Shown here one piece after another: positions 1 through 64,000 of a stretch of 64,000 nucleotides of DNA. Position 1 is the first letter of the stretch; each line of letters opens with the position of its first letter. The position numbers and the translations under genes are program-made. This stretch comes from Candidatus Caenarcanales bacterium. GTDB lineage: Bacteria > Cyanobacteriota > Vampirovibrionia > Caenarcaniphilales > Caenarcanaceae. The stretch covers positions 12,797 to 76,796 of the forward strand of contig JASJDU010000021.1 in NCBI GenBank assembly GCA_030065015.1, read 5' to 3'. The notes below the pieces were generated by a model that searched no databases, was not told the origin of the DNA, and saw only the letters and a list, made by a program, of their open reading frames with translations.

Positions 1-848
1 ATCCTTCAATTGAAAAAGAGCATTGGATTATTGACATCGGAATGGCAAAGATGGCTGATACTCCTGAGATTTTTGATGTAATAGTCATGCCAAATTTATA
101 TGGTGATATTGCATCCGATGTAGCAGCTCAAATAGCTGGAAGTGTTGGACTTGCTGGTTCCTCGAATATTGGAGAAGAGTGCTCAATGTTTGAGGCAATC
201 CACGGAAGTGCGCCAAAGAGAGCCGGTCAAAACGTAGCAAATCCATCCGGATTGTTACTTGGTGCAATTCTCATGCTTCAGCACATTGACCAGAACGAAG
301 TTGCAACCAATGTTCATAATGCATGGTTAAAAACAATCGAAGATGGAGTTGGAACCTACGATATCAAAAGAGACGGTGGTAGTGTAAGTACAAGTGAGTT
401 TGCTGACGAAGTAATTAAAAGATTAGGCCAAAAGCCAACTAAGTTAAAAGCGGTTGACTATACTGGTGCTCCATCTCAAAAACCAATGAAGTACCAAGAT
501 ACTGGTAAAGCAATTAAAAGAGAGCTAAACGGTGCAGATGTTTTCATCTGCGCGAAAATTGCAGCCGATGATTTAGGCAAAAAGCTAGAGTCTCTTGCTG
601 GAGAAGACTTGAAATTATCCATGATTAGTAACCGTGGAGCTAAAGTTTATCCAAATGGCTTACCGGAGACTTTTTGTACTGACCACTGGAGATGTAGATT
701 TCTAGTGAAGAATGGAAGTCCAGCAAAGCATTCAGTCATAAGAGATTTGTTGGGAAGAATTGAAGAGGCTGATCTAGAATGGATTAAATTAGAGGGTCTC
801 TATAAGTTTGATGGAGAGAGAGCATACTCTCTAGGCCAAGGCGAATAA
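1..848 (+). CDS. icd: Isocitrate dehydrogenase (IDH/IMDH family), 3' portion; the gene begins upstream of the window
   Basis: The frame is open back to position 3. It contains the family motif PNLYGDIASDVAAQIAGSVGLAGSSNIG and EAIHGSAPKRAGQNVANP. About 135 extra C-terminal residues follow the dehydrogenase core, as in the long Thermus-type IDHs. Confidence 0.85.
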   Translation, partial: PSIEKEHWIIDIGMAKMADTPEIFDVIVMPNLYGDIASDVAAQIAGSVGLAGSSNIGEECSMFEAIHGSAPKRAGQNVANPSGLLLGAILMLQHIDQNEVATNVHNAWLKTIEDGVGTYDIKRDGGSVSTSEFADEVIKRLGQKPTKLKAVDYTGAPSQKPMKYQDTGKAIKRELNGADVFICAKIAADDLGKKLESLAGEDLKLSMISNRGAKVYPNGLPETFCTDHWRCRFLVKNGSPAKHSVIRDLLGRIEEADLEWIKLEGLYKFDGERAYSLGQGE

Positions 849-866
849 GGAAATATTAGATTGAGG

Positions 867-907
867 AAAAAAGAGCTTATTGAAACACTCAATAAGCTCT
901 TTTTTGT
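867..907. terminator. Bidirectional rho-independent terminator between convergent icd and decarboxylase genes
   Basis: Perfect 13-bp stem AAGAGCTTATTGA (871-883) / TCAATAAGCTCTT (889-901) with loop AACAC. It is flanked by an A-run on the left and a T-run on the right. Confidence 0.8.
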
Positions 908-917
908 TAGATTTTGA

Positions 918-2363
918 TTACTTGTATGAATCTACAAACTTCTCTCCACCTGAAGACGGAGTATATGGAACCTCATCTAGTTCTTCATAAATATCATCTT
1001 CATATACTTCCTCAAAGTAATCTTCTTTTTTTACTTGATTATTATTAACAGTTGAAGATGCTGCTTTGGATGGTTGAGCAATTGGTGGTATAAACTCTTT
1101 ATAACCAGGGAAATCAACGGGAATGCCTGGAGGACATTTGAACCTTATCTTTGGATTGTCTGACAGAAAAAAGCCTCTCCGCGGATTTAAAACGCTTTTG
1201 AAACTTTTTTTTTCCGCAAATTGAGCAATAATGCTCTCTTCTTTTTCTTTTTTTGTTTTCTTTAAAGCTACTGCAATTTTGAATATTCTCTTCAATTGTC
1301 TCAATCTATGGCTCTTCACATCAAAACCAACTAACAAAAGTATCCACTTATTGCCATGTAATTCTGTTTCAATTTTGTAGTTATCATATAGCCAATTACT
1401 GAGCTCTTCCCCACCCCAATCTTTTAAAGAAATTACTAAACGACTAGGATCATTGTTCTCTAAGAAGTCAATTCCTTCAATTTGTCTAAGTTGAGCTCTT
1501 AAGTTTTGGGAAGTAAGCGCCTGCTTTATCAAAGGATTCAAGCTACGTTTTAAATGACTTAAAGTTTCGATTAAGCTTGCTAGTAACAGATAAGAGGGAC
1601 TGGTTGTTTGTAGAAGACTCATACAAGCAGCAACTTTCTTACTATTCATCAATTCTGACTGAAAGTGCATTAAACCGGTTTGTGTTAAAGAGCCTAAGGA
1701 TTTGTGACCCGAGTGAATAATTAAATCAGCGCAGCTATTAATCGCACCAACTCCATTGCCTAATAAGCTCAAATGTGCTCCATGAGATTCATCAGCAATC
1801 ACTGGAATATTATTTTCATGGCAAACCTCTACCAATCGATCTAACTTACATTGGATACCTTCGTATGTCTGAGAAGTAACAAAACAGCCTTTGATATCTT
1901 TATTAGAGCGTATTAAATCTTCGATTTTGTTTATATCTATATCTCTATAAACCCCCCACTCTTTATCCCATTCGGGTTCATACCAAATTGGATCCGCTCC
2001 ACTCAATATGAGTCCTGACAAAACACTTTTATGTGCATTCATCGGAACTAAAACCTTACCCCCTTCTCCCAGAGCAAGGCAAGCTGCCATTAAACAGCCA
2101 GAAGCACCATTGACCGATAAATAAGTTTCTTCGACTTGAAATAATTCCGCAGAGTCTTCTTGAATTTTTTTTATTAGACCTTCAGGGTTATGTAAATCAT
2201 CTAATCCGTTCAACTCACTCAAATCATATTTGAATAAATTATTAAAAGATCTCGGAAGAAATAAGTTAGAGCCAGCATGGATTGGAGTATGAGTACGTAT
2301 TGATTTGCTTGAAGCAATATCGTTTAGTTTCTTAACAAATGCAGAATTTCTTGACGAATACAT
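918..2363 (-). CDS. Orn/Lys/Arg decarboxylase-family PLP-dependent enzyme with an acidic C-terminal tail
   Basis: Fold-type I PLP motifs are present: NGASGCLMAACLAL, IADESHGAHL and HSGHKSLGSLTQTG (the HK lysine is the Schiff-base site). The last 60 aa or so form a D/E/Y-rich tail. Confidence 0.75.
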   Translation of the reverse strand: MYSSRNSAFVKKLNDIASSKSIRTHTPIHAGSNLFLPRSFNNLFKYDLSELNGLDDLHNPEGLIKKIQEDSAELFQVEETYLSVNGASGCLMAACLALGEGGKVLVPMNAHKSVLSGLILSGADPIWYEPEWDKEWGVYRDIDINKIEDLIRSNKDIKGCFVTSQTYEGIQCKLDRLVEVCHENNIPVIADESHGAHLSLLGNGVGAINSCADLIIHSGHKSLGSLTQTGLMHFQSELMNSKKVAACMSLLQTTSPSYLLLASLIETLSHLKRSLNPLIKQALTSQNLRAQLRQIEGIDFLENNDPSRLVISLKDWGGEELSNWLYDNYKIETELHGNKWILLLVGFDVKSHRLRQLKRIFKIAVALKKTKKEKEESIIAQFAEKKSFKSVLNPRRGFFLSDNPKIRFKCPPGIPVDFPGYKEFIPPIAQPSKAASSTVNNNQVKKEDYFEEVYEDDIYEELDEVPYTPSSGGEKFVDSYK

Positions 2364-2525
2364 TAACTCAGTCCCTAAGTCTTTTCCCTGATAAAAATAC
2401 GGATTAAAAATCTTACTTGAAAACCGTTGTTTTTATCTCTTTTTAAGAGCTTCTTAATGAGCCAATAAAACAAATGACATACCATAAATGGTAAAGATAT
2501 AGAATTTTAATCTCTGTTCCAATAT

Positions 2526-4238
2526 TTGTTTCTTCAACAAATTGCTCTATGGAAGGAAAAGCCCGAAATGTCAGTATCGGCACAAATTAACAATTTTACA
2601 GGTGCACAAACTTCTGCTTCCCAGGGAATAGGAGAAATATCTACAGCACAAATAACTACATCAACAAAAAGCAAACAAAGAGACAGCATAGAAATCACAC
2701 AAAGTCCAAAAGATATCATAAGACTCAAAAAAGCACTTTTGAGGCAACAAATTTCAGAGTTAATAACTAATTCCAAAATATCTATTGACCAAGCAAAAGG
2801 AATAAAAAAGCTATGGAATGAAAAAATAGTCAGTGGACTAGGACTCGAAAAAAACTCAAAGCTGAAGAACCTAGAAGGAACTGAGTTTAAGGATATTTCA
2901 GGACACATTGATGAAATACAATTTAGATCTCTCATCAAACCAAAATCTATAAAAGATTATATATGGAAAGCAATACCAGACAAATTTGAAGCACCGGATT
3001 CAACTGACATCAAAGATATTGGAAATAATGATCTTAAATGGCGTGATTTTCGAGAAGGTATAAGTTATGAGGATAAATATTTCCAAAGGTTGAAGGATCA
3101 TTACGATTTGGACATCTTAGGCACAGAATTCAACTTAAAACGAATAAAGCTTCTTGAAACTAATGGTTGGAAAATGTGTAACGGAGATGTCTGTGTTCAA
3201 TTGACAGCAGATCAAATAGAAACCTTAAATCAGAATCGCAAAGTTTTAGAAAAAGAAGTTAGTGAGCAGAAAAAAGCCAAAGAACAAATGGATGCTTTAT
3301 CAATAACATTGAGGCTAACTAAAACCGCAAAAAACATCTTAAATACTGATGGAGAAAAACATATAAACAAAAACTTCATTCAAAAGTACATTAAGGAAAT
3401 TAAAGAAACCCCACCTCACAAAAGATTAATTGTATTAGAAAAGTTAAAGAGACAAGTCGGAGATTTGCTAAACGATTTTTATAAATTTCAAAACGTAACT
3501 CTTCAAAAGTTTGACGGAATTAAAGATAAATTTGATACTTCGAATCAAAAAACTATAGAGCAATTTGTATCAAGAATTTTTGACAAATTAACAATTGAGT
3601 TTGGTGAAGGTTTCGGCAACTTTATAGCGAGCAATCACAATTTACCGAGCAATATAAAAAATCCCCTCGGAGAAATTCCAGACTCAAATTTAAGCAACAT
3701 AACTAATCCTCAAATTAAAGAAGGATATAAAAACCTTTATAGCTTATTTGCAGATGTTTATAACGGAAAAGCGAAACTCAGCTTTCAATCGCTATCAGCC
3801 CCAAACATATTACCCAAAATACAAGAGCAGTTAAATAAAGACAAAACACCAAATACTGTTGACAAAAAAGATTATCCCGAAGATCTTCAAGATAAAAAAG
3901 AAACTTTATCTCCAACTTTCATTATGGATAAGGATATTAACATTAAAGTTGTTGAGTCTACCAAAAAGGCTTTTGATACATTCTTTGTTGATGAGAAAAA
4001 AGTAAGCGATGTTGGTGTTCAAGTGGGTTTTGTGCCTTTTGCTTCTAATAAAGAAAATCAAAATAAAGTCGAATTAATATTAAATTCTCCTAAGTATTCA
4101 AAGCTATTCAACTTCCCATCATCGGATAAAATCGACTGGAATACTGCCTTGTTGAGCAGAGTAATGTACTTATACAACCAATTTGTAAACTCAATGAAAA
4201 GCAAAACTCAAGAAAAAATCGACAAAATAAGCTTATGA
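2526..4238 (+). CDS. Hypothetical K/N/E-rich protein with no recognisable domain
   Basis: Long uninterrupted ORF. The track start is TTG; ATG at 2568 preceded by GGAAGGA (2551-2557) is the more likely start. No TM segment or signal peptide is visible. Confidence 0.6.
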   Translation: MFLQQIALWKEKPEMSVSAQINNFTGAQTSASQGIGEISTAQITTSTKSKQRDSIEITQSPKDIIRLKKALLRQQISELITNSKISIDQAKGIKKLWNEKIVSGLGLEKNSKLKNLEGTEFKDISGHIDEIQFRSLIKPKSIKDYIWKAIPDKFEAPDSTDIKDIGNNDLKWRDFREGISYEDKYFQRLKDHYDLDILGTEFNLKRIKLLETNGWKMCNGDVCVQLTADQIETLNQNRKVLEKEVSEQKKAKEQMDALSITLRLTKTAKNILNTDGEKHINKNFIQKYIKEIKETPPHKRLIVLEKLKRQVGDLLNDFYKFQNVTLQKFDGIKDKFDTSNQKTIEQFVSRIFDKLTIEFGEGFGNFIASNHNLPSNIKNPLGEIPDSNLSNITNPQIKEGYKNLYSLFADVYNGKAKLSFQSLSAPNILPKIQEQLNKDKTPNTVDKKDYPEDLQDKKETLSPTFIMDKDINIKVVESTKKAFDTFFVDEKKVSDVGVQVGFVPFASNKENQNKVELILNSPKYSKLFNFPSSDKIDWNTALLSRVMYLYNQFVNSMKSKTQEKIDKISL

Positions 4239-4297
4239 TTGATTGAATTATTAAAAGCAACATCATTTCATTACTCAATAGAAGCTTTCATTTTTTT

Positions 4298-4801
4298 ATG
4301 TTTCCACTTGAACCAACATATTTTATAGACGACACGGTAGAAAATCTTGATGTGAATCAACTAATTGCTGACGGTGTGAAGGGACTAATACTGGATTTAG
4401 ACAATACAATAATGAGGCCTCGTGCAGGTTACTTTTGTGATGCAGTACTGCCCTGGCTGGAAAAAGCCAGAGGGCTAGGACTAAAACTGATTATTGTTAC
4501 TAACAACAAGAATGATCAATATCTTAAAGAAGTTGAGCCAATAATAGAACAACATCAGATACTAATGATTACCAAGGCGAAAAAACCAAGAAGATTAAAA
4601 TTGAGAGAGGCTTTGGAGCAAATAGAATTACCACCTCAAAATGTTTGTATAGTTGGAGATAGAGTTTTAACCGATATCTTAGGTGGAAGAAGGCTGGGAA
4701 TGAAAACAGCTTTTGTAAGACCTTTGTTGGGAAATGAAGAGAATCGGTTATTTAGATTTCTTCGTAAAATTGAATTACTCTTACTCTGCAAGCCTCATTA
4801 A
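4298..4801 (+). CDS. HAD-IIIA family phosphatase, YqeG-like
   Basis: HAD motifs are present: LILDLDNT (motif I), IVTNN (motif II), and KKP...IVGDRVLTDILGGRRLGMKTAFVRPL (motifs III/IV). Length is about 167 aa. Confidence 0.8.
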   Translation: MFPLEPTYFIDDTVENLDVNQLIADGVKGLILDLDNTIMRPRAGYFCDAVLPWLEKARGLGLKLIIVTNNKNDQYLKEVEPIIEQHQILMITKAKKPRRLKLREALEQIELPPQNVCIVGDRVLTDILGGRRLGMKTAFVRPLLGNEENRLFRFLRKIELLLLCKPH

Positions 4802-4924
4802 AGAGTCTTCTTGAGCAAAGTTTCAAACATAGATTAGTTAGAATTTAAGGCATTAGTGACAAGACAAATGTTGGTTATAGTTATAATCTTTTCTAATATT
4901 TGTGAGCTTAACTGAGCAATTTTT

Positions 4925-5935
4925 GTGAGACGTATGAGATTTTATAAGTTTTTTTTAGTAGCTTTACTTTTTACATTTTCTAGCACTTTGTTACAAGGCT
5001 GCTTTTTGGATGATTACTTCAATAATCTTCAAATGGATAAAGCTAATGACTTTTATAAAAAACAAAATTACAAGCAAGCAATAATTGAATTCAATAAGTT
5101 AATTGACAAGCAGCCGAGCTCCATTGCTTACTTCAAAAGAGGAGTTTCAAAGATTAAAACTGGTCAATTTGCTAACTCAATTGAGGATTTCGATTTGGCT
5201 ATTGAATTATCCCCAGAAATGGAACAAGCTTACAGCCAAAGAGGTTTAGCAAAAGCAAACACAGGAAAACCAGAAGAGGCCCTCCAAGATTTTGACAAAG
5301 CTTTAGAGATCAATCCCGACTATGTTGACGCTTATAATAGTCGTGGCTTTGCAAAACTATCACTCAAAAGGCTGGATGAAGCAATTGAAGATTTTGATAA
5401 GGTTATTGAACTTAAACCAAACTTAGCCGATGGTTATAACAATCGTTGCTTAATGAAGATCAATCTAGCGAAATTCAATGAAGCAATTGAAGATTGTGAT
5501 AAAGCACTTGAGTTGAATTCCAAGTTATCCAACGCTTTTGCTAATAGAGGTTTTGCTTTCCTCAATTTAAAACAACCTAAAAAAGCTCTCCAAGATTTTA
5601 ATTCAGTTATTGAGTTGGAACCAAAATCAGTTACCGCTTATAATAACCGAATAATGGTAAAAGCTGTCTTAAAAGATTTAGATGGGATAGTTAGTGATTG
5701 TAATACAATAATCGCTATTGATCCAAACTTTGCTTTAGCCTATAACAACCGAGGATTTGCAAAAGCTAATTTAAAAAACTTTGATAGTGCACAAAAAGAT
5801 TTTCAAAAAGCAAAAGAATTGTTTGAGATACAAAATAATAAAGGTCCAGACTACCAATTAGCGCTTGACAATATCAAAATTCTCAAAGCAATGAAAGGAA
5901 ACAATAAAGGGAAACTTAAGCAAAAACGAGTGTAA
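4925..5935 (+). CDS. TPR-repeat lipoprotein
   Basis: Signal peptide with lipobox LLQGC, followed by about 8 tandem 34-aa TPR units (recurring AxxDFxKAIELxPxxxxAYxNRG). ATG at 4934 is the likely true start. Confidence 0.85.
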   Translation: MRRMRFYKFFLVALLFTFSSTLLQGCFLDDYFNNLQMDKANDFYKKQNYKQAIIEFNKLIDKQPSSIAYFKRGVSKIKTGQFANSIEDFDLAIELSPEMEQAYSQRGLAKANTGKPEEALQDFDKALEINPDYVDAYNSRGFAKLSLKRLDEAIEDFDKVIELKPNLADGYNNRCLMKINLAKFNEAIEDCDKALELNSKLSNAFANRGFAFLNLKQPKKALQDFNSVIELEPKSVTAYNNRIMVKAVLKDLDGIVSDCNTIIAIDPNFALAYNNRGFAKANLKNFDSAQKDFQKAKELFEIQNNKGPDYQLALDNIKILKAMKGNNKGKLKQKRV

Positions 5936-6020
5936 TACTCGCTAAGTCTTTCATTTGAAATTCAATTTCAAGGTGATTTACCCGACTTCTTTGGGAATCA
6001 AATAAAAAGAAGTCACAGCT

Positions 6021-6434
6021 TTGAATAAAATGGATTTTCGTACAGCCTCTGAAAAACTTGATTCGGGACAAACAAATCAAGAAGAAATAACCAATCAAAT
6101 CTTAAACCTTCCATGTATTTATGGAATATTCAAAGATCAATCAAAAATATTTTGTCTAGAAGTAAACAATAAACAGACCAACGGTGAAATTACTGTTGCA
6201 TTATTATATTCAAACCTAAAAATTGCAGTTGAAGCCACCTCAAGCTTTAAAATTCCTAATAATTGGTATGTTGCTCAATGGTCGGATATTGAAGAAGCTC
6301 TCAAGGCATGTTCTGAATTATCAATAGACGCCGTTGCTTTTGATAGCATTCCTCAAGAAGATACCCTAAGTGGCTTGGTAATAGACAAAGACTCTTTAAA
6401 AGAACTAATCTGGTTATCACATTCAACCCATTAA
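6021..6434 (+). CDS. Hypothetical protein
   Basis: ORF only, with no motif recognised. ATG at 6030 is the probable start. Confidence 0.45.
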   Translation: MNKMDFRTASEKLDSGQTNQEEITNQILNLPCIYGIFKDQSKIFCLEVNNKQTNGEITVALLYSNLKIAVEATSSFKIPNNWYVAQWSDIEEALKACSELSIDAVAFDSIPQEDTLSGLVIDKDSLKELIWLSHSTH

Positions 6435-6594
6435 ATCATTATTCAAAGTTTGATTTTCAGATTTCACTATCTCTTCAGTTAAAGTAGTTCGATTAATTCT
6501 TTTTGTAGGAAGGGTAATTTTTGAGAAGTCACTTTGTTAGTGCGAAAAGAGCTTATCGGTGGAATAATTTATTTATTCGAAAATTTAAACTTAG

Positions 6595-8415
6595 TTGAAA
6601 ACTTTCAGTAAAGAGGCTTATTTATCTTTAGATGATGAAGATCGCGAGAGCTACACTTCTGAACAATTTTCGCATGAATTGAAGCAGTATTTAGATAAAG
6701 CAATTCATTCACCAACAATACAAATACTTGATTTGAGTGGATTAATCTTTCCACGGGGTTTTATTTTTAACTTGGTTGATTATTTGCCAAATAGCGAGGT
6801 TAAGAATCATAAAAAATGCGACAAAATCATTTTGGCAAAAAACGTTATTTTTTCAGGTAATGTTAGCTTCACTAATGTTGAGTTCTTGCAAGACGTTGAT
6901 TTTGAGAATACTGAGTTCTGTTTAAGAGCTGTTTTCAATGGAGCGAGATTTCATAAAGATGTAAATTTCTCGGGAGTGAATTTTTACCGGCAAGCTAATT
7001 TTGCAAAATCAGAGTTTTTGCTGTCATCTAGTCCAAATTTTTACCACTGTCGTTTCCATGAAATAGTTACCTTTGCAGAAGCTAAGTTTCAGACTACCTC
7101 TGACATTGTTTTCGACTATTCCACCTTCAAAGGAATAGCTTTTTTCAACAGTATTCATTTCCAGGGCAAAGCAACCTTTGCAAACTCAAAATTTGAAGGT
7201 ACCTGTAACATGAGTTACACCGATTTTGTCTGTGGGGGACGTTTTTCGGGAGCTGAATTCCAAAAGCTAGCAAGATTCACAAGCATAAAAGTTAAAGGGC
7301 AACTGGATTTTTTGAGGACTTCTTTTGCTGAAAATTGCCTACTCAATCATCTACATTTTAAAGATGGAGGAAAAATCAAATTCGATGATTTAGGTGTTCT
7401 AGAGAGTACTCGCATTGTTGTTGGTTCAATTGACTCAGTTGAAGTACAGTCTAATAGAAAGAGAAAGAATGAGCTAATAAACTTTGAACATTTTAGTGTT
7501 ATTTTGGATAGTCCAACGATTGTTGTGAAGGATTGCAAAAGCTGCCCCGAAGATGTACCCATTCTCAAGTTCGAAAATTGCTTTGTTGAACGAGGAGCAA
7601 TCCGCTTCGAAAACTGTGATTTAACTTATATTGAAAACTTCATTTCTGCAGATCAAAGAATCTTTGATGCTTTTGCCTTTAAAAACTGTGATCTGCCAAA
7701 ACAATCACCTCCACATTTGTTCTTACCCTTTATGTTGGAGCTGAGCACCATTGATAACTTTGAGGAAGGACGGACTCTATGGAACCTTTTAAAGAAAAAT
7801 TTCACTCTTTCCTATCGTTTGAATAAAGCAAAGCTTAGAAAGACGCTTTTGCAAAAATTTGCAGAACAAAAGGCAAATCTCGCCAGGCGGAGAAAAGAAA
7901 AATACGCCTTCTTAAAAGCTGATGCAGAACATCACGGAGATAGCCAATTAGCTTCAGACTTTTTCTTTAGCCAAATGTATTGGGCAAATATAGAAAAAGC
8001 TACTTTTGCAAATTCAATTTATTATTCTTTGAGTGGTTATGGACTGAGTTGGTTTAGACCCTGTGTAACTTTTTGTAGTGTATTTTTAGTATCATTCTTT
8101 ATCTTTTTTTTAATTCACTTCACTCGTATGTCCCCTCCCGGGATAGAATGTGAAACCAGTAATTTGCTTTGCGAAGTAACAGCCCTGTTCACCAGAGCAG
8201 ATCATTTCATCCCAGTGCCTTTAGGACTATCTATTTTGGCCTCCTCTCCAATGCCAGTTGATTTATATGTAATCAGGATTATTGAACTTGCCGATAAGCA
8301 AGTTACCGCTTGGCAATTGGTTCTAACCTTCTTATTTTACGTACCTCAAAAAGTTTTACAGCTTTTTTCTCTTTTCGAGTTTGGTGCAGCAATTCGGAAT
8401 AAAGTTAAAAGATAA
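6595..8415 (+). CDS. Pentapeptide-repeat protein with C-terminal transmembrane region
   Basis: About 200 aa of A(D/N)(L/F)xx-type pentapeptide repeats (e.g. FSGNVSFTNVEFLQDVDFENTEFCLRAVFNGARFHKDVNFSGVNFYRQANFAKSEF). The C-terminal 150 aa contain hydrophobic helices (FCSVFLVSFFIFFLIHF; WQLVLTFLFYV). TTG start. Confidence 0.75.
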   Translation: MKTFSKEAYLSLDDEDRESYTSEQFSHELKQYLDKAIHSPTIQILDLSGLIFPRGFIFNLVDYLPNSEVKNHKKCDKIILAKNVIFSGNVSFTNVEFLQDVDFENTEFCLRAVFNGARFHKDVNFSGVNFYRQANFAKSEFLLSSSPNFYHCRFHEIVTFAEAKFQTTSDIVFDYSTFKGIAFFNSIHFQGKATFANSKFEGTCNMSYTDFVCGGRFSGAEFQKLARFTSIKVKGQLDFLRTSFAENCLLNHLHFKDGGKIKFDDLGVLESTRIVVGSIDSVEVQSNRKRKNELINFEHFSVILDSPTIVVKDCKSCPEDVPILKFENCFVERGAIRFENCDLTYIENFISADQRIFDAFAFKNCDLPKQSPPHLFLPFMLELSTIDNFEEGRTLWNLLKKNFTLSYRLNKAKLRKTLLQKFAEQKANLARRRKEKYAFLKADAEHHGDSQLASDFFFSQMYWANIEKATFANSIYYSLSGYGLSWFRPCVTFCSVFLVSFFIFFLIHFTRMSPPGIECETSNLLCEVTALFTRADHFIPVPLGLSILASSPMPVDLYVIRIIELADKQVTAWQLVLTFLFYVPQKVLQLFSLFEFGAAIRNKVKR

Positions 8416-8464
8416 AAAGCTTTCAAAACCTTGATTTCAAACTACATAGAGTCTTTATTTGCGG

Positions 8465-9087
8465 TCTACCGGACAAAAAGAAGAGAGCCTGATGATCAGT
8501 GGGATTGATTGCTTAGAGATGGATTTGAGAGAAAATGAATGTGCTTAGTTAAAAGTACATAAAAATGGCGAGAAGAAAATGTTCAAAGTGCGGTTCAACA
8601 AAAATAATTAAAAAGGGATAAAAAACAATAAACAACGATACCAGTGCAAGATTTGCAACTATAAGCTCGTTTTCAGAATTAAAGTAAATTACCAAAAGTC
8701 TACAAAGATTACACAACAGGCAAGCCAGCCTATGAAAGGCTGGAAGCTAAGCATAGTCAATCAAAGAAAACATTACGAAGCATTTTGATAATTTAAATAT
8801 TCTTGAATCAAAAAGCTATTTCAAAGAGAAAGAAAAGATAAACTTAGTCTTTTAAGGCTGTCATCTTGGAAAAGAGTTTGTCGTTCTCTTTTGTAAAAAC
8901 CGGAAAAAGAACCTTGATTGGATGTTCAGAGAATCCGAGAAAGTAATTTATTACGAAGAGGTTTTGAACAAACTGAACAAGCAATACGCTTTAACAGGTT
9001 TCACTCGGAGATCATCTACAGAGGAAGATTTAGATGATTAATCACATTTTAGCTTCGCAATTCAGGTCACTTTTTGTCAGATAGGTC
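8465..9087 (+). mobile_element. Decayed IS/transposase remnant (pseudogene fragments bounded by imperfect inverted repeats)
   Basis: ATG at 8565 encodes MARRKCSKCGSTKIIKKG then stops at 8619. The -1 frame continues KNNKQRYQCKICNYKLVF, completing a CxxC...CxxC zinc ribbon typical of IS1/IS1595-type transposase N-termini. A third frame reads VYKDYTTGKPAYERLEAKHSQSKKTLRSIL (HTH-like). The ends TCTACCGGACAAAAAG (8465-8480) and the reverse complement of 9070-9085 (CCTATCTGACAAAAAG) match at 13/16 positions. Confidence 0.5.
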
Positions 9088-9122
9088 CTAAATTCTATTA
9101 ACAGAGACTTCTTGGCCTTTTA

Positions 9123-9163
9123 AACAAAAATACCTTCCAAGAAGAATTGTATCGATTGGAAGG
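9123..9163 (-). terminator. Probable rho-independent terminator of yceI
   Basis: 8-bp stem CCTTCCAA (9133-9140) / TTGGAAGG (9156-9163). On the minus strand it is followed by a T-rich tract (TATTTTTGTTT). Confidence 0.5.
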
Positions 9164-9197
9164 CATTACTGTTTAATACTAATGAAATTAGTGCTAA

Positions 9198-9806
9198 TTA
9201 TTTTTTATCAGCTTCGATTTCAAGATAAATTTCTACTTCTTCTCCAACAAGAAATCCTCCGGCTTCAAGCTGCTTGTTCCAAGTTAATCCATAATCTTTT
9301 CTATTAATCTTTGTGTCTGCAGTAAAAGCTACTTTTTCTACGCCATCAAAGGGAGATACTGCTTTCCCATTGTATTTAGCCTTTAAAACTACTGGTTGAG
9401 TAACACCATGAAGGGTTAAATTACCAATAATATCGAAGGTTTTATCACCAGTGACTTTTATTTTTTCAGACTCAAACTTCATTTCTGGATAATCAGCGAC
9501 ATTGAAAAAGTCTTTAGATTTTAAATGCTCATCCCTTTTTTTAATACCAGTATCGACACTTGACAAATCAATTGAGACATTTGTATTAGCATTCTTTATT
9601 TCTTTGGGTTCTGTAAAAAAATCATCAAAATTAATTATTCCTTCAAATTTGTTGAACCGTCCTGGAACCTTTGTAATTCCTAGATGTCCGACCTTAAAAG
9701 TTACGTTGCTGTGTGCATTGTCTATCTTATAAGTTTCTGCAATTGCACCTTCATTAAGACTGAAAGTCAAAAATGTAAAAAGTAATCCGATTGCTAGTTT
9801 TTTCAT
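9198..9806 (-). CDS. yceI: YceI-family periplasmic polyisoprenoid-binding protein
   Basis: Signal peptide, then YKIDNAHSNVTFKVGHLGITKVPGRFNKFEG and LTLHGVTQPVVL, which are characteristic YceI lipocalin-like motifs. Confidence 0.9.
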   Translation of the reverse strand: MKKLAIGLLFTFLTFSLNEGAIAETYKIDNAHSNVTFKVGHLGITKVPGRFNKFEGIINFDDFFTEPKEIKNANTNVSIDLSSVDTGIKKRDEHLKSKDFFNVADYPEMKFESEKIKVTGDKTFDIIGNLTLHGVTQPVVLKAKYNGKAVSPFDGVEKVAFTADTKINRKDYGLTWNKQLEAGGFLVGEEVEIYLEIEADKK

Positions 9807-10003
9807 TTCTTGAATTTTCCTTTTTGTTTTTTAGTTTGTTTTGAGTTCTGTGTTGAGCTTTGACCAGGAACACGACAGTAATTATGTCAAGGAATTCTCA
9901 TTTATAGGGATAGAACCTGCTCTAAATTTAAAATATAAACTTCTTTACTACTTCTTTTGGAGAGGCTTGATGAGTTCTGATTAATATTAGCTCACTTTGG
10001 AAT

Positions 10004-11380
10004 CTATCTTACTGCTGCTAAATCCTCTTCCTTTGGATTCATCTGTAATGAGTGTGACTTGAGGGTTTCTGCATTCCAGCGATAAGCAATTACACCAACA
10101 ACTATATTTGCTAATGAATAGGCGGCAAATATTCCATTCACTCCCCAAAAGATTTTGCCCAAATAAGCGAGTGGTACATACAAAACAAACATTCTTGTGA
10201 CGGATAAAATGGTTGCTGAAATTGGTTTATGGAGGGAGTTGAATACTGCACTAACCATCATCGTTATTCCATTGAGACCGTAACTTATTGGTACTATCCA
10301 AAAGTATAAAGATGCAATGTCAACTACTTCTTCATTTTTATCAAATTGCTCCACCAAGAACTTGCTTCCAAAGCCTAAAGAGATTGCTAAAAATACGCCC
10401 CAAAGCATACAGAATTTAAAGATTAGAGATAATCCCTGATCCACCCTTCCATATTTTTTTGCTCCCCAGTTCTGGCCGACGAAAGGACCAATAATTGAGG
10501 AAATCGCATAAAGCACAATCAATGCAAAAGCCTCAATTCTCATTGAAACGCCGAAAGCAGCAATAGTCTCTTTCCCAAAGGAGGCCAATAAACTCATGAT
10601 TATTCCATTGGAAAGAGGGATAATAGTGTTTGTTCCTGCAGCAGGTAAACCTACGTGTAAGATTCTTTTCCAAGAAACAATAACCTCTTTGATTCTTGGT
10701 ATCTCTAAACTAATTAAATGCTCCTTAAAGATCATCACATAACCAGAAGCGAAGAAGGTAACACTCCAAGAAATTATTGTTGCTAGAGCCGCTCCCTGAA
10801 GTTCCATCCTTGGAAAACCAGCATATCCAAAGATTAAAAGGGGGTCTAAAACTACATTAATAACAGAGGCAATCATCATAATGACTCCTGGAAAATGTGA
10901 ATTCCCAGTTGCTCTAATTGCAAAGTTCCCCACCAGTGGAGCTATTGCAAAAACGCCTCCTAGATACCAAATCTTCATATAATCTTCAATCAAGGGAAGC
11001 ATCTGTTTTGTGGCACCAATTGCTTGAAAAAGAGGCTCAATGGTACAAATCCCAATGATTATACAGAGACAGACGATTAAGAAGGATAAGACCAAACCAT
11101 CGGTAGTGAGCCTCTGTACTTTATGTCGGTTACCTTCTCCAATTGCAAGTGCAACTCCTGATGATAGTCCAATCCCCAAGCCCATAAGTAAAAAATTAAT
11201 AACCATCACCACTGGAAACGTGAGACTCATTGCGGCTAAAGATAAAGTACCTAATTGACCAACAAAATAGGTGTCAACCATATTGAAAGTGATCATTGCA
11301 AAGATTCCCCAAATCATTGGGATGGTGAGATCTTTTAGTGTTTTGCCAACTGGGCCAACCGTTAATTTTGCTTTTGTCAT
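10004..11380 (-). CDS. MATE-family multidrug/toxin efflux transporter
   Basis: 458 aa and about 12 TM helices. MatE-type N-terminus (LKDLTIPMIWGIFAMITFNMVDTYFVGQLG) and internal duplication (GLPAAGTNTIIPLSNGII). Confidence 0.9.
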   Translation of the reverse strand: MTKAKLTVGPVGKTLKDLTIPMIWGIFAMITFNMVDTYFVGQLGTLSLAAMSLTFPVVMVINFLLMGLGIGLSSGVALAIGEGNRHKVQRLTTDGLVLSFLIVCLCIIIGICTIEPLFQAIGATKQMLPLIEDYMKIWYLGGVFAIAPLVGNFAIRATGNSHFPGVIMMIASVINVVLDPLLIFGYAGFPRMELQGAALATIISWSVTFFASGYVMIFKEHLISLEIPRIKEVIVSWKRILHVGLPAAGTNTIIPLSNGIIMSLLASFGKETIAAFGVSMRIEAFALIVLYAISSIIGPFVGQNWGAKKYGRVDQGLSLIFKFCMLWGVFLAISLGFGSKFLVEQFDKNEEVVDIASLYFWIVPISYGLNGITMMVSAVFNSLHKPISATILSVTRMFVLYVPLAYLGKIFWGVNGIFAAYSLANIVVGVIAYRWNAETLKSHSLQMNPKEEDLAAVR

Positions 11381-11741
11381 TTATTAAGATGCCGTTTTAG
11401 ATCTACTTGCTTTCATATTGTTTATTAGCTTAAATTCTCGTAAATTAATTGAATTGATCTTTAATCAATCGACTTTTCATTAAATTGTGAGTTGATTTCA
11501 ATTCTTTGCTTGATTGAATTGAACTAATTAAATAAAACAAGATTGAAATTCATTATATTCCAACATTATTTTCTTCTTAACTTTGTTGCCTTGTGATTTT
11601 TTGAGTTTGTTGCCTCTAGAAAAGTCTCCGTACCTTACCATTTACTAAAAACAGAAGAATAAAAATTTTTTACACTAAATTAAAAACTTTTAACCCAAAA
11701 TGTGTATCTCTTAATTTTGCCATAAGGCTATCCCTATATGA

Positions 11742-12077
11742 TTGAAAGTAGGAAGACAAGTTTCACGATTCAAAGGGGTTATAGATATGGGTTTATTAGA
11801 TGCGATACCTGGTGTTAGAGATGTTAAAGCTGGTGTTGAAGAAGTCTCTAATTTATTTGGCGGTAATAAAAGTAAAAGTAAAAACGAAAGTATGAATATT
11901 ACTGTTGAATCAGGTGGTACATTGAATCTAAATACTAATGGTCAAGTTGGTAATAGTAGCAGCAGAAATCTTGGGGAGAATCGAGGGGATACCGCTAGTT
12001 TCGGTGACAATGGTTCTCAATCACCAATTACGGTTTCTTTCAGTCAACCAAATTCTCAAAAAACAACTACTACCTAG
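11742..12077 (+). CDS. Small G/N/S-rich hypothetical protein
   Basis: ATG at 11787 with AAAGGGG 9 nt upstream is the likely start. Low-complexity sequence with no TM segment. Its stop overlaps the stop of the convergent gene (CTAG at 12074-12077). Confidence 0.4.
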   Translation: MKVGRQVSRFKGVIDMGLLDAIPGVRDVKAGVEEVSNLFGGNKSKSKNESMNITVESGGTLNLNTNGQVGNSSSRNLGENRGDTASFGDNGSQSPITVSFSQPNSQKTTTT

Positions 12078-13825
12078 ATAATGTTCTCTAAGTCGGTGGT
12101 TTTGGAAAGATCTATCGGTTGTAGGATAACTTTTTTGTGAGTTAATTTCTCAATAGCTTTTCTTGCTTCTGAAGATGTAATTGAATGGATGTATGTCTCT
12201 TTATTGATCAATTCTTGTTCCTTAAGAGATTCAGAAGAGTGAGTTCTTGAAATTGGGTTGGAACTACGGATATGAGCTAAAGCTGCTGCTGCACCAACAT
12301 AAGAGCCAATTGATGTATTGAGTTCAAGTATGCGGCCGGCGGCTGGCGCCAATCCATAATAGCCGGAGCAACGGCCAACTACTGAAAGATTTGGAATTTG
12401 AGTTAGAGCGTGTTCAATTCCAAAATTGAAAGTTGGTTTTGGCATTGTTCCGTGGTATCCGTCAATTCCTCCACGTATGTCCATGTAATAGCTGAAAGTC
12501 CCGACTGATTCCTTAGGATTAGTTCCGCCTTCAACCATTTGTCTCCCTGTGAGAGGCTTTTTTACATCAATAATGTTGTGGGAATGACGAATGTATAACT
12601 GCAGAGGAGGAATAGTTGCTATTTGTTGAGTAGAAGAGTTGTTTTCAGAAAAGGAATTTAGCCAGTCTGCAAAATAGTCGAGCTCTCGTATCATTTCGAT
12701 GCTTGGCTTTGAACCATTTTGAATAATATCCATAACCTCCTTCGAACTGAATTTGTAAAGAAAAGCATTCCAGGCTAAATTTCCTTCTCTGAGAATAGCA
12801 ATGTTGGGTCTATCGAAGAGAAAACCGTGTTTAAAATCAAATGGTTTACCACGATACAAATGATAAGCTACACAAATAGCAATACTTCTTACATCTATAT
12901 AATCGGGGCCAACATACATCGGTAAATCAATTTTTTTGAGTAACCAATTAGCGAATTCGGGATCATGTTCTTTTTCTATTTTGTCTTTAATCTCTTTCAT
13001 TAAAGGCTTGTTATTTAAAATTGATTTTTCTATTCTTTGTAGATTTTTTACGGATAATCCTTTTGTTTGGAAAACAGGGGTGACTGGAAGTGTTGCATCT
13101 GGAAACCCGAGAGTCTCAAAACCAATAGAGTATTTGAGACCCATTTGCATTGCTAAATCTGCATTGGCAGTTGCGTCGATATAGGAGTGAGCTTTAATTA
13201 TTTTATTAGTTGATTTTTCTTTTATTTCGTTTTTAGATCTGTCTTTTTGTTTAGCTTCATCGGCAGGAAGAGGTCTCTCAATTACTTCCAAATAATCAAT
13301 TAACCCATTTTTTAAAATTGCATGAAGCTGAGAATTATGTAAAACTGCGATTCTTTCTTCTTGCAACATCTCTTTAAGAGCTCTATCTACTAAAACTGGA
13401 TCCGCCGAAACGACTTTAACTTTTGCTTTTTTTAAAAACTCTTTATAAAACTCGCTGGAAGGTGTTAGTTTCTTATCTACTTGGTTCCGGTCTAAATAGG
13501 CCAACCCTCCTTGTGTTAAGAGCCCCCCAAATGGTTCAGTAGAAGTGTTTCTACGAACTAGTACTACTTTGCCATCTTTTCCTAATACTCTTTTTGCATA
13601 TACGGCAGCAGCGATTGCTGGTAATTCGTTTCCATATACTAAAACATCGTATTTTGTATTATCTGTAATTTCGAAATTCTCTTTTTCTATATTAATCTCT
13701 TGTTTATTACACGAAGTTAGAAGGCTGAGATTCAAAAAAACGAATAGAAAAAACAAGCTTTTTTGAATAATTTTCTTCTCAGTCCAAATTTGTGTGAAGA
13801 GGCCGAAAGTTTTTCTTTGAAACAT
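12074..13825 (-). CDS. FAD-dependent-oxidoreductase-like lipoprotein (dinucleotide motif degenerate)
   Basis: Lipobox LLTSC. The N-terminal beta-alpha-beta-like segment YDVLVYGNELPAIAAAVYAKR...VVLVRR...FGGLLTQGG resembles the FAD_oxidored/GIDA-like fold, but the GxGxxG is reduced to YGNELPA. Confidence 0.5.
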   Translation of the reverse strand: MFQRKTFGLFTQIWTEKKIIQKSLFFLFVFLNLSLLTSCNKQEINIEKENFEITDNTKYDVLVYGNELPAIAAAVYAKRVLGKDGKVVLVRRNTSTEPFGGLLTQGGLAYLDRNQVDKKLTPSSEFYKEFLKKAKVKVVSADPVLVDRALKEMLQEERIAVLHNSQLHAILKNGLIDYLEVIERPLPADEAKQKDRSKNEIKEKSTNKIIKAHSYIDATANADLAMQMGLKYSIGFETLGFPDATLPVTPVFQTKGLSVKNLQRIEKSILNNKPLMKEIKDKIEKEHDPEFANWLLKKIDLPMYVGPDYIDVRSIAICVAYHLYRGKPFDFKHGFLFDRPNIAILREGNLAWNAFLYKFSSKEVMDIIQNGSKPSIEMIRELDYFADWLNSFSENNSSTQQIATIPPLQLYIRHSHNIIDVKKPLTGRQMVEGGTNPKESVGTFSYYMDIRGGIDGYHGTMPKPTFNFGIEHALTQIPNLSVVGRCSGYYGLAPAAGRILELNTSIGSYVGAAAALAHIRSSNPISRTHSSESLKEQELINKETYIHSITSSEARKAIEKLTHKKVILQPIDLSKTTDLENII

Positions 13826-13843
13826 GTAGGAGAAAAAGTTTAG

Positions 13844-14500
13844 TTAAAGCGATTTCATTGCTAATGTCAGTTTTTTAATTCCTTCTCTAACATCTTTTAT
13901 TTCCTTGGCGTTCATATAGGCTGGAGTGGAAACGATCTTATTTTGTTGATCAATCACACAATCAATAGTTTCACAGCTTTGTGTTTTGCAACCTAATTTC
14001 TTAAGTTCATCTTCAACAGGATGCCCTTCATCTCCAGCAGTGAGTAATGGATTTGTGGTTCTGCCTAATACTAAGCCGACAATAACAGGTGAAATACAAA
14101 TGGCACCAATTGGTTTTTGCTCTTTATGAAAGTCTTTAATTACTCTTTCAATTTCAGTGTCTACACTTGCATTGGCTTTTTCTTCCGCAAAATTACATAG
14201 GTTATAAGCGGCCCCAAATCCTCCAGGCAAAACTAAGTAATCAAAATTACTAACTTCTAAATTTTTTATATTGTCAATTTTGCCTCTACTGATTCGAGAT
14301 GATTCAAGCAGTTGATTCCTAGATTCTGGCAATTCCTGACCATTTGTGAAATTAACCACCTTTGTTTGTGGCTTATCTAAGGCAAAACATTGGTATTCAA
14401 TATTCTCTTCGTTTAAAGCTAATAACGCAAAAGTGGCCTCGTGAATTTCAGAACCATCCATTGCTCCACAACCACATAAAATTACAGCAGCTTTTTTCAT
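13844..14500 (-). CDS. elbB: ElbB-type DJ-1/PfpI family protein (glyoxalase/isoprenoid biosynthesis protein ElbB)
   Basis: MKKAAVILCGCGAMDGSEIHEATFALLAL, LVLPGGFGAAYNLC and PIGAICISPVIV match the ElbB subfamily along the full 218-aa length. Confidence 0.88.
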   Translation of the reverse strand: MKKAAVILCGCGAMDGSEIHEATFALLALNEENIEYQCFALDKPQTKVVNFTNGQELPESRNQLLESSRISRGKIDNIKNLEVSNFDYLVLPGGFGAAYNLCNFAEEKANASVDTEIERVIKDFHKEQKPIGAICISPVIVGLVLGRTTNPLLTAGDEGHPVEDELKKLGCKTQSCETIDCVIDQQNKIVSTPAYMNAKEIKDVREGIKKLTLAMKSL

Positions 14501-14599
14501 TTCTCTAGACCTAATTAAATATATAGTTTTAGTTGTATCAAATGTTTTCTAAAACCGAAAATTGAAATTTGATAATAAAAATACTTCGAAATAAATAAC

Positions 14600-14673
<74 letters not shown>

Positions 14674-14778
14674 ACAAGACAAGAATGTTATATTACTCTT
14701 TTAATTTTAACTTGTCAAATTAATCTGTGGAATATTAGCTTGACTTTTTTGATAGTATATTTCATCTATCTCTATCTT

Positions 14779-14851
14779 GGGGCTATAGCGCAGTTGGTAG
14801 CGCGCTTCAATGGCATTGAAGAGGTCAGGGGTTCGAATCCCCTTAGCTCCA
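14779..14851 (+). tRNA. tRNA-Ala (anticodon GGC)
   Basis: GGGGCTATAGCGCAGTTGGTAGCGCGCTTCAATGGCATTGAAGAGGTCAGGGGTTCGAATCCCCTTAGCTCCA folds as a cloverleaf. It has the G3:U70 Ala identity pair and anticodon loop AT-GGC-AT. Confidence 0.9.
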
Positions 14852-14954
14852 GTCATATTCTCAAAACTTAAAATAAGATAAGAAATTGAACTTACTTCAA
14901 TTGGGACTAGCAATTTGTTAAAATTTATAGCCCCTCATTTTTTGTCAAACGATA

Positions 14955-15953
14955 ATGGCTAAAGTTTATTACGAATCAGATTGTCCAATTGAATCAATAA
15001 AACATAAAACAGTTGGAATTATAGGTTATGGGAGTCAAGGACATGCTCATGCACTTAACCTTCATGATTCGGGAGTTAAGGTGTTAGTTGGCTTATACGA
15101 AGGTTCTAGAAGTGCTGAAAAGGCAAGGAAAGATGGTTTACAGGTAGCCACGGTTGAAGAAGTCGCTCAAAACAGTGACATAATAATGATTTTGCTTCCG
15201 GATGAGAAGCATAGAGAAGTTTATGAAACACAAATAAAGCCCCATTTAACTAAGGGGAAAACCCTAATGGTTGCTCACGGTTTTAGCATTCATTTTGGGC
15301 AAATTATTCCTCCAGAAAATGTTGATGTAATAATGGTTGCTCCAAAGGGACCAGGCCATAGGGTTCGGGTTACTTACACTCAAGGAGCGGGAGTACCTTC
15401 GTTATTGGCGATATACCAAGATGCAAGCGGTAAGGCTAAAGAAACTGGTTTGGCTTATGCAAATGGAATCGGCGGAGCCAGGGCTGGTGTATTGGAAACC
15501 AACTTTAAAGAAGAAACAGAGACGGATTTGTTCGGAGAGCAAGCAGTGCTTTGTGGTGGGCTTTCGGCCTTGATTAAGACTGGCTATGAAACTTTAATAG
15601 AAGCCGGTTATCAGCCTGAAATGGCATATTTTGAATGTTTACACGAAGTAAAATTGATAGTTGACCTTATATATGAAGGTGGACTTGCAAATATGCGTTA
15701 TTCAATTTCAAATACAGCAGAATATGGTGATTATTCCAGAGGCGAAAGAGTGATTACCGATGAAACTAAGAAAGAAATGAAGAAAATTCTTTCAGAAATT
15801 CAAGAAGGAAAATTTGCAAGAGACTTTATATTGGAAAATCAAAGTAACTGTGCTTATTTAAACTCCAGAAGAAGATTGGAAGCTAATCATTCAATTGAAG
15901 AAGTTGGTAAAAATCTTAGATCTCAAATGAAGTTTTTAGATTTGAAAAAATAA
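14955..15953 (+). CDS. ilvC: Ketol-acid reductoisomerase, class I
   Basis: [24 protein letters not shown]-binding motif, plus HGFSIHF and [12 protein letters not shown]. 332 aa, the typical short-form IlvC length. Confidence 0.97.
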
Positions 15954-15978
15954 GTTTTTTACAACACGTAATTCGTAT

Positions 15979-16022
15979 GAGATATCTCTAACTTTATTTG
16001 AATAGAGATGTCTCTTTTTTTT
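15979..16022 (+). terminator. Rho-independent terminator of ilvC
   Basis: 12-bp stem GAGATATCTCTA (15979-15990) / TAGAGATGTCTC (16003-16014) with one G-U pair, followed by T8. Confidence 0.7.
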
Positions 16023-16154
16023 ATGGGGAAGCTCTGAAAGTAATACACATACTTTGTAAAGAAAGCCGTCGAATATTTTCAAAAAGCTAACAAAATTTAC
16101 ACAAAGCCAATAATTCGTGGAATTGAAGTTGTAATACTGTTCATTTTGAGCTAA

Positions 16155-18905
16155 ATGACTTTAAAGAAACAACTTTGTTTTCTCATTCTATTTATAAACG
16201 TTTTTTCCTTAAGCTTACCTTCTTATTCATTCTCTATAGGAGGTTTGTTAAAGAAACAAGCTGAAAAGATTGTTGGAAAGAAAGCAAAAAAGAAAGTAAA
16301 AGAAGTAACAGGAGTGAATCCGAACAATGTTCAACAAGCTATTAAGAATCCTACACAAACAGTTACGAATGAAGTTCAAAGAGTAACGGGAGTGAATCCG
16401 AACAATGTTCAGCAAGCTATTAAGAATCCTACACAAACAGTTACGAATGAAGTTCAAAGAGTAACGGGAGTGAATCCGAACAATGTTCAGCAAGCTATTA
16501 AGAATCCTACACAAACAGTTACAAAACAAGTAAACGAAGCTCAAAAGGTTGTCGACAGAACTGTGAGCCAGATTACTCAACCAGTTGTAAACAATACAAT
16601 AAATGCAGTGAAAAATGCAGAGGGTGAAATACCTAAGCTGTCTGGTATTTCATCAAATAGCAATTCTTTTCCAGTGAGCAATGTGTTCAATGACAATGAT
16701 CCTAGTTCATTGAGTATTCAAGGAGATAATAATCGTGCAACTTCTTCTAATACAGATTGGGGTAAAAGACTCAGATCAGGATCTTCTTCCAACTCTCAAA
16801 ACAATGGAAAGGTAGAAGTGTATCCGTCGCAACTTAGCGACAGGGAAAGGCATCTTCGAGGACTTCCTTCCGAGGAAGATCCTACATTAAGACAAAGGCT
16901 CAAAGATTATAAAAATCAAGGAGGAGAGGATGTTGTCGAATATGCAACCGCTGGAACCAGTACTAGGGAAAACCCTAATGAAGATGGTTCAGCAAATAAT
17001 GGACAGTTCTGGAGCGGGGCTGAAGATATTTTGCCTGGGATAGGCAATATTTACGGAAAGAAAAACTGTGTTGCGGCATTTGGAAACAGCGCAAACTTGC
17101 AAGGATGCTCTAGTGACACCTTGAGAAAGAAATCAGGAGGATTGCTTGGCAGCGTTTCCGGAATAGGAGGCAGCTCTTGGCTAAAAGCGGCAATTAAAGC
17201 TGTAGGCGATGTTGTAAGTGGTAAAAGTTTGGGCGAAGCTTTAGGTAACTTTGCTGGAGATGCAATAGGAATTCTTGCCGCAGAAAATGCTTTTCCTGGT
17301 ATGCTTGCACCTGGCTTACAACAGCTTGTTAAAACTGGAAATTTATCTGCTTCATTAGAAAATTTAGGTAAAACCGTAGCTACAAATCAGTTTGGTAAAT
17401 TTGGTGGACAAACTGTCGATGTTGTTACAGGCAGAGCAGATATTTTACATGTAGCTTCTTCAGAGTTGGCTGGTCTTTCTGGAAATCATTATGTAGAGAA
17501 AATGACTCATACAGCGGTTGAATTTGTGAAAACTGGAAGTGTTGATTTTGGTCATTTAGGAAAAGACTTAGCGCGAGATTTAGCTATAAATCCAGCAATG
17601 GCAAGTGCAAGAGAAATTCTTGGAGATGATTTGTTCGGACAAGTTGCATTTAAAAGTTTAAGTGGCGGTGTTAATGCAGCAATGAGTGGTCGAGATATTG
17701 GCAAGGGCGCTTTAAGGGGAGCTACTGATGGAGCAGTGAATTACGCAATGCAAGAATTGACGGAAGCTTGGATTCGTAATACTGATACTGCCAAACAAGG
17801 TGCTGAGTATGCTTTTTCTGCAACTAACTTAGAATCAACTATTGCTCAATATCCACCAGATAAACAGGCAATTATCAGAGAAGGTGTACAAAGATTACAA
17901 TCTGGAGAGTATATTAGATCTTTTCCTCTAGGAGATCCGAGGTTAGATGTGATGGAGCAATTTTATGCTGAAACAGGTGTATCCCCCGATAATTTTATAC
18001 TTCCTTCTTCTTCAGATCGTTTTGATAGCTCTCCTGAAACCACAAGATACTCCATGAGTGGATCTAGTGTTGATTCGCTTATCAATCGTTATTCACCAAG
18101 TGAACAAAGCATTATTAGAAAAAATATCTCCAGGCTGCAATCGGGTGAAGCTACAAGAGCACCGGTTGGTTCTATTGATGAAGATGTAATGGACAGATTT
18201 TACTCAGAAAATGGTATTTCTGAAGAGAACTTTATTCCTGGTAACTCTTCAAGAGGTTCTTATGAATCAAATGTATCTCCAGGAGCAGATAGACTTTACG
18301 ATGGGTTACCTGATTCAGGTACAGCCGGATTTAACGTTTCTCCAGGGGCAAATAGACTCTATAATGGACTTGAAGAATCAAATCAACGGTCAGTGAGTGA
18401 TTCTTATGTTGCAGAGTTTGAGAGGCCTGGTTTTAGATATTCCAAGCAAGATATAAATGATATTAGGGAAGGATTGAAAACAATAAGAACAACAGGTAAC
18501 CTGAGTCCTTATTCTGAAGGAAGTAGGCAAAAAGCAGTTTTAGAGTATTTTATGAAAAAAAATGGAATTAATCCCAAAGAAGAGGCTGGTATAGATAAAT
18601 ATAATAATAGTGAAAGACATCAATATGTGAGAAGCTCGTTGAGACAGGAAAACGCTTATCCTCATGATAAAATCCCAATCTTATGGGAAAAAGGATATGG
18701 GCAAGAGCTGAAAGACTTGGGTTTAGTATCCAAAGATTATAATGGAGGCAAAATCATAACTGACTGGGATATAGCGAAAAAAAGTGAAAGACACAATTAC
18801 GTTTACACTCGAGTTAAATTGAATGAAGATGGATATCCCCGAGACAAAATTGAATTATTAAAAGAACAGGGTTATGAAAAAGAGTTAAAAGATTTTGGCT
18901 GGTAA
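16155..18905 (+). CDS. Large secreted modular repeat protein, function unknown
   Basis: N-terminal signal peptide (LCFLILFINVFSLSLPSYS). It carries 3 x 26-aa tandem repeats, a central G/A-rich amphipathic region, and three further duplicated modules (..RLQSGE..DVM(E/D)(Q/R)FY.E.G(V/I)S..NFI; NVSPGA(D/N)RLY(D/N)GL; SERH.YV....L.E(N/D).YP.DKI..L.E.GY..ELKD.G). Confidence 0.75.
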   Translation: MTLKKQLCFLILFINVFSLSLPSYSFSIGGLLKKQAEKIVGKKAKKKVKEVTGVNPNNVQQAIKNPTQTVTNEVQRVTGVNPNNVQQAIKNPTQTVTNEVQRVTGVNPNNVQQAIKNPTQTVTKQVNEAQKVVDRTVSQITQPVVNNTINAVKNAEGEIPKLSGISSNSNSFPVSNVFNDNDPSSLSIQGDNNRATSSNTDWGKRLRSGSSSNSQNNGKVEVYPSQLSDRERHLRGLPSEEDPTLRQRLKDYKNQGGEDVVEYATAGTSTRENPNEDGSANNGQFWSGAEDILPGIGNIYGKKNCVAAFGNSANLQGCSSDTLRKKSGGLLGSVSGIGGSSWLKAAIKAVGDVVSGKSLGEALGNFAGDAIGILAAENAFPGMLAPGLQQLVKTGNLSASLENLGKTVATNQFGKFGGQTVDVVTGRADILHVASSELAGLSGNHYVEKMTHTAVEFVKTGSVDFGHLGKDLARDLAINPAMASAREILGDDLFGQVAFKSLSGGVNAAMSGRDIGKGALRGATDGAVNYAMQELTEAWIRNTDTAKQGAEYAFSATNLESTIAQYPPDKQAIIREGVQRLQSGEYIRSFPLGDPRLDVMEQFYAETGVSPDNFILPSSSDRFDSSPETTRYSMSGSSVDSLINRYSPSEQSIIRKNISRLQSGEATRAPVGSIDEDVMDRFYSENGISEENFIPGNSSRGSYESNVSPGADRLYDGLPDSGTAGFNVSPGANRLYNGLEESNQRSVSDSYVAEFERPGFRYSKQDINDIREGLKTIRTTGNLSPYSEGSRQKAVLEYFMKKNGINPKEEAGIDKYNNSERHQYVRSSLRQENAYPHDKIPILWEKGYGQELKDLGLVSKDYNGGKIITDWDIAKKSERHNYVYTRVKLNEDGYPRDKIELLKEQGYEKELKDFGW
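16305..16538 (+). repeat. 78-bp tandem repeat, 3 copies, in-frame within the CDS
   Basis: Units at 16305-16382, 16383-16460 and 16461-16538. Copies 2 and 3 are identical over about the first 63 nt, and copy 1 differs at 2 positions. Each encodes VTGVNPNNVQQAIKNPTQTVTNEVQR. Confidence 0.9.
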
Positions 18906-19057
18906 CTTAACGCTGAATTTCTTCAAAACATAAATATGCAATCAAAATGGCTATTTGAAAGTTATGTCGCTTTTAAATTTGCTTTCAATTTTTAATGTAT
19001 TTTTAGTATTTGTCTAATAAACTTTGATGAGCATATAGAAATTATCTGCTTTACATA

Positions 19058-20968
19058 ATGAATTTTTCCAATTTGAAACCCTCAAGAAGCTTTTTAGTTA
19101 CATTCCATCATTGGTTTTTTCAAGAGCTTCACACACCATCAGGTCCACACGGTAAAGCAGAACATAAACATCCTTGGTGGCAGGTAATGTGTTTAACCGG
19201 TGTAGATTATTTCTCAACACTCGGCTACCAACCCGCAATTGCTTTTTTAGCAGCGGGTTTTTTGTCTCCAATTGCAACACTTGTTTTGGTTTTAGTTACA
19301 CTCTTTGCCGCATTTCCCATATACAGTAAAGTTGCAGAACAAAGTCCCGATGGACAGGGCAGTATTTTTATGCTTGAAAAGCTTTTCCCAAAATGGAAGG
19401 GGAAAGCTAGTGTTCTCTTCCTTCTGGGGTTCGCTGCAACAGATTTTATAATCACTATAACTTTGTCAGCGGCCGATGCAACGGCTCATATTATTGAAAA
19501 TCCTTTTGTTCCTGAATGGATGCATCATAAGGTCTTGATCACTTTGGCTTTAATAACGTTTTTAGGTGCTGTATTTATGAAAGGCTTCAAGGAAGCCATC
19601 TCCCTTGCGGTTGTAATTGTGGTTCTTTTCTTAGGGATTAATTCAATTGTTATTTTTATTGGACTTTCTGAAATTATTCAAAACCCATCATTGATTCTCA
19701 ATTGGAAAGAAGCACTGTTCAAAAGTCATTCTGAGAACCCCTTCTTAATGCTCGGTGTGGCCTTGGTTCTCTTTCCCAAGCTAGCCTTGGGACTATCCGG
19801 ATTTGAAACGGGTGTTGCCGTTATGCCTTTAGTTAAAGGAGAGCAAATCACCGACAGAATTAAAGATACGAAAAAGTTATTACTGTCTGCGGCTCTTATA
19901 ATGAGCGTGTTTTTGTTATCGAGTAGTTTTGTAACAACGTTACTTATACCTTCCTCCGAATTTGAGCCGGGTGGAGAAGCTAATGGAAGAGCTTTAGCTT
20001 ATTTGGCCCATTTGTATTTGGGTGATATGTTTGGAAGTATTTATGATATTAGTACTATCCTGATCCTCGGATTTGCTGGTGCTTCAGCTTTGGCGGGTTT
20101 ATTGAATTTAGTTCCAAGATATTTACCTCGATACGGAATGGCTCCTGAATGGTCCAAAGCCTCTCGTCCTTTGGTTGTTGTTTTTACAATAATTGCTTTT
20201 ATAGTTACTTTAATATTCAAAGCGGATGTTGATGCACAAGGAGGAGCTTATGCAACCGGCGTTTTGGTTTTAATGTGTTCTGGTTCAGTTGCAGTTCTCG
20301 TCTCAGTTTGGAATTCAGCTTCTAGATTTTTCTTTCTATTAGTGACTGGTGTTTTTATTTACACAACGGCCTTGAACATTATTGAAAGACCAGAAGGTAT
20401 GAAAATCGCTTTCTGCTTTATTGTCCTCACAATCACAATATCACTAGTGTCTCGTGCAATGAGATCTACAGAATTGAGAATCAAAGAAGTTATTTTGGAT
20501 GATACTGCCAAGCAGTTTCTGGCAGAGGATTACGATCAGATTATTCATATTGTTGCCCATCGACCGGGAGATGGTTCCGTGAAAGAATATAATTCAAAAG
20601 TAGACTGGGCAAGGGAATTGCATCATTTAGATGGGGAAGAGCAAATTATATTCATAGAAATTCAGATGAGTGATGCTTCTGACTTTGATGCACCTTTACA
20701 CGTTAGTGGAACTACAGTTGGGCCGCACAAAATTCTTAGAGCTTCAAGTCCAGCCATCCCGAATGCAATTGCGGCTTTGCTCCTGAATATTGAGCAAATA
20801 ACTGGTAAATTGCCCCACGCTTATTTTGGTTGGACTGAAGGTAACCCAATTGAGTATCTGTTTAGGTACATATTTTTTGGGGAGGGTGATGTTGCACCAA
20901 TGGCAAGAGAAGTACTAAGGCAAAAAATCCCCGATCCTAAAAAAAGACCTTATATTCACGTCAGCTAA
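19058..20968 (+). CDS. Polytopic membrane transporter (APC-superfamily-like permease) with cytoplasmic C-terminal domain
   Basis: About 12 predicted TM helices over aa 40-470, followed by a soluble domain of about 160 aa. The permease assignment rests on topology and general resemblance only. Confidence 0.55.
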
Positions 20969-21029
20969 TGTTAATACTCTTTGGACTTTATTGTGCTAAC
21001 CTAAATAACAAGCCGCAATTTTATACACA

Positions 21030-22112
21030 ATGTTTAAGTTTTTGACAAGAAGCCTACAAAAAAAGACTTTTAGTGTATTTACAGCACTTTTGTTTTGTTT
21101 AATTGCAAGCGCATCTTATAGTGCAAGGATTTCTTTTGGCAATTTCAAAAACTACAATATTCCAATTAATTTGTCTAAAGATGAAAAGCTCTCTGAGATA
21201 AAAAGTCAGTACGTTGCGTCAAACTTTGTTAAAGGTATTAACGAATTTAAAAATAAAGAATTCAAAAGAGCAATTCAAAGTTTTACACAATGTATAAAAC
21301 TAAAGCCAAATCACCATACTTCTTATATGAACAGAGGACTTGCAAAACTTCAACTTGGTAACTTTGATAGTGCATTAGAAGATTTCAATAAAGCGATTTC
21401 ACTGAATCCAAAATTCTCTCAGGCTTATAAAAATAGAGCTCTCTTAAAATTTAAGCATTTTAAAGATTTGGATGGAGCAATAGATGATTTTGATGCTCTA
21501 TTGAGATTAAAGCCAAACTATTCAATAGGGTATTTTGATAGAGCAACCGTAAAAATCCTCAACCGTGATTTTAGAGGAGCAATAGATGATTTAAACAAAG
21601 TTATAGACTTGAATCCAAAGTTCGACAAAATAGTCTACGTTTATTGGAATCAAAGCCAGGCTTACAAAAAACTAGGGAACCTATCCCAAGCAAAAAAATA
21701 TATTGATTTAGCAGTTGAATCCAACTCAAAGTTGGCTGGTGAGCTAATCTATCAACTGAGTAATAATCAAATTAAAAACAATAAGTTTGATGAAGCTGAG
21801 ACTAATCTCTCAATTTTAATTGAGCGAAATTTGAATGAAAAACTTGCTCCAAAAGCCTACTTTCAAAGAGGTAGTATTCGCTACTACGAGCAAAACTATA
21901 ATGAATCCGTTCTAGATCTGTCAAAAGCAATAGAATTAAAACCCAATTATGAAGAAGCCCTTGTTCTAAGGGGCTTGGTCTTTTTAAGAACTAACAATTA
22001 TAAAAGTGCTTTAAAAGACTTCGACAAAGCTTTGAGTCTCAAACCCAATAATAAAGAAATTAATAGATATCGTACCTTTGCCCTAGATAAGATATCTAGG
22101 CAAGAAAACTAA
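21030..22112 (+). CDS. TPR-repeat protein with signal peptide
   Basis: Signal-like N-terminus (FSVFTALLFCLIASASYSA) followed by repeated TPR units (AIxDFxKAIxLxPxxxxAYxNR). Confidence 0.85.
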   Translation: MFKFLTRSLQKKTFSVFTALLFCLIASASYSARISFGNFKNYNIPINLSKDEKLSEIKSQYVASNFVKGINEFKNKEFKRAIQSFTQCIKLKPNHHTSYMNRGLAKLQLGNFDSALEDFNKAISLNPKFSQAYKNRALLKFKHFKDLDGAIDDFDALLRLKPNYSIGYFDRATVKILNRDFRGAIDDLNKVIDLNPKFDKIVYVYWNQSQAYKKLGNLSQAKKYIDLAVESNSKLAGELIYQLSNNQIKNNKFDEAETNLSILIERNLNEKLAPKAYFQRGSIRYYEQNYNESVLDLSKAIELKPNYEEALVLRGLVFLRTNNYKSALKDFDKALSLKPNNKEINRYRTFALDKISRQEN

Positions 22113-24196
22113 TTGAAAATAGCTCCTGGAAAATATTTTGCATTTGTGTGAGTACCATACACTGGTGTTGTGACATAACTAACCGGTGGTCCCATAAGTG
22201 GGACATTACTTGAATAATTAGCCATATCTGGATTTCCCAAAGGTGCTGCTCCCATTTGATTGTAGGAAAAATCATAAGGTAGCTGATTATAGTTTTGTTG
22301 ATTAAAGGAATTATTATAAGCTTGTAACATAGGTGAAACTGCCGGAATCCCATATTGTGCTGGAGGATATTCTCCTATTGACTGAGGATAAAAATTGGGT
22401 TGCATTCCAATGCTTTGTCCCGGAGGATTCTGTTCAAAATTTTGTATTGGGTTTCCTGGAACGAAAGCGCCATATTGTAACTGAGGTTGCACCATCCCTT
22501 GGATAGGAATTTGCTGTGTATTTTGCAAAGCTTGTTGTTGATAATTGTCCAGTTGGGGAGATACTTGACCTGGCATTTGTTGTAAAGCTGGTGAATTGGC
22601 ATAATTGTTCGTCAACTCTGCCTGTTGAGGTTGCGTATTTTGGACTTGTTCCAAAATTGTAGGACCATTAATATTGGGAGATAAAAGAGCTGTATTGTAC
22701 GGTTGGTTTATTTGCTTTTCTTGAAAGTTAACCGCTTGATTGGAAATATTAATGGTTTGTTTTGAAGAAAGAACTTCTTGTAAAGAAACCCGTCCACTTT
22801 GCAAGGCAGTTAAAGTCTCTTGTGTAATTGGAACCGCTTTTATGGAAGGCTGGGGTTGTGAAACAACGGAATTGTTGTTCGGTGAAATCGGTTTATTAAC
22901 AAATTGACCTTGTTCATTCAAGTTAACAATTGGTCTGTTCTGTAAATCGGTAATGGAAAGTTGACCGGATTTAAGAGCTTGTAATTCTTCAGCTGTAACT
23001 TGAATGGCTTGTTTACCCCCGCTATTTAATTCTAGTGGAGCACTTGTACTATTGTTTAGAATACTGTTAGAAGGATTTTGTGGATTGTTTAGGCTGATAA
23101 TCTGTTTCCCTGCAGTTAACTTTTCCAGGCTAATTCTTCCATTCTGTAAATCATCAAGTTCTTCTTTAGTCAATTTGATGGCTTGATTTCTCTGGGAATT
23201 ATCTTTTTGTTTAAGTAAAACTTTATTCAATGGAATAGTTTGAACATTTGTAGAAACGGTATTAGTTTCTAACTTATTTGCTGGCTCGCTTCCGAAACCG
23301 TGAACTAACTCTGTTAAGCTAATTCTACCGGTCTTTAATGCTTCTAGGTCTTCTAAACTAATTTTTATTGCATTTTGACCAGTCGCAGCTTCTGAAGAAA
23401 TTGACTTCTTAGTACTTGTAAGAGGAATAACTCTTGCACCTTCTAAATCAATCCCAGGAATCTTCACTCCTTCGAGTGAAGTTCCTTTAATATCATAAGA
23501 ATTATTATTTGCTGCTTCTATTATTGTTGAGAGTTTTCGCTCTCTTCTTACAAGTGGGTCTCTGGAAGAAGTTTCAATGGAGCGATTTTTAAGAGGGTCA
23601 AGCTTTTGACTTTTGTCTTCTGAAAAGCGGAAATCATTGACTTCTTGTACTTGTATCCTTTGTATATTCTTCGTGATTTCTTTTTCTTCTGAATTGTTAT
23701 TTTCTTGAGTTGTAGTGTTTTGTAACTGAGTGTTCTTTATCTGTGAAATTAACTTCTCAGCCTGAGCATCAGACTCTTTAGAACAATTTGGAGTTGAGTT
23801 TAAGTAGCCTCTACATAAATAGTAAGTCTCACCGTTTAGTTCAGCCTTATAAGCCGAATACACTGTTGATTTTTCAACAGGATCAGTTGAAGCATTTATT
23901 ATTGGAAGCCTGCCCGGTCCAACTTTCTCTCCAGTTCTACAATAATTTAAAAACTTATCAACCGTTTTTCGATCATTTGGAATTAATGGACTTCCGATAT
24001 ATCCACCATCACAAATCACATAACCAAAGCTTTCTTCTGAAGAATATTCATAATCCGAGTGCCAGCGGTTTTGGGTATCTGAAATGAAAACACCAGGATA
24101 TTGTTTTGCTGCATAGCTAATTAGAATAGAAGAGTTTAGACTTAAGCTAACAAGAACAGCGGCAATAGATATCTTTTTTAAATTTAGACTTAGCAT
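22109..24196 (-). CDS. Secreted repeat protein with Q/N/P-rich C-terminal low-complexity domain
   Basis: Signal peptide (AAVLVSLSLNSSILISYA) and a Cys-containing N-domain. Four repeats of about 33 aa follow, with consensus xAIx(I/V)TxEELxALxxGR(I/V)SLxEL, then about 190 aa rich in Q/N/P/Y. Confidence 0.75.
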   Translation of the reverse strand: MLSLNLKKISIAAVLVSLSLNSSILISYAAKQYPGVFISDTQNRWHSDYEYSSEESFGYVICDGGYIGSPLIPNDRKTVDKFLNYCRTGEKVGPGRLPIINASTDPVEKSTVYSAYKAELNGETYYLCRGYLNSTPNCSKESDAQAEKLISQIKNTQLQNTTTQENNNSEEKEITKNIQRIQVQEVNDFRFSEDKSQKLDPLKNRSIETSSRDPLVRRERKLSTIIEAANNNSYDIKGTSLEGVKIPGIDLEGARVIPLTSTKKSISSEAATGQNAIKISLEDLEALKTGRISLTELVHGFGSEPANKLETNTVSTNVQTIPLNKVLLKQKDNSQRNQAIKLTKEELDDLQNGRISLEKLTAGKQIISLNNPQNPSNSILNNSTSAPLELNSGGKQAIQVTAEELQALKSGQLSITDLQNRPIVNLNEQGQFVNKPISPNNNSVVSQPQPSIKAVPITQETLTALQSGRVSLQEVLSSKQTINISNQAVNFQEKQINQPYNTALLSPNINGPTILEQVQNTQPQQAELTNNYANSPALQQMPGQVSPQLDNYQQQALQNTQQIPIQGMVQPQLQYGAFVPGNPIQNFEQNPPGQSIGMQPNFYPQSIGEYPPAQYGIPAVSPMLQAYNNSFNQQNYNQLPYDFSYNQMGAAPLGNPDMANYSSNVPLMGPPVSYVTTPVYGTHTNAKYFPGAIFN

Positions 24197-24389
24197 AAAT
24201 AATTAACTTTTTAGCTAACTCTATCTAACCCAGGCTATCCCGAAAACTTAGCGGGTCAACTGTTTAGGGTAGCAGCTTCAAATCCTTGAAAAACAAGTGA
24301 ATCTGCATTTTACTCAATCAGTCAATCTACAAATTTTCATACAGCTGGTGGACATCATATTATCTAAGCCCGTTCTTCTTTCAAGCTCT

Positions 24390-25046
24390 TTAAGGCATAA
24401 AAATAGCTCTTCCAAGTCTGATCATTGTTGTACCTGCTTCAATAGCTTCTCGATAGTCAGAAGACATCCCCATTGATAATTCATTCATGTTGAGATTCTT
24501 GAAAGACTTATTAGAGATTTCTGTCCGCAATGTTTTTAACTTACGAAAGAGTCTTAGATTAGTTTCTTGAGATAAACCAAAAGGTAATATTGTCATTAAA
24601 CCCTCAATATTTGAGTTTTGCAAGGAGTTGATAAAACTGAGAGAATTCAATAATGAACTAACTTCAAAACCATGTTTATTTGGATCCTCAGACAGTTTAA
24701 CCTGCATGAGTAGCTTGGGATGAACCTTTATTCCTGCTGAGATAGAATCAATTCGCTTCAATAATTCTAAGCTATGTACTGAATGTATCCAGTCAAAAGT
24801 ATTCAATGCCCTTTGTATTTTATTGGATTGTAAATGTCCAACAAAATGCCATTTTATATCTTCTAAGTCTTTTAGCTTTGCTTTTTTTCTTATAGCATCT
24901 TGAACTTTACTTTCAGCAAAATCTCTAACCCCACAAGCATAAACCTTTTGAATTTCCTCTTCATCAACATATTTACTAACCGCAATAAGCTTTGTATTCT
25001 TTGGAATTACATTCCTTATTTCATTTATTCGTTTTGAGTAATCCAT
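24390..25046 (-). CDS. yggS: YggS-family pyridoxal-phosphate homeostasis protein
   Basis: LIAVSKY (PLP lysine), FAESKVQD, WHFVGHLQSNK, LSMGMSSDY and IRLGRAIF are all canonical YggS/PROSC motifs. Confidence 0.92.
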   Translation of the reverse strand: MDYSKRINEIRNVIPKNTKLIAVSKYVDEEEIQKVYACGVRDFAESKVQDAIRKKAKLKDLEDIKWHFVGHLQSNKIQRALNTFDWIHSVHSLELLKRIDSISAGIKVHPKLLMQVKLSEDPNKHGFEVSSLLNSLSFINSLQNSNIEGLMTILPFGLSQETNLRLFRKLKTLRTEISNKSFKNLNMNELSMGMSSDYREAIEAGTTMIRLGRAIFMP

Positions 25047-25132
25047 CTTTAGCGATTGAGTTAAATTACTTATCTTTGAGAAGTTAATAAATAATAGAGT
25101 GCTTATAACCTGAGTATTGCTAATAACTTTAT

Positions 25133-25618
25133 TTACTTGCGACTCTGTTCGAAAAGTTTATCAATATTGAAGAACTCCCCTTCATTAATATTGTGTTTTT
25201 GTGAATAACCAGCGTTCACTTCTAATACATATTTAGCATTTCTTTTTGGCCAATATCTGTTTAATTCATTCAAAGGCTGAGCATTTTCGTGGATAGTTAT
25301 TACTTCACCATTCTTAGAAATGAAGAGAATATCCAGTGGGATATAAGTGTTCTTCATCCAAAAAGCAGTTTTTCCTTCGATTGGGAGAATGAATAGCATT
25401 CCACAATCACTGCATAAGCTTTTACGGTTCATTAAACCGATTTGAATTTCTTTTAGACTATCCGCTATTTCAAGTTTCTCGAATTGCAGGTCATTGAAAC
25501 TTTTGGCCTGAGTAAAATTGATTATTCCAAGAAATGAGATCGCAATGACCAAGGAAAATATAATCAAGAAAGACTTTAAATAAGATGAATCTGAGAATTG
25601 CAGTTTCTTAATTAACAT
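25133..25618 (-). CDS. DUF192-domain protein
   Basis: N-terminal TM/signal segment, then GLMNRKSL...GMLFI...FWMKNTYIPLDILFI...G.V..I and YVLEVNAGY, the typical DUF192 (COG1430) pattern. Confidence 0.85.
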   Translation of the reverse strand: MLIKKLQFSDSSYLKSFLIIFSLVIAISFLGIINFTQAKSFNDLQFEKLEIADSLKEIQIGLMNRKSLCSDCGMLFILPIEGKTAFWMKNTYIPLDILFISKNGEVITIHENAQPLNELNRYWPKRNAKYVLEVNAGYSQKHNINEGEFFNIDKLFEQSRK

Positions 25619-25634
25619 TTTCTTCTCAAGTAAA

Positions 25635-25913
25635 TTAACTTTTATCTTCGGACTCCTGAATAACTTTATCTTCGTTTTTATTTCTATTTTTCAGAAAAAC
25701 AACTAATCTTCTTAGCCCAACAACAAAGCCAAGAATAAAGCCGGCAATTAAACCAATTGCTACTGGGAATTTAAAGAAATCGCAAATCCAATATCCAGCA
25801 AATCCAAGAACCAGAGGCAGAATCAAGGGACTCATTGCGGATTCATAAGCAAGCATAAATTCTCTAAATTCACGACTTCTTCCTTTGGGACTTGTTTTTT
25901 TTCTCTCAAGCAT
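25635..25913 (-). CDS. Small two-TM membrane protein (AtpZ/AtpI-like)
   Basis: 92 aa with two hydrophobic helices (PLILPLVLGFAGYWICDFF; AIGLIAGFILGFVVGL). The resemblance to the AtpZ/AtpI family is weak. Confidence 0.4.
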   Translation of the reverse strand: MLERKKTSPKGRSREFREFMLAYESAMSPLILPLVLGFAGYWICDFFKFPVAIGLIAGFILGFVVGLRRLVVFLKNRNKNEDKVIQESEDKS

Positions 25914-25989
25914 ATGACCTATATTTTGCTAAGACTCTTACTAAAGGGTATACCAATTTTAAAAGGAGATCTTAGGAGAGACACTTAAA

Positions 25990-26694
25990 ATGGTTCAGGT
26001 TAAACAAAGCTCTGAGAGTATTCTTCTCTCAAACTATCTTGAACAAATCAAAAAAGATTTGTCAAGAAACATTAACTCAAAGTCTGAAAGCAGTGCTTTG
26101 AATAATGTAAGAAAGATTATCTCACAAATAAATAATCTTTTAGAGTCAATCCAAAAATCAAAGAGTGAATCTTCTGGGAATCAACCTTCAAAAAAACAAT
26201 CTCAAACCAAAACAAAAGGGAACGTGAAAGCTAAAACTACCAAAAAAACAGCAACAAAAAAGACAGTTGCTAAAAAGGCTGTAGCAAAAAAGACGGTTAC
26301 TAAGAAGACTGTTAAGAAGGCTACTCCTAAGAAATCTACAGCTAAAAAAACAGTTGTTAAAAAAACTGTAAAAAAAGCTGCTCCTAAAAAATCTGTTGCG
26401 AAAAAAACAGCAACAAAAAAGACAGTTACAAAAAAAACTACCGCTAAGAAGACAGTTGCTAAAGCTGCTGCGAAGAAAGTTGTTAAGAAAGTTGCTCCTA
26501 AAAAAATAGCAAGTAAGAAAAAAACTACCGCTAAAAAGGTAAGCAAAGTTGTTAAGAAAACAGCTTCATCAGTAGCAAAAAAGGTAACTAAAAAAGCTTC
26601 TAGCGTTAAAGGAAAAAAGAAGGCTATCTTGGGTAAAGCAATCAAAGCTAAAGCTGTTTCTAATCTTCAGAAAAAAGCCAAAGCTAAAAAATAA
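25990..26694 (+). CDS. Histone-H1-like lysine/alanine-rich nucleoid-associated protein
   Basis: A structured N-terminus of about 65 aa is followed by about 165 aa of KKT(V/A)(A/T)KK-type repeats. The tail is extremely basic, as in bacterial H1-like proteins (Hc1/AlgP type). Confidence 0.7.
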   Translation: MVQVKQSSESILLSNYLEQIKKDLSRNINSKSESSALNNVRKIISQINNLLESIQKSKSESSGNQPSKKQSQTKTKGNVKAKTTKKTATKKTVAKKAVAKKTVTKKTVKKATPKKSTAKKTVVKKTVKKAAPKKSVAKKTATKKTVTKKTTAKKTVAKAAAKKVVKKVAPKKIASKKKTTAKKVSKVVKKTASSVAKKVTKKASSVKGKKKAILGKAIKAKAVSNLQKKAKAKK

Positions 26695-26711
26695 TTAGCT
26701 TACTCCAACTT

Positions 26712-26758
26712 AAAAGACCTGAATCACAAAGCTTGATAGTGTGATTAAGGTCTTTTTT
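26712..26758. terminator. Bidirectional terminator between convergent genes
   Basis: Stem AAAAGACCTGAATCACA (26712-26728) / TGTGATTAAGGTCTTTT (26740-26756) with one mismatch, flanked by A/T runs. Confidence 0.7.
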
Positions 26759-26777
26759 ATTTCAGAGTCTTCTTTCT

Positions 26778-27128
26778 TTATTTATTTTCACGAAACATTT
26801 TTACAAAGTTCTCAAGTTGATTCATCATCTCTTGAACATCAGACTCGCTTTGTATAACGTTTTGTCTTTTAGTTTGGTGTTCTATCAAAGACAATTGGTA
26901 ATTGGCCAGGGCTTCTATAATTTTAAATTGTTGTCTAAGTAGCAATGGTGGATGCTTGCCTTGTTTGGCAAGATTATTATAATTGTCCCAGAACTCACTT
27001 AAAAGCTCAGTAGTGTTCTGGAATTCTTCCCCAATCCACTTTAAATCCACGCCATCCTGTTCTGGCATATTCATCGGCATTTTAAAAACGAAAGGCTGGG
27101 AAAAATCTCCAGAAAAGTTTTCCATCAC
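26778..27128 (-). CDS. Hypothetical protein
   Basis: ORF of 116 aa with no motif recognised. Confidence 0.45.
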   Translation of the reverse strand: MMENFSGDFSQPFVFKMPMNMPEQDGVDLKWIGEEFQNTTELLSEFWDNYNNLAKQGKHPPLLLRQQFKIIEALANYQLSLIEHQTKRQNVIQSESDVQEMMNQLENFVKMFRENK

Positions 27129-27260
27129 TAGTAGCTAAGATTTGACTTTATTAATTCTATTTCAATACTATCACCGTTAATATCATAACTAAGGTTAAAA
27201 TAAGCAGGTTTAGTATTTACTTTATTTTTCTGTTTTAAATCTATATTCGAAAGCGAATTA

Positions 27261-28418
27261 ATGAAATTCACATTACAAAAAGTATGTCCAAAAACCGGAG
27301 CAAGAGCTGGACTGCTGGAAACTGAGCATGGAGTTATAGAAACACCCGTTTTTATGCCGGTTGCAACTAAAGGATCGGTGAGAGGAATTCCCTGGGAAAC
27401 AATAAAGGAGCTCGGTGCTCAAATTGTTCTGGCCAATACTTATCATCTTCACATTAGACCTGGAGATAAATTAATTCAAAAAGCCGGTGGACTTCATAAG
27501 TGGAGCAACTGGTCCGGACCATTTCTTACTGATTCAGGGGGCTTTCAGGTCTTCAGCTTCGCCAGAAGAGGTAAGGCAAAAATCATGGATTCTGGAGTTA
27601 CTTTTAAAGATGATTTGGAAGGCAAAATGCATTTTATGGGCCCCAAAGAATCAATGGAAATTCAAAAGAACTTAGGCTCGGATATAGTAATGGCTTTCGA
27701 TCATTGTCCGCCAGCTGATGCTACTAGAGAAGGAATAGATTACTCGGTGAACTTAACCACTGAATGGACAAAACAGTGTATGGATTATGAACTACAAAGT
27801 CATCAATCTTTGTTTCCTATCGTTCAAGGTGGACGATTTGAGGATTTGCGTCATAAGAGTTTGAAAGAACTAGTGAAGCTCGATGCCCCTGGTTATGCCT
27901 TAGGGGGAGTGAGCGTTGGAGAAAGCCGAGAAGAGGTCGATAGAATTGTACAAACAATGGCAAATGAATTGCCCTCCAATAAGCCAAGATATCTGATGGG
28001 AGTGGGGACTCCTCGAGATCTTTTAATGAGTGTTACTTCCGGAATGGATATGTTTGATTGTATCCTTCCAACAAGACTTTCAAGACATGGAAGCTTTTTT
28101 AGAAAGAATCCCGAAGGATGGAAAACCGAGAGTGTAACTCAAAAGGAATTCACTGAGGATTTCAATAATCCAATTATGAAAAATTGTCAATGCCCAACTT
28201 GTTCTCAATTTAGTAGGGCTTATATTAAACATCTGTTCAAAAGATCCGAAATCACTGTTTATTACTATATTGCTGTTCACAATCTCTATACACTGATAAA
28301 TCTAACCAAGAATATGAGAAAAGCAATTCTAGAAGATCGATTTGTAGAGTTTATTAAATCAAATGGAATTTTAGGAGAATCAAGTACAGAAAAGGAATAT
28401 AATCTAGTTAATACGTAA
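27261..28418 (+). CDS. tgt: Queuine tRNA-ribosyltransferase
   Basis: ETPVFMPVATKGSV, LANTYHL, TDSGGFQVFS, LGGVSVGE, YLMGVGTP and DMFDCILPTR are present, along with the zinc site CxCxxC...H (CQCPTCSQFSRAYIKHL). Confidence 0.97.
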   Translation: MKFTLQKVCPKTGARAGLLETEHGVIETPVFMPVATKGSVRGIPWETIKELGAQIVLANTYHLHIRPGDKLIQKAGGLHKWSNWSGPFLTDSGGFQVFSFARRGKAKIMDSGVTFKDDLEGKMHFMGPKESMEIQKNLGSDIVMAFDHCPPADATREGIDYSVNLTTEWTKQCMDYELQSHQSLFPIVQGGRFEDLRHKSLKELVKLDAPGYALGGVSVGESREEVDRIVQTMANELPSNKPRYLMGVGTPRDLLMSVTSGMDMFDCILPTRLSRHGSFFRKNPEGWKTESVTQKEFTEDFNNPIMKNCQCPTCSQFSRAYIKHLFKRSEITVYYYIAVHNLYTLINLTKNMRKAILEDRFVEFIKSNGILGESSTEKEYNLVNT

Positions 28419-28429
28419 GTTCGGTCATT

Positions 28430-29125
28430 TTGCAAATTCTTAAAAAATTTTTTCTGATTCTTTTTATTTCCTTGTTATTGCCAAATAGTTCTCAAGCAAA
28501 TAACAGTGATTTTGAAAATGATTTAACCTTATGGCCGATTTTTGAATTCGAGTTTCCTTTATACAAGGATAAGCTAACTGGTAATTTCACAGTTCAACCA
28601 ATTATTACCAACAATATAAGCGAGCTTAATCCATTACAGTTGAGATCCATCGTGAACTATCACCCAAAAGACAACCTTGAATTTTCTCTAGCTTACGATT
28701 TTAATAAGGCATACTTGGGCAATTCTGACTTTGAAGAACAGAGAATCTTTGAGCAACTGACTTATACAAAATCGCTGAAAGATTTGGAATTTGAAAATAG
28801 ATTTCGGGTCGAACAGAGATTCATTAATGAAAATGATGCAGCTGTAAGACTTAGGTACAGGCTTAGAGTCTCCCATCCAATTAACTCTAAAAAAGATCTC
28901 CATGCAATTGTGAGAAATGAATTACATTTTTTTGCAAATTCTACCCCAGGTTTACCGGCGGGTTTTTATGAAAATCGTTTTTTTGTTGGTTTAGAAAAAG
29001 AATTCAACAAGTTTGTGAGTTGGGAGGGGGGATATCAACTGTCAGCAAGAGCTAGGCCTTCTCCTCGGAGGGACTTGCTGCGACACTCGATAATTACCCA
29101 ATTCTCATTTAAATTACCTTACTAA
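28430..29125 (+). CDS. Putative outer-membrane beta-barrel protein (DUF2490-like)
   Basis: Signal peptide (LLLPNSSQA), alternating beta-strand-like pattern, repeated R(F/L)R(V/Y) motifs (RFRVEQRF, RLRYRLRV) and an aromatic C-terminus (FSFKLPY). TTG start. Confidence 0.5.
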   Translation: MQILKKFFLILFISLLLPNSSQANNSDFENDLTLWPIFEFEFPLYKDKLTGNFTVQPIITNNISELNPLQLRSIVNYHPKDNLEFSLAYDFNKAYLGNSDFEEQRIFEQLTYTKSLKDLEFENRFRVEQRFINENDAAVRLRYRLRVSHPINSKKDLHAIVRNELHFFANSTPGLPAGFYENRFFVGLEKEFNKFVSWEGGYQLSARARPSPRRDLLRHSIITQFSFKLPY

Positions 29126-29242
29126 CTTTCTAAGAACTATAAACAGCCTATAAAGTGTTGAAGAACAGATTCATGCTTTTGAGTATTCTTCTAAGAATTG
29201 CTCATCTAACGAGCTATAGTTAATAAAGTTTGTATAGCTATA

Positions 29243-31027
29243 GTGCAATCCTCAATGTTTCAGTCTCAGACAATTAAGTTCTTTTTTGAGCAAATAAATA
29301 GATATAAAAAAGAAACGCTTTGGGGGACCTTCTTATTAGTTATTACAAACGCAATTGGGATATTGATTCCAATTCAAATAAAAAAAACTATTGATTTGTT
29401 TGTTGAACAAGGTTTAACCAATGGAGCGGTTATTTGGAATGCATTAGTGATAATAGCGGGCTTGGCATTGTTAATGGCTGTTGTGAGGATAGGATCTAGA
29501 ATCATTCTTTTTGGTGTTGGAAGGAGAATTGAATCCGATCAAAAGCAGGAATTTTTTGATCATCTTTTGAGTCTAGATATCTTGTATTTTAATTCACAAA
29601 GGATTGGCGATCTGATTTCTCGAGCAACCAATGATATTCAAGCCATTCGAATGATGATGGGTTTTGGATTGTTAAATATAATAAATATAATTTGGGTTTA
29701 TGCTCTAACCCTTCCATTGATGTTCAGTTTAAGCTTTTCCCTGACACTTTGGGTAATCATTGGTTATATCCCAGTACTGTTCTTAGTTAGGATAATAAGC
29801 CTCAGGCTGAAAACACAGCAGCAAATTGCTCAAGAGAGACTGGGTTCTTTAAGTTCTTTTATTGAAGAGGATATAAACGGAATACAAGTCATCAAGGCAT
29901 ATAGTCAAGAAAAAAGAGAAATAAGTCGTTTTAAAAAAATAAATGATGAATACTTGAAAATCTCTATTGAATTGGCCCAGTGGAGAGGAATCATATGGCC
30001 AACAATGGAACTTGCGCGAGGTGTTAGTTTTTTCATCCTATTGATTTACGTGAGTCAAGGTCTTTTAAATGCGGGAACAGTTGTAGCTTTTCTTGTCTGC
30101 TTGGAAAGGATTTTATTCCCCACCGCCATCATTGGTTGGCTCATAACAATATTTCAAAGAGGCTCTGTTAGTATCGATCGCATTAAGGAGATACTTTCTG
30201 AGAAGTCAAAAATTGTCGATCGAAAAACTCTTGATCTGGAGATTGATTTGAAAAAGGGATTGCAATTATCCGATGGCAGTATTGAAGTTAAAAATTTAAC
30301 CTTTTCATTCAAAGATGATGACAAGAGCAACCATGATTCTACAAAAGCGCTAAATAATATATCTTTAGCTATAGATGGTGGACAGTTTGTAGGAGTTGTT
30401 GGGTTGATTGGCTCGGGAAAGAGTACTTTATGCAACGCCATTTTAAGACTTCTTGATATTCCCGACAAAAGTATTTTTATTGATTCTGAGGATATATGCA
30501 GTAAGCCAATAACTTCTCTTCGCCAACATGTCTCTTTGGTTCCTCAAGAATCTTTTTTATTCAATGTTAGTGTCAAAGACAACATTGGATTCTCCGGGGA
30601 TTTTACGAAAGAAGAAATTACTCAAGCTGCGACAGATGCTCATATTCACGATGAAATCCTGAATTTCTCTGAAGGTTATGATACGGTGGTTGGGGAAAAA
30701 GGAGTTTCCCTTTCTGGCGGACAAGCTCAACGGATAGCATTAGCGAGAGCAATAATCCGCAATCCAGAAATTTTAATATTGGATGATTCAATAGCCAGCG
30801 TGGATAACGAAATTGGACTGAAGATATTGAAATCCATTCGTAAAAGATTTACTAATAAAACTCTGATTCTAGTCACTCACCGAATTTCTTCTTTGAAAGA
30901 TTCAGATGAAATCTTTGTACTAGATAAAGGGCAATGTGTTGGACAGGGTAAGCATTCCCATCTATTGAGACACAATGAAATTTATCAAAGATTGTGGAAG
31001 CAACAGAAAACAGAGAGTGCTGTTTGA
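29243..31027 (+). CDS. ABC exporter, fused permease/ATPase (MsbA/MdlB-like)
   Basis: Six-TM ABC_membrane domain, then Walker A GLIGSGKST, signature LSGGQAQR, Walker B ILILDD and an H-loop (VTHR). Confidence 0.92.
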   Translation: MQSSMFQSQTIKFFFEQINRYKKETLWGTFLLVITNAIGILIPIQIKKTIDLFVEQGLTNGAVIWNALVIIAGLALLMAVVRIGSRIILFGVGRRIESDQKQEFFDHLLSLDILYFNSQRIGDLISRATNDIQAIRMMMGFGLLNIINIIWVYALTLPLMFSLSFSLTLWVIIGYIPVLFLVRIISLRLKTQQQIAQERLGSLSSFIEEDINGIQVIKAYSQEKREISRFKKINDEYLKISIELAQWRGIIWPTMELARGVSFFILLIYVSQGLLNAGTVVAFLVCLERILFPTAIIGWLITIFQRGSVSIDRIKEILSEKSKIVDRKTLDLEIDLKKGLQLSDGSIEVKNLTFSFKDDDKSNHDSTKALNNISLAIDGGQFVGVVGLIGSGKSTLCNAILRLLDIPDKSIFIDSEDICSKPITSLRQHVSLVPQESFLFNVSVKDNIGFSGDFTKEEITQAATDAHIHDEILNFSEGYDTVVGEKGVSLSGGQAQRIALARAIIRNPEILILDDSIASVDNEIGLKILKSIRKRFTNKTLILVTHRISSLKDSDEIFVLDKGQCVGQGKHSHLLRHNEIYQRLWKQQKTESAV

Positions 31028-31032
31028 TGATT

Positions 31033-33879
31033 CTAGGCAGCAGAATTTCCTTCACTGTAAGTTTCTTTCAAGAACATAAAACCACTGTTTGCATATTTGT
31101 TACAAATCCTGTCAGCTAAATCCTTCTCTCCATAGTCATAGAGATTTTTAACTAAACCTTTAATGTTTTCTTCTTTATATGCTGGAAGATGGTCTGTATT
31201 ATTTAAAAGCTCAATAAAGATTTCCCCAGAAGTTTTTGCTTTGAACTTTTCTTTAGAGTGTTTATAAAGATATTCAATAAAAAGACTATCTCTGTCAACA
31301 CCAACTAAATACTTTGTAGAGTTCAAGATTAATTCTTTAACCCCATTAGTATCTTTAACTAAGCAAATCCATAATCCTAAATAGGGCAATAAATCTTTTT
31401 TCAGCTCAGGAGATTCTTCACAAATTTCAATTAGCTTCTTCCATAGATTTTGAATTTTCTGGTCTGGTAATTTGTCGTTTTCATATTTGTCTTGTTGATC
31501 GTTTTTTAAGCTTCTCCATGCGTAATGAATGAGTTCTTTCAACTGCTCAACCTTTTTCTCTTTTAATACAAGATTTAATAAAGAATCTGAATTATCTAGA
31601 ATCTCTCTATTTTCAATATAACCAATAAATATATGATCAATTAACCTAGCCTCATAGTTGGAAGCTATGCCTTTTGAAATGCCATTCCTTAGGGCCTTTA
31701 GAAAAATTTCTTTATCTCTTAAGAACTCAAATAAATCTTCAGGTTGGTAGATGTAATTGATATGCCCAACATAACCCTGAAAAGAAGCATTGAACAAATT
31801 GAGATCTTCTTCAGAATCAGAGTCGGGAAAAATGTTTTGTATTTGTTTCTTTACCCAAGCAGAACCTGATATCCATAAATTAGCTAAATAAAGGCCTAGT
31901 ATTGCATTTACATTAGTTGAAGGTTTCTTGTCGAAAACATCTGAAAGAATATGAAAAAGATCATTCTTAAAATTTGTATTCTTCAAACCAAAAATAATTA
32001 ATGCTTCTGCGAATTTACCTTTTGTACTATTAATTGAGTTGTCGACGTAGCTGCTACTTTGAGATAAACTAAAATCTTTTTCCAAGAGTACAAACTGCAT
32101 TTTTATTAATAATTCTGAAACAGCATTCTCTAACTGTTTAACAAACTCGTTCTCTTCGCATACAATGCCTGCTCTCAAGAAGTCTATAATTCTACTGGTT
32201 CGGACTTCTTTTTCATCTTGATCGACTAATAAGTTGACTCTATGAATGAAGTAGGAAAATATCTTTTCCAGTTCTTGAACATTTAATGATTTGTTAAGGT
32301 AAGCCTTATGAAAACCAACAATTAAACTGTCATCAACAAACCATTCTGGTGTCTTTTTTAATTCTTCAATATTATCTAAAAACTTTTGAGGGTTTTCTGC
32401 TACGTGCTGAGAAAAGAAATCTGATACATCTCCTCTTCGAAAGTCTGATGATGAGTAGTAATTGAATTTCTTTTTATAGGCCTCAAGTGTTTCTTTAAAA
32501 TCAAACTGAGAGTAATCAACAAAAGAGTCTTTTTTTCTATCTTCTTCGGTTACAGTCCAAAAATATCTCCACCAACCGGGATGTCCAGGCTCTTCGGAAC
32601 ATATTGTATTTTGCTCCTTATATTTTTTTGTTATTTCTCCTGTTAAATCCTTGAATGGATATAGCCACCATTTTATTCTTGAAGCGATTGAGATTTTTTT
32701 ATCATTTTCAGCTACCCCATCTCTAAAATCGAAATTTAGATTTTTAATCCAAGCAAGTAGTTTCCTGCTTGCCTCTGTATCAATGTTTATTTTAGAAGCA
32801 TTATCACTTAATAACATCCAGACTTCATGAGGAGCCAATAAATCATAGTTGTAGGTGCTCTGGCTTTCTTTAGCTTCTAGCTCAGGTTGTAAAGGGTTAA
32901 ATTCAAGATTCCAAAATAAATTTTTGAGCTCGCTGTAGTGTTTGTTGATCCCATGGATTGCTATTCTGAATAAAACCGAAGTTGATTGATGTTTTTCAAT
33001 GTTTAACCAGTCTTCAATTAATGGCTTAGCTTCAATTGGTTCTAACCATTCAATGTATTCTCTTAAGCAAAAAACCAGTTGATTCTCGTATTCACTCACT
33101 CCTGTATTTTGGTCACTATCTTCAATTGAACTCAGAGAGACATCCTTATCGGGGAAAGATTTGATCTGCTCAACTATATGCTCACTAAGCTCTTTTCCGC
33201 ACATGGGAAACAATTTTTCTTTGTTGTTTTTAAAGTACTCATGGAGCCAATAATTCTTTAAATAGGGGAGTATATAGCCATTATCTTCCCTATGCTGAAG
33301 TATGCATTCTTTAAATAATTTCAAAGTAGGTTGTTTTAAAGAATTTTGGATTAAAGAGGGAAGTAAAAACCTCTGTATTGAGTAGCTGTAGCTATTACTG
33401 CCCCAGTATGGCCACTTAATTATTGAAATGCAAAAATCAATGTACTTGAGTTCAATCTTTTCTGGGGGCAAATAAGAAATGCATTCAATCAATATCTTGT
33501 TAGTCCTGAGATTTGTATGAAGCTGTTTCTCGGAAGTATCTCTCTTTAATTCAAATTCAATAATCCCATCAAGTATTTTGATTATTGAATCAAGTGATTT
33601 TTCATAAAACTTGTTTTCTTTGTCTAAGTGCTTCAGTTTTCGAGCTGCTGCCAAAAGCAAGGTCATAACACGCCAATCAGGAAAGCTGTAAAACCCTTTA
33701 TTCTTCTCGTCCTCTTTTGGTTCGGGATTCTTCTCAGGATCAAAATATTCTCTTTTCTCGAATTCACTTATCCACACTTCGGGAGCTTTTATTGCAACAG
33801 ACTGTAGAAAGTTAACTAAAACGGGGTCAGGTTTTAAAGATTCAAATAATTTATCAACCTTATTAACCCACTCCTTCAT
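31033..33879 (-). CDS. 948-aa all-alpha (solenoid-like) protein; predicted partner or sensor of the upstream SIR2-like protein
   Basis: Its ATG overlaps the TGA of the SIR2 gene (ATGA, 33876-33879), with AAGGAG 8 nt upstream. No TM segment, signal peptide, P-loop or catalytic motif is recognisable. The sequence is W/Y/F/L/K/E-rich and looks helical throughout. Confidence 0.8.
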   Translation of the reverse strand: MKEWVNKVDKLFESLKPDPVLVNFLQSVAIKAPEVWISEFEKREYFDPEKNPEPKEDEKNKGFYSFPDWRVMTLLLAAARKLKHLDKENKFYEKSLDSIIKILDGIIEFELKRDTSEKQLHTNLRTNKILIECISYLPPEKIELKYIDFCISIIKWPYWGSNSYSYSIQRFLLPSLIQNSLKQPTLKLFKECILQHREDNGYILPYLKNYWLHEYFKNNKEKLFPMCGKELSEHIVEQIKSFPDKDVSLSSIEDSDQNTGVSEYENQLVFCLREYIEWLEPIEAKPLIEDWLNIEKHQSTSVLFRIAIHGINKHYSELKNLFWNLEFNPLQPELEAKESQSTYNYDLLAPHEVWMLLSDNASKINIDTEASRKLLAWIKNLNFDFRDGVAENDKKISIASRIKWWLYPFKDLTGEITKKYKEQNTICSEEPGHPGWWRYFWTVTEEDRKKDSFVDYSQFDFKETLEAYKKKFNYYSSSDFRRGDVSDFFSQHVAENPQKFLDNIEELKKTPEWFVDDSLIVGFHKAYLNKSLNVQELEKIFSYFIHRVNLLVDQDEKEVRTSRIIDFLRAGIVCEENEFVKQLENAVSELLIKMQFVLLEKDFSLSQSSSYVDNSINSTKGKFAEALIIFGLKNTNFKNDLFHILSDVFDKKPSTNVNAILGLYLANLWISGSAWVKKQIQNIFPDSDSEEDLNLFNASFQGYVGHINYIYQPEDLFEFLRDKEIFLKALRNGISKGIASNYEARLIDHIFIGYIENREILDNSDSLLNLVLKEKKVEQLKELIHYAWRSLKNDQQDKYENDKLPDQKIQNLWKKLIEICEESPELKKDLLPYLGLWICLVKDTNGVKELILNSTKYLVGVDRDSLFIEYLYKHSKEKFKAKTSGEIFIELLNNTDHLPAYKEENIKGLVKNLYDYGEKDLADRICNKYANSGFMFLKETYSEGNSAA

Positions 33880-34832
33880 AGAAGATCTCCTTCTAGAATT
33901 TCTTTCGCTAGAGACTCTGTTTCTCTGAATTTTTCGTACAGGTCAGGTTTCCAATCTTCAACCTGTTGAATCCACTCTTTTAATAAATCGATTTGCTGAT
34001 GATAGCTTTTATGAGTTTTTTCATATGGGATTGGATCAATGCCTAAGCCATGAAAATAATATTTATCAAGTTCAGTGAATTCACTTCCATTTACATCAAA
34101 ATACCCTTCTAAGGTATAGTGACTTAATGCGGTTGTATTGTTTGGATCAATTGTCATGCTTAGTAATTCAAATTCATTTAGGCTATAACCAAGAAAAAGA
34201 ATTAGACTTTTTTCGAACAACTTTTTCATGTGCTCTTTAAAATCTGATTTTGCATAAAGTTTCAAGTAATCACTTACAGTCACAATTAAGCTTTGTTGAT
34301 TATCAACATGCCCGTGCATATAGAAAACTTTAGTAGAATCGATTTTTTCAAAAAAATCGCTATTCATATCTTCCACAGAAGAGAATTCTTTTGCTCTCTT
34401 AGGAAATTCGTCTAATAAATGATTATCGTAATTTGTTGTAATAAGGTTTACAGTGAAAAATCCTTTATTCTCGATTTGATCTACTAATTTTTTTAAAGGT
34501 TTAAATATATTTTTATCTTCATCATGCTTCAAAGAGACTTTTGGTTTTAAAGCATTGCGTATGCACTCATCGAATTTTGCATCTTGGGATCCCTTTTTGA
34601 AGACGCCTTCGCAGATTGTAATTATCTTTCTACTATTATTAATAGACGTCAAATCGTTCTGCTTCCTGAAGTTTATTAGTTTTAATTCAACTGCTTTATT
34701 AAGTAATTCATGAGCAAGTTGATCCCATCCCTTGCAACCAATTAATCTGGATGTTCCGGCGCCACAAAAAATTGTGATTGGCTTTGACTCTTCTAAAGCT
34801 TTATTAAGAATTTGAGAGAAATGAAAATTCAA
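33876..34832 (-). CDS. SIR2-like (SIR2_2 family) putative NAD+ hydrolase
   Basis: Ordered motifs: IFCGAGTS (aa 22-28), ITTNYDN (N134), YMHGH (H173) and ILFLGYSL (aa 211-218). TTG start with GAAGGG 7 nt upstream, and an in-frame TAG 4 codons upstream of the start (34845-34847) bounds the ORF. Confidence 0.85.
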   Translation of the reverse strand: MNFHFSQILNKALEESKPITIFCGAGTSRLIGCKGWDQLAHELLNKAVELKLINFRKQNDLTSINNSRKIITICEGVFKKGSQDAKFDECIRNALKPKVSLKHDEDKNIFKPLKKLVDQIENKGFFTVNLITTNYDNHLLDEFPKRAKEFSSVEDMNSDFFEKIDSTKVFYMHGHVDNQQSLIVTVSDYLKLYAKSDFKEHMKKLFEKSLILFLGYSLNEFELLSMTIDPNNTTALSHYTLEGYFDVNGSEFTELDKYYFHGLGIDPIPYEKTHKSYHQQIDLLKEWIQQVEDWKPDLYEKFRETESLAKEILEGDLL

Positions 34833-34850
34833 AATTAAACCCTTCTAATA

Positions 34851-34878
34851 TTGACAAATTTTATCAGTCGTTATAGGT
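34851..34878 (+). promoter_or_regulatory. Candidate sigma70-type promoter for the ImmA-like gene
   Basis: TTGACA (34851-34856), a 16-nt spacer, then TATAGG (34873-34878), in the 213-bp divergent intergenic region. The -10 element is weak and there is no experimental support. Confidence 0.25.
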
Positions 34879-35045
34879 AAATCCTGCACTCTCATAAAAT
34901 TTATGCTTATGGTCCAAATTTCAAAAAGTTTTTTTACAACCCAAACATTTGATAAATAAAAAGTGGATAAGTATACGGACTAAAGAATGGTTTGAGGGTA
35001 AAATAGACATAAGAATGTATTGGCCTAATACAAAAATTTCTCATT

Positions 35046-35561
35046 ATGGTTGTAACCCTTAACAAAAAACAGAATATAGAGAAAGAAACAGAAAACATTT
35101 TGCAAGCCATTTACGGCTCTATTGATTGTGTTGAATTGCCGATTGATTTGAATTATGTTTTAAAGTTTACAGGTTTAGAATTAATCCGTTTTACACCAAA
35201 CGATCCGAATTTAGAACATAAAGAGCTCTTTCAAGATGTTTTAGGAGCATATAGTAGAACGGGAAAAGCAATATTCATTCGAGATGGGCAAATACCTTCT
35301 CGTGAGGCTTTTACAATTGCACATGAAATTGGACATCATATCCTACATGAAGATATACATTTCAGAACTGATAATTTCAATTATATTGACGAAGAAATTG
35401 AAAAAGAGCAAGAGGCTAACTATTTTGCGGCTAGTCTTTTAATGCCGGACTGTTTAGTGAAAAAATATAAAGTAGATTATGGTGGTGACCTTGAAAAAAT
35501 ATCACTGATTTTTGGGGTATCCAAACAAGCAATGCAAATTAGACTCAGTAATTTAGATTAA
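35046..35561 (+). CDS. ImmA/IrrE-family (DUF955/COG2856) zinc metallopeptidase
   Basis: HEXXH motif in the typical context FTIAHEIGHHILH, plus the downstream E(Q)EANYFAASLLMP motif characteristic of ImmA/IrrE peptidases. Confidence 0.88.
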   Translation: MVVTLNKKQNIEKETENILQAIYGSIDCVELPIDLNYVLKFTGLELIRFTPNDPNLEHKELFQDVLGAYSRTGKAIFIRDGQIPSREAFTIAHEIGHHILHEDIHFRTDNFNYIDEEIEKEQEANYFAASLLMPDCLVKKYKVDYGGDLEKISLIFGVSKQAMQIRLSNLD

Positions 35562-35595
35562 TCAATTCGATAATTAAGCAAATACTTAGTGGCTT

Positions 35596-35931
35596 ATGGC
35601 TCAAATTACAGAAGAAAAACAAAATAATCAACAACTACAAGAGAATGCACTTTTGGCTTATCAAGAAAAAAGTCAAGAATTAGCAAGAGCCGAGCGTAAT
35701 CATAGACATGAACTTAGAATACGTGGTTTTATGTTAAAAACAGCAGTTCTCACCGGCTGTATAGTTGTATCTACCGTTATTATTTTTTCTTTAATTAGCC
35801 TATTAATATGGGGGAATGAATCCAAGTGGCAAACAGTTTATGACTCATTATTAGCAATGTTGTCTTACATCTGGACTGCAATTGGAGCCGGAGCAGTAGG
35901 CTTGATCTTTGGAAAGAAAATGAAGGGTTAG
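35596..35931 (+). CDS. Small membrane protein (two predicted TM helices), unknown function
   Basis: Polar coiled N-terminus of about 45 aa, then helices AVLTGCIVVSTVIIFSLISLLIW and LLAMLSYIWTAIGAGAVGLIF. It starts 34 nt downstream of the ImmA-like gene on the same strand. Confidence 0.6.
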   Translation: MAQITEEKQNNQQLQENALLAYQEKSQELARAERNHRHELRIRGFMLKTAVLTGCIVVSTVIIFSLISLLIWGNESKWQTVYDSLLAMLSYIWTAIGAGAVGLIFGKKMKG

Positions 35932-35941
35932 ATCTCAATCT

Positions 35942-36334
35942 TTACTTTGCATCCAAGGCAAATTCTTGAAGAATATTCAAAGGAACATATTCCAATGCTT
36001 TTTCATGAGTCGCTTCCAAAATAACCGGAGGAGCAAAACCATCCAAATAAGCTTCTTTCCATCTTGATGCACAAAGACACCATTTGTCACCAGCTTTGAG
36101 TCCTGGAAATCCCCACTGAGGAGCAGGTGTGCTAAGGTCATTACCTCTTCCCTTGCTATATTCAAGAAACTCTTTTGTTACTTTTGCACAAACAACATGT
36201 ACTCCCATATCCTCTTGAATAGTTCTGCAAAAACCATCTCTAAAAAAGCCCGTCACTGGATCTTGGCAACAACTCAACAAATTACCACCCAAAACATTCT
36301 TCTCACTCATTGTAAATTCTTCATAATTGTTCAA
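35942..36334 (-). CDS. DUF2237-family protein
   Basis: NVLGGNLLSCCQDPVTGFFRDGFC, HVVCA and GDKWCLCASRW match the conserved Cys-rich DUF2237 pattern. Confidence 0.9.
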   Translation of the reverse strand: MNNYEEFTMSEKNVLGGNLLSCCQDPVTGFFRDGFCRTIQEDMGVHVVCAKVTKEFLEYSKGRGNDLSTPAPQWGFPGLKAGDKWCLCASRWKEAYLDGFAPPVILEATHEKALEYVPLNILQEFALDAK

Positions 36335-36413
36335 AATGAATAAAAATAATTGTAATGAAGAGCTTATAAACTTTCACAAGCCAATTAATTAATTGAGCTT
36401 TAAAATTACTTGA

Positions 36414-39329
36414 ATGAGCGATAATCAACAAAACTGGAATCAACAGGAATGGATAAGTGTTAGCGGTGCAAGAGAACACAATTTAAAAAGTATCAATGTA
36501 GAAATTCCCAAAAATAAATTAGTTGTAATAACTGGTGTCTCAGGATCTGGGAAAAGTTCTCTCGCTTTTGACACAATTTTTGCCGAGGGGCAGAGAAGAT
36601 ATATTGAATCTTTGTCTTCTTATGCTCGCCAGTTCTTGGGACAAGTTGATAAACCCGACGTTGACTCTATCGAAGGATTAAGCCCAGCAATTGCTATCGA
36701 TCAAAAATCGACCAGTACAAATGTTCGATCTACTGTTGGAACAATAACGGAGATCTACGATCATTTGCGCTTGTTATATGGACGCATAGGCCATCAACAT
36801 TGTCCAGTTTGTAACACTCCGGTCAGCAAACAAACTATCGATCAAATAATTGATCAGATTTATGAAAAATCAAATGAAAAGAGAGGGCTGATTCTCGCTC
36901 CGATTATTGAACAAAAGAAAGGTGAACATTCTTCCCTTTTGCAAAAATTAAAGAAAGATGGTTTCTTAAGAATAAGAATTAACGGAGAGATTAAATCTTT
37001 AGATGAAGATATTAAACTTGCAAAAACTAAAAAGCACGATATAGAGATTGTAGTAGACCGAATAATTGTAAAAGAAGAAAACCGTTCACGTTTATCGGAT
37101 AGCTTGAGTTTAGCTTTGAGCAAAGGTGGAGGTTTCGCAAAATTTGCAATTGTTGACTCGGATAAGGAAGTAATTGAGGAGCTTTATTTCTCTGAAAACT
37201 TGGCTTGTCCTCATGGGCACGGAAGTCTTCCACCTTTGAGCCCTAAAATGTTTTCCTTCAACAGCCCAGAAGGTGCTTGTCCGGCCTGTCATGGAATAGG
37301 GCACTCCTTGGAATTTGATCAAGAAAAACTGATTCCCAATATTAAAGCACCTTTAATTCAAGCTATTGCTCCTTGGGCAAAATCGAGCACAAACTACTAT
37401 ATTCAGCTTCTATCTTCTGTTGCAAAGGCTTTTGACGTTAACCCCACTGAGCAATGGAATAAGCTAAGCAAAGAGTTCCAAGACATTATCCTCAATGGTT
37501 CTAAAGAACCAATTGAATTGAGCTATGACTCTTTTGATGGAGAAGAACTGCTCACCTTTAATATGCCATTTGAAGGAGTTATTCCTAGGCTGAAAAGGAA
37601 ATATATGGAAACAAAAAATGAGAAGGTTAAAAGTGACCTCTCGACTTATATGACTCATAAGATGTGTGATGTTTGTAATGGAGGACGTTTAAGAGTTGAG
37701 TCCCTGGCTGTAACCGTTGGAGACATCAACATTCAAGAAATAACAAATTTGAGTATTGACAAAGCTCTGGAATTTTTTATTAACCTCCCGAGTAAGCTAT
37801 CGACTTATGAGCTTGAAATTGCAGAAAGAGTAATTCAAGAAATAAAGAATAGACTCAATTTTTTGAATGATGTTGGGTTAAATTATTTAACTTTAAGCCG
37901 TTCCGCAGGAAGTCTGTCTGGAGGAGAGTCCCAGAGAATTAGACTTGCAACTCAAATAGGCTCAGGCTTGTCGGGGGTTTTGTATGTATTAGATGAGCCT
38001 AGTATTGGTTTGCATCAAAAAGATAACGATCGACTTATTGAGACCTTAAAGAAACTAAAAGCTTTAGGCAATACTGTCCTGGTTGTTGAACATGATGAAG
38101 ATACCATGAGTGCTGCTGATTGGATTATTGATGTTGGTCCTTATGCTGGTATTCATGGAGGTAAAGTTGTCTCTAGTGGAACTGTTGATTCAATTTCGGC
38201 TAATCCAGATTCGGTTACGGGGAGATATTTGTCTGGAGAATGGGAAATACCATTGCCGGAAGAACGAAGAGAAGGCAACGGTAACAGTTTAGTTATTCGC
38301 AAAGCGCAGCTGAATAACCTCAAAAACATCGATGTGAAAATTCCATTGGGAAAAATGGTAGTTGTGACAGGCGTTTCGGGTTCAGGTAAATCATCATTGG
38401 TAATGGACTTGTTGTTTCCCTATCTCGAAAGCAAGTTCTTAAAAAATAGAATCAAGCCAAATCAAATTGAAACAATTGAAGGTTTGGATAATCTGGATAA
38501 AGTGATAGAGATAGATCAAAGTCCAATTGGTAGAACCCCTCATTCAAACCCTGCAACTTATACTGGAGCATTCACCCCAATTAGAGAGCTTTTTGCTTCA
38601 ACTCCGGAGGCGAAAATGAAAGGCTATAACCCAGGTCGGTTTTCTTTTAATGTTAAAGGGGGAAGATGTGAAGCTTGCTCTGGACAAGGCCACTTAGAAA
38701 TTGAGATGAATTTTCTCCCCTCCGTTTATGTTAAATGCTCCGTTTGTGATGGAAAGAGATATAACAAAGATACTCTAGAGGTGAAGTACAAAGGCTATTC
38801 AATATCGGATGTTCTTGAAATGACAGTTAGTCAAGCCTATGAAACATTTTCTTCAATACCTTCTATTAGCAATAAGCTAAAAACTTTAGAGGAAGTTGGA
38901 CTGGGTTACATTAAGTTGGGTCAGTCCGCAACAACGCTTTCGGGAGGAGAAGCCCAAAGGATTAAGTTAGCCAGTGAATTATCCCGTAGGCATACCGGAA
39001 AAACAATTTACATACTAGATGAACCAACAACCGGATTACACTGGTACGACGTTTCTAAACTACTTAATGTTCTTCAGCAGTTGGTAGACTCTGGGAATAC
39101 GGTGTTAATTATTGAGCATAATTTAGATGTAATTAAACAAGCCGATTGGATTATTGACTTAGGCCCCGAAGGCGGAGATAAAGGCGGACAAATTATTGCA
39201 AGTGGTCCCCCTGAAGAAGTTTCAATGAATGAGGATTCTGCCACCGGGATGTATTTGAAAAGAATTCTTGATAAAAAGTTGAAGCCTAATAATAAAAAAG
39301 AAGAAACTAGGAGAACGATCAAGGTTTAA
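36414..39329 (+). CDS. uvrA: Excinuclease ABC subunit A
   Basis: Two ABC ATPase modules (GVSGSGKSS twice; LSGGESQR / LSGGEAQR; VLDEPS / ILDEPT) and the UvrA zinc modules (CPVC, CPHGH...CPAC, CDVC, CEAC...CSVC). 971 aa. Confidence 0.98.
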   Translation: MSDNQQNWNQQEWISVSGAREHNLKSINVEIPKNKLVVITGVSGSGKSSLAFDTIFAEGQRRYIESLSSYARQFLGQVDKPDVDSIEGLSPAIAIDQKSTSTNVRSTVGTITEIYDHLRLLYGRIGHQHCPVCNTPVSKQTIDQIIDQIYEKSNEKRGLILAPIIEQKKGEHSSLLQKLKKDGFLRIRINGEIKSLDEDIKLAKTKKHDIEIVVDRIIVKEENRSRLSDSLSLALSKGGGFAKFAIVDSDKEVIEELYFSENLACPHGHGSLPPLSPKMFSFNSPEGACPACHGIGHSLEFDQEKLIPNIKAPLIQAIAPWAKSSTNYYIQLLSSVAKAFDVNPTEQWNKLSKEFQDIILNGSKEPIELSYDSFDGEELLTFNMPFEGVIPRLKRKYMETKNEKVKSDLSTYMTHKMCDVCNGGRLRVESLAVTVGDINIQEITNLSIDKALEFFINLPSKLSTYELEIAERVIQEIKNRLNFLNDVGLNYLTLSRSAGSLSGGESQRIRLATQIGSGLSGVLYVLDEPSIGLHQKDNDRLIETLKKLKALGNTVLVVEHDEDTMSAADWIIDVGPYAGIHGGKVVSSGTVDSISANPDSVTGRYLSGEWEIPLPEERREGNGNSLVIRKAQLNNLKNIDVKIPLGKMVVVTGVSGSGKSSLVMDLLFPYLESKFLKNRIKPNQIETIEGLDNLDKVIEIDQSPIGRTPHSNPATYTGAFTPIRELFASTPEAKMKGYNPGRFSFNVKGGRCEACSGQGHLEIEMNFLPSVYVKCSVCDGKRYNKDTLEVKYKGYSISDVLEMTVSQAYETFSSIPSISNKLKTLEEVGLGYIKLGQSATTLSGGEAQRIKLASELSRRHTGKTIYILDEPTTGLHWYDVSKLLNVLQQLVDSGNTVLIIEHNLDVIKQADWIIDLGPEGGDKGGQIIASGPPEEVSMNEDSATGMYLKRILDKKLKPNNKKEETRRTIKV

Positions 39330-39355
39330 AGCTAAAATATAAATCTAACAGTGAG

Positions 39356-39751
39356 ATGAACAAAAAGATGATTACCAAAGATTACATTCAAAACGCTATC
39401 AGAACTGAATCCAAAGACTTTGCAAAAATCCAAGAAAGATTCACTGAAGAAAATATAAGACTTTTGCATGCAACCATGGGTTTAGCAACAGAAGCAGGAG
39501 AAGCATTGGATGCTTTAAAAAAACATCTTTATTACGGCAAGCCTCTCGATAAAACCAATTTAAAAGAAGAAATGGGTGACCTATTTTGGTATCTTGCAAT
39601 TATGGCGGATACTCTGGATATAGACTTTGCACCCATAATGGAGAGGAATATAGAGAAACTCAAAGCTCGTTATGGAGAAAAATTCTCCGATGAAAAAGCT
39701 ATTAAAAGGGACTTAAGTAAAGAAAGAGAAATTCTTGAAGCTAATGCTTAA
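39356..39751 (+). CDS. MazG-like all-alpha nucleoside triphosphate pyrophosphohydrolase (small form)
   Basis: EXXE-type metal motifs in LATEAGEALDALKK and KEEMGDLFWYLAI. About 130 aa, a single MazG domain. Confidence 0.8.
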   Translation: MNKKMITKDYIQNAIRTESKDFAKIQERFTEENIRLLHATMGLATEAGEALDALKKHLYYGKPLDKTNLKEEMGDLFWYLAIMADTLDIDFAPIMERNIEKLKARYGEKFSDEKAIKRDLSKEREILEANA

Positions 39752-40701
39752 TTTTTGGGCATTCTATAATTTTGAGGTAGAGAGCTATTCTCTTCATCTA
39801 AGCCCCCGAGTATGTTGAGATTTCTGTCTAAACCATGGACAATTGATTTAAGAAGATCAACTGTATTAAAAATGAAATTTTCTACAAAAGATGACCCTAC
39901 TTCTTTTTTCTCAAGCTTTTTGGTCATCTTTTGTGCAGTTTGTATAGTATCCATTAGCAGAGGGGGAAGAGATTTGAAAAGAGGAAGCTGACTAACATCA
40001 AGATTAGGATAAAAATATTGAAATAGTTCTTCTTCACTCATTTCAATAATTTGTATATTGTTCAAGCCGTTATCATACGCTACTTTGAGATCTGAAAGAG
40101 ATTCATCATTTTTATCATTAACTAAAAGATTTAAACCCTTGATCCTATCGGAAATTGAAGCTTTAGGGCTTATGTACTCTATAACTTGCTCGTTTCCATA
40201 AATAAGTTTTGCTAGCTTTTTCTCTGGGATATCTTGAAAAGCAGTATGTTTACAAGATATAAGCGCTCTTCGAATGCCCTTCATTTCAGAATACCAATCT
40301 TCAAATTGTTTAATTGAGTATAGTCTGTACTTTTCACAGATTTGGACAATCTGTGAAAAGGTTCCTTGATTGAGGAAATGCTCTAATGAATATATTTCTG
40401 TTCCCTTATGCTGAAAAAGCAGTTTATTTACTGCCTCTTCAGGAAACCTAAAGAGAGCATTAATTCCAGCAATTACATCTGTATCGGAAACTTGTTCCGG
40501 TTCTAATAAAGCAGCATCTAGCACAGACTTCATATAGGAAATAGGATCAATACCTTTGGGTGATTTCTTTTGAAAGAAGTTTACTATTTCTTTGTTAAGT
40601 AAATATCGCTCTATGCCTTTTGGTAGATTTGCTATAGGTACTCTATTTTTAAGAAAATTAATGTTTATTTGTCTTTGAGTTCTTGGTACTACTATCGTCA
40701 T
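39748..40701 (-). CDS. Hypothetical protein
   Basis: 317-aa ORF with no motif recognised. Its stop overlaps the mazG-like stop (TTAA at 39748-39751). Confidence 0.55.
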   Translation of the reverse strand: MTIVVPRTQRQININFLKNRVPIANLPKGIERYLLNKEIVNFFQKKSPKGIDPISYMKSVLDAALLEPEQVSDTDVIAGINALFRFPEEAVNKLLFQHKGTEIYSLEHFLNQGTFSQIVQICEKYRLYSIKQFEDWYSEMKGIRRALISCKHTAFQDIPEKKLAKLIYGNEQVIEYISPKASISDRIKGLNLLVNDKNDESLSDLKVAYDNGLNNIQIIEMSEEELFQYFYPNLDVSQLPLFKSLPPLLMDTIQTAQKMTKKLEKKEVGSSFVENFIFNTVDLLKSIVHGLDRNLNILGGLDEENSSLPQNYRMPKN

Positions 40702-40972
40702 TATTGTATTGAGTATGTACTACTATTACTAAAGATGAAATAATATAGTAATAAACCAAAGTCGAAGTCAAGACTTAATTTGTTAACATGCTGTATTAAT
40801 TCCGCTTAATTGTTAAGTTTTTCTAACCCAAAATTAAATATCAACCAAAGACGTAATTGGCCCTGCACAAGCCTTGTTCTTGACAGAGAGCAAGATCAAT
40901 TAATACTTCAACTAAAAGCTGATTTCGGTTTGATTGGGAATTCTTATTAGCGAAATTAAATTGTTTAAGAAA

Positions 40973-41734
40973 TTAATTTGATTTTCTTGCCACTACTCTT
41001 AGCCGAACATAATCTGCAAAATAACGTTCGTCTTTTTCTAGTTTTCTCGCCATAGAGTTTGCCGCTTTTTCTATAAGCTTTGGTTTTATATCTTTGGGTA
41101 CGTTTTCAAATAAGATAATCCCAAAGACGTTGATCCAATTGATGAATCCTTGCACTCCATCAAGAATTAGGGTAGGTCTTTTGAATTGAGAAATCGATTC
41201 AATCCAAAACCCTTTGGACTCCAATAAAGTTGCATACTCAGCAATAGAAGGGAAGAAAACAATATCGGAGACTTCTTTTATTGGATAACCTTCTTCTTTG
41301 ATTAGTTCTTGAATCGAACCGATTATTGTTGCAACATTATCTTTGGCTCCGAGTTCAACAACCAATCTTCCATTAGGCTTTAAGGCTTTACATAGGTTTT
41401 CTAAAACTTTATCTTGATTGGTGATCCAATGCAGTACGGCATTGGAAAAAATAGCATCATATTCTTCTGAGGCTTGAAAAGAGGTAATATCTTGATTGAG
41501 ATATTTAATGTTTCCGTTTTTAGATTTCGCTTTCTCCAACATACTTTCGGAGTTATCCAAGCCCGTAATAATTGCACCACTTTTAGCTATTTCACGGCTC
41601 AATTCGCCAGTACCGCAGCCTAAATCTAAAATGCTTTCTCCTTTTTGAGGATTTAATAGATCAACTAGTTCTTTGCCGTAATCAGCAACATATTTTAAAG
41701 AAGTATCGTAAACGTGTGCATCCCATCTAGTCAT
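40973..41734 (-). CDS. Class I SAM-dependent methyltransferase (Tam-like)
   Basis: Motif I ILDLGCGTGELS, motif II-like DAIFSNAVLHW, and KPNGRLVV. Confidence 0.9.
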   Translation of the reverse strand: MTRWDAHVYDTSLKYVADYGKELVDLLNPQKGESILDLGCGTGELSREIAKSGAIITGLDNSESMLEKAKSKNGNIKYLNQDITSFQASEEYDAIFSNAVLHWITNQDKVLENLCKALKPNGRLVVELGAKDNVATIIGSIQELIKEEGYPIKEVSDIVFFPSIAEYATLLESKGFWIESISQFKRPTLILDGVQGFINWINVFGIILFENVPKDIKPKLIEKAANSMARKLEKDERYFADYVRLRVVARKSN

Positions 41735-41787
41735 TGCTAACTCCCTTCAATATCCTGAAATAAAATCTTAAATAATAAATCCATTCA

Positions 41788-42426
41788 TTAATTATTGATC
41801 TCTTTGCAATTTGTAAAAAACTCTTTCATTAATTTGCTACTTTTTTTCCCTTTTGTTTTTTCAACACCACTACAAACATCGACAAAGTCCGGTTTCATTT
41901 CATTGATAATTTCCCCAATATTGCTTGGGGAAATACCTCCAGCCAATATAATCGGTTTGCTGAAATTTTCTTTAAATTTATGAAAAGAGTCCTTACTTAT
42001 CCGTTTCCCATTTCCGGGTCCGTCAAGTAAAAAAGCTTCAACATAATCCTCAATCTTTTCTGCTTGGCTAATCAGTGTATCCAAATTACTCTCTCCATCA
42101 TTTAGCCGGTAAGCTTTTATTATTGGTAACTTGGATTGGATTAGTAATTTTTCTATGTAGTCCCTGTCCTCATCTCCATGAAGTTGAATCTTACTAAACT
42201 CACATTCGTCCATTATGGAAACGATCTCCTCAGTTGAATGATTCTGAAATACTCCATAGCGATCAATCTTCGAGGGGACTTTGCGCATCACGTCTCTACA
42301 ATTTACCCTTAAAATAAACCTAGGGCTGTTTTCCACAAAAATGAAGCCCAAAGCATTTGCACCAAGCTCTGTTGCTAAAAGAGCATCATTTGCATTTGTA
42401 ATTCCACAGATTTTTACCTTAAACAT
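41788..42426 (-). CDS. trpF: Phosphoribosylanthranilate isomerase
   Basis: KICGIT, GANALGFIF...SPR, IQLHGDE and GGISPSN are the typical TrpF TIM-barrel motifs. Confidence 0.88.
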   Translation of the reverse strand: MFKVKICGITNANDALLATELGANALGFIFVENSPRFILRVNCRDVMRKVPSKIDRYGVFQNHSTEEIVSIMDECEFSKIQLHGDEDRDYIEKLLIQSKLPIIKAYRLNDGESNLDTLISQAEKIEDYVEAFLLDGPGNGKRISKDSFHKFKENFSKPIILAGGISPSNIGEIINEMKPDFVDVCSGVEKTKGKKSSKLMKEFFTNCKEINN

Positions 42427-42460
42427 TGCAATTGTTTCTATGGTTTAGTTTATTGGCTAA

Positions 42461-43024
42461 TTACTCCGTATTACCATCAACAACGCCTAAATAGTCCAAT
42501 TCTCTATACTTCTCTGCCCAATCTAGTCCATAGCCAATAACGAACTTATCTTCAATTTCAAAGCCATAAAAATCAGGATCAATATCCACTAACCTTCTAG
42601 AAGGTTTAGAAAGCAGACTAACTAAGGCAATACTCTTTGGACTGAATTGGTCTTTAATATATTGCTTAAGAAAGCTAGCGGTCTTACCAGTATCAACGAT
42701 GTCTTCAACTATGAGGATATGCTTATTCTTTATGTTGGAAGGCAATGATAGATCTGGAGTAGAGAGTTCTCCGCTTTCGGTGCTATCTCCGTAACTTGCT
42801 ATCCTCACAAACTCAAGCTGAATTGGTATTGTGAGCTTCCTTATTAAGTCAGCAGAAAAAATAAAAGCCCCTTTTAAGACACCAATCATAATTAATGGCT
42901 CACTCGAAAAATCTGTTTGAGCAGAATAATAAGACTCAATTTCTTTTGCCAAATCATTAATCCTTTTCTGAATCTCTTTTGCTGAGATTAAAACAGTGGG
43001 CTTGAAAATTGTTTCTTGATTCAA
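42461..43024 (-). CDS. hpt: Hypoxanthine(-guanine) phosphoribosyltransferase
   Basis: PRPP-binding motif ILIVEDIVDTGKT, plus GVLKGAFIF and FVIGYGLDW. Confidence 0.92.
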   Translation of the reverse strand: MNQETIFKPTVLISAKEIQKRINDLAKEIESYYSAQTDFSSEPLIMIGVLKGAFIFSADLIRKLTIPIQLEFVRIASYGDSTESGELSTPDLSLPSNIKNKHILIVEDIVDTGKTASFLKQYIKDQFSPKSIALVSLLSKPSRRLVDIDPDFYGFEIEDKFVIGYGLDWAEKYRELDYLGVVDGNTE

Positions 43025-43304
43025 GGTGTATTTTTTAATTGAACTTTAGTTATTTATTATTCTACTAACCTTGTCCAAAAGATGGAGCCCAAGAGGCCTG
43101 AAAACGAGATAAACTAAAACATAATGAGATACAAATACAGACCTCATCGTTGATCTCTGCAGATTTTATTGACTGAGTTTTTGATATTAACCAAGTAGGT
43201 TTAGATTGTTTGGTCTAAAGAAAATACAATTCTAACCTTTAATAATTGATAAACTGGGCATGAGATCTTCTAGAGGAAAACGAGATTCATAGAGATAGTA
43301 TATA

Positions 43305-45332
43305 TTGAGCTGGTTTAAGAAAATTTTCAAATCAACCAGTGAGCTTGATGAGTTCTGTCAAGCTTACTTAGATAATGAAACAACATTAAAAGCGCAAAGA
43401 GAATGTTTTACTAGTTTCTTATCAAATCATTTAGAAGAAGATAAATATAAGATTGTCCAATCACTAGATCTATCTAACCTTGCTCTCGTTAATGTATCCG
43501 AGCCCTTTGGTTTTAATTACTTTTTAGGTGAGATAAGATCTGTATATGAGAATAAGGGTTTCTCAACTATTTGTGTCAAAGCTTCAGCAATAATAAACTC
43601 GGCAAATCAAATAGCGCTGATTATACTCAAGGAGTTCAATCAAAAGCCTTTAGGAGATCCTTTAGATCAACTCAAGGCTTTTCTCAAAGATAGTAAATTC
43701 TTAATTATTGTTGACAACGTTTCTTCTATGTCAACAGAAGAATTACAACTGTTACTTAATTATTTGAACGAAGTAAAAACTCTATTGATAAATAATGAAA
43801 ATGGAGATTCAATTAAGAAATTTGTACAAAGACCAGAAAACGCAATTGTAAATATCTCAAACCTAAGTAATGATAGGGCTTTAGAACTTGCTTTATCTTT
43901 ATTGAATTTTAGAAGTGACCTAATAATTACAAGTGCCGAAAGAAGCGAATTAGTCGAACTCATAAATATTTGTAACAATCTTCCAGAATTGATTTTTAAT
44001 GCTCTAGCTGGACCTCAGCAGAAACGAAGTCTACCAATAGAAAAATACTGTAAGTTGATTAAAGAGACTCAAAAAAACTATCTTGCTGAGAGCCCATCTT
44101 TGAATAACAGTGGTAGCTATCAGGCCCTTTTAAATTACAAAATATCTAAACTCCCACAAGAAATAATAAATCTATTAAAAACTGCTGCTTTTTTGCCTAG
44201 TTGTGGCTTTACGGTTAACGATTTATTTGTTCTTTGCAGAAATTCCTTTTTTAGCAAAGATGAATTGAATAATGCACTCCATTTCATAACCTATTTATTT
44301 GGTTTGAAAATTAACGATGAATATTTGTTTAGGAAAAATAATATTCAGCTTTCAAATTCTAAAGAAACAGATAATAGAGTTGCATTAGTCTATTACTTAC
44401 CAGAATATCTGAAGAGTTTTATAGATAAGAGCTTAATTTCTGAATCCACCCAAGCTGAAGAAGAAAGAGAAATCAATTCACAATTGGTACAGAGATTAGA
44501 AAGTAATACGCTTTGGAAGGAGCCAACCGTTTGGATTACTCAATTGGAACACAGTCTTGCTTCTATTAAATGGATTGAAGCTAATGGGTCTTTTGAGCAA
44601 AATAAATATTTCATTCTTTATATTCAATCATTATTTGCTGAATTAGGTTTTTGGAGAGAAATAGAAAATACTTTAATTCCACTTTGTTCAAAAGCTATTT
44701 CAATATCGGACAACAATGAGGAAAGAGGTTTCTGGTATAGCCTTTCCGGTATAATGCTCAAAAGTATTTCTCAATACAAAGATCCTGAAAAGCACTTAGA
44801 CTTAGCTCTCGTTGCTTTCCAAAGGTCACTTAAGTTCTATGATCCTTATAAACAAAGCAAAAGATATAGCTTCGTTTATCAAAACTTGGGTCTCATCTAT
44901 CTAGAACTATCTGAATTAGATACTAATAACTCTGTTTTCTTAAAACAAGCTATTAAATCCTTCTATAAATCGTTTGCAGAGGAAAATGATCCGTGTAGCA
45001 AAGATACAATTTCTTTAAAGAGATTTCTATCGCAAGCCTATTCAGCCTTAGCTAAATGTGAGAAACCTAGTGAAAACTGTTTCAAAGCGGTGAATCTAAC
45101 AATTGAGTCTTTAAATATTCTCAAGCTCAACATACCTGACGACCCTAGAATAAAGCTTCTATCTAAAGAACTGCAAATGCTAAACAAACTAATAGTCAGT
45201 TTGGCTGAGCAATCATCAGATCACGAAAGTAAGAAACTGATTTTTCTAAAAAAACAAGTTGATGATTTCTTTAAAGAGGTATCTCTTGATAAAGCTACTT
45301 TTTCTCATAAGGATTCACTGCAAACAGCTTGA
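43305..45332 (+). CDS. NB-ARC-like (STAND-like) protein lacking a P-loop, with C-terminal TPR-like repeats
   Basis: Walker-B-like KFLIIVDNV (aa 131-139), RNBS-like KTLLINNEN, NLSNDRALELAL and a GLPL-like CNNLPELIF appear in NB-ARC order. No GxxxxGK(S/T) is present where the P-loop should be (aa 62-76, VNVSEPFGFNYFLGE). The C-terminal 250 aa look TPR-like. TTG start. Confidence 0.6.
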   Translation: MSWFKKIFKSTSELDEFCQAYLDNETTLKAQRECFTSFLSNHLEEDKYKIVQSLDLSNLALVNVSEPFGFNYFLGEIRSVYENKGFSTICVKASAIINSANQIALIILKEFNQKPLGDPLDQLKAFLKDSKFLIIVDNVSSMSTEELQLLLNYLNEVKTLLINNENGDSIKKFVQRPENAIVNISNLSNDRALELALSLLNFRSDLIITSAERSELVELINICNNLPELIFNALAGPQQKRSLPIEKYCKLIKETQKNYLAESPSLNNSGSYQALLNYKISKLPQEIINLLKTAAFLPSCGFTVNDLFVLCRNSFFSKDELNNALHFITYLFGLKINDEYLFRKNNIQLSNSKETDNRVALVYYLPEYLKSFIDKSLISESTQAEEEREINSQLVQRLESNTLWKEPTVWITQLEHSLASIKWIEANGSFEQNKYFILYIQSLFAELGFWREIENTLIPLCSKAISISDNNEERGFWYSLSGIMLKSISQYKDPEKHLDLALVAFQRSLKFYDPYKQSKRYSFVYQNLGLIYLELSELDTNNSVFLKQAIKSFYKSFAEENDPCSKDTISLKRFLSQAYSALAKCEKPSENCFKAVNLTIESLNILKLNIPDDPRIKLLSKELQMLNKLIVSLAEQSSDHESKKLIFLKKQVDDFFKEVSLDKATFSHKDSLQTA

Positions 45333-45350
45333 AAGGCTTTCTTGAAATAA

Positions 45351-45390
45351 AAAAGAGATGATGAATAGAAACGCTTTCATCATCTCTTTT
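45351..45390. terminator. Bidirectional rho-independent terminator
   Basis: Perfect 13-bp stem AAGAGATGATGAA (45353-45365) / TTCATCATCTCTT (45376-45388), flanked by A- and T-runs, between convergent genes. Confidence 0.78.
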
Positions 45391-45416
45391 AAAGGGTAAT
45401 TATATTGAAAATCTAG

Positions 45417-47543
45417 TTAAGCTTTGACTAGTAATTTAATTAAAAGCAAAGCAACTATATTGAGAATCTTAATCATTGGATTGATTGCTGGCCCAGCTGT
45501 ATCTTTGTAAGGATCTCCAACTGTATCACCAGTTACTGCTGCCTTATGAGCTTCAGAACCTTTTCCTCCAAAATTCCCCATCTCAATATATTTTTTTGCA
45601 TTATCCCAGGCTCCACCTCCGGAAGTCATTGCAATCGCAAGAAAAATACCAGTTACAATGCTTCCTACAAGCATTCCTCCAATTACCTTTGCTGAAGCGA
45701 AAGGTTCAATATCATTCAAGAATAACATCCCTATAACTGCAATTACAATCGGTGTTGCAACAGGAAGTATTGCTGGAATAATCATTTGTTTCAAAGCACT
45801 TTGAGTAACAATATCGACACACTTTGCATAATCCGGTTGAGCTTCATGTTCCATAATTCCTTTAATTTCACGGAATTGTCTTCTAACTTCTTCTACGACT
45901 TCTCCTGCCGCTTTGCCTACTGCTTGCATTGCAAAAGCCCCAAATAAATAAGGCAGTAATCCACCAATAAACAATCCAGCAATAATGAATGGATCTCCAA
46001 GATTGAAGGAAATCTCAGCTGTACCTTCTGCACCACCCATTGCTCTTGATAAATCATGAGTGTAGGAAACAAAAAGAACTAAAGCTGCTAAACCTGCAGA
46101 ACCAATTGCATAACCTTTTGTTACTGCTTTTGTCGTATTTCCAACTGCGTCTAATGCGTCAGTTGATTCTCTAACACTCTCAGGCGCTCCAGCCATCTCA
46201 GCAATCCCACCCGCGTTATCAGTTATTGGACCATAGCTATCAAGAGCTACAATCATACCAGCCATACTTAACATTGAAACACCGGCTATCGCAATACCGT
46301 ATATTCCAATCATACCTCCACCGTTCAGCAGGAAAGTACCAACAATTCCTGCAACAATAATTAATACGGGTAAAGCGGTTGCTTCCATGGACACGGCCAA
46401 TCCTGCAATTACATTTGTACCATGGCCACTCTCAGAAGCTTTGGCTATTGATTGAACTGGACGGAAATCGGTTGATGTATAAAATTCTGTGATCCAAACA
46501 ATAGCTGCTGTAATAACTAAACCTATAATTGCTGAAATGAATAAATTAATTGAATTAATCCCCTCTATCCCAACCATTAAGTAGTTAGTTAAAAAGTAAA
46601 AACCAATACAAGAGATTACCGCACTCACAATCAATCCAAAGTATAAAGACTTCATGATTGACTCCTTGTTATTTAATTTCACAAGAAAAACACTTAAACA
46701 GGATGCAACAACGGAGATTGCACCTAGAAACATTGGGTAGGTTACAACTTTCAATGCACCATCATTACCGGAGGGGAGAAGAAGAGAACCTAAAATCATT
46801 GCGGCAATAATTGTTACAACATAAGTCTCAAATAAATCTGCTGCCATTCCCGCACAGTCACCAACGTTATCACCAACATTATCAGCAATAACTGCTGGAT
46901 TTCGAGGATCATCTTCTGGAATCCCTGCTTCTACTTTTCCAACTAAGTCTGCACCAACGTCTGCGGCTTTAGTATATATTCCACCACCCAAACGGGCAAA
47001 TACACTAATCAAGCTTGCCCCAAATCCCAAACTAACCAAAATTTGAACATTAGAATCAAGATTGATTGCTTCAGGAGAAAGAGTTTGAAGCAGTAAAAAG
47101 AAACCCGTTACTGCTAAAAGCGCGAGACTTGCAACCAATAAACCGGTCACAGAACCACCTTTAAAAGCAACGTCAAAAGCCTCTGCAATATTATTTGTTG
47201 CAGCTTGTGCTGTTCTTATATTTGCTCTAACAGAAACCAGCATTCCTATGTAACCGGCAGCTCCACTCAATAATGCTCCGATAATAAAACCAACTGCATT
47301 CAGCCATCCAAGGGTTAAGTAGAGAATTACAGCAAGAACAATCCCTACAATAGATACGACTGTATATTGTCTGTTTAAGAAAGCTAAAGCACCTTCTTGA
47401 ATAGCATTGGCAATTTGATTCATCTTCTCATTGCCAGTTTCTTTGCCAACAACTAGGCTGATTAAAATTGCACCAACTACAATACCAAAAATACAAGCAC
47501 CAATTACCCATAGTAGGCAAGCTGTACTATTTGCTACTTCCAT
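45417..47543 (-). CDS. hppA: Membrane-bound proton-translocating pyrophosphatase (K+-independent type inferred)
   Basis: [49 protein letters not shown] and [13 protein letters not shown] are present, with about 16 TM helices. The GNTTKA motif (Lys rather than Ala) is the published signature of K+-independent enzymes. Confidence 0.96.
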
Positions 47544-47836
47544 TTATTCTTTCTAATAACCTTAATTTTCTACGTAAATGTTTATAAAAACCTTCAATAA
47601 GTTATCATGATTTTTTAACCTTTGGTAAATTGTTACCATTGAAATAGCAACCGTACAATTTTTATTTTTGTCCTCTTCTAGTCCAGAAAAGCGAATACTT
47701 TAATAATTGAACTTTGTACTTGATTTGATGTTTCTTGTCAGCTTTATAATTAAATTAAACACTTCAGAGTTAAAGTACAGAAAATAGAAATAAACATTTA
47801 ATTTAAGTTTAGATGGCTTGAGGAATTTTTTGTTAA

Positions 47837-48337
47837 TTGGAGATAAGTGCCCAAATGATAATAAAAGTGACTAAACCTATTAAAGACTTAAGAACTGAAA
47901 GACGTCTTTTTTACCAAAATAAAACTCATCATATTAGGAGAATGAGAAAGTTGTTTGCTGAGTTAGTCTCTAAGCAGAGTAGCTCGGAAGTACTCAATGG
48001 GATAAAAACGCTTAAAAGTGAATTAAAAAATAACAATAAGCCATTTTCATTAAGTGTTTTATCCGAAAGAATTATTTCTGAGTGGATCACAATTTCAAAT
48101 CCTTATTGCCTAGAACCTTCAATCCTAGACTTAGATCTAGAGAAAATTGGACAATTTACAAGAAGAGAAATAGAAATAGCTCTATCGACAATAGGTAACC
48201 CAAGTTTTGAATACAAAGGATTAAGTAAGTATGCGCAACGTACTAACAAATTCATTAATACGGAGGTTTTCGTTCGACTTGTGAGGTATTTACGACTTGG
48301 GAAGTATGATCCTTTCATTCATAATGAATCTTTATAA
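47837..48337 (+). CDS. Hypothetical protein, first gene of a coupled pair
   Basis: ATG at 47855 is the likely start. The stop TAA (48335-48337) lies 1 nt before the ATG (48339) of the next gene. No motif recognised. Confidence 0.5.
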   Translation: MEISAQMIIKVTKPIKDLRTERRLFYQNKTHHIRRMRKLFAELVSKQSSSEVLNGIKTLKSELKNNNKPFSLSVLSERIISEWITISNPYCLEPSILDLDLEKIGQFTRREIEIALSTIGNPSFEYKGLSKYAQRTNKFINTEVFVRLVRYLRLGKYDPFIHNESL

Positions 48338-49100
48338 AATGCAGCCTATACTTCCATCGAAATTGGCTAGTTTTTCTTATCCGGTAAAAATAAGAAAAGT
48401 AGTTAGTATAAATCGCCAAACGGTAAATACTTGTAGCAGGGGTAAAATCTCAGGTTCAATGACAATTGAATACCCGGTAAATACAAAACAAATCAAAGCA
48501 AAAGTAATTGAGTTAGATAATAAAAATCAAAGACATAAAGAATTGATAGAAGAAACACATTGGACAACTCCCAAATATTTGAAAAATATTAAGGAGATTT
48601 TTTATTCTGGGATAAGTTGTGCCGGTGAACAAAGTTATCAGAGCAAAGTTTTTGCATTAGTGTTGAATCAGGAGGGGAAAGACATTATTGGTGCTTTAGC
48701 CTCAATATTTAGTATTAGACCAGCTCACTTTAGGCCTAAAATAGGCGGAGAGTGTCCTGCAGATTTGTATATTGAATTTCTTGAGGTAAACAAAGATCTT
48801 AAGGAAAAGAATTCATTTCAAGAGTTAGGAAGAGCAATTATAGATGCCATTTGCCATTACTCTGAAAATCGCAACTTTATTTTGTTTGAAGGCATTTCTC
48901 TAGGAAAAAAAGTTTTTTCTGCTATACCAATTAAAAATATATCTGTATATTGCAAAGAAAAGCCTCCTCAAGAATTTTACGAGCATCTTGGTTTTTCCCC
49001 TGTTAAACGTTTTGGAGAAAATTGGTGGATGGTAAGTATAGAGAAGGAAGCAAGACATTCAAATAAAATACTGGGTTTAAAGGAAGAATCAACATTGTAA
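48297..49100 (+). CDS. GNAT-like acetyltransferase-fold protein (probable start ATG 48339)
   Basis: The C-terminal half shows the GNAT pattern: YIEFLEV, an acetyl-CoA motif Q-x-x-G-x-A (FQELGRAIID), and the terminal EFYEHLGF motif. The N-terminal 90 aa or so are unassigned. Confidence 0.5.
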   Translation: MGSMILSFIMNLYKMQPILPSKLASFSYPVKIRKVVSINRQTVNTCSRGKISGSMTIEYPVNTKQIKAKVIELDNKNQRHKELIEETHWTTPKYLKNIKEIFYSGISCAGEQSYQSKVFALVLNQEGKDIIGALASIFSIRPAHFRPKIGGECPADLYIEFLEVNKDLKEKNSFQELGRAIIDAICHYSENRNFILFEGISLGKKVFSAIPIKNISVYCKEKPPQEFYEHLGFSPVKRFGENWWMVSIEKEARHSNKILGLKEESTL

Positions 49101-49302
49101 AGTTGAAATGCAAATGAGCTTGTGGATCAACTGGACTTAATTAAGTTACTTTATTGTTATTCCATAACAATAAAGTATTGAACACGTTATTCTCTGTCAC
49201 TTTATCTAACTTACTGTAGGTTCAAGGATTGAAATGTGTCCTTTCAAGCTCTGCACTTATGTTAGTATTTAAAATCGTCAAAAGTTAAGCTTTCCAAGTT
49301 TT

Positions 49303-49818
49303 GTGACAAATCATTTAATCTCTGGGGAAACAGATCTGTCATTGGATGAACTAGCCAATGAATTTAAAATTATTCAATCTGGGGAGAAGAGAATTTCTAT
49401 AATTGGAACTCGAAATCTATCAATAATTCATCAACAAATAGTAGAAACACTTTCTTGTGCATTAGTGCAAGCAGGAAATACTATTATTACAAGTGGTGGG
49501 GCTAGTGGTGTTAACTTTGCCGCAATAGAAGGTGCTTTAAAAGGAGATCCTTCCAAATTAGAAGTTATTTTGCCACAAACTATTAAGGAACAGCCATTAG
49601 AGGTCCAAGATAAATTAAAGGAAGTAAGACTTGTTACAGAACATACCGATAGAGTGGATATGGACTTCTCGGAGGCGAGTAGAATCTGTTATAACGAAAT
49701 TGTTGATGCAGCTCATCAGCTGATATGTTTTCTATATCATGACAGCAATACATTAGCTAAAGCTGTTGAGTATGCAAAATTCAATCATAAGATTGTTACT
49801 GTCTTTTATCTTGATTAA
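49303..49818 (+). CDS. Stand-alone DprA/Smf-like (SLOG-type Rossmann) domain protein
   Basis: ISIIGTRNLS......LSCALVQAGNTIITSGGASGVNFAAIEGAL parallels the DprA motif GSR..S.YG...A..L...G..IVSG.A.GID..AH..AL. It is only 171 aa and lacks the DprA SAM and winged-helix extensions. GTG start. Confidence 0.6.
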   Translation: MTNHLISGETDLSLDELANEFKIIQSGEKRISIIGTRNLSIIHQQIVETLSCALVQAGNTIITSGGASGVNFAAIEGALKGDPSKLEVILPQTIKEQPLEVQDKLKEVRLVTEHTDRVDMDFSEASRICYNEIVDAAHQLICFLYHDSNTLAKAVEYAKFNHKIVTVFYLD

Positions 49819-49823
49819 TTGCT

Positions 49824-50486
49824 ATGCCTATTAAAGGAGTTAAACCTGTCATTCTTAGAAATGACTTAACAGAAGAAAGATTGGCTATTCACCTAAGCGC
49901 TGGAGGTGACAACTCTTGTTTGGCTGTTGATTGCGAGATGATGGGGCTGAAGCCAGTTAGAGATCGATTGTGCCTAGTTCAGATGTGTGATGAAAATAAG
50001 AATGTAACTTTAGTCCAAATTGGTAGTGAGCAGCAAGAAGCTCCAAATTTAAAAAAACTTTTGGAATCAGAGAAAATAACTAAAGTTTTCCATTTCGGAA
50101 GAGCAGATCTCGCTTTTCTGCGTTTTCAACTTGGAATATTAGTAAAACCATTCTTCTGTACAAAGATAGCAAGCAAAATTGCTAGAACATATACTGAAAA
50201 ACACGGTTTGAGAGAAATAGCCAAAGAATTCATTGGCATAGATCTAAATAAGTTTCAACAATCCAGTGATTGGGGACAAAATAGACTTACACAAGAACAA
50301 ATTGAATATGCTGCTAACGATGTGATTCATTTGCTCGAGATAAAAAATATTTTGGAAGAAATGTTGCAAAGAGAAGACCGAATAGAATTAGCTAAAAGAT
50401 GTTTCGAGCACATCCCTTTGTTAGTGGAGTTGGATTTATTGGAATACAATTTTGTTTTTGAACATAGTTTACCGGCAAAAGGATAA
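49824..50486 (+). CDS. DEDDy-type 3'-5' exonuclease (RNase D-like, single domain)
   Basis: ExoI LAVDCEMMGL (DxE), an ExoII-like FHFGRADLAFL, and ExoIII YAANDVIHL (Yx3D). Confidence 0.85.
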   Translation: MPIKGVKPVILRNDLTEERLAIHLSAGGDNSCLAVDCEMMGLKPVRDRLCLVQMCDENKNVTLVQIGSEQQEAPNLKKLLESEKITKVFHFGRADLAFLRFQLGILVKPFFCTKIASKIARTYTEKHGLREIAKEFIGIDLNKFQQSSDWGQNRLTQEQIEYAANDVIHLLEIKNILEEMLQREDRIELAKRCFEHIPLLVELDLLEYNFVFEHSLPAKG

Positions 50487-50510
50487 GTGAAGATAAATCT
50501 ATCCTTTTAG

Positions 50511-51308
50511 TTGATGTGTATGAATAAGGTAGGAACTAGTCTTTTACAAGCTTTAGAAGTAGACAAAAATGAAATAGTTGCCGATTTAGCAGTTATTTTA
50601 GGATCAGGAATAAAATGTACTTTGTCCTTTGTTTGGTCCAAGACAATAGATTATTCTTCTATAGCAGGATTGCCTCAAATTAATGTCGAAGGCCATACGG
50701 GACAAGTAACTTTTGGGCAATTATCTAATGGTAAAAAACTTCTTGTTTTTGCAGGCAGATTTCACCTCTATGAAGGATATTCAGTCGATGATGTGCAATC
50801 GATTGTAAAATCAATTGGATACTTAGGGGTAAAGAATGTCTTAATTACAAATGCGGCCGGAGGAATTGATGCTTCTCTCAAAGTAACTGATTTAATGTTA
50901 ATAACCGGAATTAAAGATTATCAGTGTGATGGAAACCTTTTTGAAGAAAGAGGACTTTTAAACTGTTTAATAAAAGAGAAGACTTCTATCAATACTCCAT
51001 TAACCAATAATCTAAGAACAAGTAGGCTGAAAGAAGGTACTTATGCTGCTGTTTTGGGTCCCAACTATGAAACTGAGTCAGAAATAAATCTTTTCAGAAT
51101 GCAGAAATGCTCAGCAGTTGGTATGTCTACAAATCTAGAGGTTCAATATTGCCTCGAGAATAATTTGAATGTTGCAGCAATATCGGTTATAACAAACTCC
51201 TGGTTCTCAAAATCAATTCCAACTCATCAAGAAGTTATTCAAAACTCTCAATTAGCTCAAAATAAGTTTGATAATCTTCTTTCAGACTTAGTTCAGAATA
51301 TAGATTAA
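50511..51308 (+). CDS. Purine nucleoside phosphorylase (PNP/MTAP family, PunA-like)
   Basis: GSG...EGHTGQV..G...G...VFAGRFHLYEG, ITNAAGGI, GPNYETESE and VGMSTNLEV are the canonical trimeric PNP motifs. Confidence 0.9.
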   Translation: MMCMNKVGTSLLQALEVDKNEIVADLAVILGSGIKCTLSFVWSKTIDYSSIAGLPQINVEGHTGQVTFGQLSNGKKLLVFAGRFHLYEGYSVDDVQSIVKSIGYLGVKNVLITNAAGGIDASLKVTDLMLITGIKDYQCDGNLFEERGLLNCLIKEKTSINTPLTNNLRTSRLKEGTYAAVLGPNYETESEINLFRMQKCSAVGMSTNLEVQYCLENNLNVAAISVITNSWFSKSIPTHQEVIQNSQLAQNKFDNLLSDLVQNID

Positions 51309-51337
51309 CCGCTATGCAGACCCTTTTGAACCTGATC

Positions 51338-52147
51338 CTAGGCTTTTTGGCCAATGAAACATCTGTGGATACCTTCAATGAATTCATCCATGTTTTTATA
51401 ACGGCTAGGAATTAAACCCATAAACATGTACTTGGATTTAGCAGTCGCTCTTTTAATGAGTTCGGCTGCCCGAGGACTAATGTTTGGATTGTCATTTCTT
51501 GGATCTGCTCCAGGTTCAGGCTGATCTTGAAGAGTTAAAAGTTTGTACATAGTCGCACCCAAACTATAAACGTCACAACTAGCATCCAAAATTCCGTTTA
51601 TTTGTTCTGGTGCTGAATAAAATTCTCTCAACCCAACAGCCTCAAAGCCTGCTCTGGCAATACCAAAATCAATTAAAACCAAATCATTATTGTTATTTAT
51701 AACAATGTTTTCTGGAGCTATATCAGCATGAAATATAGGAATCGGTCTGTCATGTAAGAATCTTAAAATATGAGCAAGTTTCAAAGTCCAGTTTAGAACC
51801 TTTAGTTCTTCAATTGGACTAGCTTGACGGCGTATGAAATCTTTCATATTCTCGCCGGCGATATAATTCATAACAACAAAAAATACGCCATCATTCCAAA
51901 AATAATCTAAGACTTGAACAATATTTGGATGATATAACCCACCAAATATTTGATAGTCATTCTCAATTCCGTATAAATCATCCGGTCCTAGATACATTTG
52001 CTTCATTACGCAAATCTGGTTATTGTTCAATAAATCTTGAACTAGATATATATATCCTTCACCACCTCTTGAAAGAAGACGGATTATACGATATCTCTCG
52101 TTTACAATTTGAAAATTGTCCAAGAGTAAACTTTGGTGAAGCTGCAT
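51338..52147 (-). CDS. Hanks-type Ser/Thr protein kinase, kinase domain only
   Basis: Catalytic loop HADIAPENIVI (HAD instead of HRD), DFGIA, and APE (SAPE). The Gly-rich loop is degenerate (LLSRGGEGYIY), and VMK provides the lysine. No TM segment or sensor domain. Confidence 0.82.
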   Translation of the reverse strand: MQLHQSLLLDNFQIVNERYRIIRLLSRGGEGYIYLVQDLLNNNQICVMKQMYLGPDDLYGIENDYQIFGGLYHPNIVQVLDYFWNDGVFFVVMNYIAGENMKDFIRRQASPIEELKVLNWTLKLAHILRFLHDRPIPIFHADIAPENIVINNNNDLVLIDFGIARAGFEAVGLREFYSAPEQINGILDASCDVYSLGATMYKLLTLQDQPEPGADPRNDNPNISPRAAELIKRATAKSKYMFMGLIPSRYKNMDEFIEGIHRCFIGQKA

Positions 52148-52352
52148 CTATTAATACTTACGAATTATGGACCTTCTTTCATTAATGTACCAAGGGATCT
52201 TTTATCACTAACATTTTTGCCGGATCTTTTTATGAAATTCTTCAACTTATTACCGGTAAAAGGATTGTGTTTTTTATTAATTTAAACCTTTTAAACTCAT
52301 TCATACAGAATAAAGTAATTTCTCTAAATTTAAGAAGCACAGAACATCAGAA

Positions 52353-53291
52353 TTAGTGTTTAGAGAACTTCTCGAGTATTCTCCGGTGAATTTCTTCCAA
52401 AATAGTACTTTTGTTTTCAAAACAATCAAACCAAATGATCTTTTTGTTAGCTTTGAACCAAGTCATCTGCCTTTTAGAGTATTGATTTGTAGCTATTGCA
52501 ATTTTGCTCTTTAACTCTTCTTTGCTTATTTCCTTGTTTAAATAATTAATAGTCTCCGAATATCCTATTGTTTTCTTAAATATTTCAAGTTCTCCATATT
52601 CTTCGATTAACGTTTTAACTTCATCAATTAATCCAGATTTAAGCATTAAGTCAATTCTGTGGCTTATTTTCTCCTTTAAGAAGTTTCTGTTATTTGCTTT
52701 TAATCCAAACCACAAAACTTCCCACTCAAAGTTTTTTTTATTTATTTTTTTATGGAAGTCTTTATTTGAAAAAGCATTTTCTATTTCTAAAGCCCTTATT
52801 ATTCTGTATCTGTCATTGGGGCTCATTCCCCATGTGTGTTCAGGAGTAGAAGTCTCTTTCAACTTGTTGTACAGTTCTTCAGTTGAGAACTTCTCTAAAG
52901 TTTGACGAAAAATGTGATTAGGTTCAACATTAAATACCGGATTCTTTTCTAAAAGACCTTTGAAATAGAAACCAGTACCTCCAACAACCACTGGTGTCTT
53001 TCCTTCTTGAATTATTGATTTTATTAGTGGTTCCGCTTCATTGACGAAACGACCTAGAGAATAGACTTCCTCATTTGGTTCTAAAACATCAATTAAGTGA
53101 TGTTTAATTCCTTTTCTCTCTTTGAGGGTGGGCTTAGCAGTTCCAATATCCATTTTTTTATAGACCAATCTTGAGTCAGCCGATATTATCTCGGATTGTA
53201 GGCATGAAGCCAAGTCTATTGCCAGAGCACTTTTACCCACTGCTGTAGGGCCAACAATTGCAATGATATATTTCTTTGAATTACATTCCAA
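52353..53291 (-). CDS. miaA: tRNA dimethylallyltransferase
   Basis: P-loop GPTAVGKS, plus DSRLVYKKMDIGTAKP, HHLID and VGGTGFYFKGL. Confidence 0.95.
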   Translation of the reverse strand: MECNSKKYIIAIVGPTAVGKSALAIDLASCLQSEIISADSRLVYKKMDIGTAKPTLKERKGIKHHLIDVLEPNEEVYSLGRFVNEAEPLIKSIIQEGKTPVVVGGTGFYFKGLLEKNPVFNVEPNHIFRQTLEKFSTEELYNKLKETSTPEHTWGMSPNDRYRIIRALEIENAFSNKDFHKKINKKNFEWEVLWFGLKANNRNFLKEKISHRIDLMLKSGLIDEVKTLIEEYGELEIFKKTIGYSETINYLNKEISKEELKSKIAIATNQYSKRQMTWFKANKKIIWFDCFENKSTILEEIHRRILEKFSKH

Positions 53292-53295
53292 CGTG

Positions 53296-53970
53296 TTAAC
53301 TAAATTGTTTTTGGTTAATAGAAAGCTTTGTTTGAACTTCCTGGGCTGTTAATTTCCTGAGGAATTTTAACCTATGATGTTCTGTTGGGCCATATTTTAG
53401 TATGGCCTGTCGGTGTTTTATGGTTCCATAACCTGCGTTACTTTCCCAGTCATAATCAGGGAAATCTATCGAAAGTTGTTTCATGTATTGATCTCTTTCA
53501 ACTTTAGCGATTATTGAAGCTGCTGCAATATGGAAAGACATGGAATCACCTCTAACAATTGTCTTTTGCTGATACTTTAAGTCTGGGATTCTTGTTATGC
53601 CGTCAACCAATAAACAGAATTCTTTTCTTTCAGTCTTGGATTTAACCGAGTTTATTGCTCGGTCCATTGCTAAAAGAGTTGCTGATAAAATGCCAATTTG
53701 ATTTATTTCTTCAACTGAAGAGAATCCTATCCCCCAAGTGGATTTATTACGGAGTCTTTCGTTCAATTCAGTTCGTTTCTTCTTTGATAGTTGCTTTGAA
53801 TCCTTAATAGTGAGTGGCCAATCATAATCACTAGACAAAGATTTGAGCTCAACGAAGTGAGATGCTGCTGCAACAACTGGTCCCGCAAGGCTACCTCTGC
53901 CAACCTCATCAACTCCAATTAAATTTGCACCGTCAATGTGTAAATCAAAATCAATTAATGGAGAATACAA
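53296..53970 (-). CDS. rnhB: Ribonuclease HII
   Basis: GVDEVGRGSLAGPVVAAA, DSKQLS and ASIIAKVERD. It lies 4 nt upstream of miaA on the same strand, so the two are probably an operon. Confidence 0.93.
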   Translation of the reverse strand: MYSPLIDFDLHIDGANLIGVDEVGRGSLAGPVVAAASHFVELKSLSSDYDWPLTIKDSKQLSKKKRTELNERLRNKSTWGIGFSSVEEINQIGILSATLLAMDRAINSVKSKTERKEFCLLVDGITRIPDLKYQQKTIVRGDSMSFHIAAASIIAKVERDQYMKQLSIDFPDYDWESNAGYGTIKHRQAILKYGPTEHHRLKFLRKLTAQEVQTKLSINQKQFS

Positions 53971-54160
53971 TATTTTCTAAATAAAACTAAAAAATAATGT
54001 AGCAAGACTAACAAAGAAAATTCTTTGTTAACGAATATATTGGGGACACCCTGCAAGGTCAATACTCTTTGTGTTGGGTGTTGCCCTGAATTTGCAAGAT
54101 TGTTGACTCATTAAAGGCAAATATTGATTAGAACAGTAAATTCTTTAGATCAATAAGGTA

Positions 54161-54925
54161 ATGGTCAATATAAATAATTTCAGCCACAGCTTCACTAATA
54201 ATGGTGATGTTAATCAAAACCAAACTGCAAGTCAAAACATTAACCAAAATCAAGCGATAATAAACAACTTTGATGCTGGAAATGCTGCATCAAAGCTACT
54301 AGACAGAATGAGGCAAGGAGACTCATTTGTTACGAATGTAGGGCAGAGCAATAACAACTCTGGCAGTGTTAATGTTGGTTCTGGTCAGGGGATGTTAGGT
54401 TTTCAAGGAATCAACCAGAATCAAATTATGTTTGGGCCAACTGGTGGTTCAACGGTAATAGTTCAAGGTAATACTGAACCACCACCTCCAATATTTATTC
54501 CTGTTCCAGATGAACACATTCCACCGGAGCCAATAGTTGAGCCTGAGCCGGCACCTGTTCCCGTAAACCCGGGACCAAAACCTGAACCGCCACCTGAAAA
54601 GCATCCAGATTTTAAGACTGACACGTTTCCTTGTGTAATTACTGATAAGCATGGAAACACTGTGTATCCAGCTCATTATGCTATGCACGATGTAAGAATG
54701 TTAACGGTTGAGAAAGATGGTGAAACTCATTACTTTAAAGCCGATGATTATTTCAACAGCAAGCAATATTCAAATTATTTTTATGGAGAAGGTAAAGGAA
54801 TGACTCTGGCTGAAAGTTTTGAAGCGGGCCACATAAAACCACTACCAACAAGTGACAGTGGACAACCAATAATTGCCGGTAATCCAGAACCAGCAAAAGA
54901 AGGTGTTCATTATAGTTATGGTTAG
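54161..54925 (+). CDS. Hypothetical N/Q/G-rich protein with a proline-rich spacer
   Basis: N/Q/G low-complexity N-terminal 100 aa, a spacer of about 45 aa rich in (E/K)P (PPPPIFIPVPDEHIPPEPIVEPEPAPVPVNPGPKPEPPPEK), and a globular C-terminus of about 100 aa. No TM segment. Confidence 0.5.
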   Translation: MVNINNFSHSFTNNGDVNQNQTASQNINQNQAIINNFDAGNAASKLLDRMRQGDSFVTNVGQSNNNSGSVNVGSGQGMLGFQGINQNQIMFGPTGGSTVIVQGNTEPPPPIFIPVPDEHIPPEPIVEPEPAPVPVNPGPKPEPPPEKHPDFKTDTFPCVITDKHGNTVYPAHYAMHDVRMLTVEKDGETHYFKADDYFNSKQYSNYFYGEGKGMTLAESFEAGHIKPLPTSDSGQPIIAGNPEPAKEGVHYSYG

Positions 54926-54984
54926 ATAAGTTCCTTAAGTCTCTTAAGAGACAGATTCACGTTGAAATCTCGATTGCTTAGTTA

Positions 54985-56103
54985 TCAATTCTCATTTGCA
55001 GTTAACACCACTAAATCGTCGCAGTGAATGGCACTATTACCGTATGAGTATCCGAGTACTTGCTGTATTTCATCGGAAAGGTGACCTGCGATTTTATTCA
55101 AATCTTCCGATCTGTACTTGGTGATACCAATAGCAACAACGTGAGCCTGACTATTCTCTTCAAATGCAATTTCTAAAGCGGCTCCTCTACCAAAGTGGCC
55201 TTTTACTTTTTTTATTCCAACCGGAAGAAGACTTCCACCTTTTTGAATAGCGTGAAGTGCACCTTCATCGACATACACCTTACCTTTCGCGTGGGCTCCA
55301 AAAGCAATCCATGCTTTTCTCGCATCTTCTGGATTGTTACGAGGCAGGAAAGTGGTTCCATAGCTTTTACCGTTTAGAATATCTCTAATCAAGCGGATAT
55401 TTTTACCGGACAATATGTGAACGGTTGTACCGAAAGAAGTTGCCATTTTTGCAGCTTGTATTTTTGATGCCATACCGCCGGTACCCCATTGAGTTCCACT
55501 GATACCTGCCTTTGCTTGCAGATCAAAATCAATTTCTTCAACAATTTCAATGAGTTTTGCGTTGGGATTTTTTCTCGGATCTTCGGTAAAGAGACCTTCA
55601 ATATCGGTTACTATGAACAAATGTTCGGCTGCAATCAGCTCAGAAACCAAAGCGGACAAGCAATCATTGTCACTAAATTTAATTTCATCATCTGCAACTG
55701 CGTCATTTTCGTTAATAATTGGAATGACATCAAGCTTTAGAAGTTCTCTAATAGTTAAACGAGCATTTAAATATCTTTCTTTATCTTGTAAACCTCTTCT
55801 AGTCAGTAAAACTTGTCCAATTGTTTGATTGTATTTTTGAAAAAACTCTTGATAAACATTAGTTAATAAATTTTGACCAACCGAAGCCGCCGCTTGAATT
55901 GAAGTTACTGTCTTAGGTCTTTCGGAGAAGCCTAGTTGTTTACAACCTAAGCCAACCGCGCCGGAACTAACTAATACGACTTGGTGACCTCTACTTTTCA
56001 AATCAGCAATGAGATCAACTGTACTTTCGACTAGGGGTGCACTGATACCATTCGGATCGCTTCCGGTGATTGAACTGGTGCCTATTTTTAATACTAATTT
56101 CAT
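54985..56103 (-). CDS. proB: Glutamate 5-kinase with C-terminal PUA domain
   Basis: KIGTSSIT, VVLVSSGAVGLG, NENDAV and GTGGMASK, followed by a C-terminal PUA-like segment (VYVDEGA...GGSLLPVGI). Confidence 0.95.
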   Translation of the reverse strand: MKLVLKIGTSSITGSDPNGISAPLVESTVDLIADLKSRGHQVVLVSSGAVGLGCKQLGFSERPKTVTSIQAAASVGQNLLTNVYQEFFQKYNQTIGQVLLTRRGLQDKERYLNARLTIRELLKLDVIPIINENDAVADDEIKFSDNDCLSALVSELIAAEHLFIVTDIEGLFTEDPRKNPNAKLIEIVEEIDFDLQAKAGISGTQWGTGGMASKIQAAKMATSFGTTVHILSGKNIRLIRDILNGKSYGTTFLPRNNPEDARKAWIAFGAHAKGKVYVDEGALHAIQKGGSLLPVGIKKVKGHFGRGAALEIAFEENSQAHVVAIGITKYRSEDLNKIAGHLSDEIQQVLGYSYGNSAIHCDDLVVLTANEN

Positions 56104-56245
56104 TACACTTTAAAGCATATGCCAGAATGATATCTCTAAAGGAGTTAAGAACACGATAAACCTTTCATTAAAATTATCTTTTTTCTAAAGATGTAAATTC
56201 TAATCCTTGGTTTATAATCTACCTACATTCTTATAGTTTATTCTC

Positions 56246-57055
56246 ATGCCAGAGTCTCAGAATAGCGTTTTATTAACATACTTTATTGAATTTTTTGTGC
56301 AAGATTGGTTTGCCTCAATACCAATCGCTTTCTGTGGAATAGTTACACTAGCAGTGGCAATAGACAGAGCAATTTATTATTCACGTAATCAAAGAGATTT
56401 AGGTAGTTTTATTAGAAGCATTCAACATGACTTAGAACAAGGAAATATTGAAGGAGCGATCAGTCTAGCTAAACAAGTTGGTGGTTTGATCGGTTTGATG
56501 ACCGAAGAAGGTCTTCGTCTAATGAAAAATCACGCAAAGAATTTCTCCAGCGCATTTGATATTTCATGTAGTTTGTATATTCGTGACTTGGAAAAGAGGT
56601 TGCCCGCCTTAGCCACAATTGGTGCAACAGCTCCTTTCCTCGGATTATTCGGAACAGTTGTTGGGGTTATCTTTACGCTCAAAGTTTTAGGTGAGCAAGG
56701 TGGTCAAAGTCAAACCGTCGTAATTGGTGTTGCTAAAGCTCTCATTGCAACTGGTTTTGGTCTAATTGTTGCAATTGTCGCGGTTATTCTAAATAATTGG
56801 TTTAACAGTACTGTTCGCAGTTTTGAGAATGACTTTCAAGTAATTAAACTAACTATCCTAGATTATATAAACTCTCAAACTGTTACTACTTATGGTTCTA
56901 ACGGTTCTCAACCATTACCCTTGGAAGATAATCCTGATAATGCACGGTTTTATGCTGCAGCACCTCAAAATCCTAATGTAAAACAGTCCAACTTAAGAAC
57001 GCAAAGAGTTGGGCCACAAGATCCTCAACAAAATTCTCCAGGTAATTATTATTAA
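56246..57055 (+). CDS. MotA/TolQ/ExbB-family proton channel
   Basis: Three TM helices with the signature LATIGATAPFLGLFGTVVGVI and ALIATGFGLIVAI. It also has a Q/P/N-rich C-terminal extension. Confidence 0.85.
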   Translation: MPESQNSVLLTYFIEFFVQDWFASIPIAFCGIVTLAVAIDRAIYYSRNQRDLGSFIRSIQHDLEQGNIEGAISLAKQVGGLIGLMTEEGLRLMKNHAKNFSSAFDISCSLYIRDLEKRLPALATIGATAPFLGLFGTVVGVIFTLKVLGEQGGQSQTVVIGVAKALIATGFGLIVAIVAVILNNWFNSTVRSFENDFQVIKLTILDYINSQTVTTYGSNGSQPLPLEDNPDNARFYAAAPQNPNVKQSNLRTQRVGPQDPQQNSPGNYY

Positions 57056-57065
57056 GGAGTAAGCA

Positions 57066-57560
57066 ATGTCTATTTCAGGTGGTGGAAGAGGAAGACAGAA
57101 CTTTAATGAAATTAATATTACACCTTTAACGGATGTGTTTTTGGTTCTGTTAGTAATTATGTTTTTGATTGCTCCTTTGTTGGATAATCAGGCTGCGTTG
57201 AAAGTAGATCCTCCAGCCGCCGAAAGCGCTAAAAGCGCAGATGCTTCTAAAATCAAATCAATAATGATTGAGGTAGCAAAAAATGGTGAAATTGCTGTTA
57301 ACGGAGAAGTAGTTGCAGAAAAAGAACTTCCAGTAGAAAAGGTACAAGCAAATGTGTTTGAAAGACTTGAAAAAGAAGCTAAGGCTATAACAGGTGAATT
57401 GCCTGAAGGAGAAGAAGTACCCGCTAAAGATAAGCCTTTAGTAAAACTTAAAGCAGACAACCAAGTGGATTATGGAAGAGTAGTGGCTGTTCTAGATGCT
57501 GTTAACAAGGCTCAATTAGGAAAATTGAGTTTGGTAACAACAATTCCCGTGAAAAATTAA
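57066..57560 (+). CDS. ExbD/TolR-family protein
   Basis: INITPLTDVFLVLLVIMFLI TM segment with the conserved Asp, and a periplasmic domain ending in ..VDYGRVVAVLDAV. It starts 10 nt after the ExbB-like gene. Confidence 0.8.
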   Translation: MSISGGGRGRQNFNEINITPLTDVFLVLLVIMFLIAPLLDNQAALKVDPPAAESAKSADASKIKSIMIEVAKNGEIAVNGEVVAEKELPVEKVQANVFERLEKEAKAITGELPEGEEVPAKDKPLVKLKADNQVDYGRVVAVLDAVNKAQLGKLSLVTTIPVKN

Positions 57561-57562
57561 AC

Positions 57563-60460
57563 TTAAAGTCCTAAGTTTAATGAAGCTTGAATGGATTCTC
57601 GAATTTTATTTGTATTGTCTGTGCCATTGCTCCATGAATCCAAGACTAAGTAGCGAATAATTGTTTGTGCAGGTAATGAAGTGAGGCGATGTAACTTATT
57701 TAATTCGATAACTTGTTGCAAGTATGAAGAGTTTTCTTGAGTCGATATTATATCTTTAATAGCGGCAGAGGCTTTTCTTGCACAATCAATTTGTTTCGAA
57801 CAAAATTTCCCATACTTCTCATTTGCGGCTAGATATTCAGTTGTATCTAAGTCAAACTTTGAATAATAAATTGCCAAAGATGAGATTGCAGATTTCCAAA
57901 ATTGAGAACGTTGATATAGACCTTTGATCTGTCCCTTGTATTTTGAGAGAATTTCACCTGTCGAATATGCTCCAATACTTAAGTTCATTAGGTAGTTTAC
58001 AGCGTGAAAGGAAATTGCCCTTAATTTATCAAGTGACACTAATCGATCTGTTCTTCCTGCAGGGCGGCTCCACTGGTTAAGACCTTTATAAGCTTTATAT
58101 AAGCTTTGTGCCATTTCCAAATATAAGGGATCTTTTAAAACTTCTTTGTACATTTGCTCGGATTCTTGAAGGATCTGAACAGTAAGATCTCTGTCTTCTG
58201 GAGACATTTCTACATTCTCCGGATATAAAGAATTGTTAAGAATAGCAGCTAATTCTCTTCCCAGCGTTGACTTGCAGACTTCTGGATCGCCCATGAATCT
58301 GAAGACTTCTCCACCTTGTCTGGTAAATCTTTTTATCGAACCAGGATCTAAGCAGGCTATCCAAAAAGGCAGTGTATATCCTCCTCCCCTTTCGGGACTA
58401 CCTCCAGTTCCATGGAAACTAACTTGCACCTCTTCCGGATGTATATTATTAATATCTCTTTCCGCCGAGAAAATGTTCCAAGGTCCGGAAAGCTGTCCAC
58501 CATCTTTTCTCGCATCCGAGTGCCCGAACATGTCTATTTCCCCCCAAAAGCCACGTTCTTGTTGAACTCTCTTCTCATGTTCTAGATACATTGGGATCTT
58601 AGATAAGCTTTCTTTTACTTTACTTCCATTTTTCAGATCCTCCGTTGACTCTCTGAGCTGAACAATTGGTATATCACACCAATCCATTTCTCCATTCGAA
58701 CACAAATTAAGTAAAGTTAAAGCCGTTAAAGAGTCAATCTCACTTGCAGCATTACTTATAACTAAGCTACCTATGACTTGAGAACCATACTTCATACTTA
58801 AATCTTTCATCTTTTTTAATGTCGAAAGCACCCTGTGAACTCTCTTATCAAGATCCTTTTGTGAATCACTCAATAAAGTCAAAATAGACTCAATATCAAT
58901 CGACTGTTTTTTTTCGTGATAGCTCTTAGACAGTATTTCTTGTTTTTCCTCTGGTGAAAGATATTGAAAAGGGGTTTCGCATAATTGAAGCTGTTCACAT
59001 AAATACCCCATTGCAAACTCTAAATCTTTTCTATTTTGTCTGTTATCAATAGATGCACAATGAGAACCAAAGACATCTAATGCAATATTTAACTCTTCTA
59101 GTTTTCTTAAAGCAAGTAATTCAGACTCCGTAATAATTCCATTGTCCGAATAACTTTGAAACCCTTGATTTAATAATTCATAAAGTTTATAGAAGCCGAT
59201 ATCTTCGGGAAGCGTCTGAATAGTGGTAAGAGAGTTTTCATTTACCGATTGAATTCTTTTATTTAATTGATCTGTTACAAACTTGGATAAATTTAAGTTT
59301 CTTTTTAATTCTTCTAAATCATTTTTTGAGATGTAACCGTGTTCAGCCCCAAACATTCTGTCTTTTGCATATTCTAACTTCTCATACACTCCAAGACCAG
59401 ATAGTCTCTCTCCAACATGTCCAATTCTTTCAAAGTAAAAATCATTTATTATTTGATGCAATTCAGCGGCAAATTGTGATCCATGTTCAGGGGTAATATA
59501 TGGATGACCATCCATATCCCACCAAACACTAAATTTATATGGTTGAATATTCCCTGGCTTGAGACCCCTCCTTTGAGCTTCTATGCGTAAGTCAAATACT
59601 TGTTCGGGTATTGTTGGAATAATGACTTTTTGCATTCTGTCAATAACCCTCTGCAATTCATGCTCTGGTTTCGTCTTCTCTGGGTTTTGCATTGAGGTTC
59701 TTGCTAGTAAGGTTAATTCATCTTGAACCCTTTTTGAAGAACTACTGCACCCTTCTCTTAAAGCTTGAGAAATTGCTAAACACTTAGAAGAAATAACGGT
59801 TCTTATCAATTCAGTCGGATGAATAGTAATCACCATCCAATATTTCAGATCTTCAAGTTTTTGTTGAAGATTTGGATGTCTACTATCCAAAATATTTAAT
59901 ATTGGAGTGAGGTGTTCTCCCCAAATAGAATTTTGCTCTCTTGTATGAGAAGCATTTATAACAGCCTGAAGAATAACTTGCTCTCTTTCAGCCCATTTAA
60001 TGGCCTGGGTTATTCTTTTATCAAAATCGCAAGGGAAGAGCTCTTTGAATCTGCTCATTATTTCTAAAGGGTTGTATTTGCCAGAACTCACAGCCTCTGC
60101 TGTTATTTCTCTCAAAGTTTTATAGGACTCTTCATAACTGCCAATTTCTGGTAGCTTTAAATATTTAAATTCTTCGGTCAATCGACTGAAAGGTTCTACA
60201 ATTGAATTATAAAAGTCAGGTGTCCAGTTATTCCTCCTTAAGTGGGTACTAGTAGCACGGTGAACTTTTATACTGTTTAAGTAACTCTTTTGTGAGATAG
60301 TAATCTTATTGAGTTGTAGAAGGTGTAATCCATCTACAACTTTTCCAGAAGAGGAATAAGGCGGGCCTATTCTCTGTGACTTTTTACTTGATAGAGCTTT
60401 TTTATTTAAGTAAGTATTCTGAAATTGAGTGTTTTGAAGACTGAAAAGCTGAACTTTCAT
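57563..60460 (-). CDS. ppc: Phosphoenolpyruvate carboxylase (divergent)
   Basis: ITIHPTE (canonical TAHPTE), GHSDARKDGG (GYSDS.KD.G) and FHGTGGSPERGGG (FHGRGG..GRGGGP). 965 aa. The C-terminus ends ..SLNLGL rather than the canonical ..NTG. Confidence 0.82.
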   Translation of the reverse strand: MKVQLFSLQNTQFQNTYLNKKALSSKKSQRIGPPYSSSGKVVDGLHLLQLNKITISQKSYLNSIKVHRATSTHLRRNNWTPDFYNSIVEPFSRLTEEFKYLKLPEIGSYEESYKTLREITAEAVSSGKYNPLEIMSRFKELFPCDFDKRITQAIKWAEREQVILQAVINASHTREQNSIWGEHLTPILNILDSRHPNLQQKLEDLKYWMVITIHPTELIRTVISSKCLAISQALREGCSSSSKRVQDELTLLARTSMQNPEKTKPEHELQRVIDRMQKVIIPTIPEQVFDLRIEAQRRGLKPGNIQPYKFSVWWDMDGHPYITPEHGSQFAAELHQIINDFYFERIGHVGERLSGLGVYEKLEYAKDRMFGAEHGYISKNDLEELKRNLNLSKFVTDQLNKRIQSVNENSLTTIQTLPEDIGFYKLYELLNQGFQSYSDNGIITESELLALRKLEELNIALDVFGSHCASIDNRQNRKDLEFAMGYLCEQLQLCETPFQYLSPEEKQEILSKSYHEKKQSIDIESILTLLSDSQKDLDKRVHRVLSTLKKMKDLSMKYGSQVIGSLVISNAASEIDSLTALTLLNLCSNGEMDWCDIPIVQLRESTEDLKNGSKVKESLSKIPMYLEHEKRVQQERGFWGEIDMFGHSDARKDGGQLSGPWNIFSAERDINNIHPEEVQVSFHGTGGSPERGGGYTLPFWIACLDPGSIKRFTRQGGEVFRFMGDPEVCKSTLGRELAAILNNSLYPENVEMSPEDRDLTVQILQESEQMYKEVLKDPLYLEMAQSLYKAYKGLNQWSRPAGRTDRLVSLDKLRAISFHAVNYLMNLSIGAYSTGEILSKYKGQIKGLYQRSQFWKSAISSLAIYYSKFDLDTTEYLAANEKYGKFCSKQIDCARKASAAIKDIISTQENSSYLQQVIELNKLHRLTSLPAQTIIRYLVLDSWSNGTDNTNKIRESIQASLNLGL

Positions 60461-60586
60461 CGGTATAAATTAAAACAAACGAAGATAAAATCTTAGAAAA
60501 GATTTAAAAGCTCGACAATCAACTAAAGGACTCAAAAAGCTTAAGAAAAAATAAACTTGCTTCAAGATGGTGAGATCTTATGATGC

Positions 60587-60916
60587 TTAAACTTGTATAG
60601 TTTCAAGCTGTCTAATCCCATTAACAACTTGGTTTATAACCCGAATGGTCATATTCAGTTGCTGTTCAGCATTCAACATAGACATCATAAGCTCAGTTGA
60701 ATCATATTCTTTCTTTCCAGAGAACATGTCCTTAGCCATTTGGTTTGGAGTCTGAATTTGATCTGAAACCTGTTGAAGCATATTGGAGAAGGTTCCAGCG
60801 AGAGATTGATTGCTAACCTGTCCCGGATGAGATGGAAGGTTGCCTGGAGAAGGAACTGAAGGCAACTTGGGAGTACTGGGAAATTGAGGGAAGGAAGGGA
60901 AGCTGGGCGAATCCAT
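60587..60916 (-). CDS. fliE: FliE-like protein (flagellar/T3SS basal-body rod adaptor family) with a Pro/Ser-rich N-terminus
   Basis: The C-terminal 70 aa align by eye with FliE: F..L......I......A...F.G.......LM.SM..A...L.M.I.V.N..V.......QV, ending in the FliE-typical ..QV terminus. Confidence 0.55.
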   Translation of the reverse strand: MDSPSFPSFPQFPSTPKLPSVPSPGNLPSHPGQVSNQSLAGTFSNMLQQVSDQIQTPNQMAKDMFSGKKEYDSTELMMSMLNAEQQLNMTIRVINQVVNGIRQLETIQV

Positions 60917-61003
60917 CGTTTTATTAGGGGTATCTCAATAAACTTCTCTTATTTTTTTACCCAAGTTCCGGTTAAGTAAACTAGCCTTCCTGAACTAGTT
61001 TGC

Positions 61004-61942
61004 CTAAGACGCTGCTTTGCTCAGTCTTTCGTTTATTGCTTTTCCAATGCCTAAATCCTCTGGTCTTTCGCAATAGATGAATTCAATACTTTCTCGATCA
61101 CAATCTCTAAAAAAAGAAAATAGATTTTCAGCATATTCATCAAGATCTTTACAAATTAGCTTTTTAAAAATTTTAGAAGTCTCAAGATCTCTAAGACCTA
61201 TGAAGGCAGAAGTTTCATATGAAACTTCAGGAAGATGTGAATTTTCAGAAACAATGTAGACTTTTGCCTTTGGAGAGTAATGACGATATTTCATTCCTGG
61301 GCTTTTCGGCTGATTAGTTCTTCCAGTAGTCTTCCTCAAACCAACCAGTTGTTCAATTCTCTCAAAAGGTATTGCTCCTGAACGTAATAGACTAAAGGGT
61401 TCTGAAGTGCAATCAATAACGGTCGACTCAAGGCCATGAACTGTTTTACCTTCCAGAATGCAGGGTATTTTCCCTTCAAAATCCTCCAGAACGTGTTGAT
61501 ATTTGGTTGAACTTGGTTTCCCGGATATATTTGCAGAAGGGGCCGCAATTGGTACCTTGCACTGAGTAATCAGCTCTTGTGCAATTTTGTGCTTAGGAAA
61601 GCGGATGGCAACGGTTGAAAGGCCTGATGTTACAAAATTGCCGATGGAATTGTTTTTCTTGAAAATAAGAGTTAATGGACCAGGCCAAAAGTTGTCAATG
61701 AGTTTTTGTACATTTGGCTTTATTTCCTGTACAAGGCTATCCAAAGAAGATAAATTTGATATATGAACAATTAGAGGATTGTCTTTTGCTCTTCCTTTTG
61801 CCAAATAAATCTTTTCAATTGCATCTTCTCGATTGATTAAAGCTCCTAAACCGAAAACCGTTTCAGTCGGAAATGCAACTATTTCTCCGGAGATTAATAT
61901 CTCAGAAGCTTTATTAATAGACTTTGTAACTAAGGTGTGCAT
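61004..61942 (-). CDS. tsaC: L-threonylcarbamoyladenylate synthase, long (Sua5) form
   Basis: YrdC-domain motifs FPTETVFGLG, KGRAKDNPLIVHI and APSANISGKPS, followed by a C-terminal Sua5 domain (about 110 aa). Confidence 0.93.
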   Translation of the reverse strand: MHTLVTKSINKASEILISGEIVAFPTETVFGLGALINREDAIEKIYLAKGRAKDNPLIVHISNLSSLDSLVQEIKPNVQKLIDNFWPGPLTLIFKKNNSIGNFVTSGLSTVAIRFPKHKIAQELITQCKVPIAAPSANISGKPSSTKYQHVLEDFEGKIPCILEGKTVHGLESTVIDCTSEPFSLLRSGAIPFERIEQLVGLRKTTGRTNQPKSPGMKYRHYSPKAKVYIVSENSHLPEVSYETSAFIGLRDLETSKIFKKLICKDLDEYAENLFSFFRDCDRESIEFIYCERPEDLGIGKAINERLSKAAS

Positions 61943-62097
61943 TTATTGATAGATTAATTAAATAATTATGACAAAGCTCCAAGGGCTAAAGCTGTTAAAA
62001 TCGTATCGAAATCTCGATGGAGCTCATTTCTTTAAGAATGACCAGTCATATTGATTATCCAGCGTAGAATTTCATTACAAATATCTTTTTTCTTTGA

Positions 62098-63654
62098 ATG
62101 AGTAATTTTAAGCTTTCATCCAGAAATATTTTTACGTGGTCCGTAATCATAAGTTTCTTTGTATTAGTATTTTATTATCTGAATCTTGCTAAGTCTTTGA
62201 TAAATGTTCCTTTTGCGCTTAGCCCAATTGAAGGTAACAATATTTGGTCAATAATTACCTCACTATCCTTTGAAACAGACAATACGATAAAGAGCTTTAG
62301 TGAAAGCTTACTTTATATTGGCACTATCTCCAGCCTTCTCAATCTTAATGGATCATCAGCGGACTCAATGAATCTAACAAAGGGGCTTTTTCTTGGAAGA
62401 TTAATAAGCTTTTTGAGTTTATTTCTTATTTGTGTTTCTTTTGTACTCATTTTAAATAGAGAAAAAATTAAGCCAATAATTTCTATTGCAACTCTCATTA
62501 TTTTTCTTTCTATACCAATCGTTCAAACTTTTACCTACCAAGCTCGAGGAGAGCTAGTTGCAGTATTTTTTGGGCTCTTTGCAATATATAATTTTATGCC
62601 GTTTGTAAGAAATCTTAGTTGGATTAGAGGGATAATAGTTGGTTCTTTGCTTGCATTACCATTCATATTTTCACACAGTTTCGCATTCTTCAGCTTCGCT
62701 CTTTCTTGCATCGTAATCTTAATATCCGTTAAAAATAATCAAGGCTTAATTAGACTGGTTCTTCCTTTCTTTAGTCTGACGACAATATATCTATTTTCAA
62801 TCTATGGAATCCAGAATAGCCATTCATTTTCTTTATTCTGGAATGGTGATTTATTTGCAAGTAATTTTGAAGTTTTGTCTTCTTGGCCCCTTTTTGCAGC
62901 AATCGCACTAACAGGATTGATTTGGAAGAATTCACCAGATTTTAGAATTAACCCAGTACATCCATGCAATACTATTTTGGTTTTCAGCATTATTTTGAAT
63001 GTTGTTTTCATTGGTTCAAAAGTTAGTCATTCAGGAGGCTGGCTTGTTTCAATAATTTCTCTAATCTGGATGTTTGCGCTCATCCTCGATAGAGTCTGGG
63101 AAAGCAATCATAAAAAAGGAATTCAGCTTTTAACTTGCTTAATTATTTTTATAACTTTTTTAACTCCAATAATGGAACCTCTTCCCCGTAAGTTGTTATT
63201 GGAAAACCCTCAATTGTTAATAAAAACGAAGCAATGGCTACATTCTCATGAATCACCAGAAAATCAAAAGTCAAAAGAAGCCATAAATTTATCGCAAAAA
63301 ATACTCTCTCAGGACAACTCTCTGTCTCTATTGTTAAAAGCAAATCAAGCTCACGTCCTCAATCCCAATTCTCTATTTAGAAATGAAAAAATTTCAAAAA
63401 GATTTGCTTCCTTAATTAAGAACCAAGTCTTTTCGGAGATTGTTCTAGCAGAAAACTCTAGTCAAATATGGCCGGTCTCTGTCGTAAAAATAATTAATCG
63501 TTATTATGTTCCAACAAAAGAGATACTTGTTAACGGCAGTGATGGGTTGGTCTATGAGCCTAAAATTCTGGCACGAGACTCAAAAACTTCAAATCCAAAT
63601 AAAGCACATAAATTTTCATCAAGTACCTTTGCAACATTTACTCCTCTTCAATAA
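62098..63654 (+). CDS. Polytopic membrane protein (possibly a GT-C-type glycosyltransferase), unassigned
   Basis: About 11 hydrophobic helices over aa 10-370, then a soluble C-terminal domain of about 140 aa. This topology resembles the ArnT/PMT-like GT-C fold, but no diagnostic motif was identified. Confidence 0.45.
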   Translation: MSNFKLSSRNIFTWSVIISFFVLVFYYLNLAKSLINVPFALSPIEGNNIWSIITSLSFETDNTIKSFSESLLYIGTISSLLNLNGSSADSMNLTKGLFLGRLISFLSLFLICVSFVLILNREKIKPIISIATLIIFLSIPIVQTFTYQARGELVAVFFGLFAIYNFMPFVRNLSWIRGIIVGSLLALPFIFSHSFAFFSFALSCIVILISVKNNQGLIRLVLPFFSLTTIYLFSIYGIQNSHSFSLFWNGDLFASNFEVLSSWPLFAAIALTGLIWKNSPDFRINPVHPCNTILVFSIILNVVFIGSKVSHSGGWLVSIISLIWMFALILDRVWESNHKKGIQLLTCLIIFITFLTPIMEPLPRKLLLENPQLLIKTKQWLHSHESPENQKSKEAINLSQKILSQDNSLSLLLKANQAHVLNPNSLFRNEKISKRFASLIKNQVFSEIVLAENSSQIWPVSVVKIINRYYVPTKEILVNGSDGLVYEPKILARDSKTSNPNKAHKFSSSTFATFTPLQ

Positions 63655-63679
63655 TAGTATTAAGTTGAGCGTTTCTTCT

Positions 63680-64000
63680 TTAACTAGGCTCTGGGTGAAT
63701 TGATATAACCGAGTTGGGGATTTCTTGCTTGATTTTCTCTTCTATTAAATCCGTTATTTGATGAGCTATTTCTAAAGAAATTTTCTTATCTAATCCAATC
63801 GTCAAGTCTATAAAAGTATTTGGACCCGATTGCCTCACTTTCAAGGACGAAATCACTTTAACCTCTCCCACCTCTTTAATCAAAAGAGATAGTTTTTCTT
63901 CTAAACCAGCTGGGGCTTTATCCATTAACTGATCGAAAGATTCTTTTGCAAGTTTAATACTTAAAATAAAGGTCCAAATTACAACACCCATAGCTGCAAT
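63680..64000 (-). CDS. Cation diffusion facilitator transporter, C-terminal part (gene continues beyond the window end)
   Basis: The frame is open to position 64000. It contains the last TM helix plus a cytoplasmic CDF C-terminal domain (..V..LKVRQSGPNTFIDLTI....SLEIAH.I.D.IE..I.......ISIHPEP). Confidence 0.8.
   Translation of the reverse strand: MAAMGVVIWTFILSIKLAKESFDQLMDKAPAGLEEKLSLLIKEVGEVKVISSLKVRQSGPNTFIDLTIGLDKKISLEIAHQITDLIEEKIKQEIPNSVISIHPEPS

Follow-up and report, generated by a model that had tools for sequence, protein, structure and literature searches.

A DSR1 homologue carried by two overlapping genes, a SIR2 effector and a helical sensor, in a Candidatus Caenarcanales bacterium

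Two overlapping genes on the reverse strand of a 64,000-nt stretch of Candidatus Caenarcanales DNA (the whole of which is called the window here) appear to encode a homologue of the anti-phage protein DSR1 (defence-associated sirtuin 1) that is cut at the linker between effector and sensor, the two halves being made separately from a translationally coupled two-gene operon. This reading, to which a probability of about 0.8 can be assigned, is built on sequence comparison and draws on the homology of both halves, the catalytic motifs, the coupling signals and the conservation and recurrence of the split. The locus is not a new system; what is new is a two-gene variant of the known DSR1 (Gao et al., 2020; Garb et al., 2021/2022; Lee et al., Nature 2026) that has hitherto not been studied on its own.

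The first gene (33876..34832, reverse strand) begins with TTG and encodes a predicted DSR1-type SIR2 NADase of 318 aa. The protein matches Pfam SIR2_2 (E 5.6e-18) and positions 19–303 of the PADLOC Dsr1 profile PDLC04166 (E 1.3e-68), and the best structural matches of its AlphaFold2 model (pLDDT 88.2, pTM 0.86) are the defence sirtuins KomC, FAM118B, ThsA, DSR2, Avs5 and SPARSA, with TM values of 0.55–0.65. Its motifs are IFCGAGTS (aa 21–28), ITTNYDN (131–137), YMHGH (171–175) and ILFLGYSL (211–218); the original prediction had placed the last three correctly and had started the first at aa 22 instead of 21. In an alignment of 40 fused and split DSR1-type SIR2 sequences, Asn134 of the TTN motif (codon 34431..34433, reverse strand) and His173 of the HG motif (codon 34314..34316, reverse strand) are invariant, as are G24, G26, T132 and G215, while D136 is conserved in 39 of the 40; the Asn/His pair is thus intact, as had been claimed. 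In defence SIR2 NADases the Asn of the TTN motif is catalytic, as known from the DSR2 and ThsA literature, and by analogy Asn134 presumably has this role here. His173, the putative catalytic histidine, would correspond by motif position only to H171 of DSR2, for which H171A structure entries exist.

The second gene (31033..33879, reverse strand) begins with ATG and encodes the 948-aa sensor; both ORFs lie where the original prediction had placed them, and since the DNA has a G+C content of 35%, an ORF of 948 codons cannot be due to chance. No Pfam or NCBIfam match was found for this protein. PDLC04166, on the other hand, aligns with it at positions 308–1225 (918 of 1227 positions, E 4.7e-125), and it corresponds to the C-terminal sensor region of DSR1. 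Its AlphaFold2 model (pLDDT 80.4) is almost wholly helical, and Foldseek returned only generic HEAT/ARM and importin-like solenoids as structural neighbours (TM 0.2–0.35), in agreement with the alpha-solenoid that had been foreseen. Searches of PDB copies with the sensor sequence and profile gave no match, and no DSR1 sensor structure was found in those copies. The protein is divergent, with 22–27% identity in the multiple alignment and 24–38% over the stretches matched by HMMER, and of the three Dsr1 models in PADLOC it matches just one. A sensor family unrelated to known systems, as the original prediction had also envisaged, would agree with the missing Pfam and NCBIfam matches and with the lack of a specific structural neighbour; it is hardly credible in view of the strength and extent of the Dsr1 profile match and of the fused DSR1 proteins found among the best HMMER matches.

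Because the two proteins together cover the same Dsr1 profile end to end, leaving 4 positions between them, the pair is read as DSR1 cut at the effector/sensor linker. The closest relative of the sensor in the search of representatives is the 1236-aa fused protein P0004 (32% identity over matched stretches), which itself covers positions 1–1226 of PDLC04166. The tiling and this fused relative bear out the other option that had been put forward, a split DSR-type system, whereas the idea that the system is undescribed does not hold, as a profile search, named in advance as a check able to refute it, puts the pair in the known DSR1. The spacing of landmarks agrees with a clean cut: the distance from a conserved SIR2 Trp (W287 in the window) to a sensor Asn (N51 in the window) is a constant 76 residues in fused relatives, 75–76 in seven of eight class-A split pairs and 83 in the window pair, and from this near-constancy across fused and split forms it follows that the cut removes nothing. 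DSR1 is a single-gene system in both PADLOC and DefenseFinder. Here effector and sensor occupy two ORFs in different frames joined by ATGA, with two ORFs likewise at 13 other loci, and we therefore class it as a split variant, distinct from canonical DSR1.

The junction itself is a stop/start overlap (ATGA, 33876..33879, reverse strand) in which the sensor gene follows the SIR2 gene in the -1 frame, confirming the overlap described before. An AAGGAG within the SIR2 3' end (33887..33892, reverse strand), probably acting as a Shine-Dalgarno sequence for the sensor gene, was also correctly reported, except that it lies 7 nt and not 8 nt before the ATG; a comparable AGAAGGG (34840..34846, reverse strand), with the same putative function, precedes the SIR2 start codon (TTG) at an equal spacing of 7 nt. 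Upstream, an AT-rich intergenic region of 213 bp with no plausible ORF (34833..35045, unstranded) separates the SIR2 gene from a divergent gene for an M78 peptidase. The promoter from which the two-gene operon is transcribed presumably lies here, and a scan of this region for the sigma-70 consensus gave nothing above background. The 4-nt overlap of the window type is also found in L001, L005 and L029, and the other split loci show a 2-nt gap or overlaps of 8, 11 or 17 nt, with GGAG-type motifs at the equivalent place in L004, L005–L008, L011 and L015. Split-locus junctions are always tight and accompanied by Shine-Dalgarno-like motifs, and each sensor ORF has its own start codon; the predicted translational coupling is borne out at sensor-only relatives. 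These features also bear on the idea that a full-length fused DSR1 is still produced because ribosomes make a programmed -1 frameshift, or transcription slips, where the two genes overlap. The -1 frame of the sensor ORF in the window, L001, L005 and L029 is what such a mechanism would need, but the junction (GATCTTCTATGAAGG) contains no slippery heptamer or homopolymer run, the remaining junction types would require other frame changes, and every sensor start codon is preceded by its own Shine-Dalgarno-like motif, which makes frameshifting extremely improbable.

The split was followed among relatives of the sensor taken from an exhaustive HMMER scan of cluster representatives, which gave 539 relatives at E<=1e-3; a word-indexed homologue search with the partner or with a 40-sequence profile had returned three to four proteins only. 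Among the best 150 of the 539 sensor-related representatives (clusters at 50% identity), 73 are sensor-only (880–990 aa), 28 are fused to SIR2 and 31–32 carry another N-terminal domain, these alternative domains of about 200 aa having no match in Pfam. A SIR2_2 gene, overlapping or 2 nt away, lies directly upstream in 14 of the 14 sensor-only genes with readable upstream DNA, as expected from the conserved linkage proposed originally. The MAGs that carry split loci are bacterial and archaeal, with hosts that include a Halobacteria archaeon, Planctomycetia, Nitrospiraceae, Geobacteraceae, Brocadiaceae, Thermodesulfovibrionia and Azotimanducaceae; the related-loci search used a 5-sequence alignment and is biased towards relatives of P0005. 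Two different cut points were found, both flanking the same linker helix, which implies that fission took place at least twice. Fused and split forms intermix in a neighbour-joining tree of the sensors, with 41 parsimony changes of architecture, a rough upper indication given that this is a distance tree without support values. A divergent SIR2 subtype occurs at the second cut point, and at three related sensors a PIN_12 gene takes the place of SIR2 as the partner. Some related loci have decayed, the SIR2 gene being frameshifted in L011 and only fragments being left in L018 and L023.

Such decayed loci, and the fact that two ORFs in different frames add up to one DSR1, could suggest that the window holds a single DSR1 gene broken by a frameshift, either as a decaying pseudogene or through an assembly error, and no functional two-protein system. 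This is very unlikely: the identical protein is found on 7 contigs, the sensor gene has its own ATG and a Shine-Dalgarno-like motif at 7 nt, the catalytic residues are intact, both ORFs are intact at 14 independent, highly divergent loci with tight junctions of five kinds, and sensor-only proteins outnumber fused ones among the best 150 of 539 relatives. The gene split is real and recurrent, and common in nature. In the literature searched, the sole mention of a two-gene form of DSR1 was the term 'split proteins' in the methods section of one paper (PMC13581612); it is a real architecture that this literature barely describes.

Compared with the described DSR1, homology extends through both halves and nearly the whole of the PADLOC Dsr1 profile, the order is the same (SIR2 NADase first, helical sensor of about 920 aa second), the catalytic motifs are shared and the expected action by analogy would be NAD+ depletion upon sensing of a phage protein; DSR1 differs in being described and modelled as one protein of about 1200 aa, whereas the window carries two polypeptides encoded by overlapping genes. 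DSR2 is also a single chain, and the tail tube, a structural protein of the phage, switches it on. It resembles the window pair in combining an N-terminal SIR2 NADase, on which the SIR2 model superposes at TM ~0.6, with a large helical sensor; however, no PADLOC Dsr2 model matches either window protein (E<=1) and the sensors are unrelated by sequence. Avs7 is a STAND NTPase in which a TPR-like bilobed sensor, reported to be shared with Dsr1, binds the HK97-fold major capsid protein (PMC12803255; PMC13581612). The sensors are similar in size (about 950 aa) but the window pair lacks the NTPase domain and the Cap4 nuclease. Nothing relevant to Avs7 was found for the sensor in the PDB copies searched and, because the PDB sequence and profile searches gave nothing and Foldseek only generic solenoids, the Avs7 link rests on the literature and on P0153, a protein with a STAND-like ATPase that carries a DSR1-type sensor (Dsr1 positions 499–1162, E 2.8e-46). 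The sensors of P0004 and P0006 also match a second Dsr1 model, PDLC02183.

Several named systems likewise place a NADase gene beside a partner gene, namely Thoeris (ThsA/ThsB), SIR2-HerA, SPARSA (SIR2-APAZ/pAgo) and Lamassu (LmuA-SIR2), and the ThsA and LmuA models match the window SIR2 domain weakly (E 4.5e-12 and 4.3e-19, respectively). Unlike in Thoeris, the ThsA models align to the SIR2 part only, there is no SLOG domain and no TIR protein is found among the neighbours. Unlike in SIR2-HerA, SPARSA and SIR2-STAND (Avs5), Pfam and PADLOC give no HerA, pAgo/APAZ or STAND match on the partner or neighbours, the window SIR2 protein also being free of an APAZ domain; unlike in Lamassu, the partner is not an SMC-like LmuB.

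The defence-island context also expected for the pair is absent: no such island was seen within the 64-kb window, the neighbours being housekeeping genes (tgt, an ABC transporter, DUF2237, uvrA and mazG), and the G+C content of the locus is not clearly deviant. PADLOC matches to mad3/mad8 in the window-wide scan derive from UvrA, are of the generic ABC ATPase kind and give no evidence of an island, and no protein that would account for the PD-T4-6 matches was found by regex. The adjoining M78 peptidase was considered as a component of the system and rejected, as it is absent near other DSR1 loci; elsewhere it is accompanied by a small 2-TM partner of its own. Searches of the sensor by tblastn gave no match in phages and, in plasmids, one weak Haloferax match (two records of the same strain).

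Both protection from phage and depletion of NAD+ are established for DSR1 (bioRxiv 10.1101/2021.12.14.472415), and the E. coli protein EcDsr1, whose sensor is homologous to that of Avs7, is triggered by a phage major capsid protein (PMC12803255; PMC13581612); binding of this protein has been demonstrated only for EcDsr1 and SeAvs7 (PMC13581612). How the sensor switches on SIR2 is not addressed for DSR1 in the literature searched. As the window pair has effector and sensor on separate polypeptides, activation must act in trans, and by analogy the sensor likely perceives a phage structural protein and switches on the NADase in this way. For this pair we infer complex formation, trigger, NAD+ depletion and defence as follows: SIR2 and sensor would assemble non-covalently through the C-terminal linker helix of SIR2 and the first sensor helices, and the NADase would be kept inactive within the complex. 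On infection the sensor would wrap a conserved structural protein of the phage; the HK97-fold major capsid protein is the most probable candidate, given what is known of E. coli Dsr1 and Avs7. Capsid binding would then alter the conformation or oligomeric state so that the SIR2 domain becomes active, and hydrolysis of NAD+ would block phage replication. The same proteins could instead form a module of toxin/antitoxin type with a control logic other than that of fused DSR1, in which SIR2 on its own is constitutively active, the helical partner serves chiefly as its inhibitor, and release comes from partner degradation, titration or a non-capsid trigger. Separate polypeptides do allow stoichiometry-dependent control, tight translational coupling is typical of such pairs, and the window sensor is very divergent from characterised DSR1. 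This alternative is nevertheless considered unlikely, as the effector comes first, the boundary is that of the domains in the fused protein with no extra sequences, and the intermixing of fused and split forms in the sensor tree argues for one common mechanism.

With DSR1 encoded by two genes as the preferred reading, the natural split versions suggest that a covalent link between effector and sensor is dispensable, and the two cut points delimit the linker helix as the probable carrier of the contact between them. The sensor and effector of split DSR1 lend themselves readily to pull-downs, titration and reconstitution. Where a DSR1 profile is applied with a cut-off on coverage, the two-gene form, which the sensor-only proteins (73 of the best 150 representatives) would represent, may go unrecognised or be labelled wrongly. 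The recurrent fission and the versions with PIN_12 or unknown domains suggest that the sensor is a portable module, as Avs sensors are. A broader reading is offered tentatively, at somewhat short of even odds: the split may be the prevailing state of the sensor clade and a true two-component pair, in which the sensor, of capsid type, stands alone and activates an effector that is bound non-covalently and whose gene is a swappable cassette (SIR2 at 14 loci, the divergent SIR2 at the second cut, PIN_12 at three loci). If so, the signal from sensor to effector must cross a small portable interface, the linker helix, and over half of the family would escape the current single-gene DSR1 models.

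The SIR2 gene (33876..34832, minus strand; 318 aa, TTG start) is followed by the gene of its helical partner (31033..33879, minus strand; 948 aa, ATG start), the TGA of the first overlapping the ATG of the second in an ATGA at 33876-33879 (minus strand). The original prediction had noted this overlap with an AAGGAG 8 nt upstream of the partner; the motif is present (33887-33892, minus strand) at a spacing of 7 nt, and an AGAAGGG is similarly placed 7 nt ahead of the TTG start. The four SIR2 motifs that it had listed were all found, with IFCGAGTS at aa 21-28 (one residue off in the earlier reading), and its codon coordinates for Asn134 and His173 were exact. Both catalytic residues are intact and invariant in 40/40 aligned SIR2 sequences, and Pfam SIR2_2 covers residues 130-240 of the SIR2 protein (E 5.6e-18). 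The partner has no Pfam match, and neither protein is matched in NCBIfam.

Comparison with PADLOC models places the SIR2 protein on positions 19-303 (E 1.3e-68) and the partner on positions 308-1225 (E 4.7e-125) of the same Dsr1 model, PDLC04166 (1227 positions). Since both proteins match this single model, the pair is, at the level of homology, one DSR1 severed between effector and sensor, an identity that the PADLOC match settles. It had been proposed that the pair was either a split DSR-type system or a new sensor family; the match to a named model bears out the first option and removes the second, and the pair is not a new defence system. With the partner as query, HMMER was run exhaustively against 1.84 billion cluster representatives and returned 539 relatives at E<=1e-3, the top match being P0004, a 1236-aa protein with 32% identity that spans Dsr1 model positions 1-1226 (1888 bits) and whose N-terminus is matched by the window SIR2 protein. 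Both halves of the pair are thus homologous to DSR1 but, unlike DSR1, effector and sensor are two polypeptides, and the locus is therefore filed as a split variant. The absence of their partner or accessory domains excludes DSR2, Thoeris, SIR2-HerA, SPARSA, Avs5 and Lamassu. AlphaFold2 models agree with the DSR1 reading: the predicted SIR2 fold (pLDDT 88.2, pTM 0.86) can be superposed on those of the defence sirtuins KomC, FAM118B, ThsA, DSR2, Avs5 and SPARSA (TM 0.55-0.65), and the partner (pLDDT 80.4) is modelled as a nearly all-helical solenoid, as had been anticipated, with structural neighbours limited to generic HEAT/ARM proteins.

The two-gene form is abundant. Among 152 proteins (the best 150 of the 539 relatives plus P0002 and P0003), 73 are sensor-only (880-990 aa, matching from the N-terminus), 28 exceed 1180 aa and carry a fused SIR2, and 32 measure 991-1180 aa with another N-terminal region; near-full-length sensors alone give 73, 28 and 31, respectively. 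As predicted, linkage to SIR2 is conserved: a SIR2 gene lies directly upstream in 14/14 sensor-only genes whose upstream DNA was read (the window, L001, L004-L008, L011, L015, L017, L025, L027, L028 and L029/L030). Named hosts of split loci include a Halobacteria archaeon, Planctomycetia, Nitrospiraceae, Geobacteraceae, Brocadiaceae, Thermodesulfovibrionia and Candidatus Azotimanducaceae. The two genes overlap by 4, 8, 11 or 17 nt or are separated by a 2-nt gap, and a GGAG-type motif usually precedes the sensor start. The distance between a conserved SIR2 Trp (W287 here) and a conserved sensor Asn (N51 here) is exactly 76 residues in 23/28 fused proteins, 75-76 in split pairs of the window's kind once joined end to end, and 83 in the window pair; judged by this spacing, no sequence is lost at the cut. 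Additionally, there are two cut points. Class A (window, L001, L006-L008, L015, L017, L028) is cut after a linker helix (consensus IDxAxE), whereas class B (L005, L025, L027, L029 with L030) is cut ~25 residues earlier, so that this helix opens the sensor protein. Class B SIR2 proteins match the DSR1 SIR2 profile at only E 1e-10 to 1e-20, compared to 1e-57 to 1e-126 for the others, a divergence that might have arisen by exchange of the effector for a different SIR2 subtype and not by simple fission. Given the two cut points and the divergent class B SIR2, fission or effector replacement occurred at least twice; in a rough NJ tree of sensors, split, fused and other architectures are intermixed. 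On abundance, linkage, clean cut and two cut points the split is real, which makes it very unlikely that the window pair is a pseudogene, an assembly error or a programmed frameshift.

The sensor is also found with other partner genes or N-terminal domains. In three MAG loci (L019:1817-5729, L020:305-3860 and L024:5122-9049) a ~305-aa PIN_12 gene takes the place of SIR2 upstream of a ~1000-aa DSR1-type sensor (PADLOC Dsr1 E 6.7e-101 in L024); in L019 and L024 the two ORFs share 14 nt. The PIN part has no PADLOC model, and these loci appear to be effector-swapped two-gene relatives of split DSR1. In L002:6770-9967, L013:5497-8802 and L014:5509-8802 an unannotated N-terminal domain of ~190-260 aa replaces SIR2 and is fused to the sensor, as in 31 near-full-length sensor representatives; this domain has no Pfam match. 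The L002 gene sits in a clear defence island, with a type I R-M operon (hsdR/M/S) on one side and an Orf5/HEC-06-like gene on the other. Decayed copies were seen in MAGs of Brocadiaceae (L011:2354-3375, SIR2 gene frameshifted), Methanophagales (L018:5483-6786, short fragments only) and Spirochaetes (L023:57-3291, gene broken).

The defence-gene neighbourhood that the original prediction had envisaged was not found at the window locus, where tgt, DUF2490 and an ABC transporter lie on one flank and DUF2237, uvrA and mazG on the other, and PADLOC models searched across the window revealed no convincing second system. The DNA was assigned to a MAG (GCA_029976255.1, contig JARPNU010000235.1). The pair has a G+C of 0.31-0.35, the window as a whole 0.35, and no noteworthy flanking repeats were found around the pair. 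UvrA (36414-39329, plus strand) matches mad3 (E 3.7e-101) and mad8 (E 1.9e-37) and could be mistaken for a MADS component; these were rejected as generic ABC ATPase cross-matches of a housekeeping protein. In a pooled scan of 50 other window proteins (outside 31033-35931), one protein has matches to many PD-T4-6 models (the best at E 3.7e-36) and single members match mad2, mad6 and MkoA, all of which may be generic domain matches; a kinase-motif regex did not locate the PD-T4-6-matching protein. The only non-housekeeping neighbours, transcribed divergently from the pair, are a stand-alone M78/ImmA-IrrE metallopeptidase gene (35046-35561, plus strand; 171 aa, Pfam E 7e-21, PADLOC capP E 1e-20), with no HTH partner at this locus, and, starting 34 nt after it, a gene (35596-35931, plus strand) for a protein of 111 aa whose N-terminus is charged and which has two TM helices and a weak SLATT_4 match (E 0.17). 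In both L031 and L033, in housekeeping surroundings that are unrelated, an M78 homologue is likewise followed by a similarly organized protein of 138-140 aa, and no linkage of such pairs to DSR1 was found at other loci. The two genes look like a conserved self-contained module.

DSR1 protects against phage and lowers NAD+, and against phi29 the fall is transient, without culture collapse (Garb et al., bioRxiv 10.1101/2021.12.14.472415; PMC10952713). The E. coli Dsr1 sensor is homologous to that of Avs7; a co-expression screen singled out the phage ZL19 major capsid protein as the only activator of cell death by EcDsr1, and the bilobed SeAvs7 sensor envelops the HK97 fold (PMC12803255; published as PMC13581612). 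In line with this relationship, the metagenome protein P0153 (1370 aa) is an Avs-like protein with a sensor of the window's family (Dsr1 profile positions 499-1162, E 2.8e-46), preceded by a STAND-like ATPase (AAA_22/AAA_16, weak nSTAND3) and an AbiEi-like wHTH. A further PADLOC Dsr1 model, PDLC02183, is matched by the sensors of the relatives P0004 and P0006, and through these matches and P0153 the window family is tied, though only indirectly, to capsid-sensing Dsr1/Avs7. Coupled translation would yield near-equal amounts of the two proteins, which we infer to dock through the first helices of the sensor and the linker helix. Capture of a phage structural protein by the sensor, with the major capsid protein as the likeliest candidate, would then activate the SIR2 NADase in trans and lead to NAD+ depletion.

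DSR1 is known as a system; its two-gene form, common in nature, is new and unstudied, our literature search having found no account or test of it beyond a mention of 'split proteins' in the methods of PMC13581612. Split DSR1 is of use to annotators and to anyone dissecting how the sensor signals to the effector.
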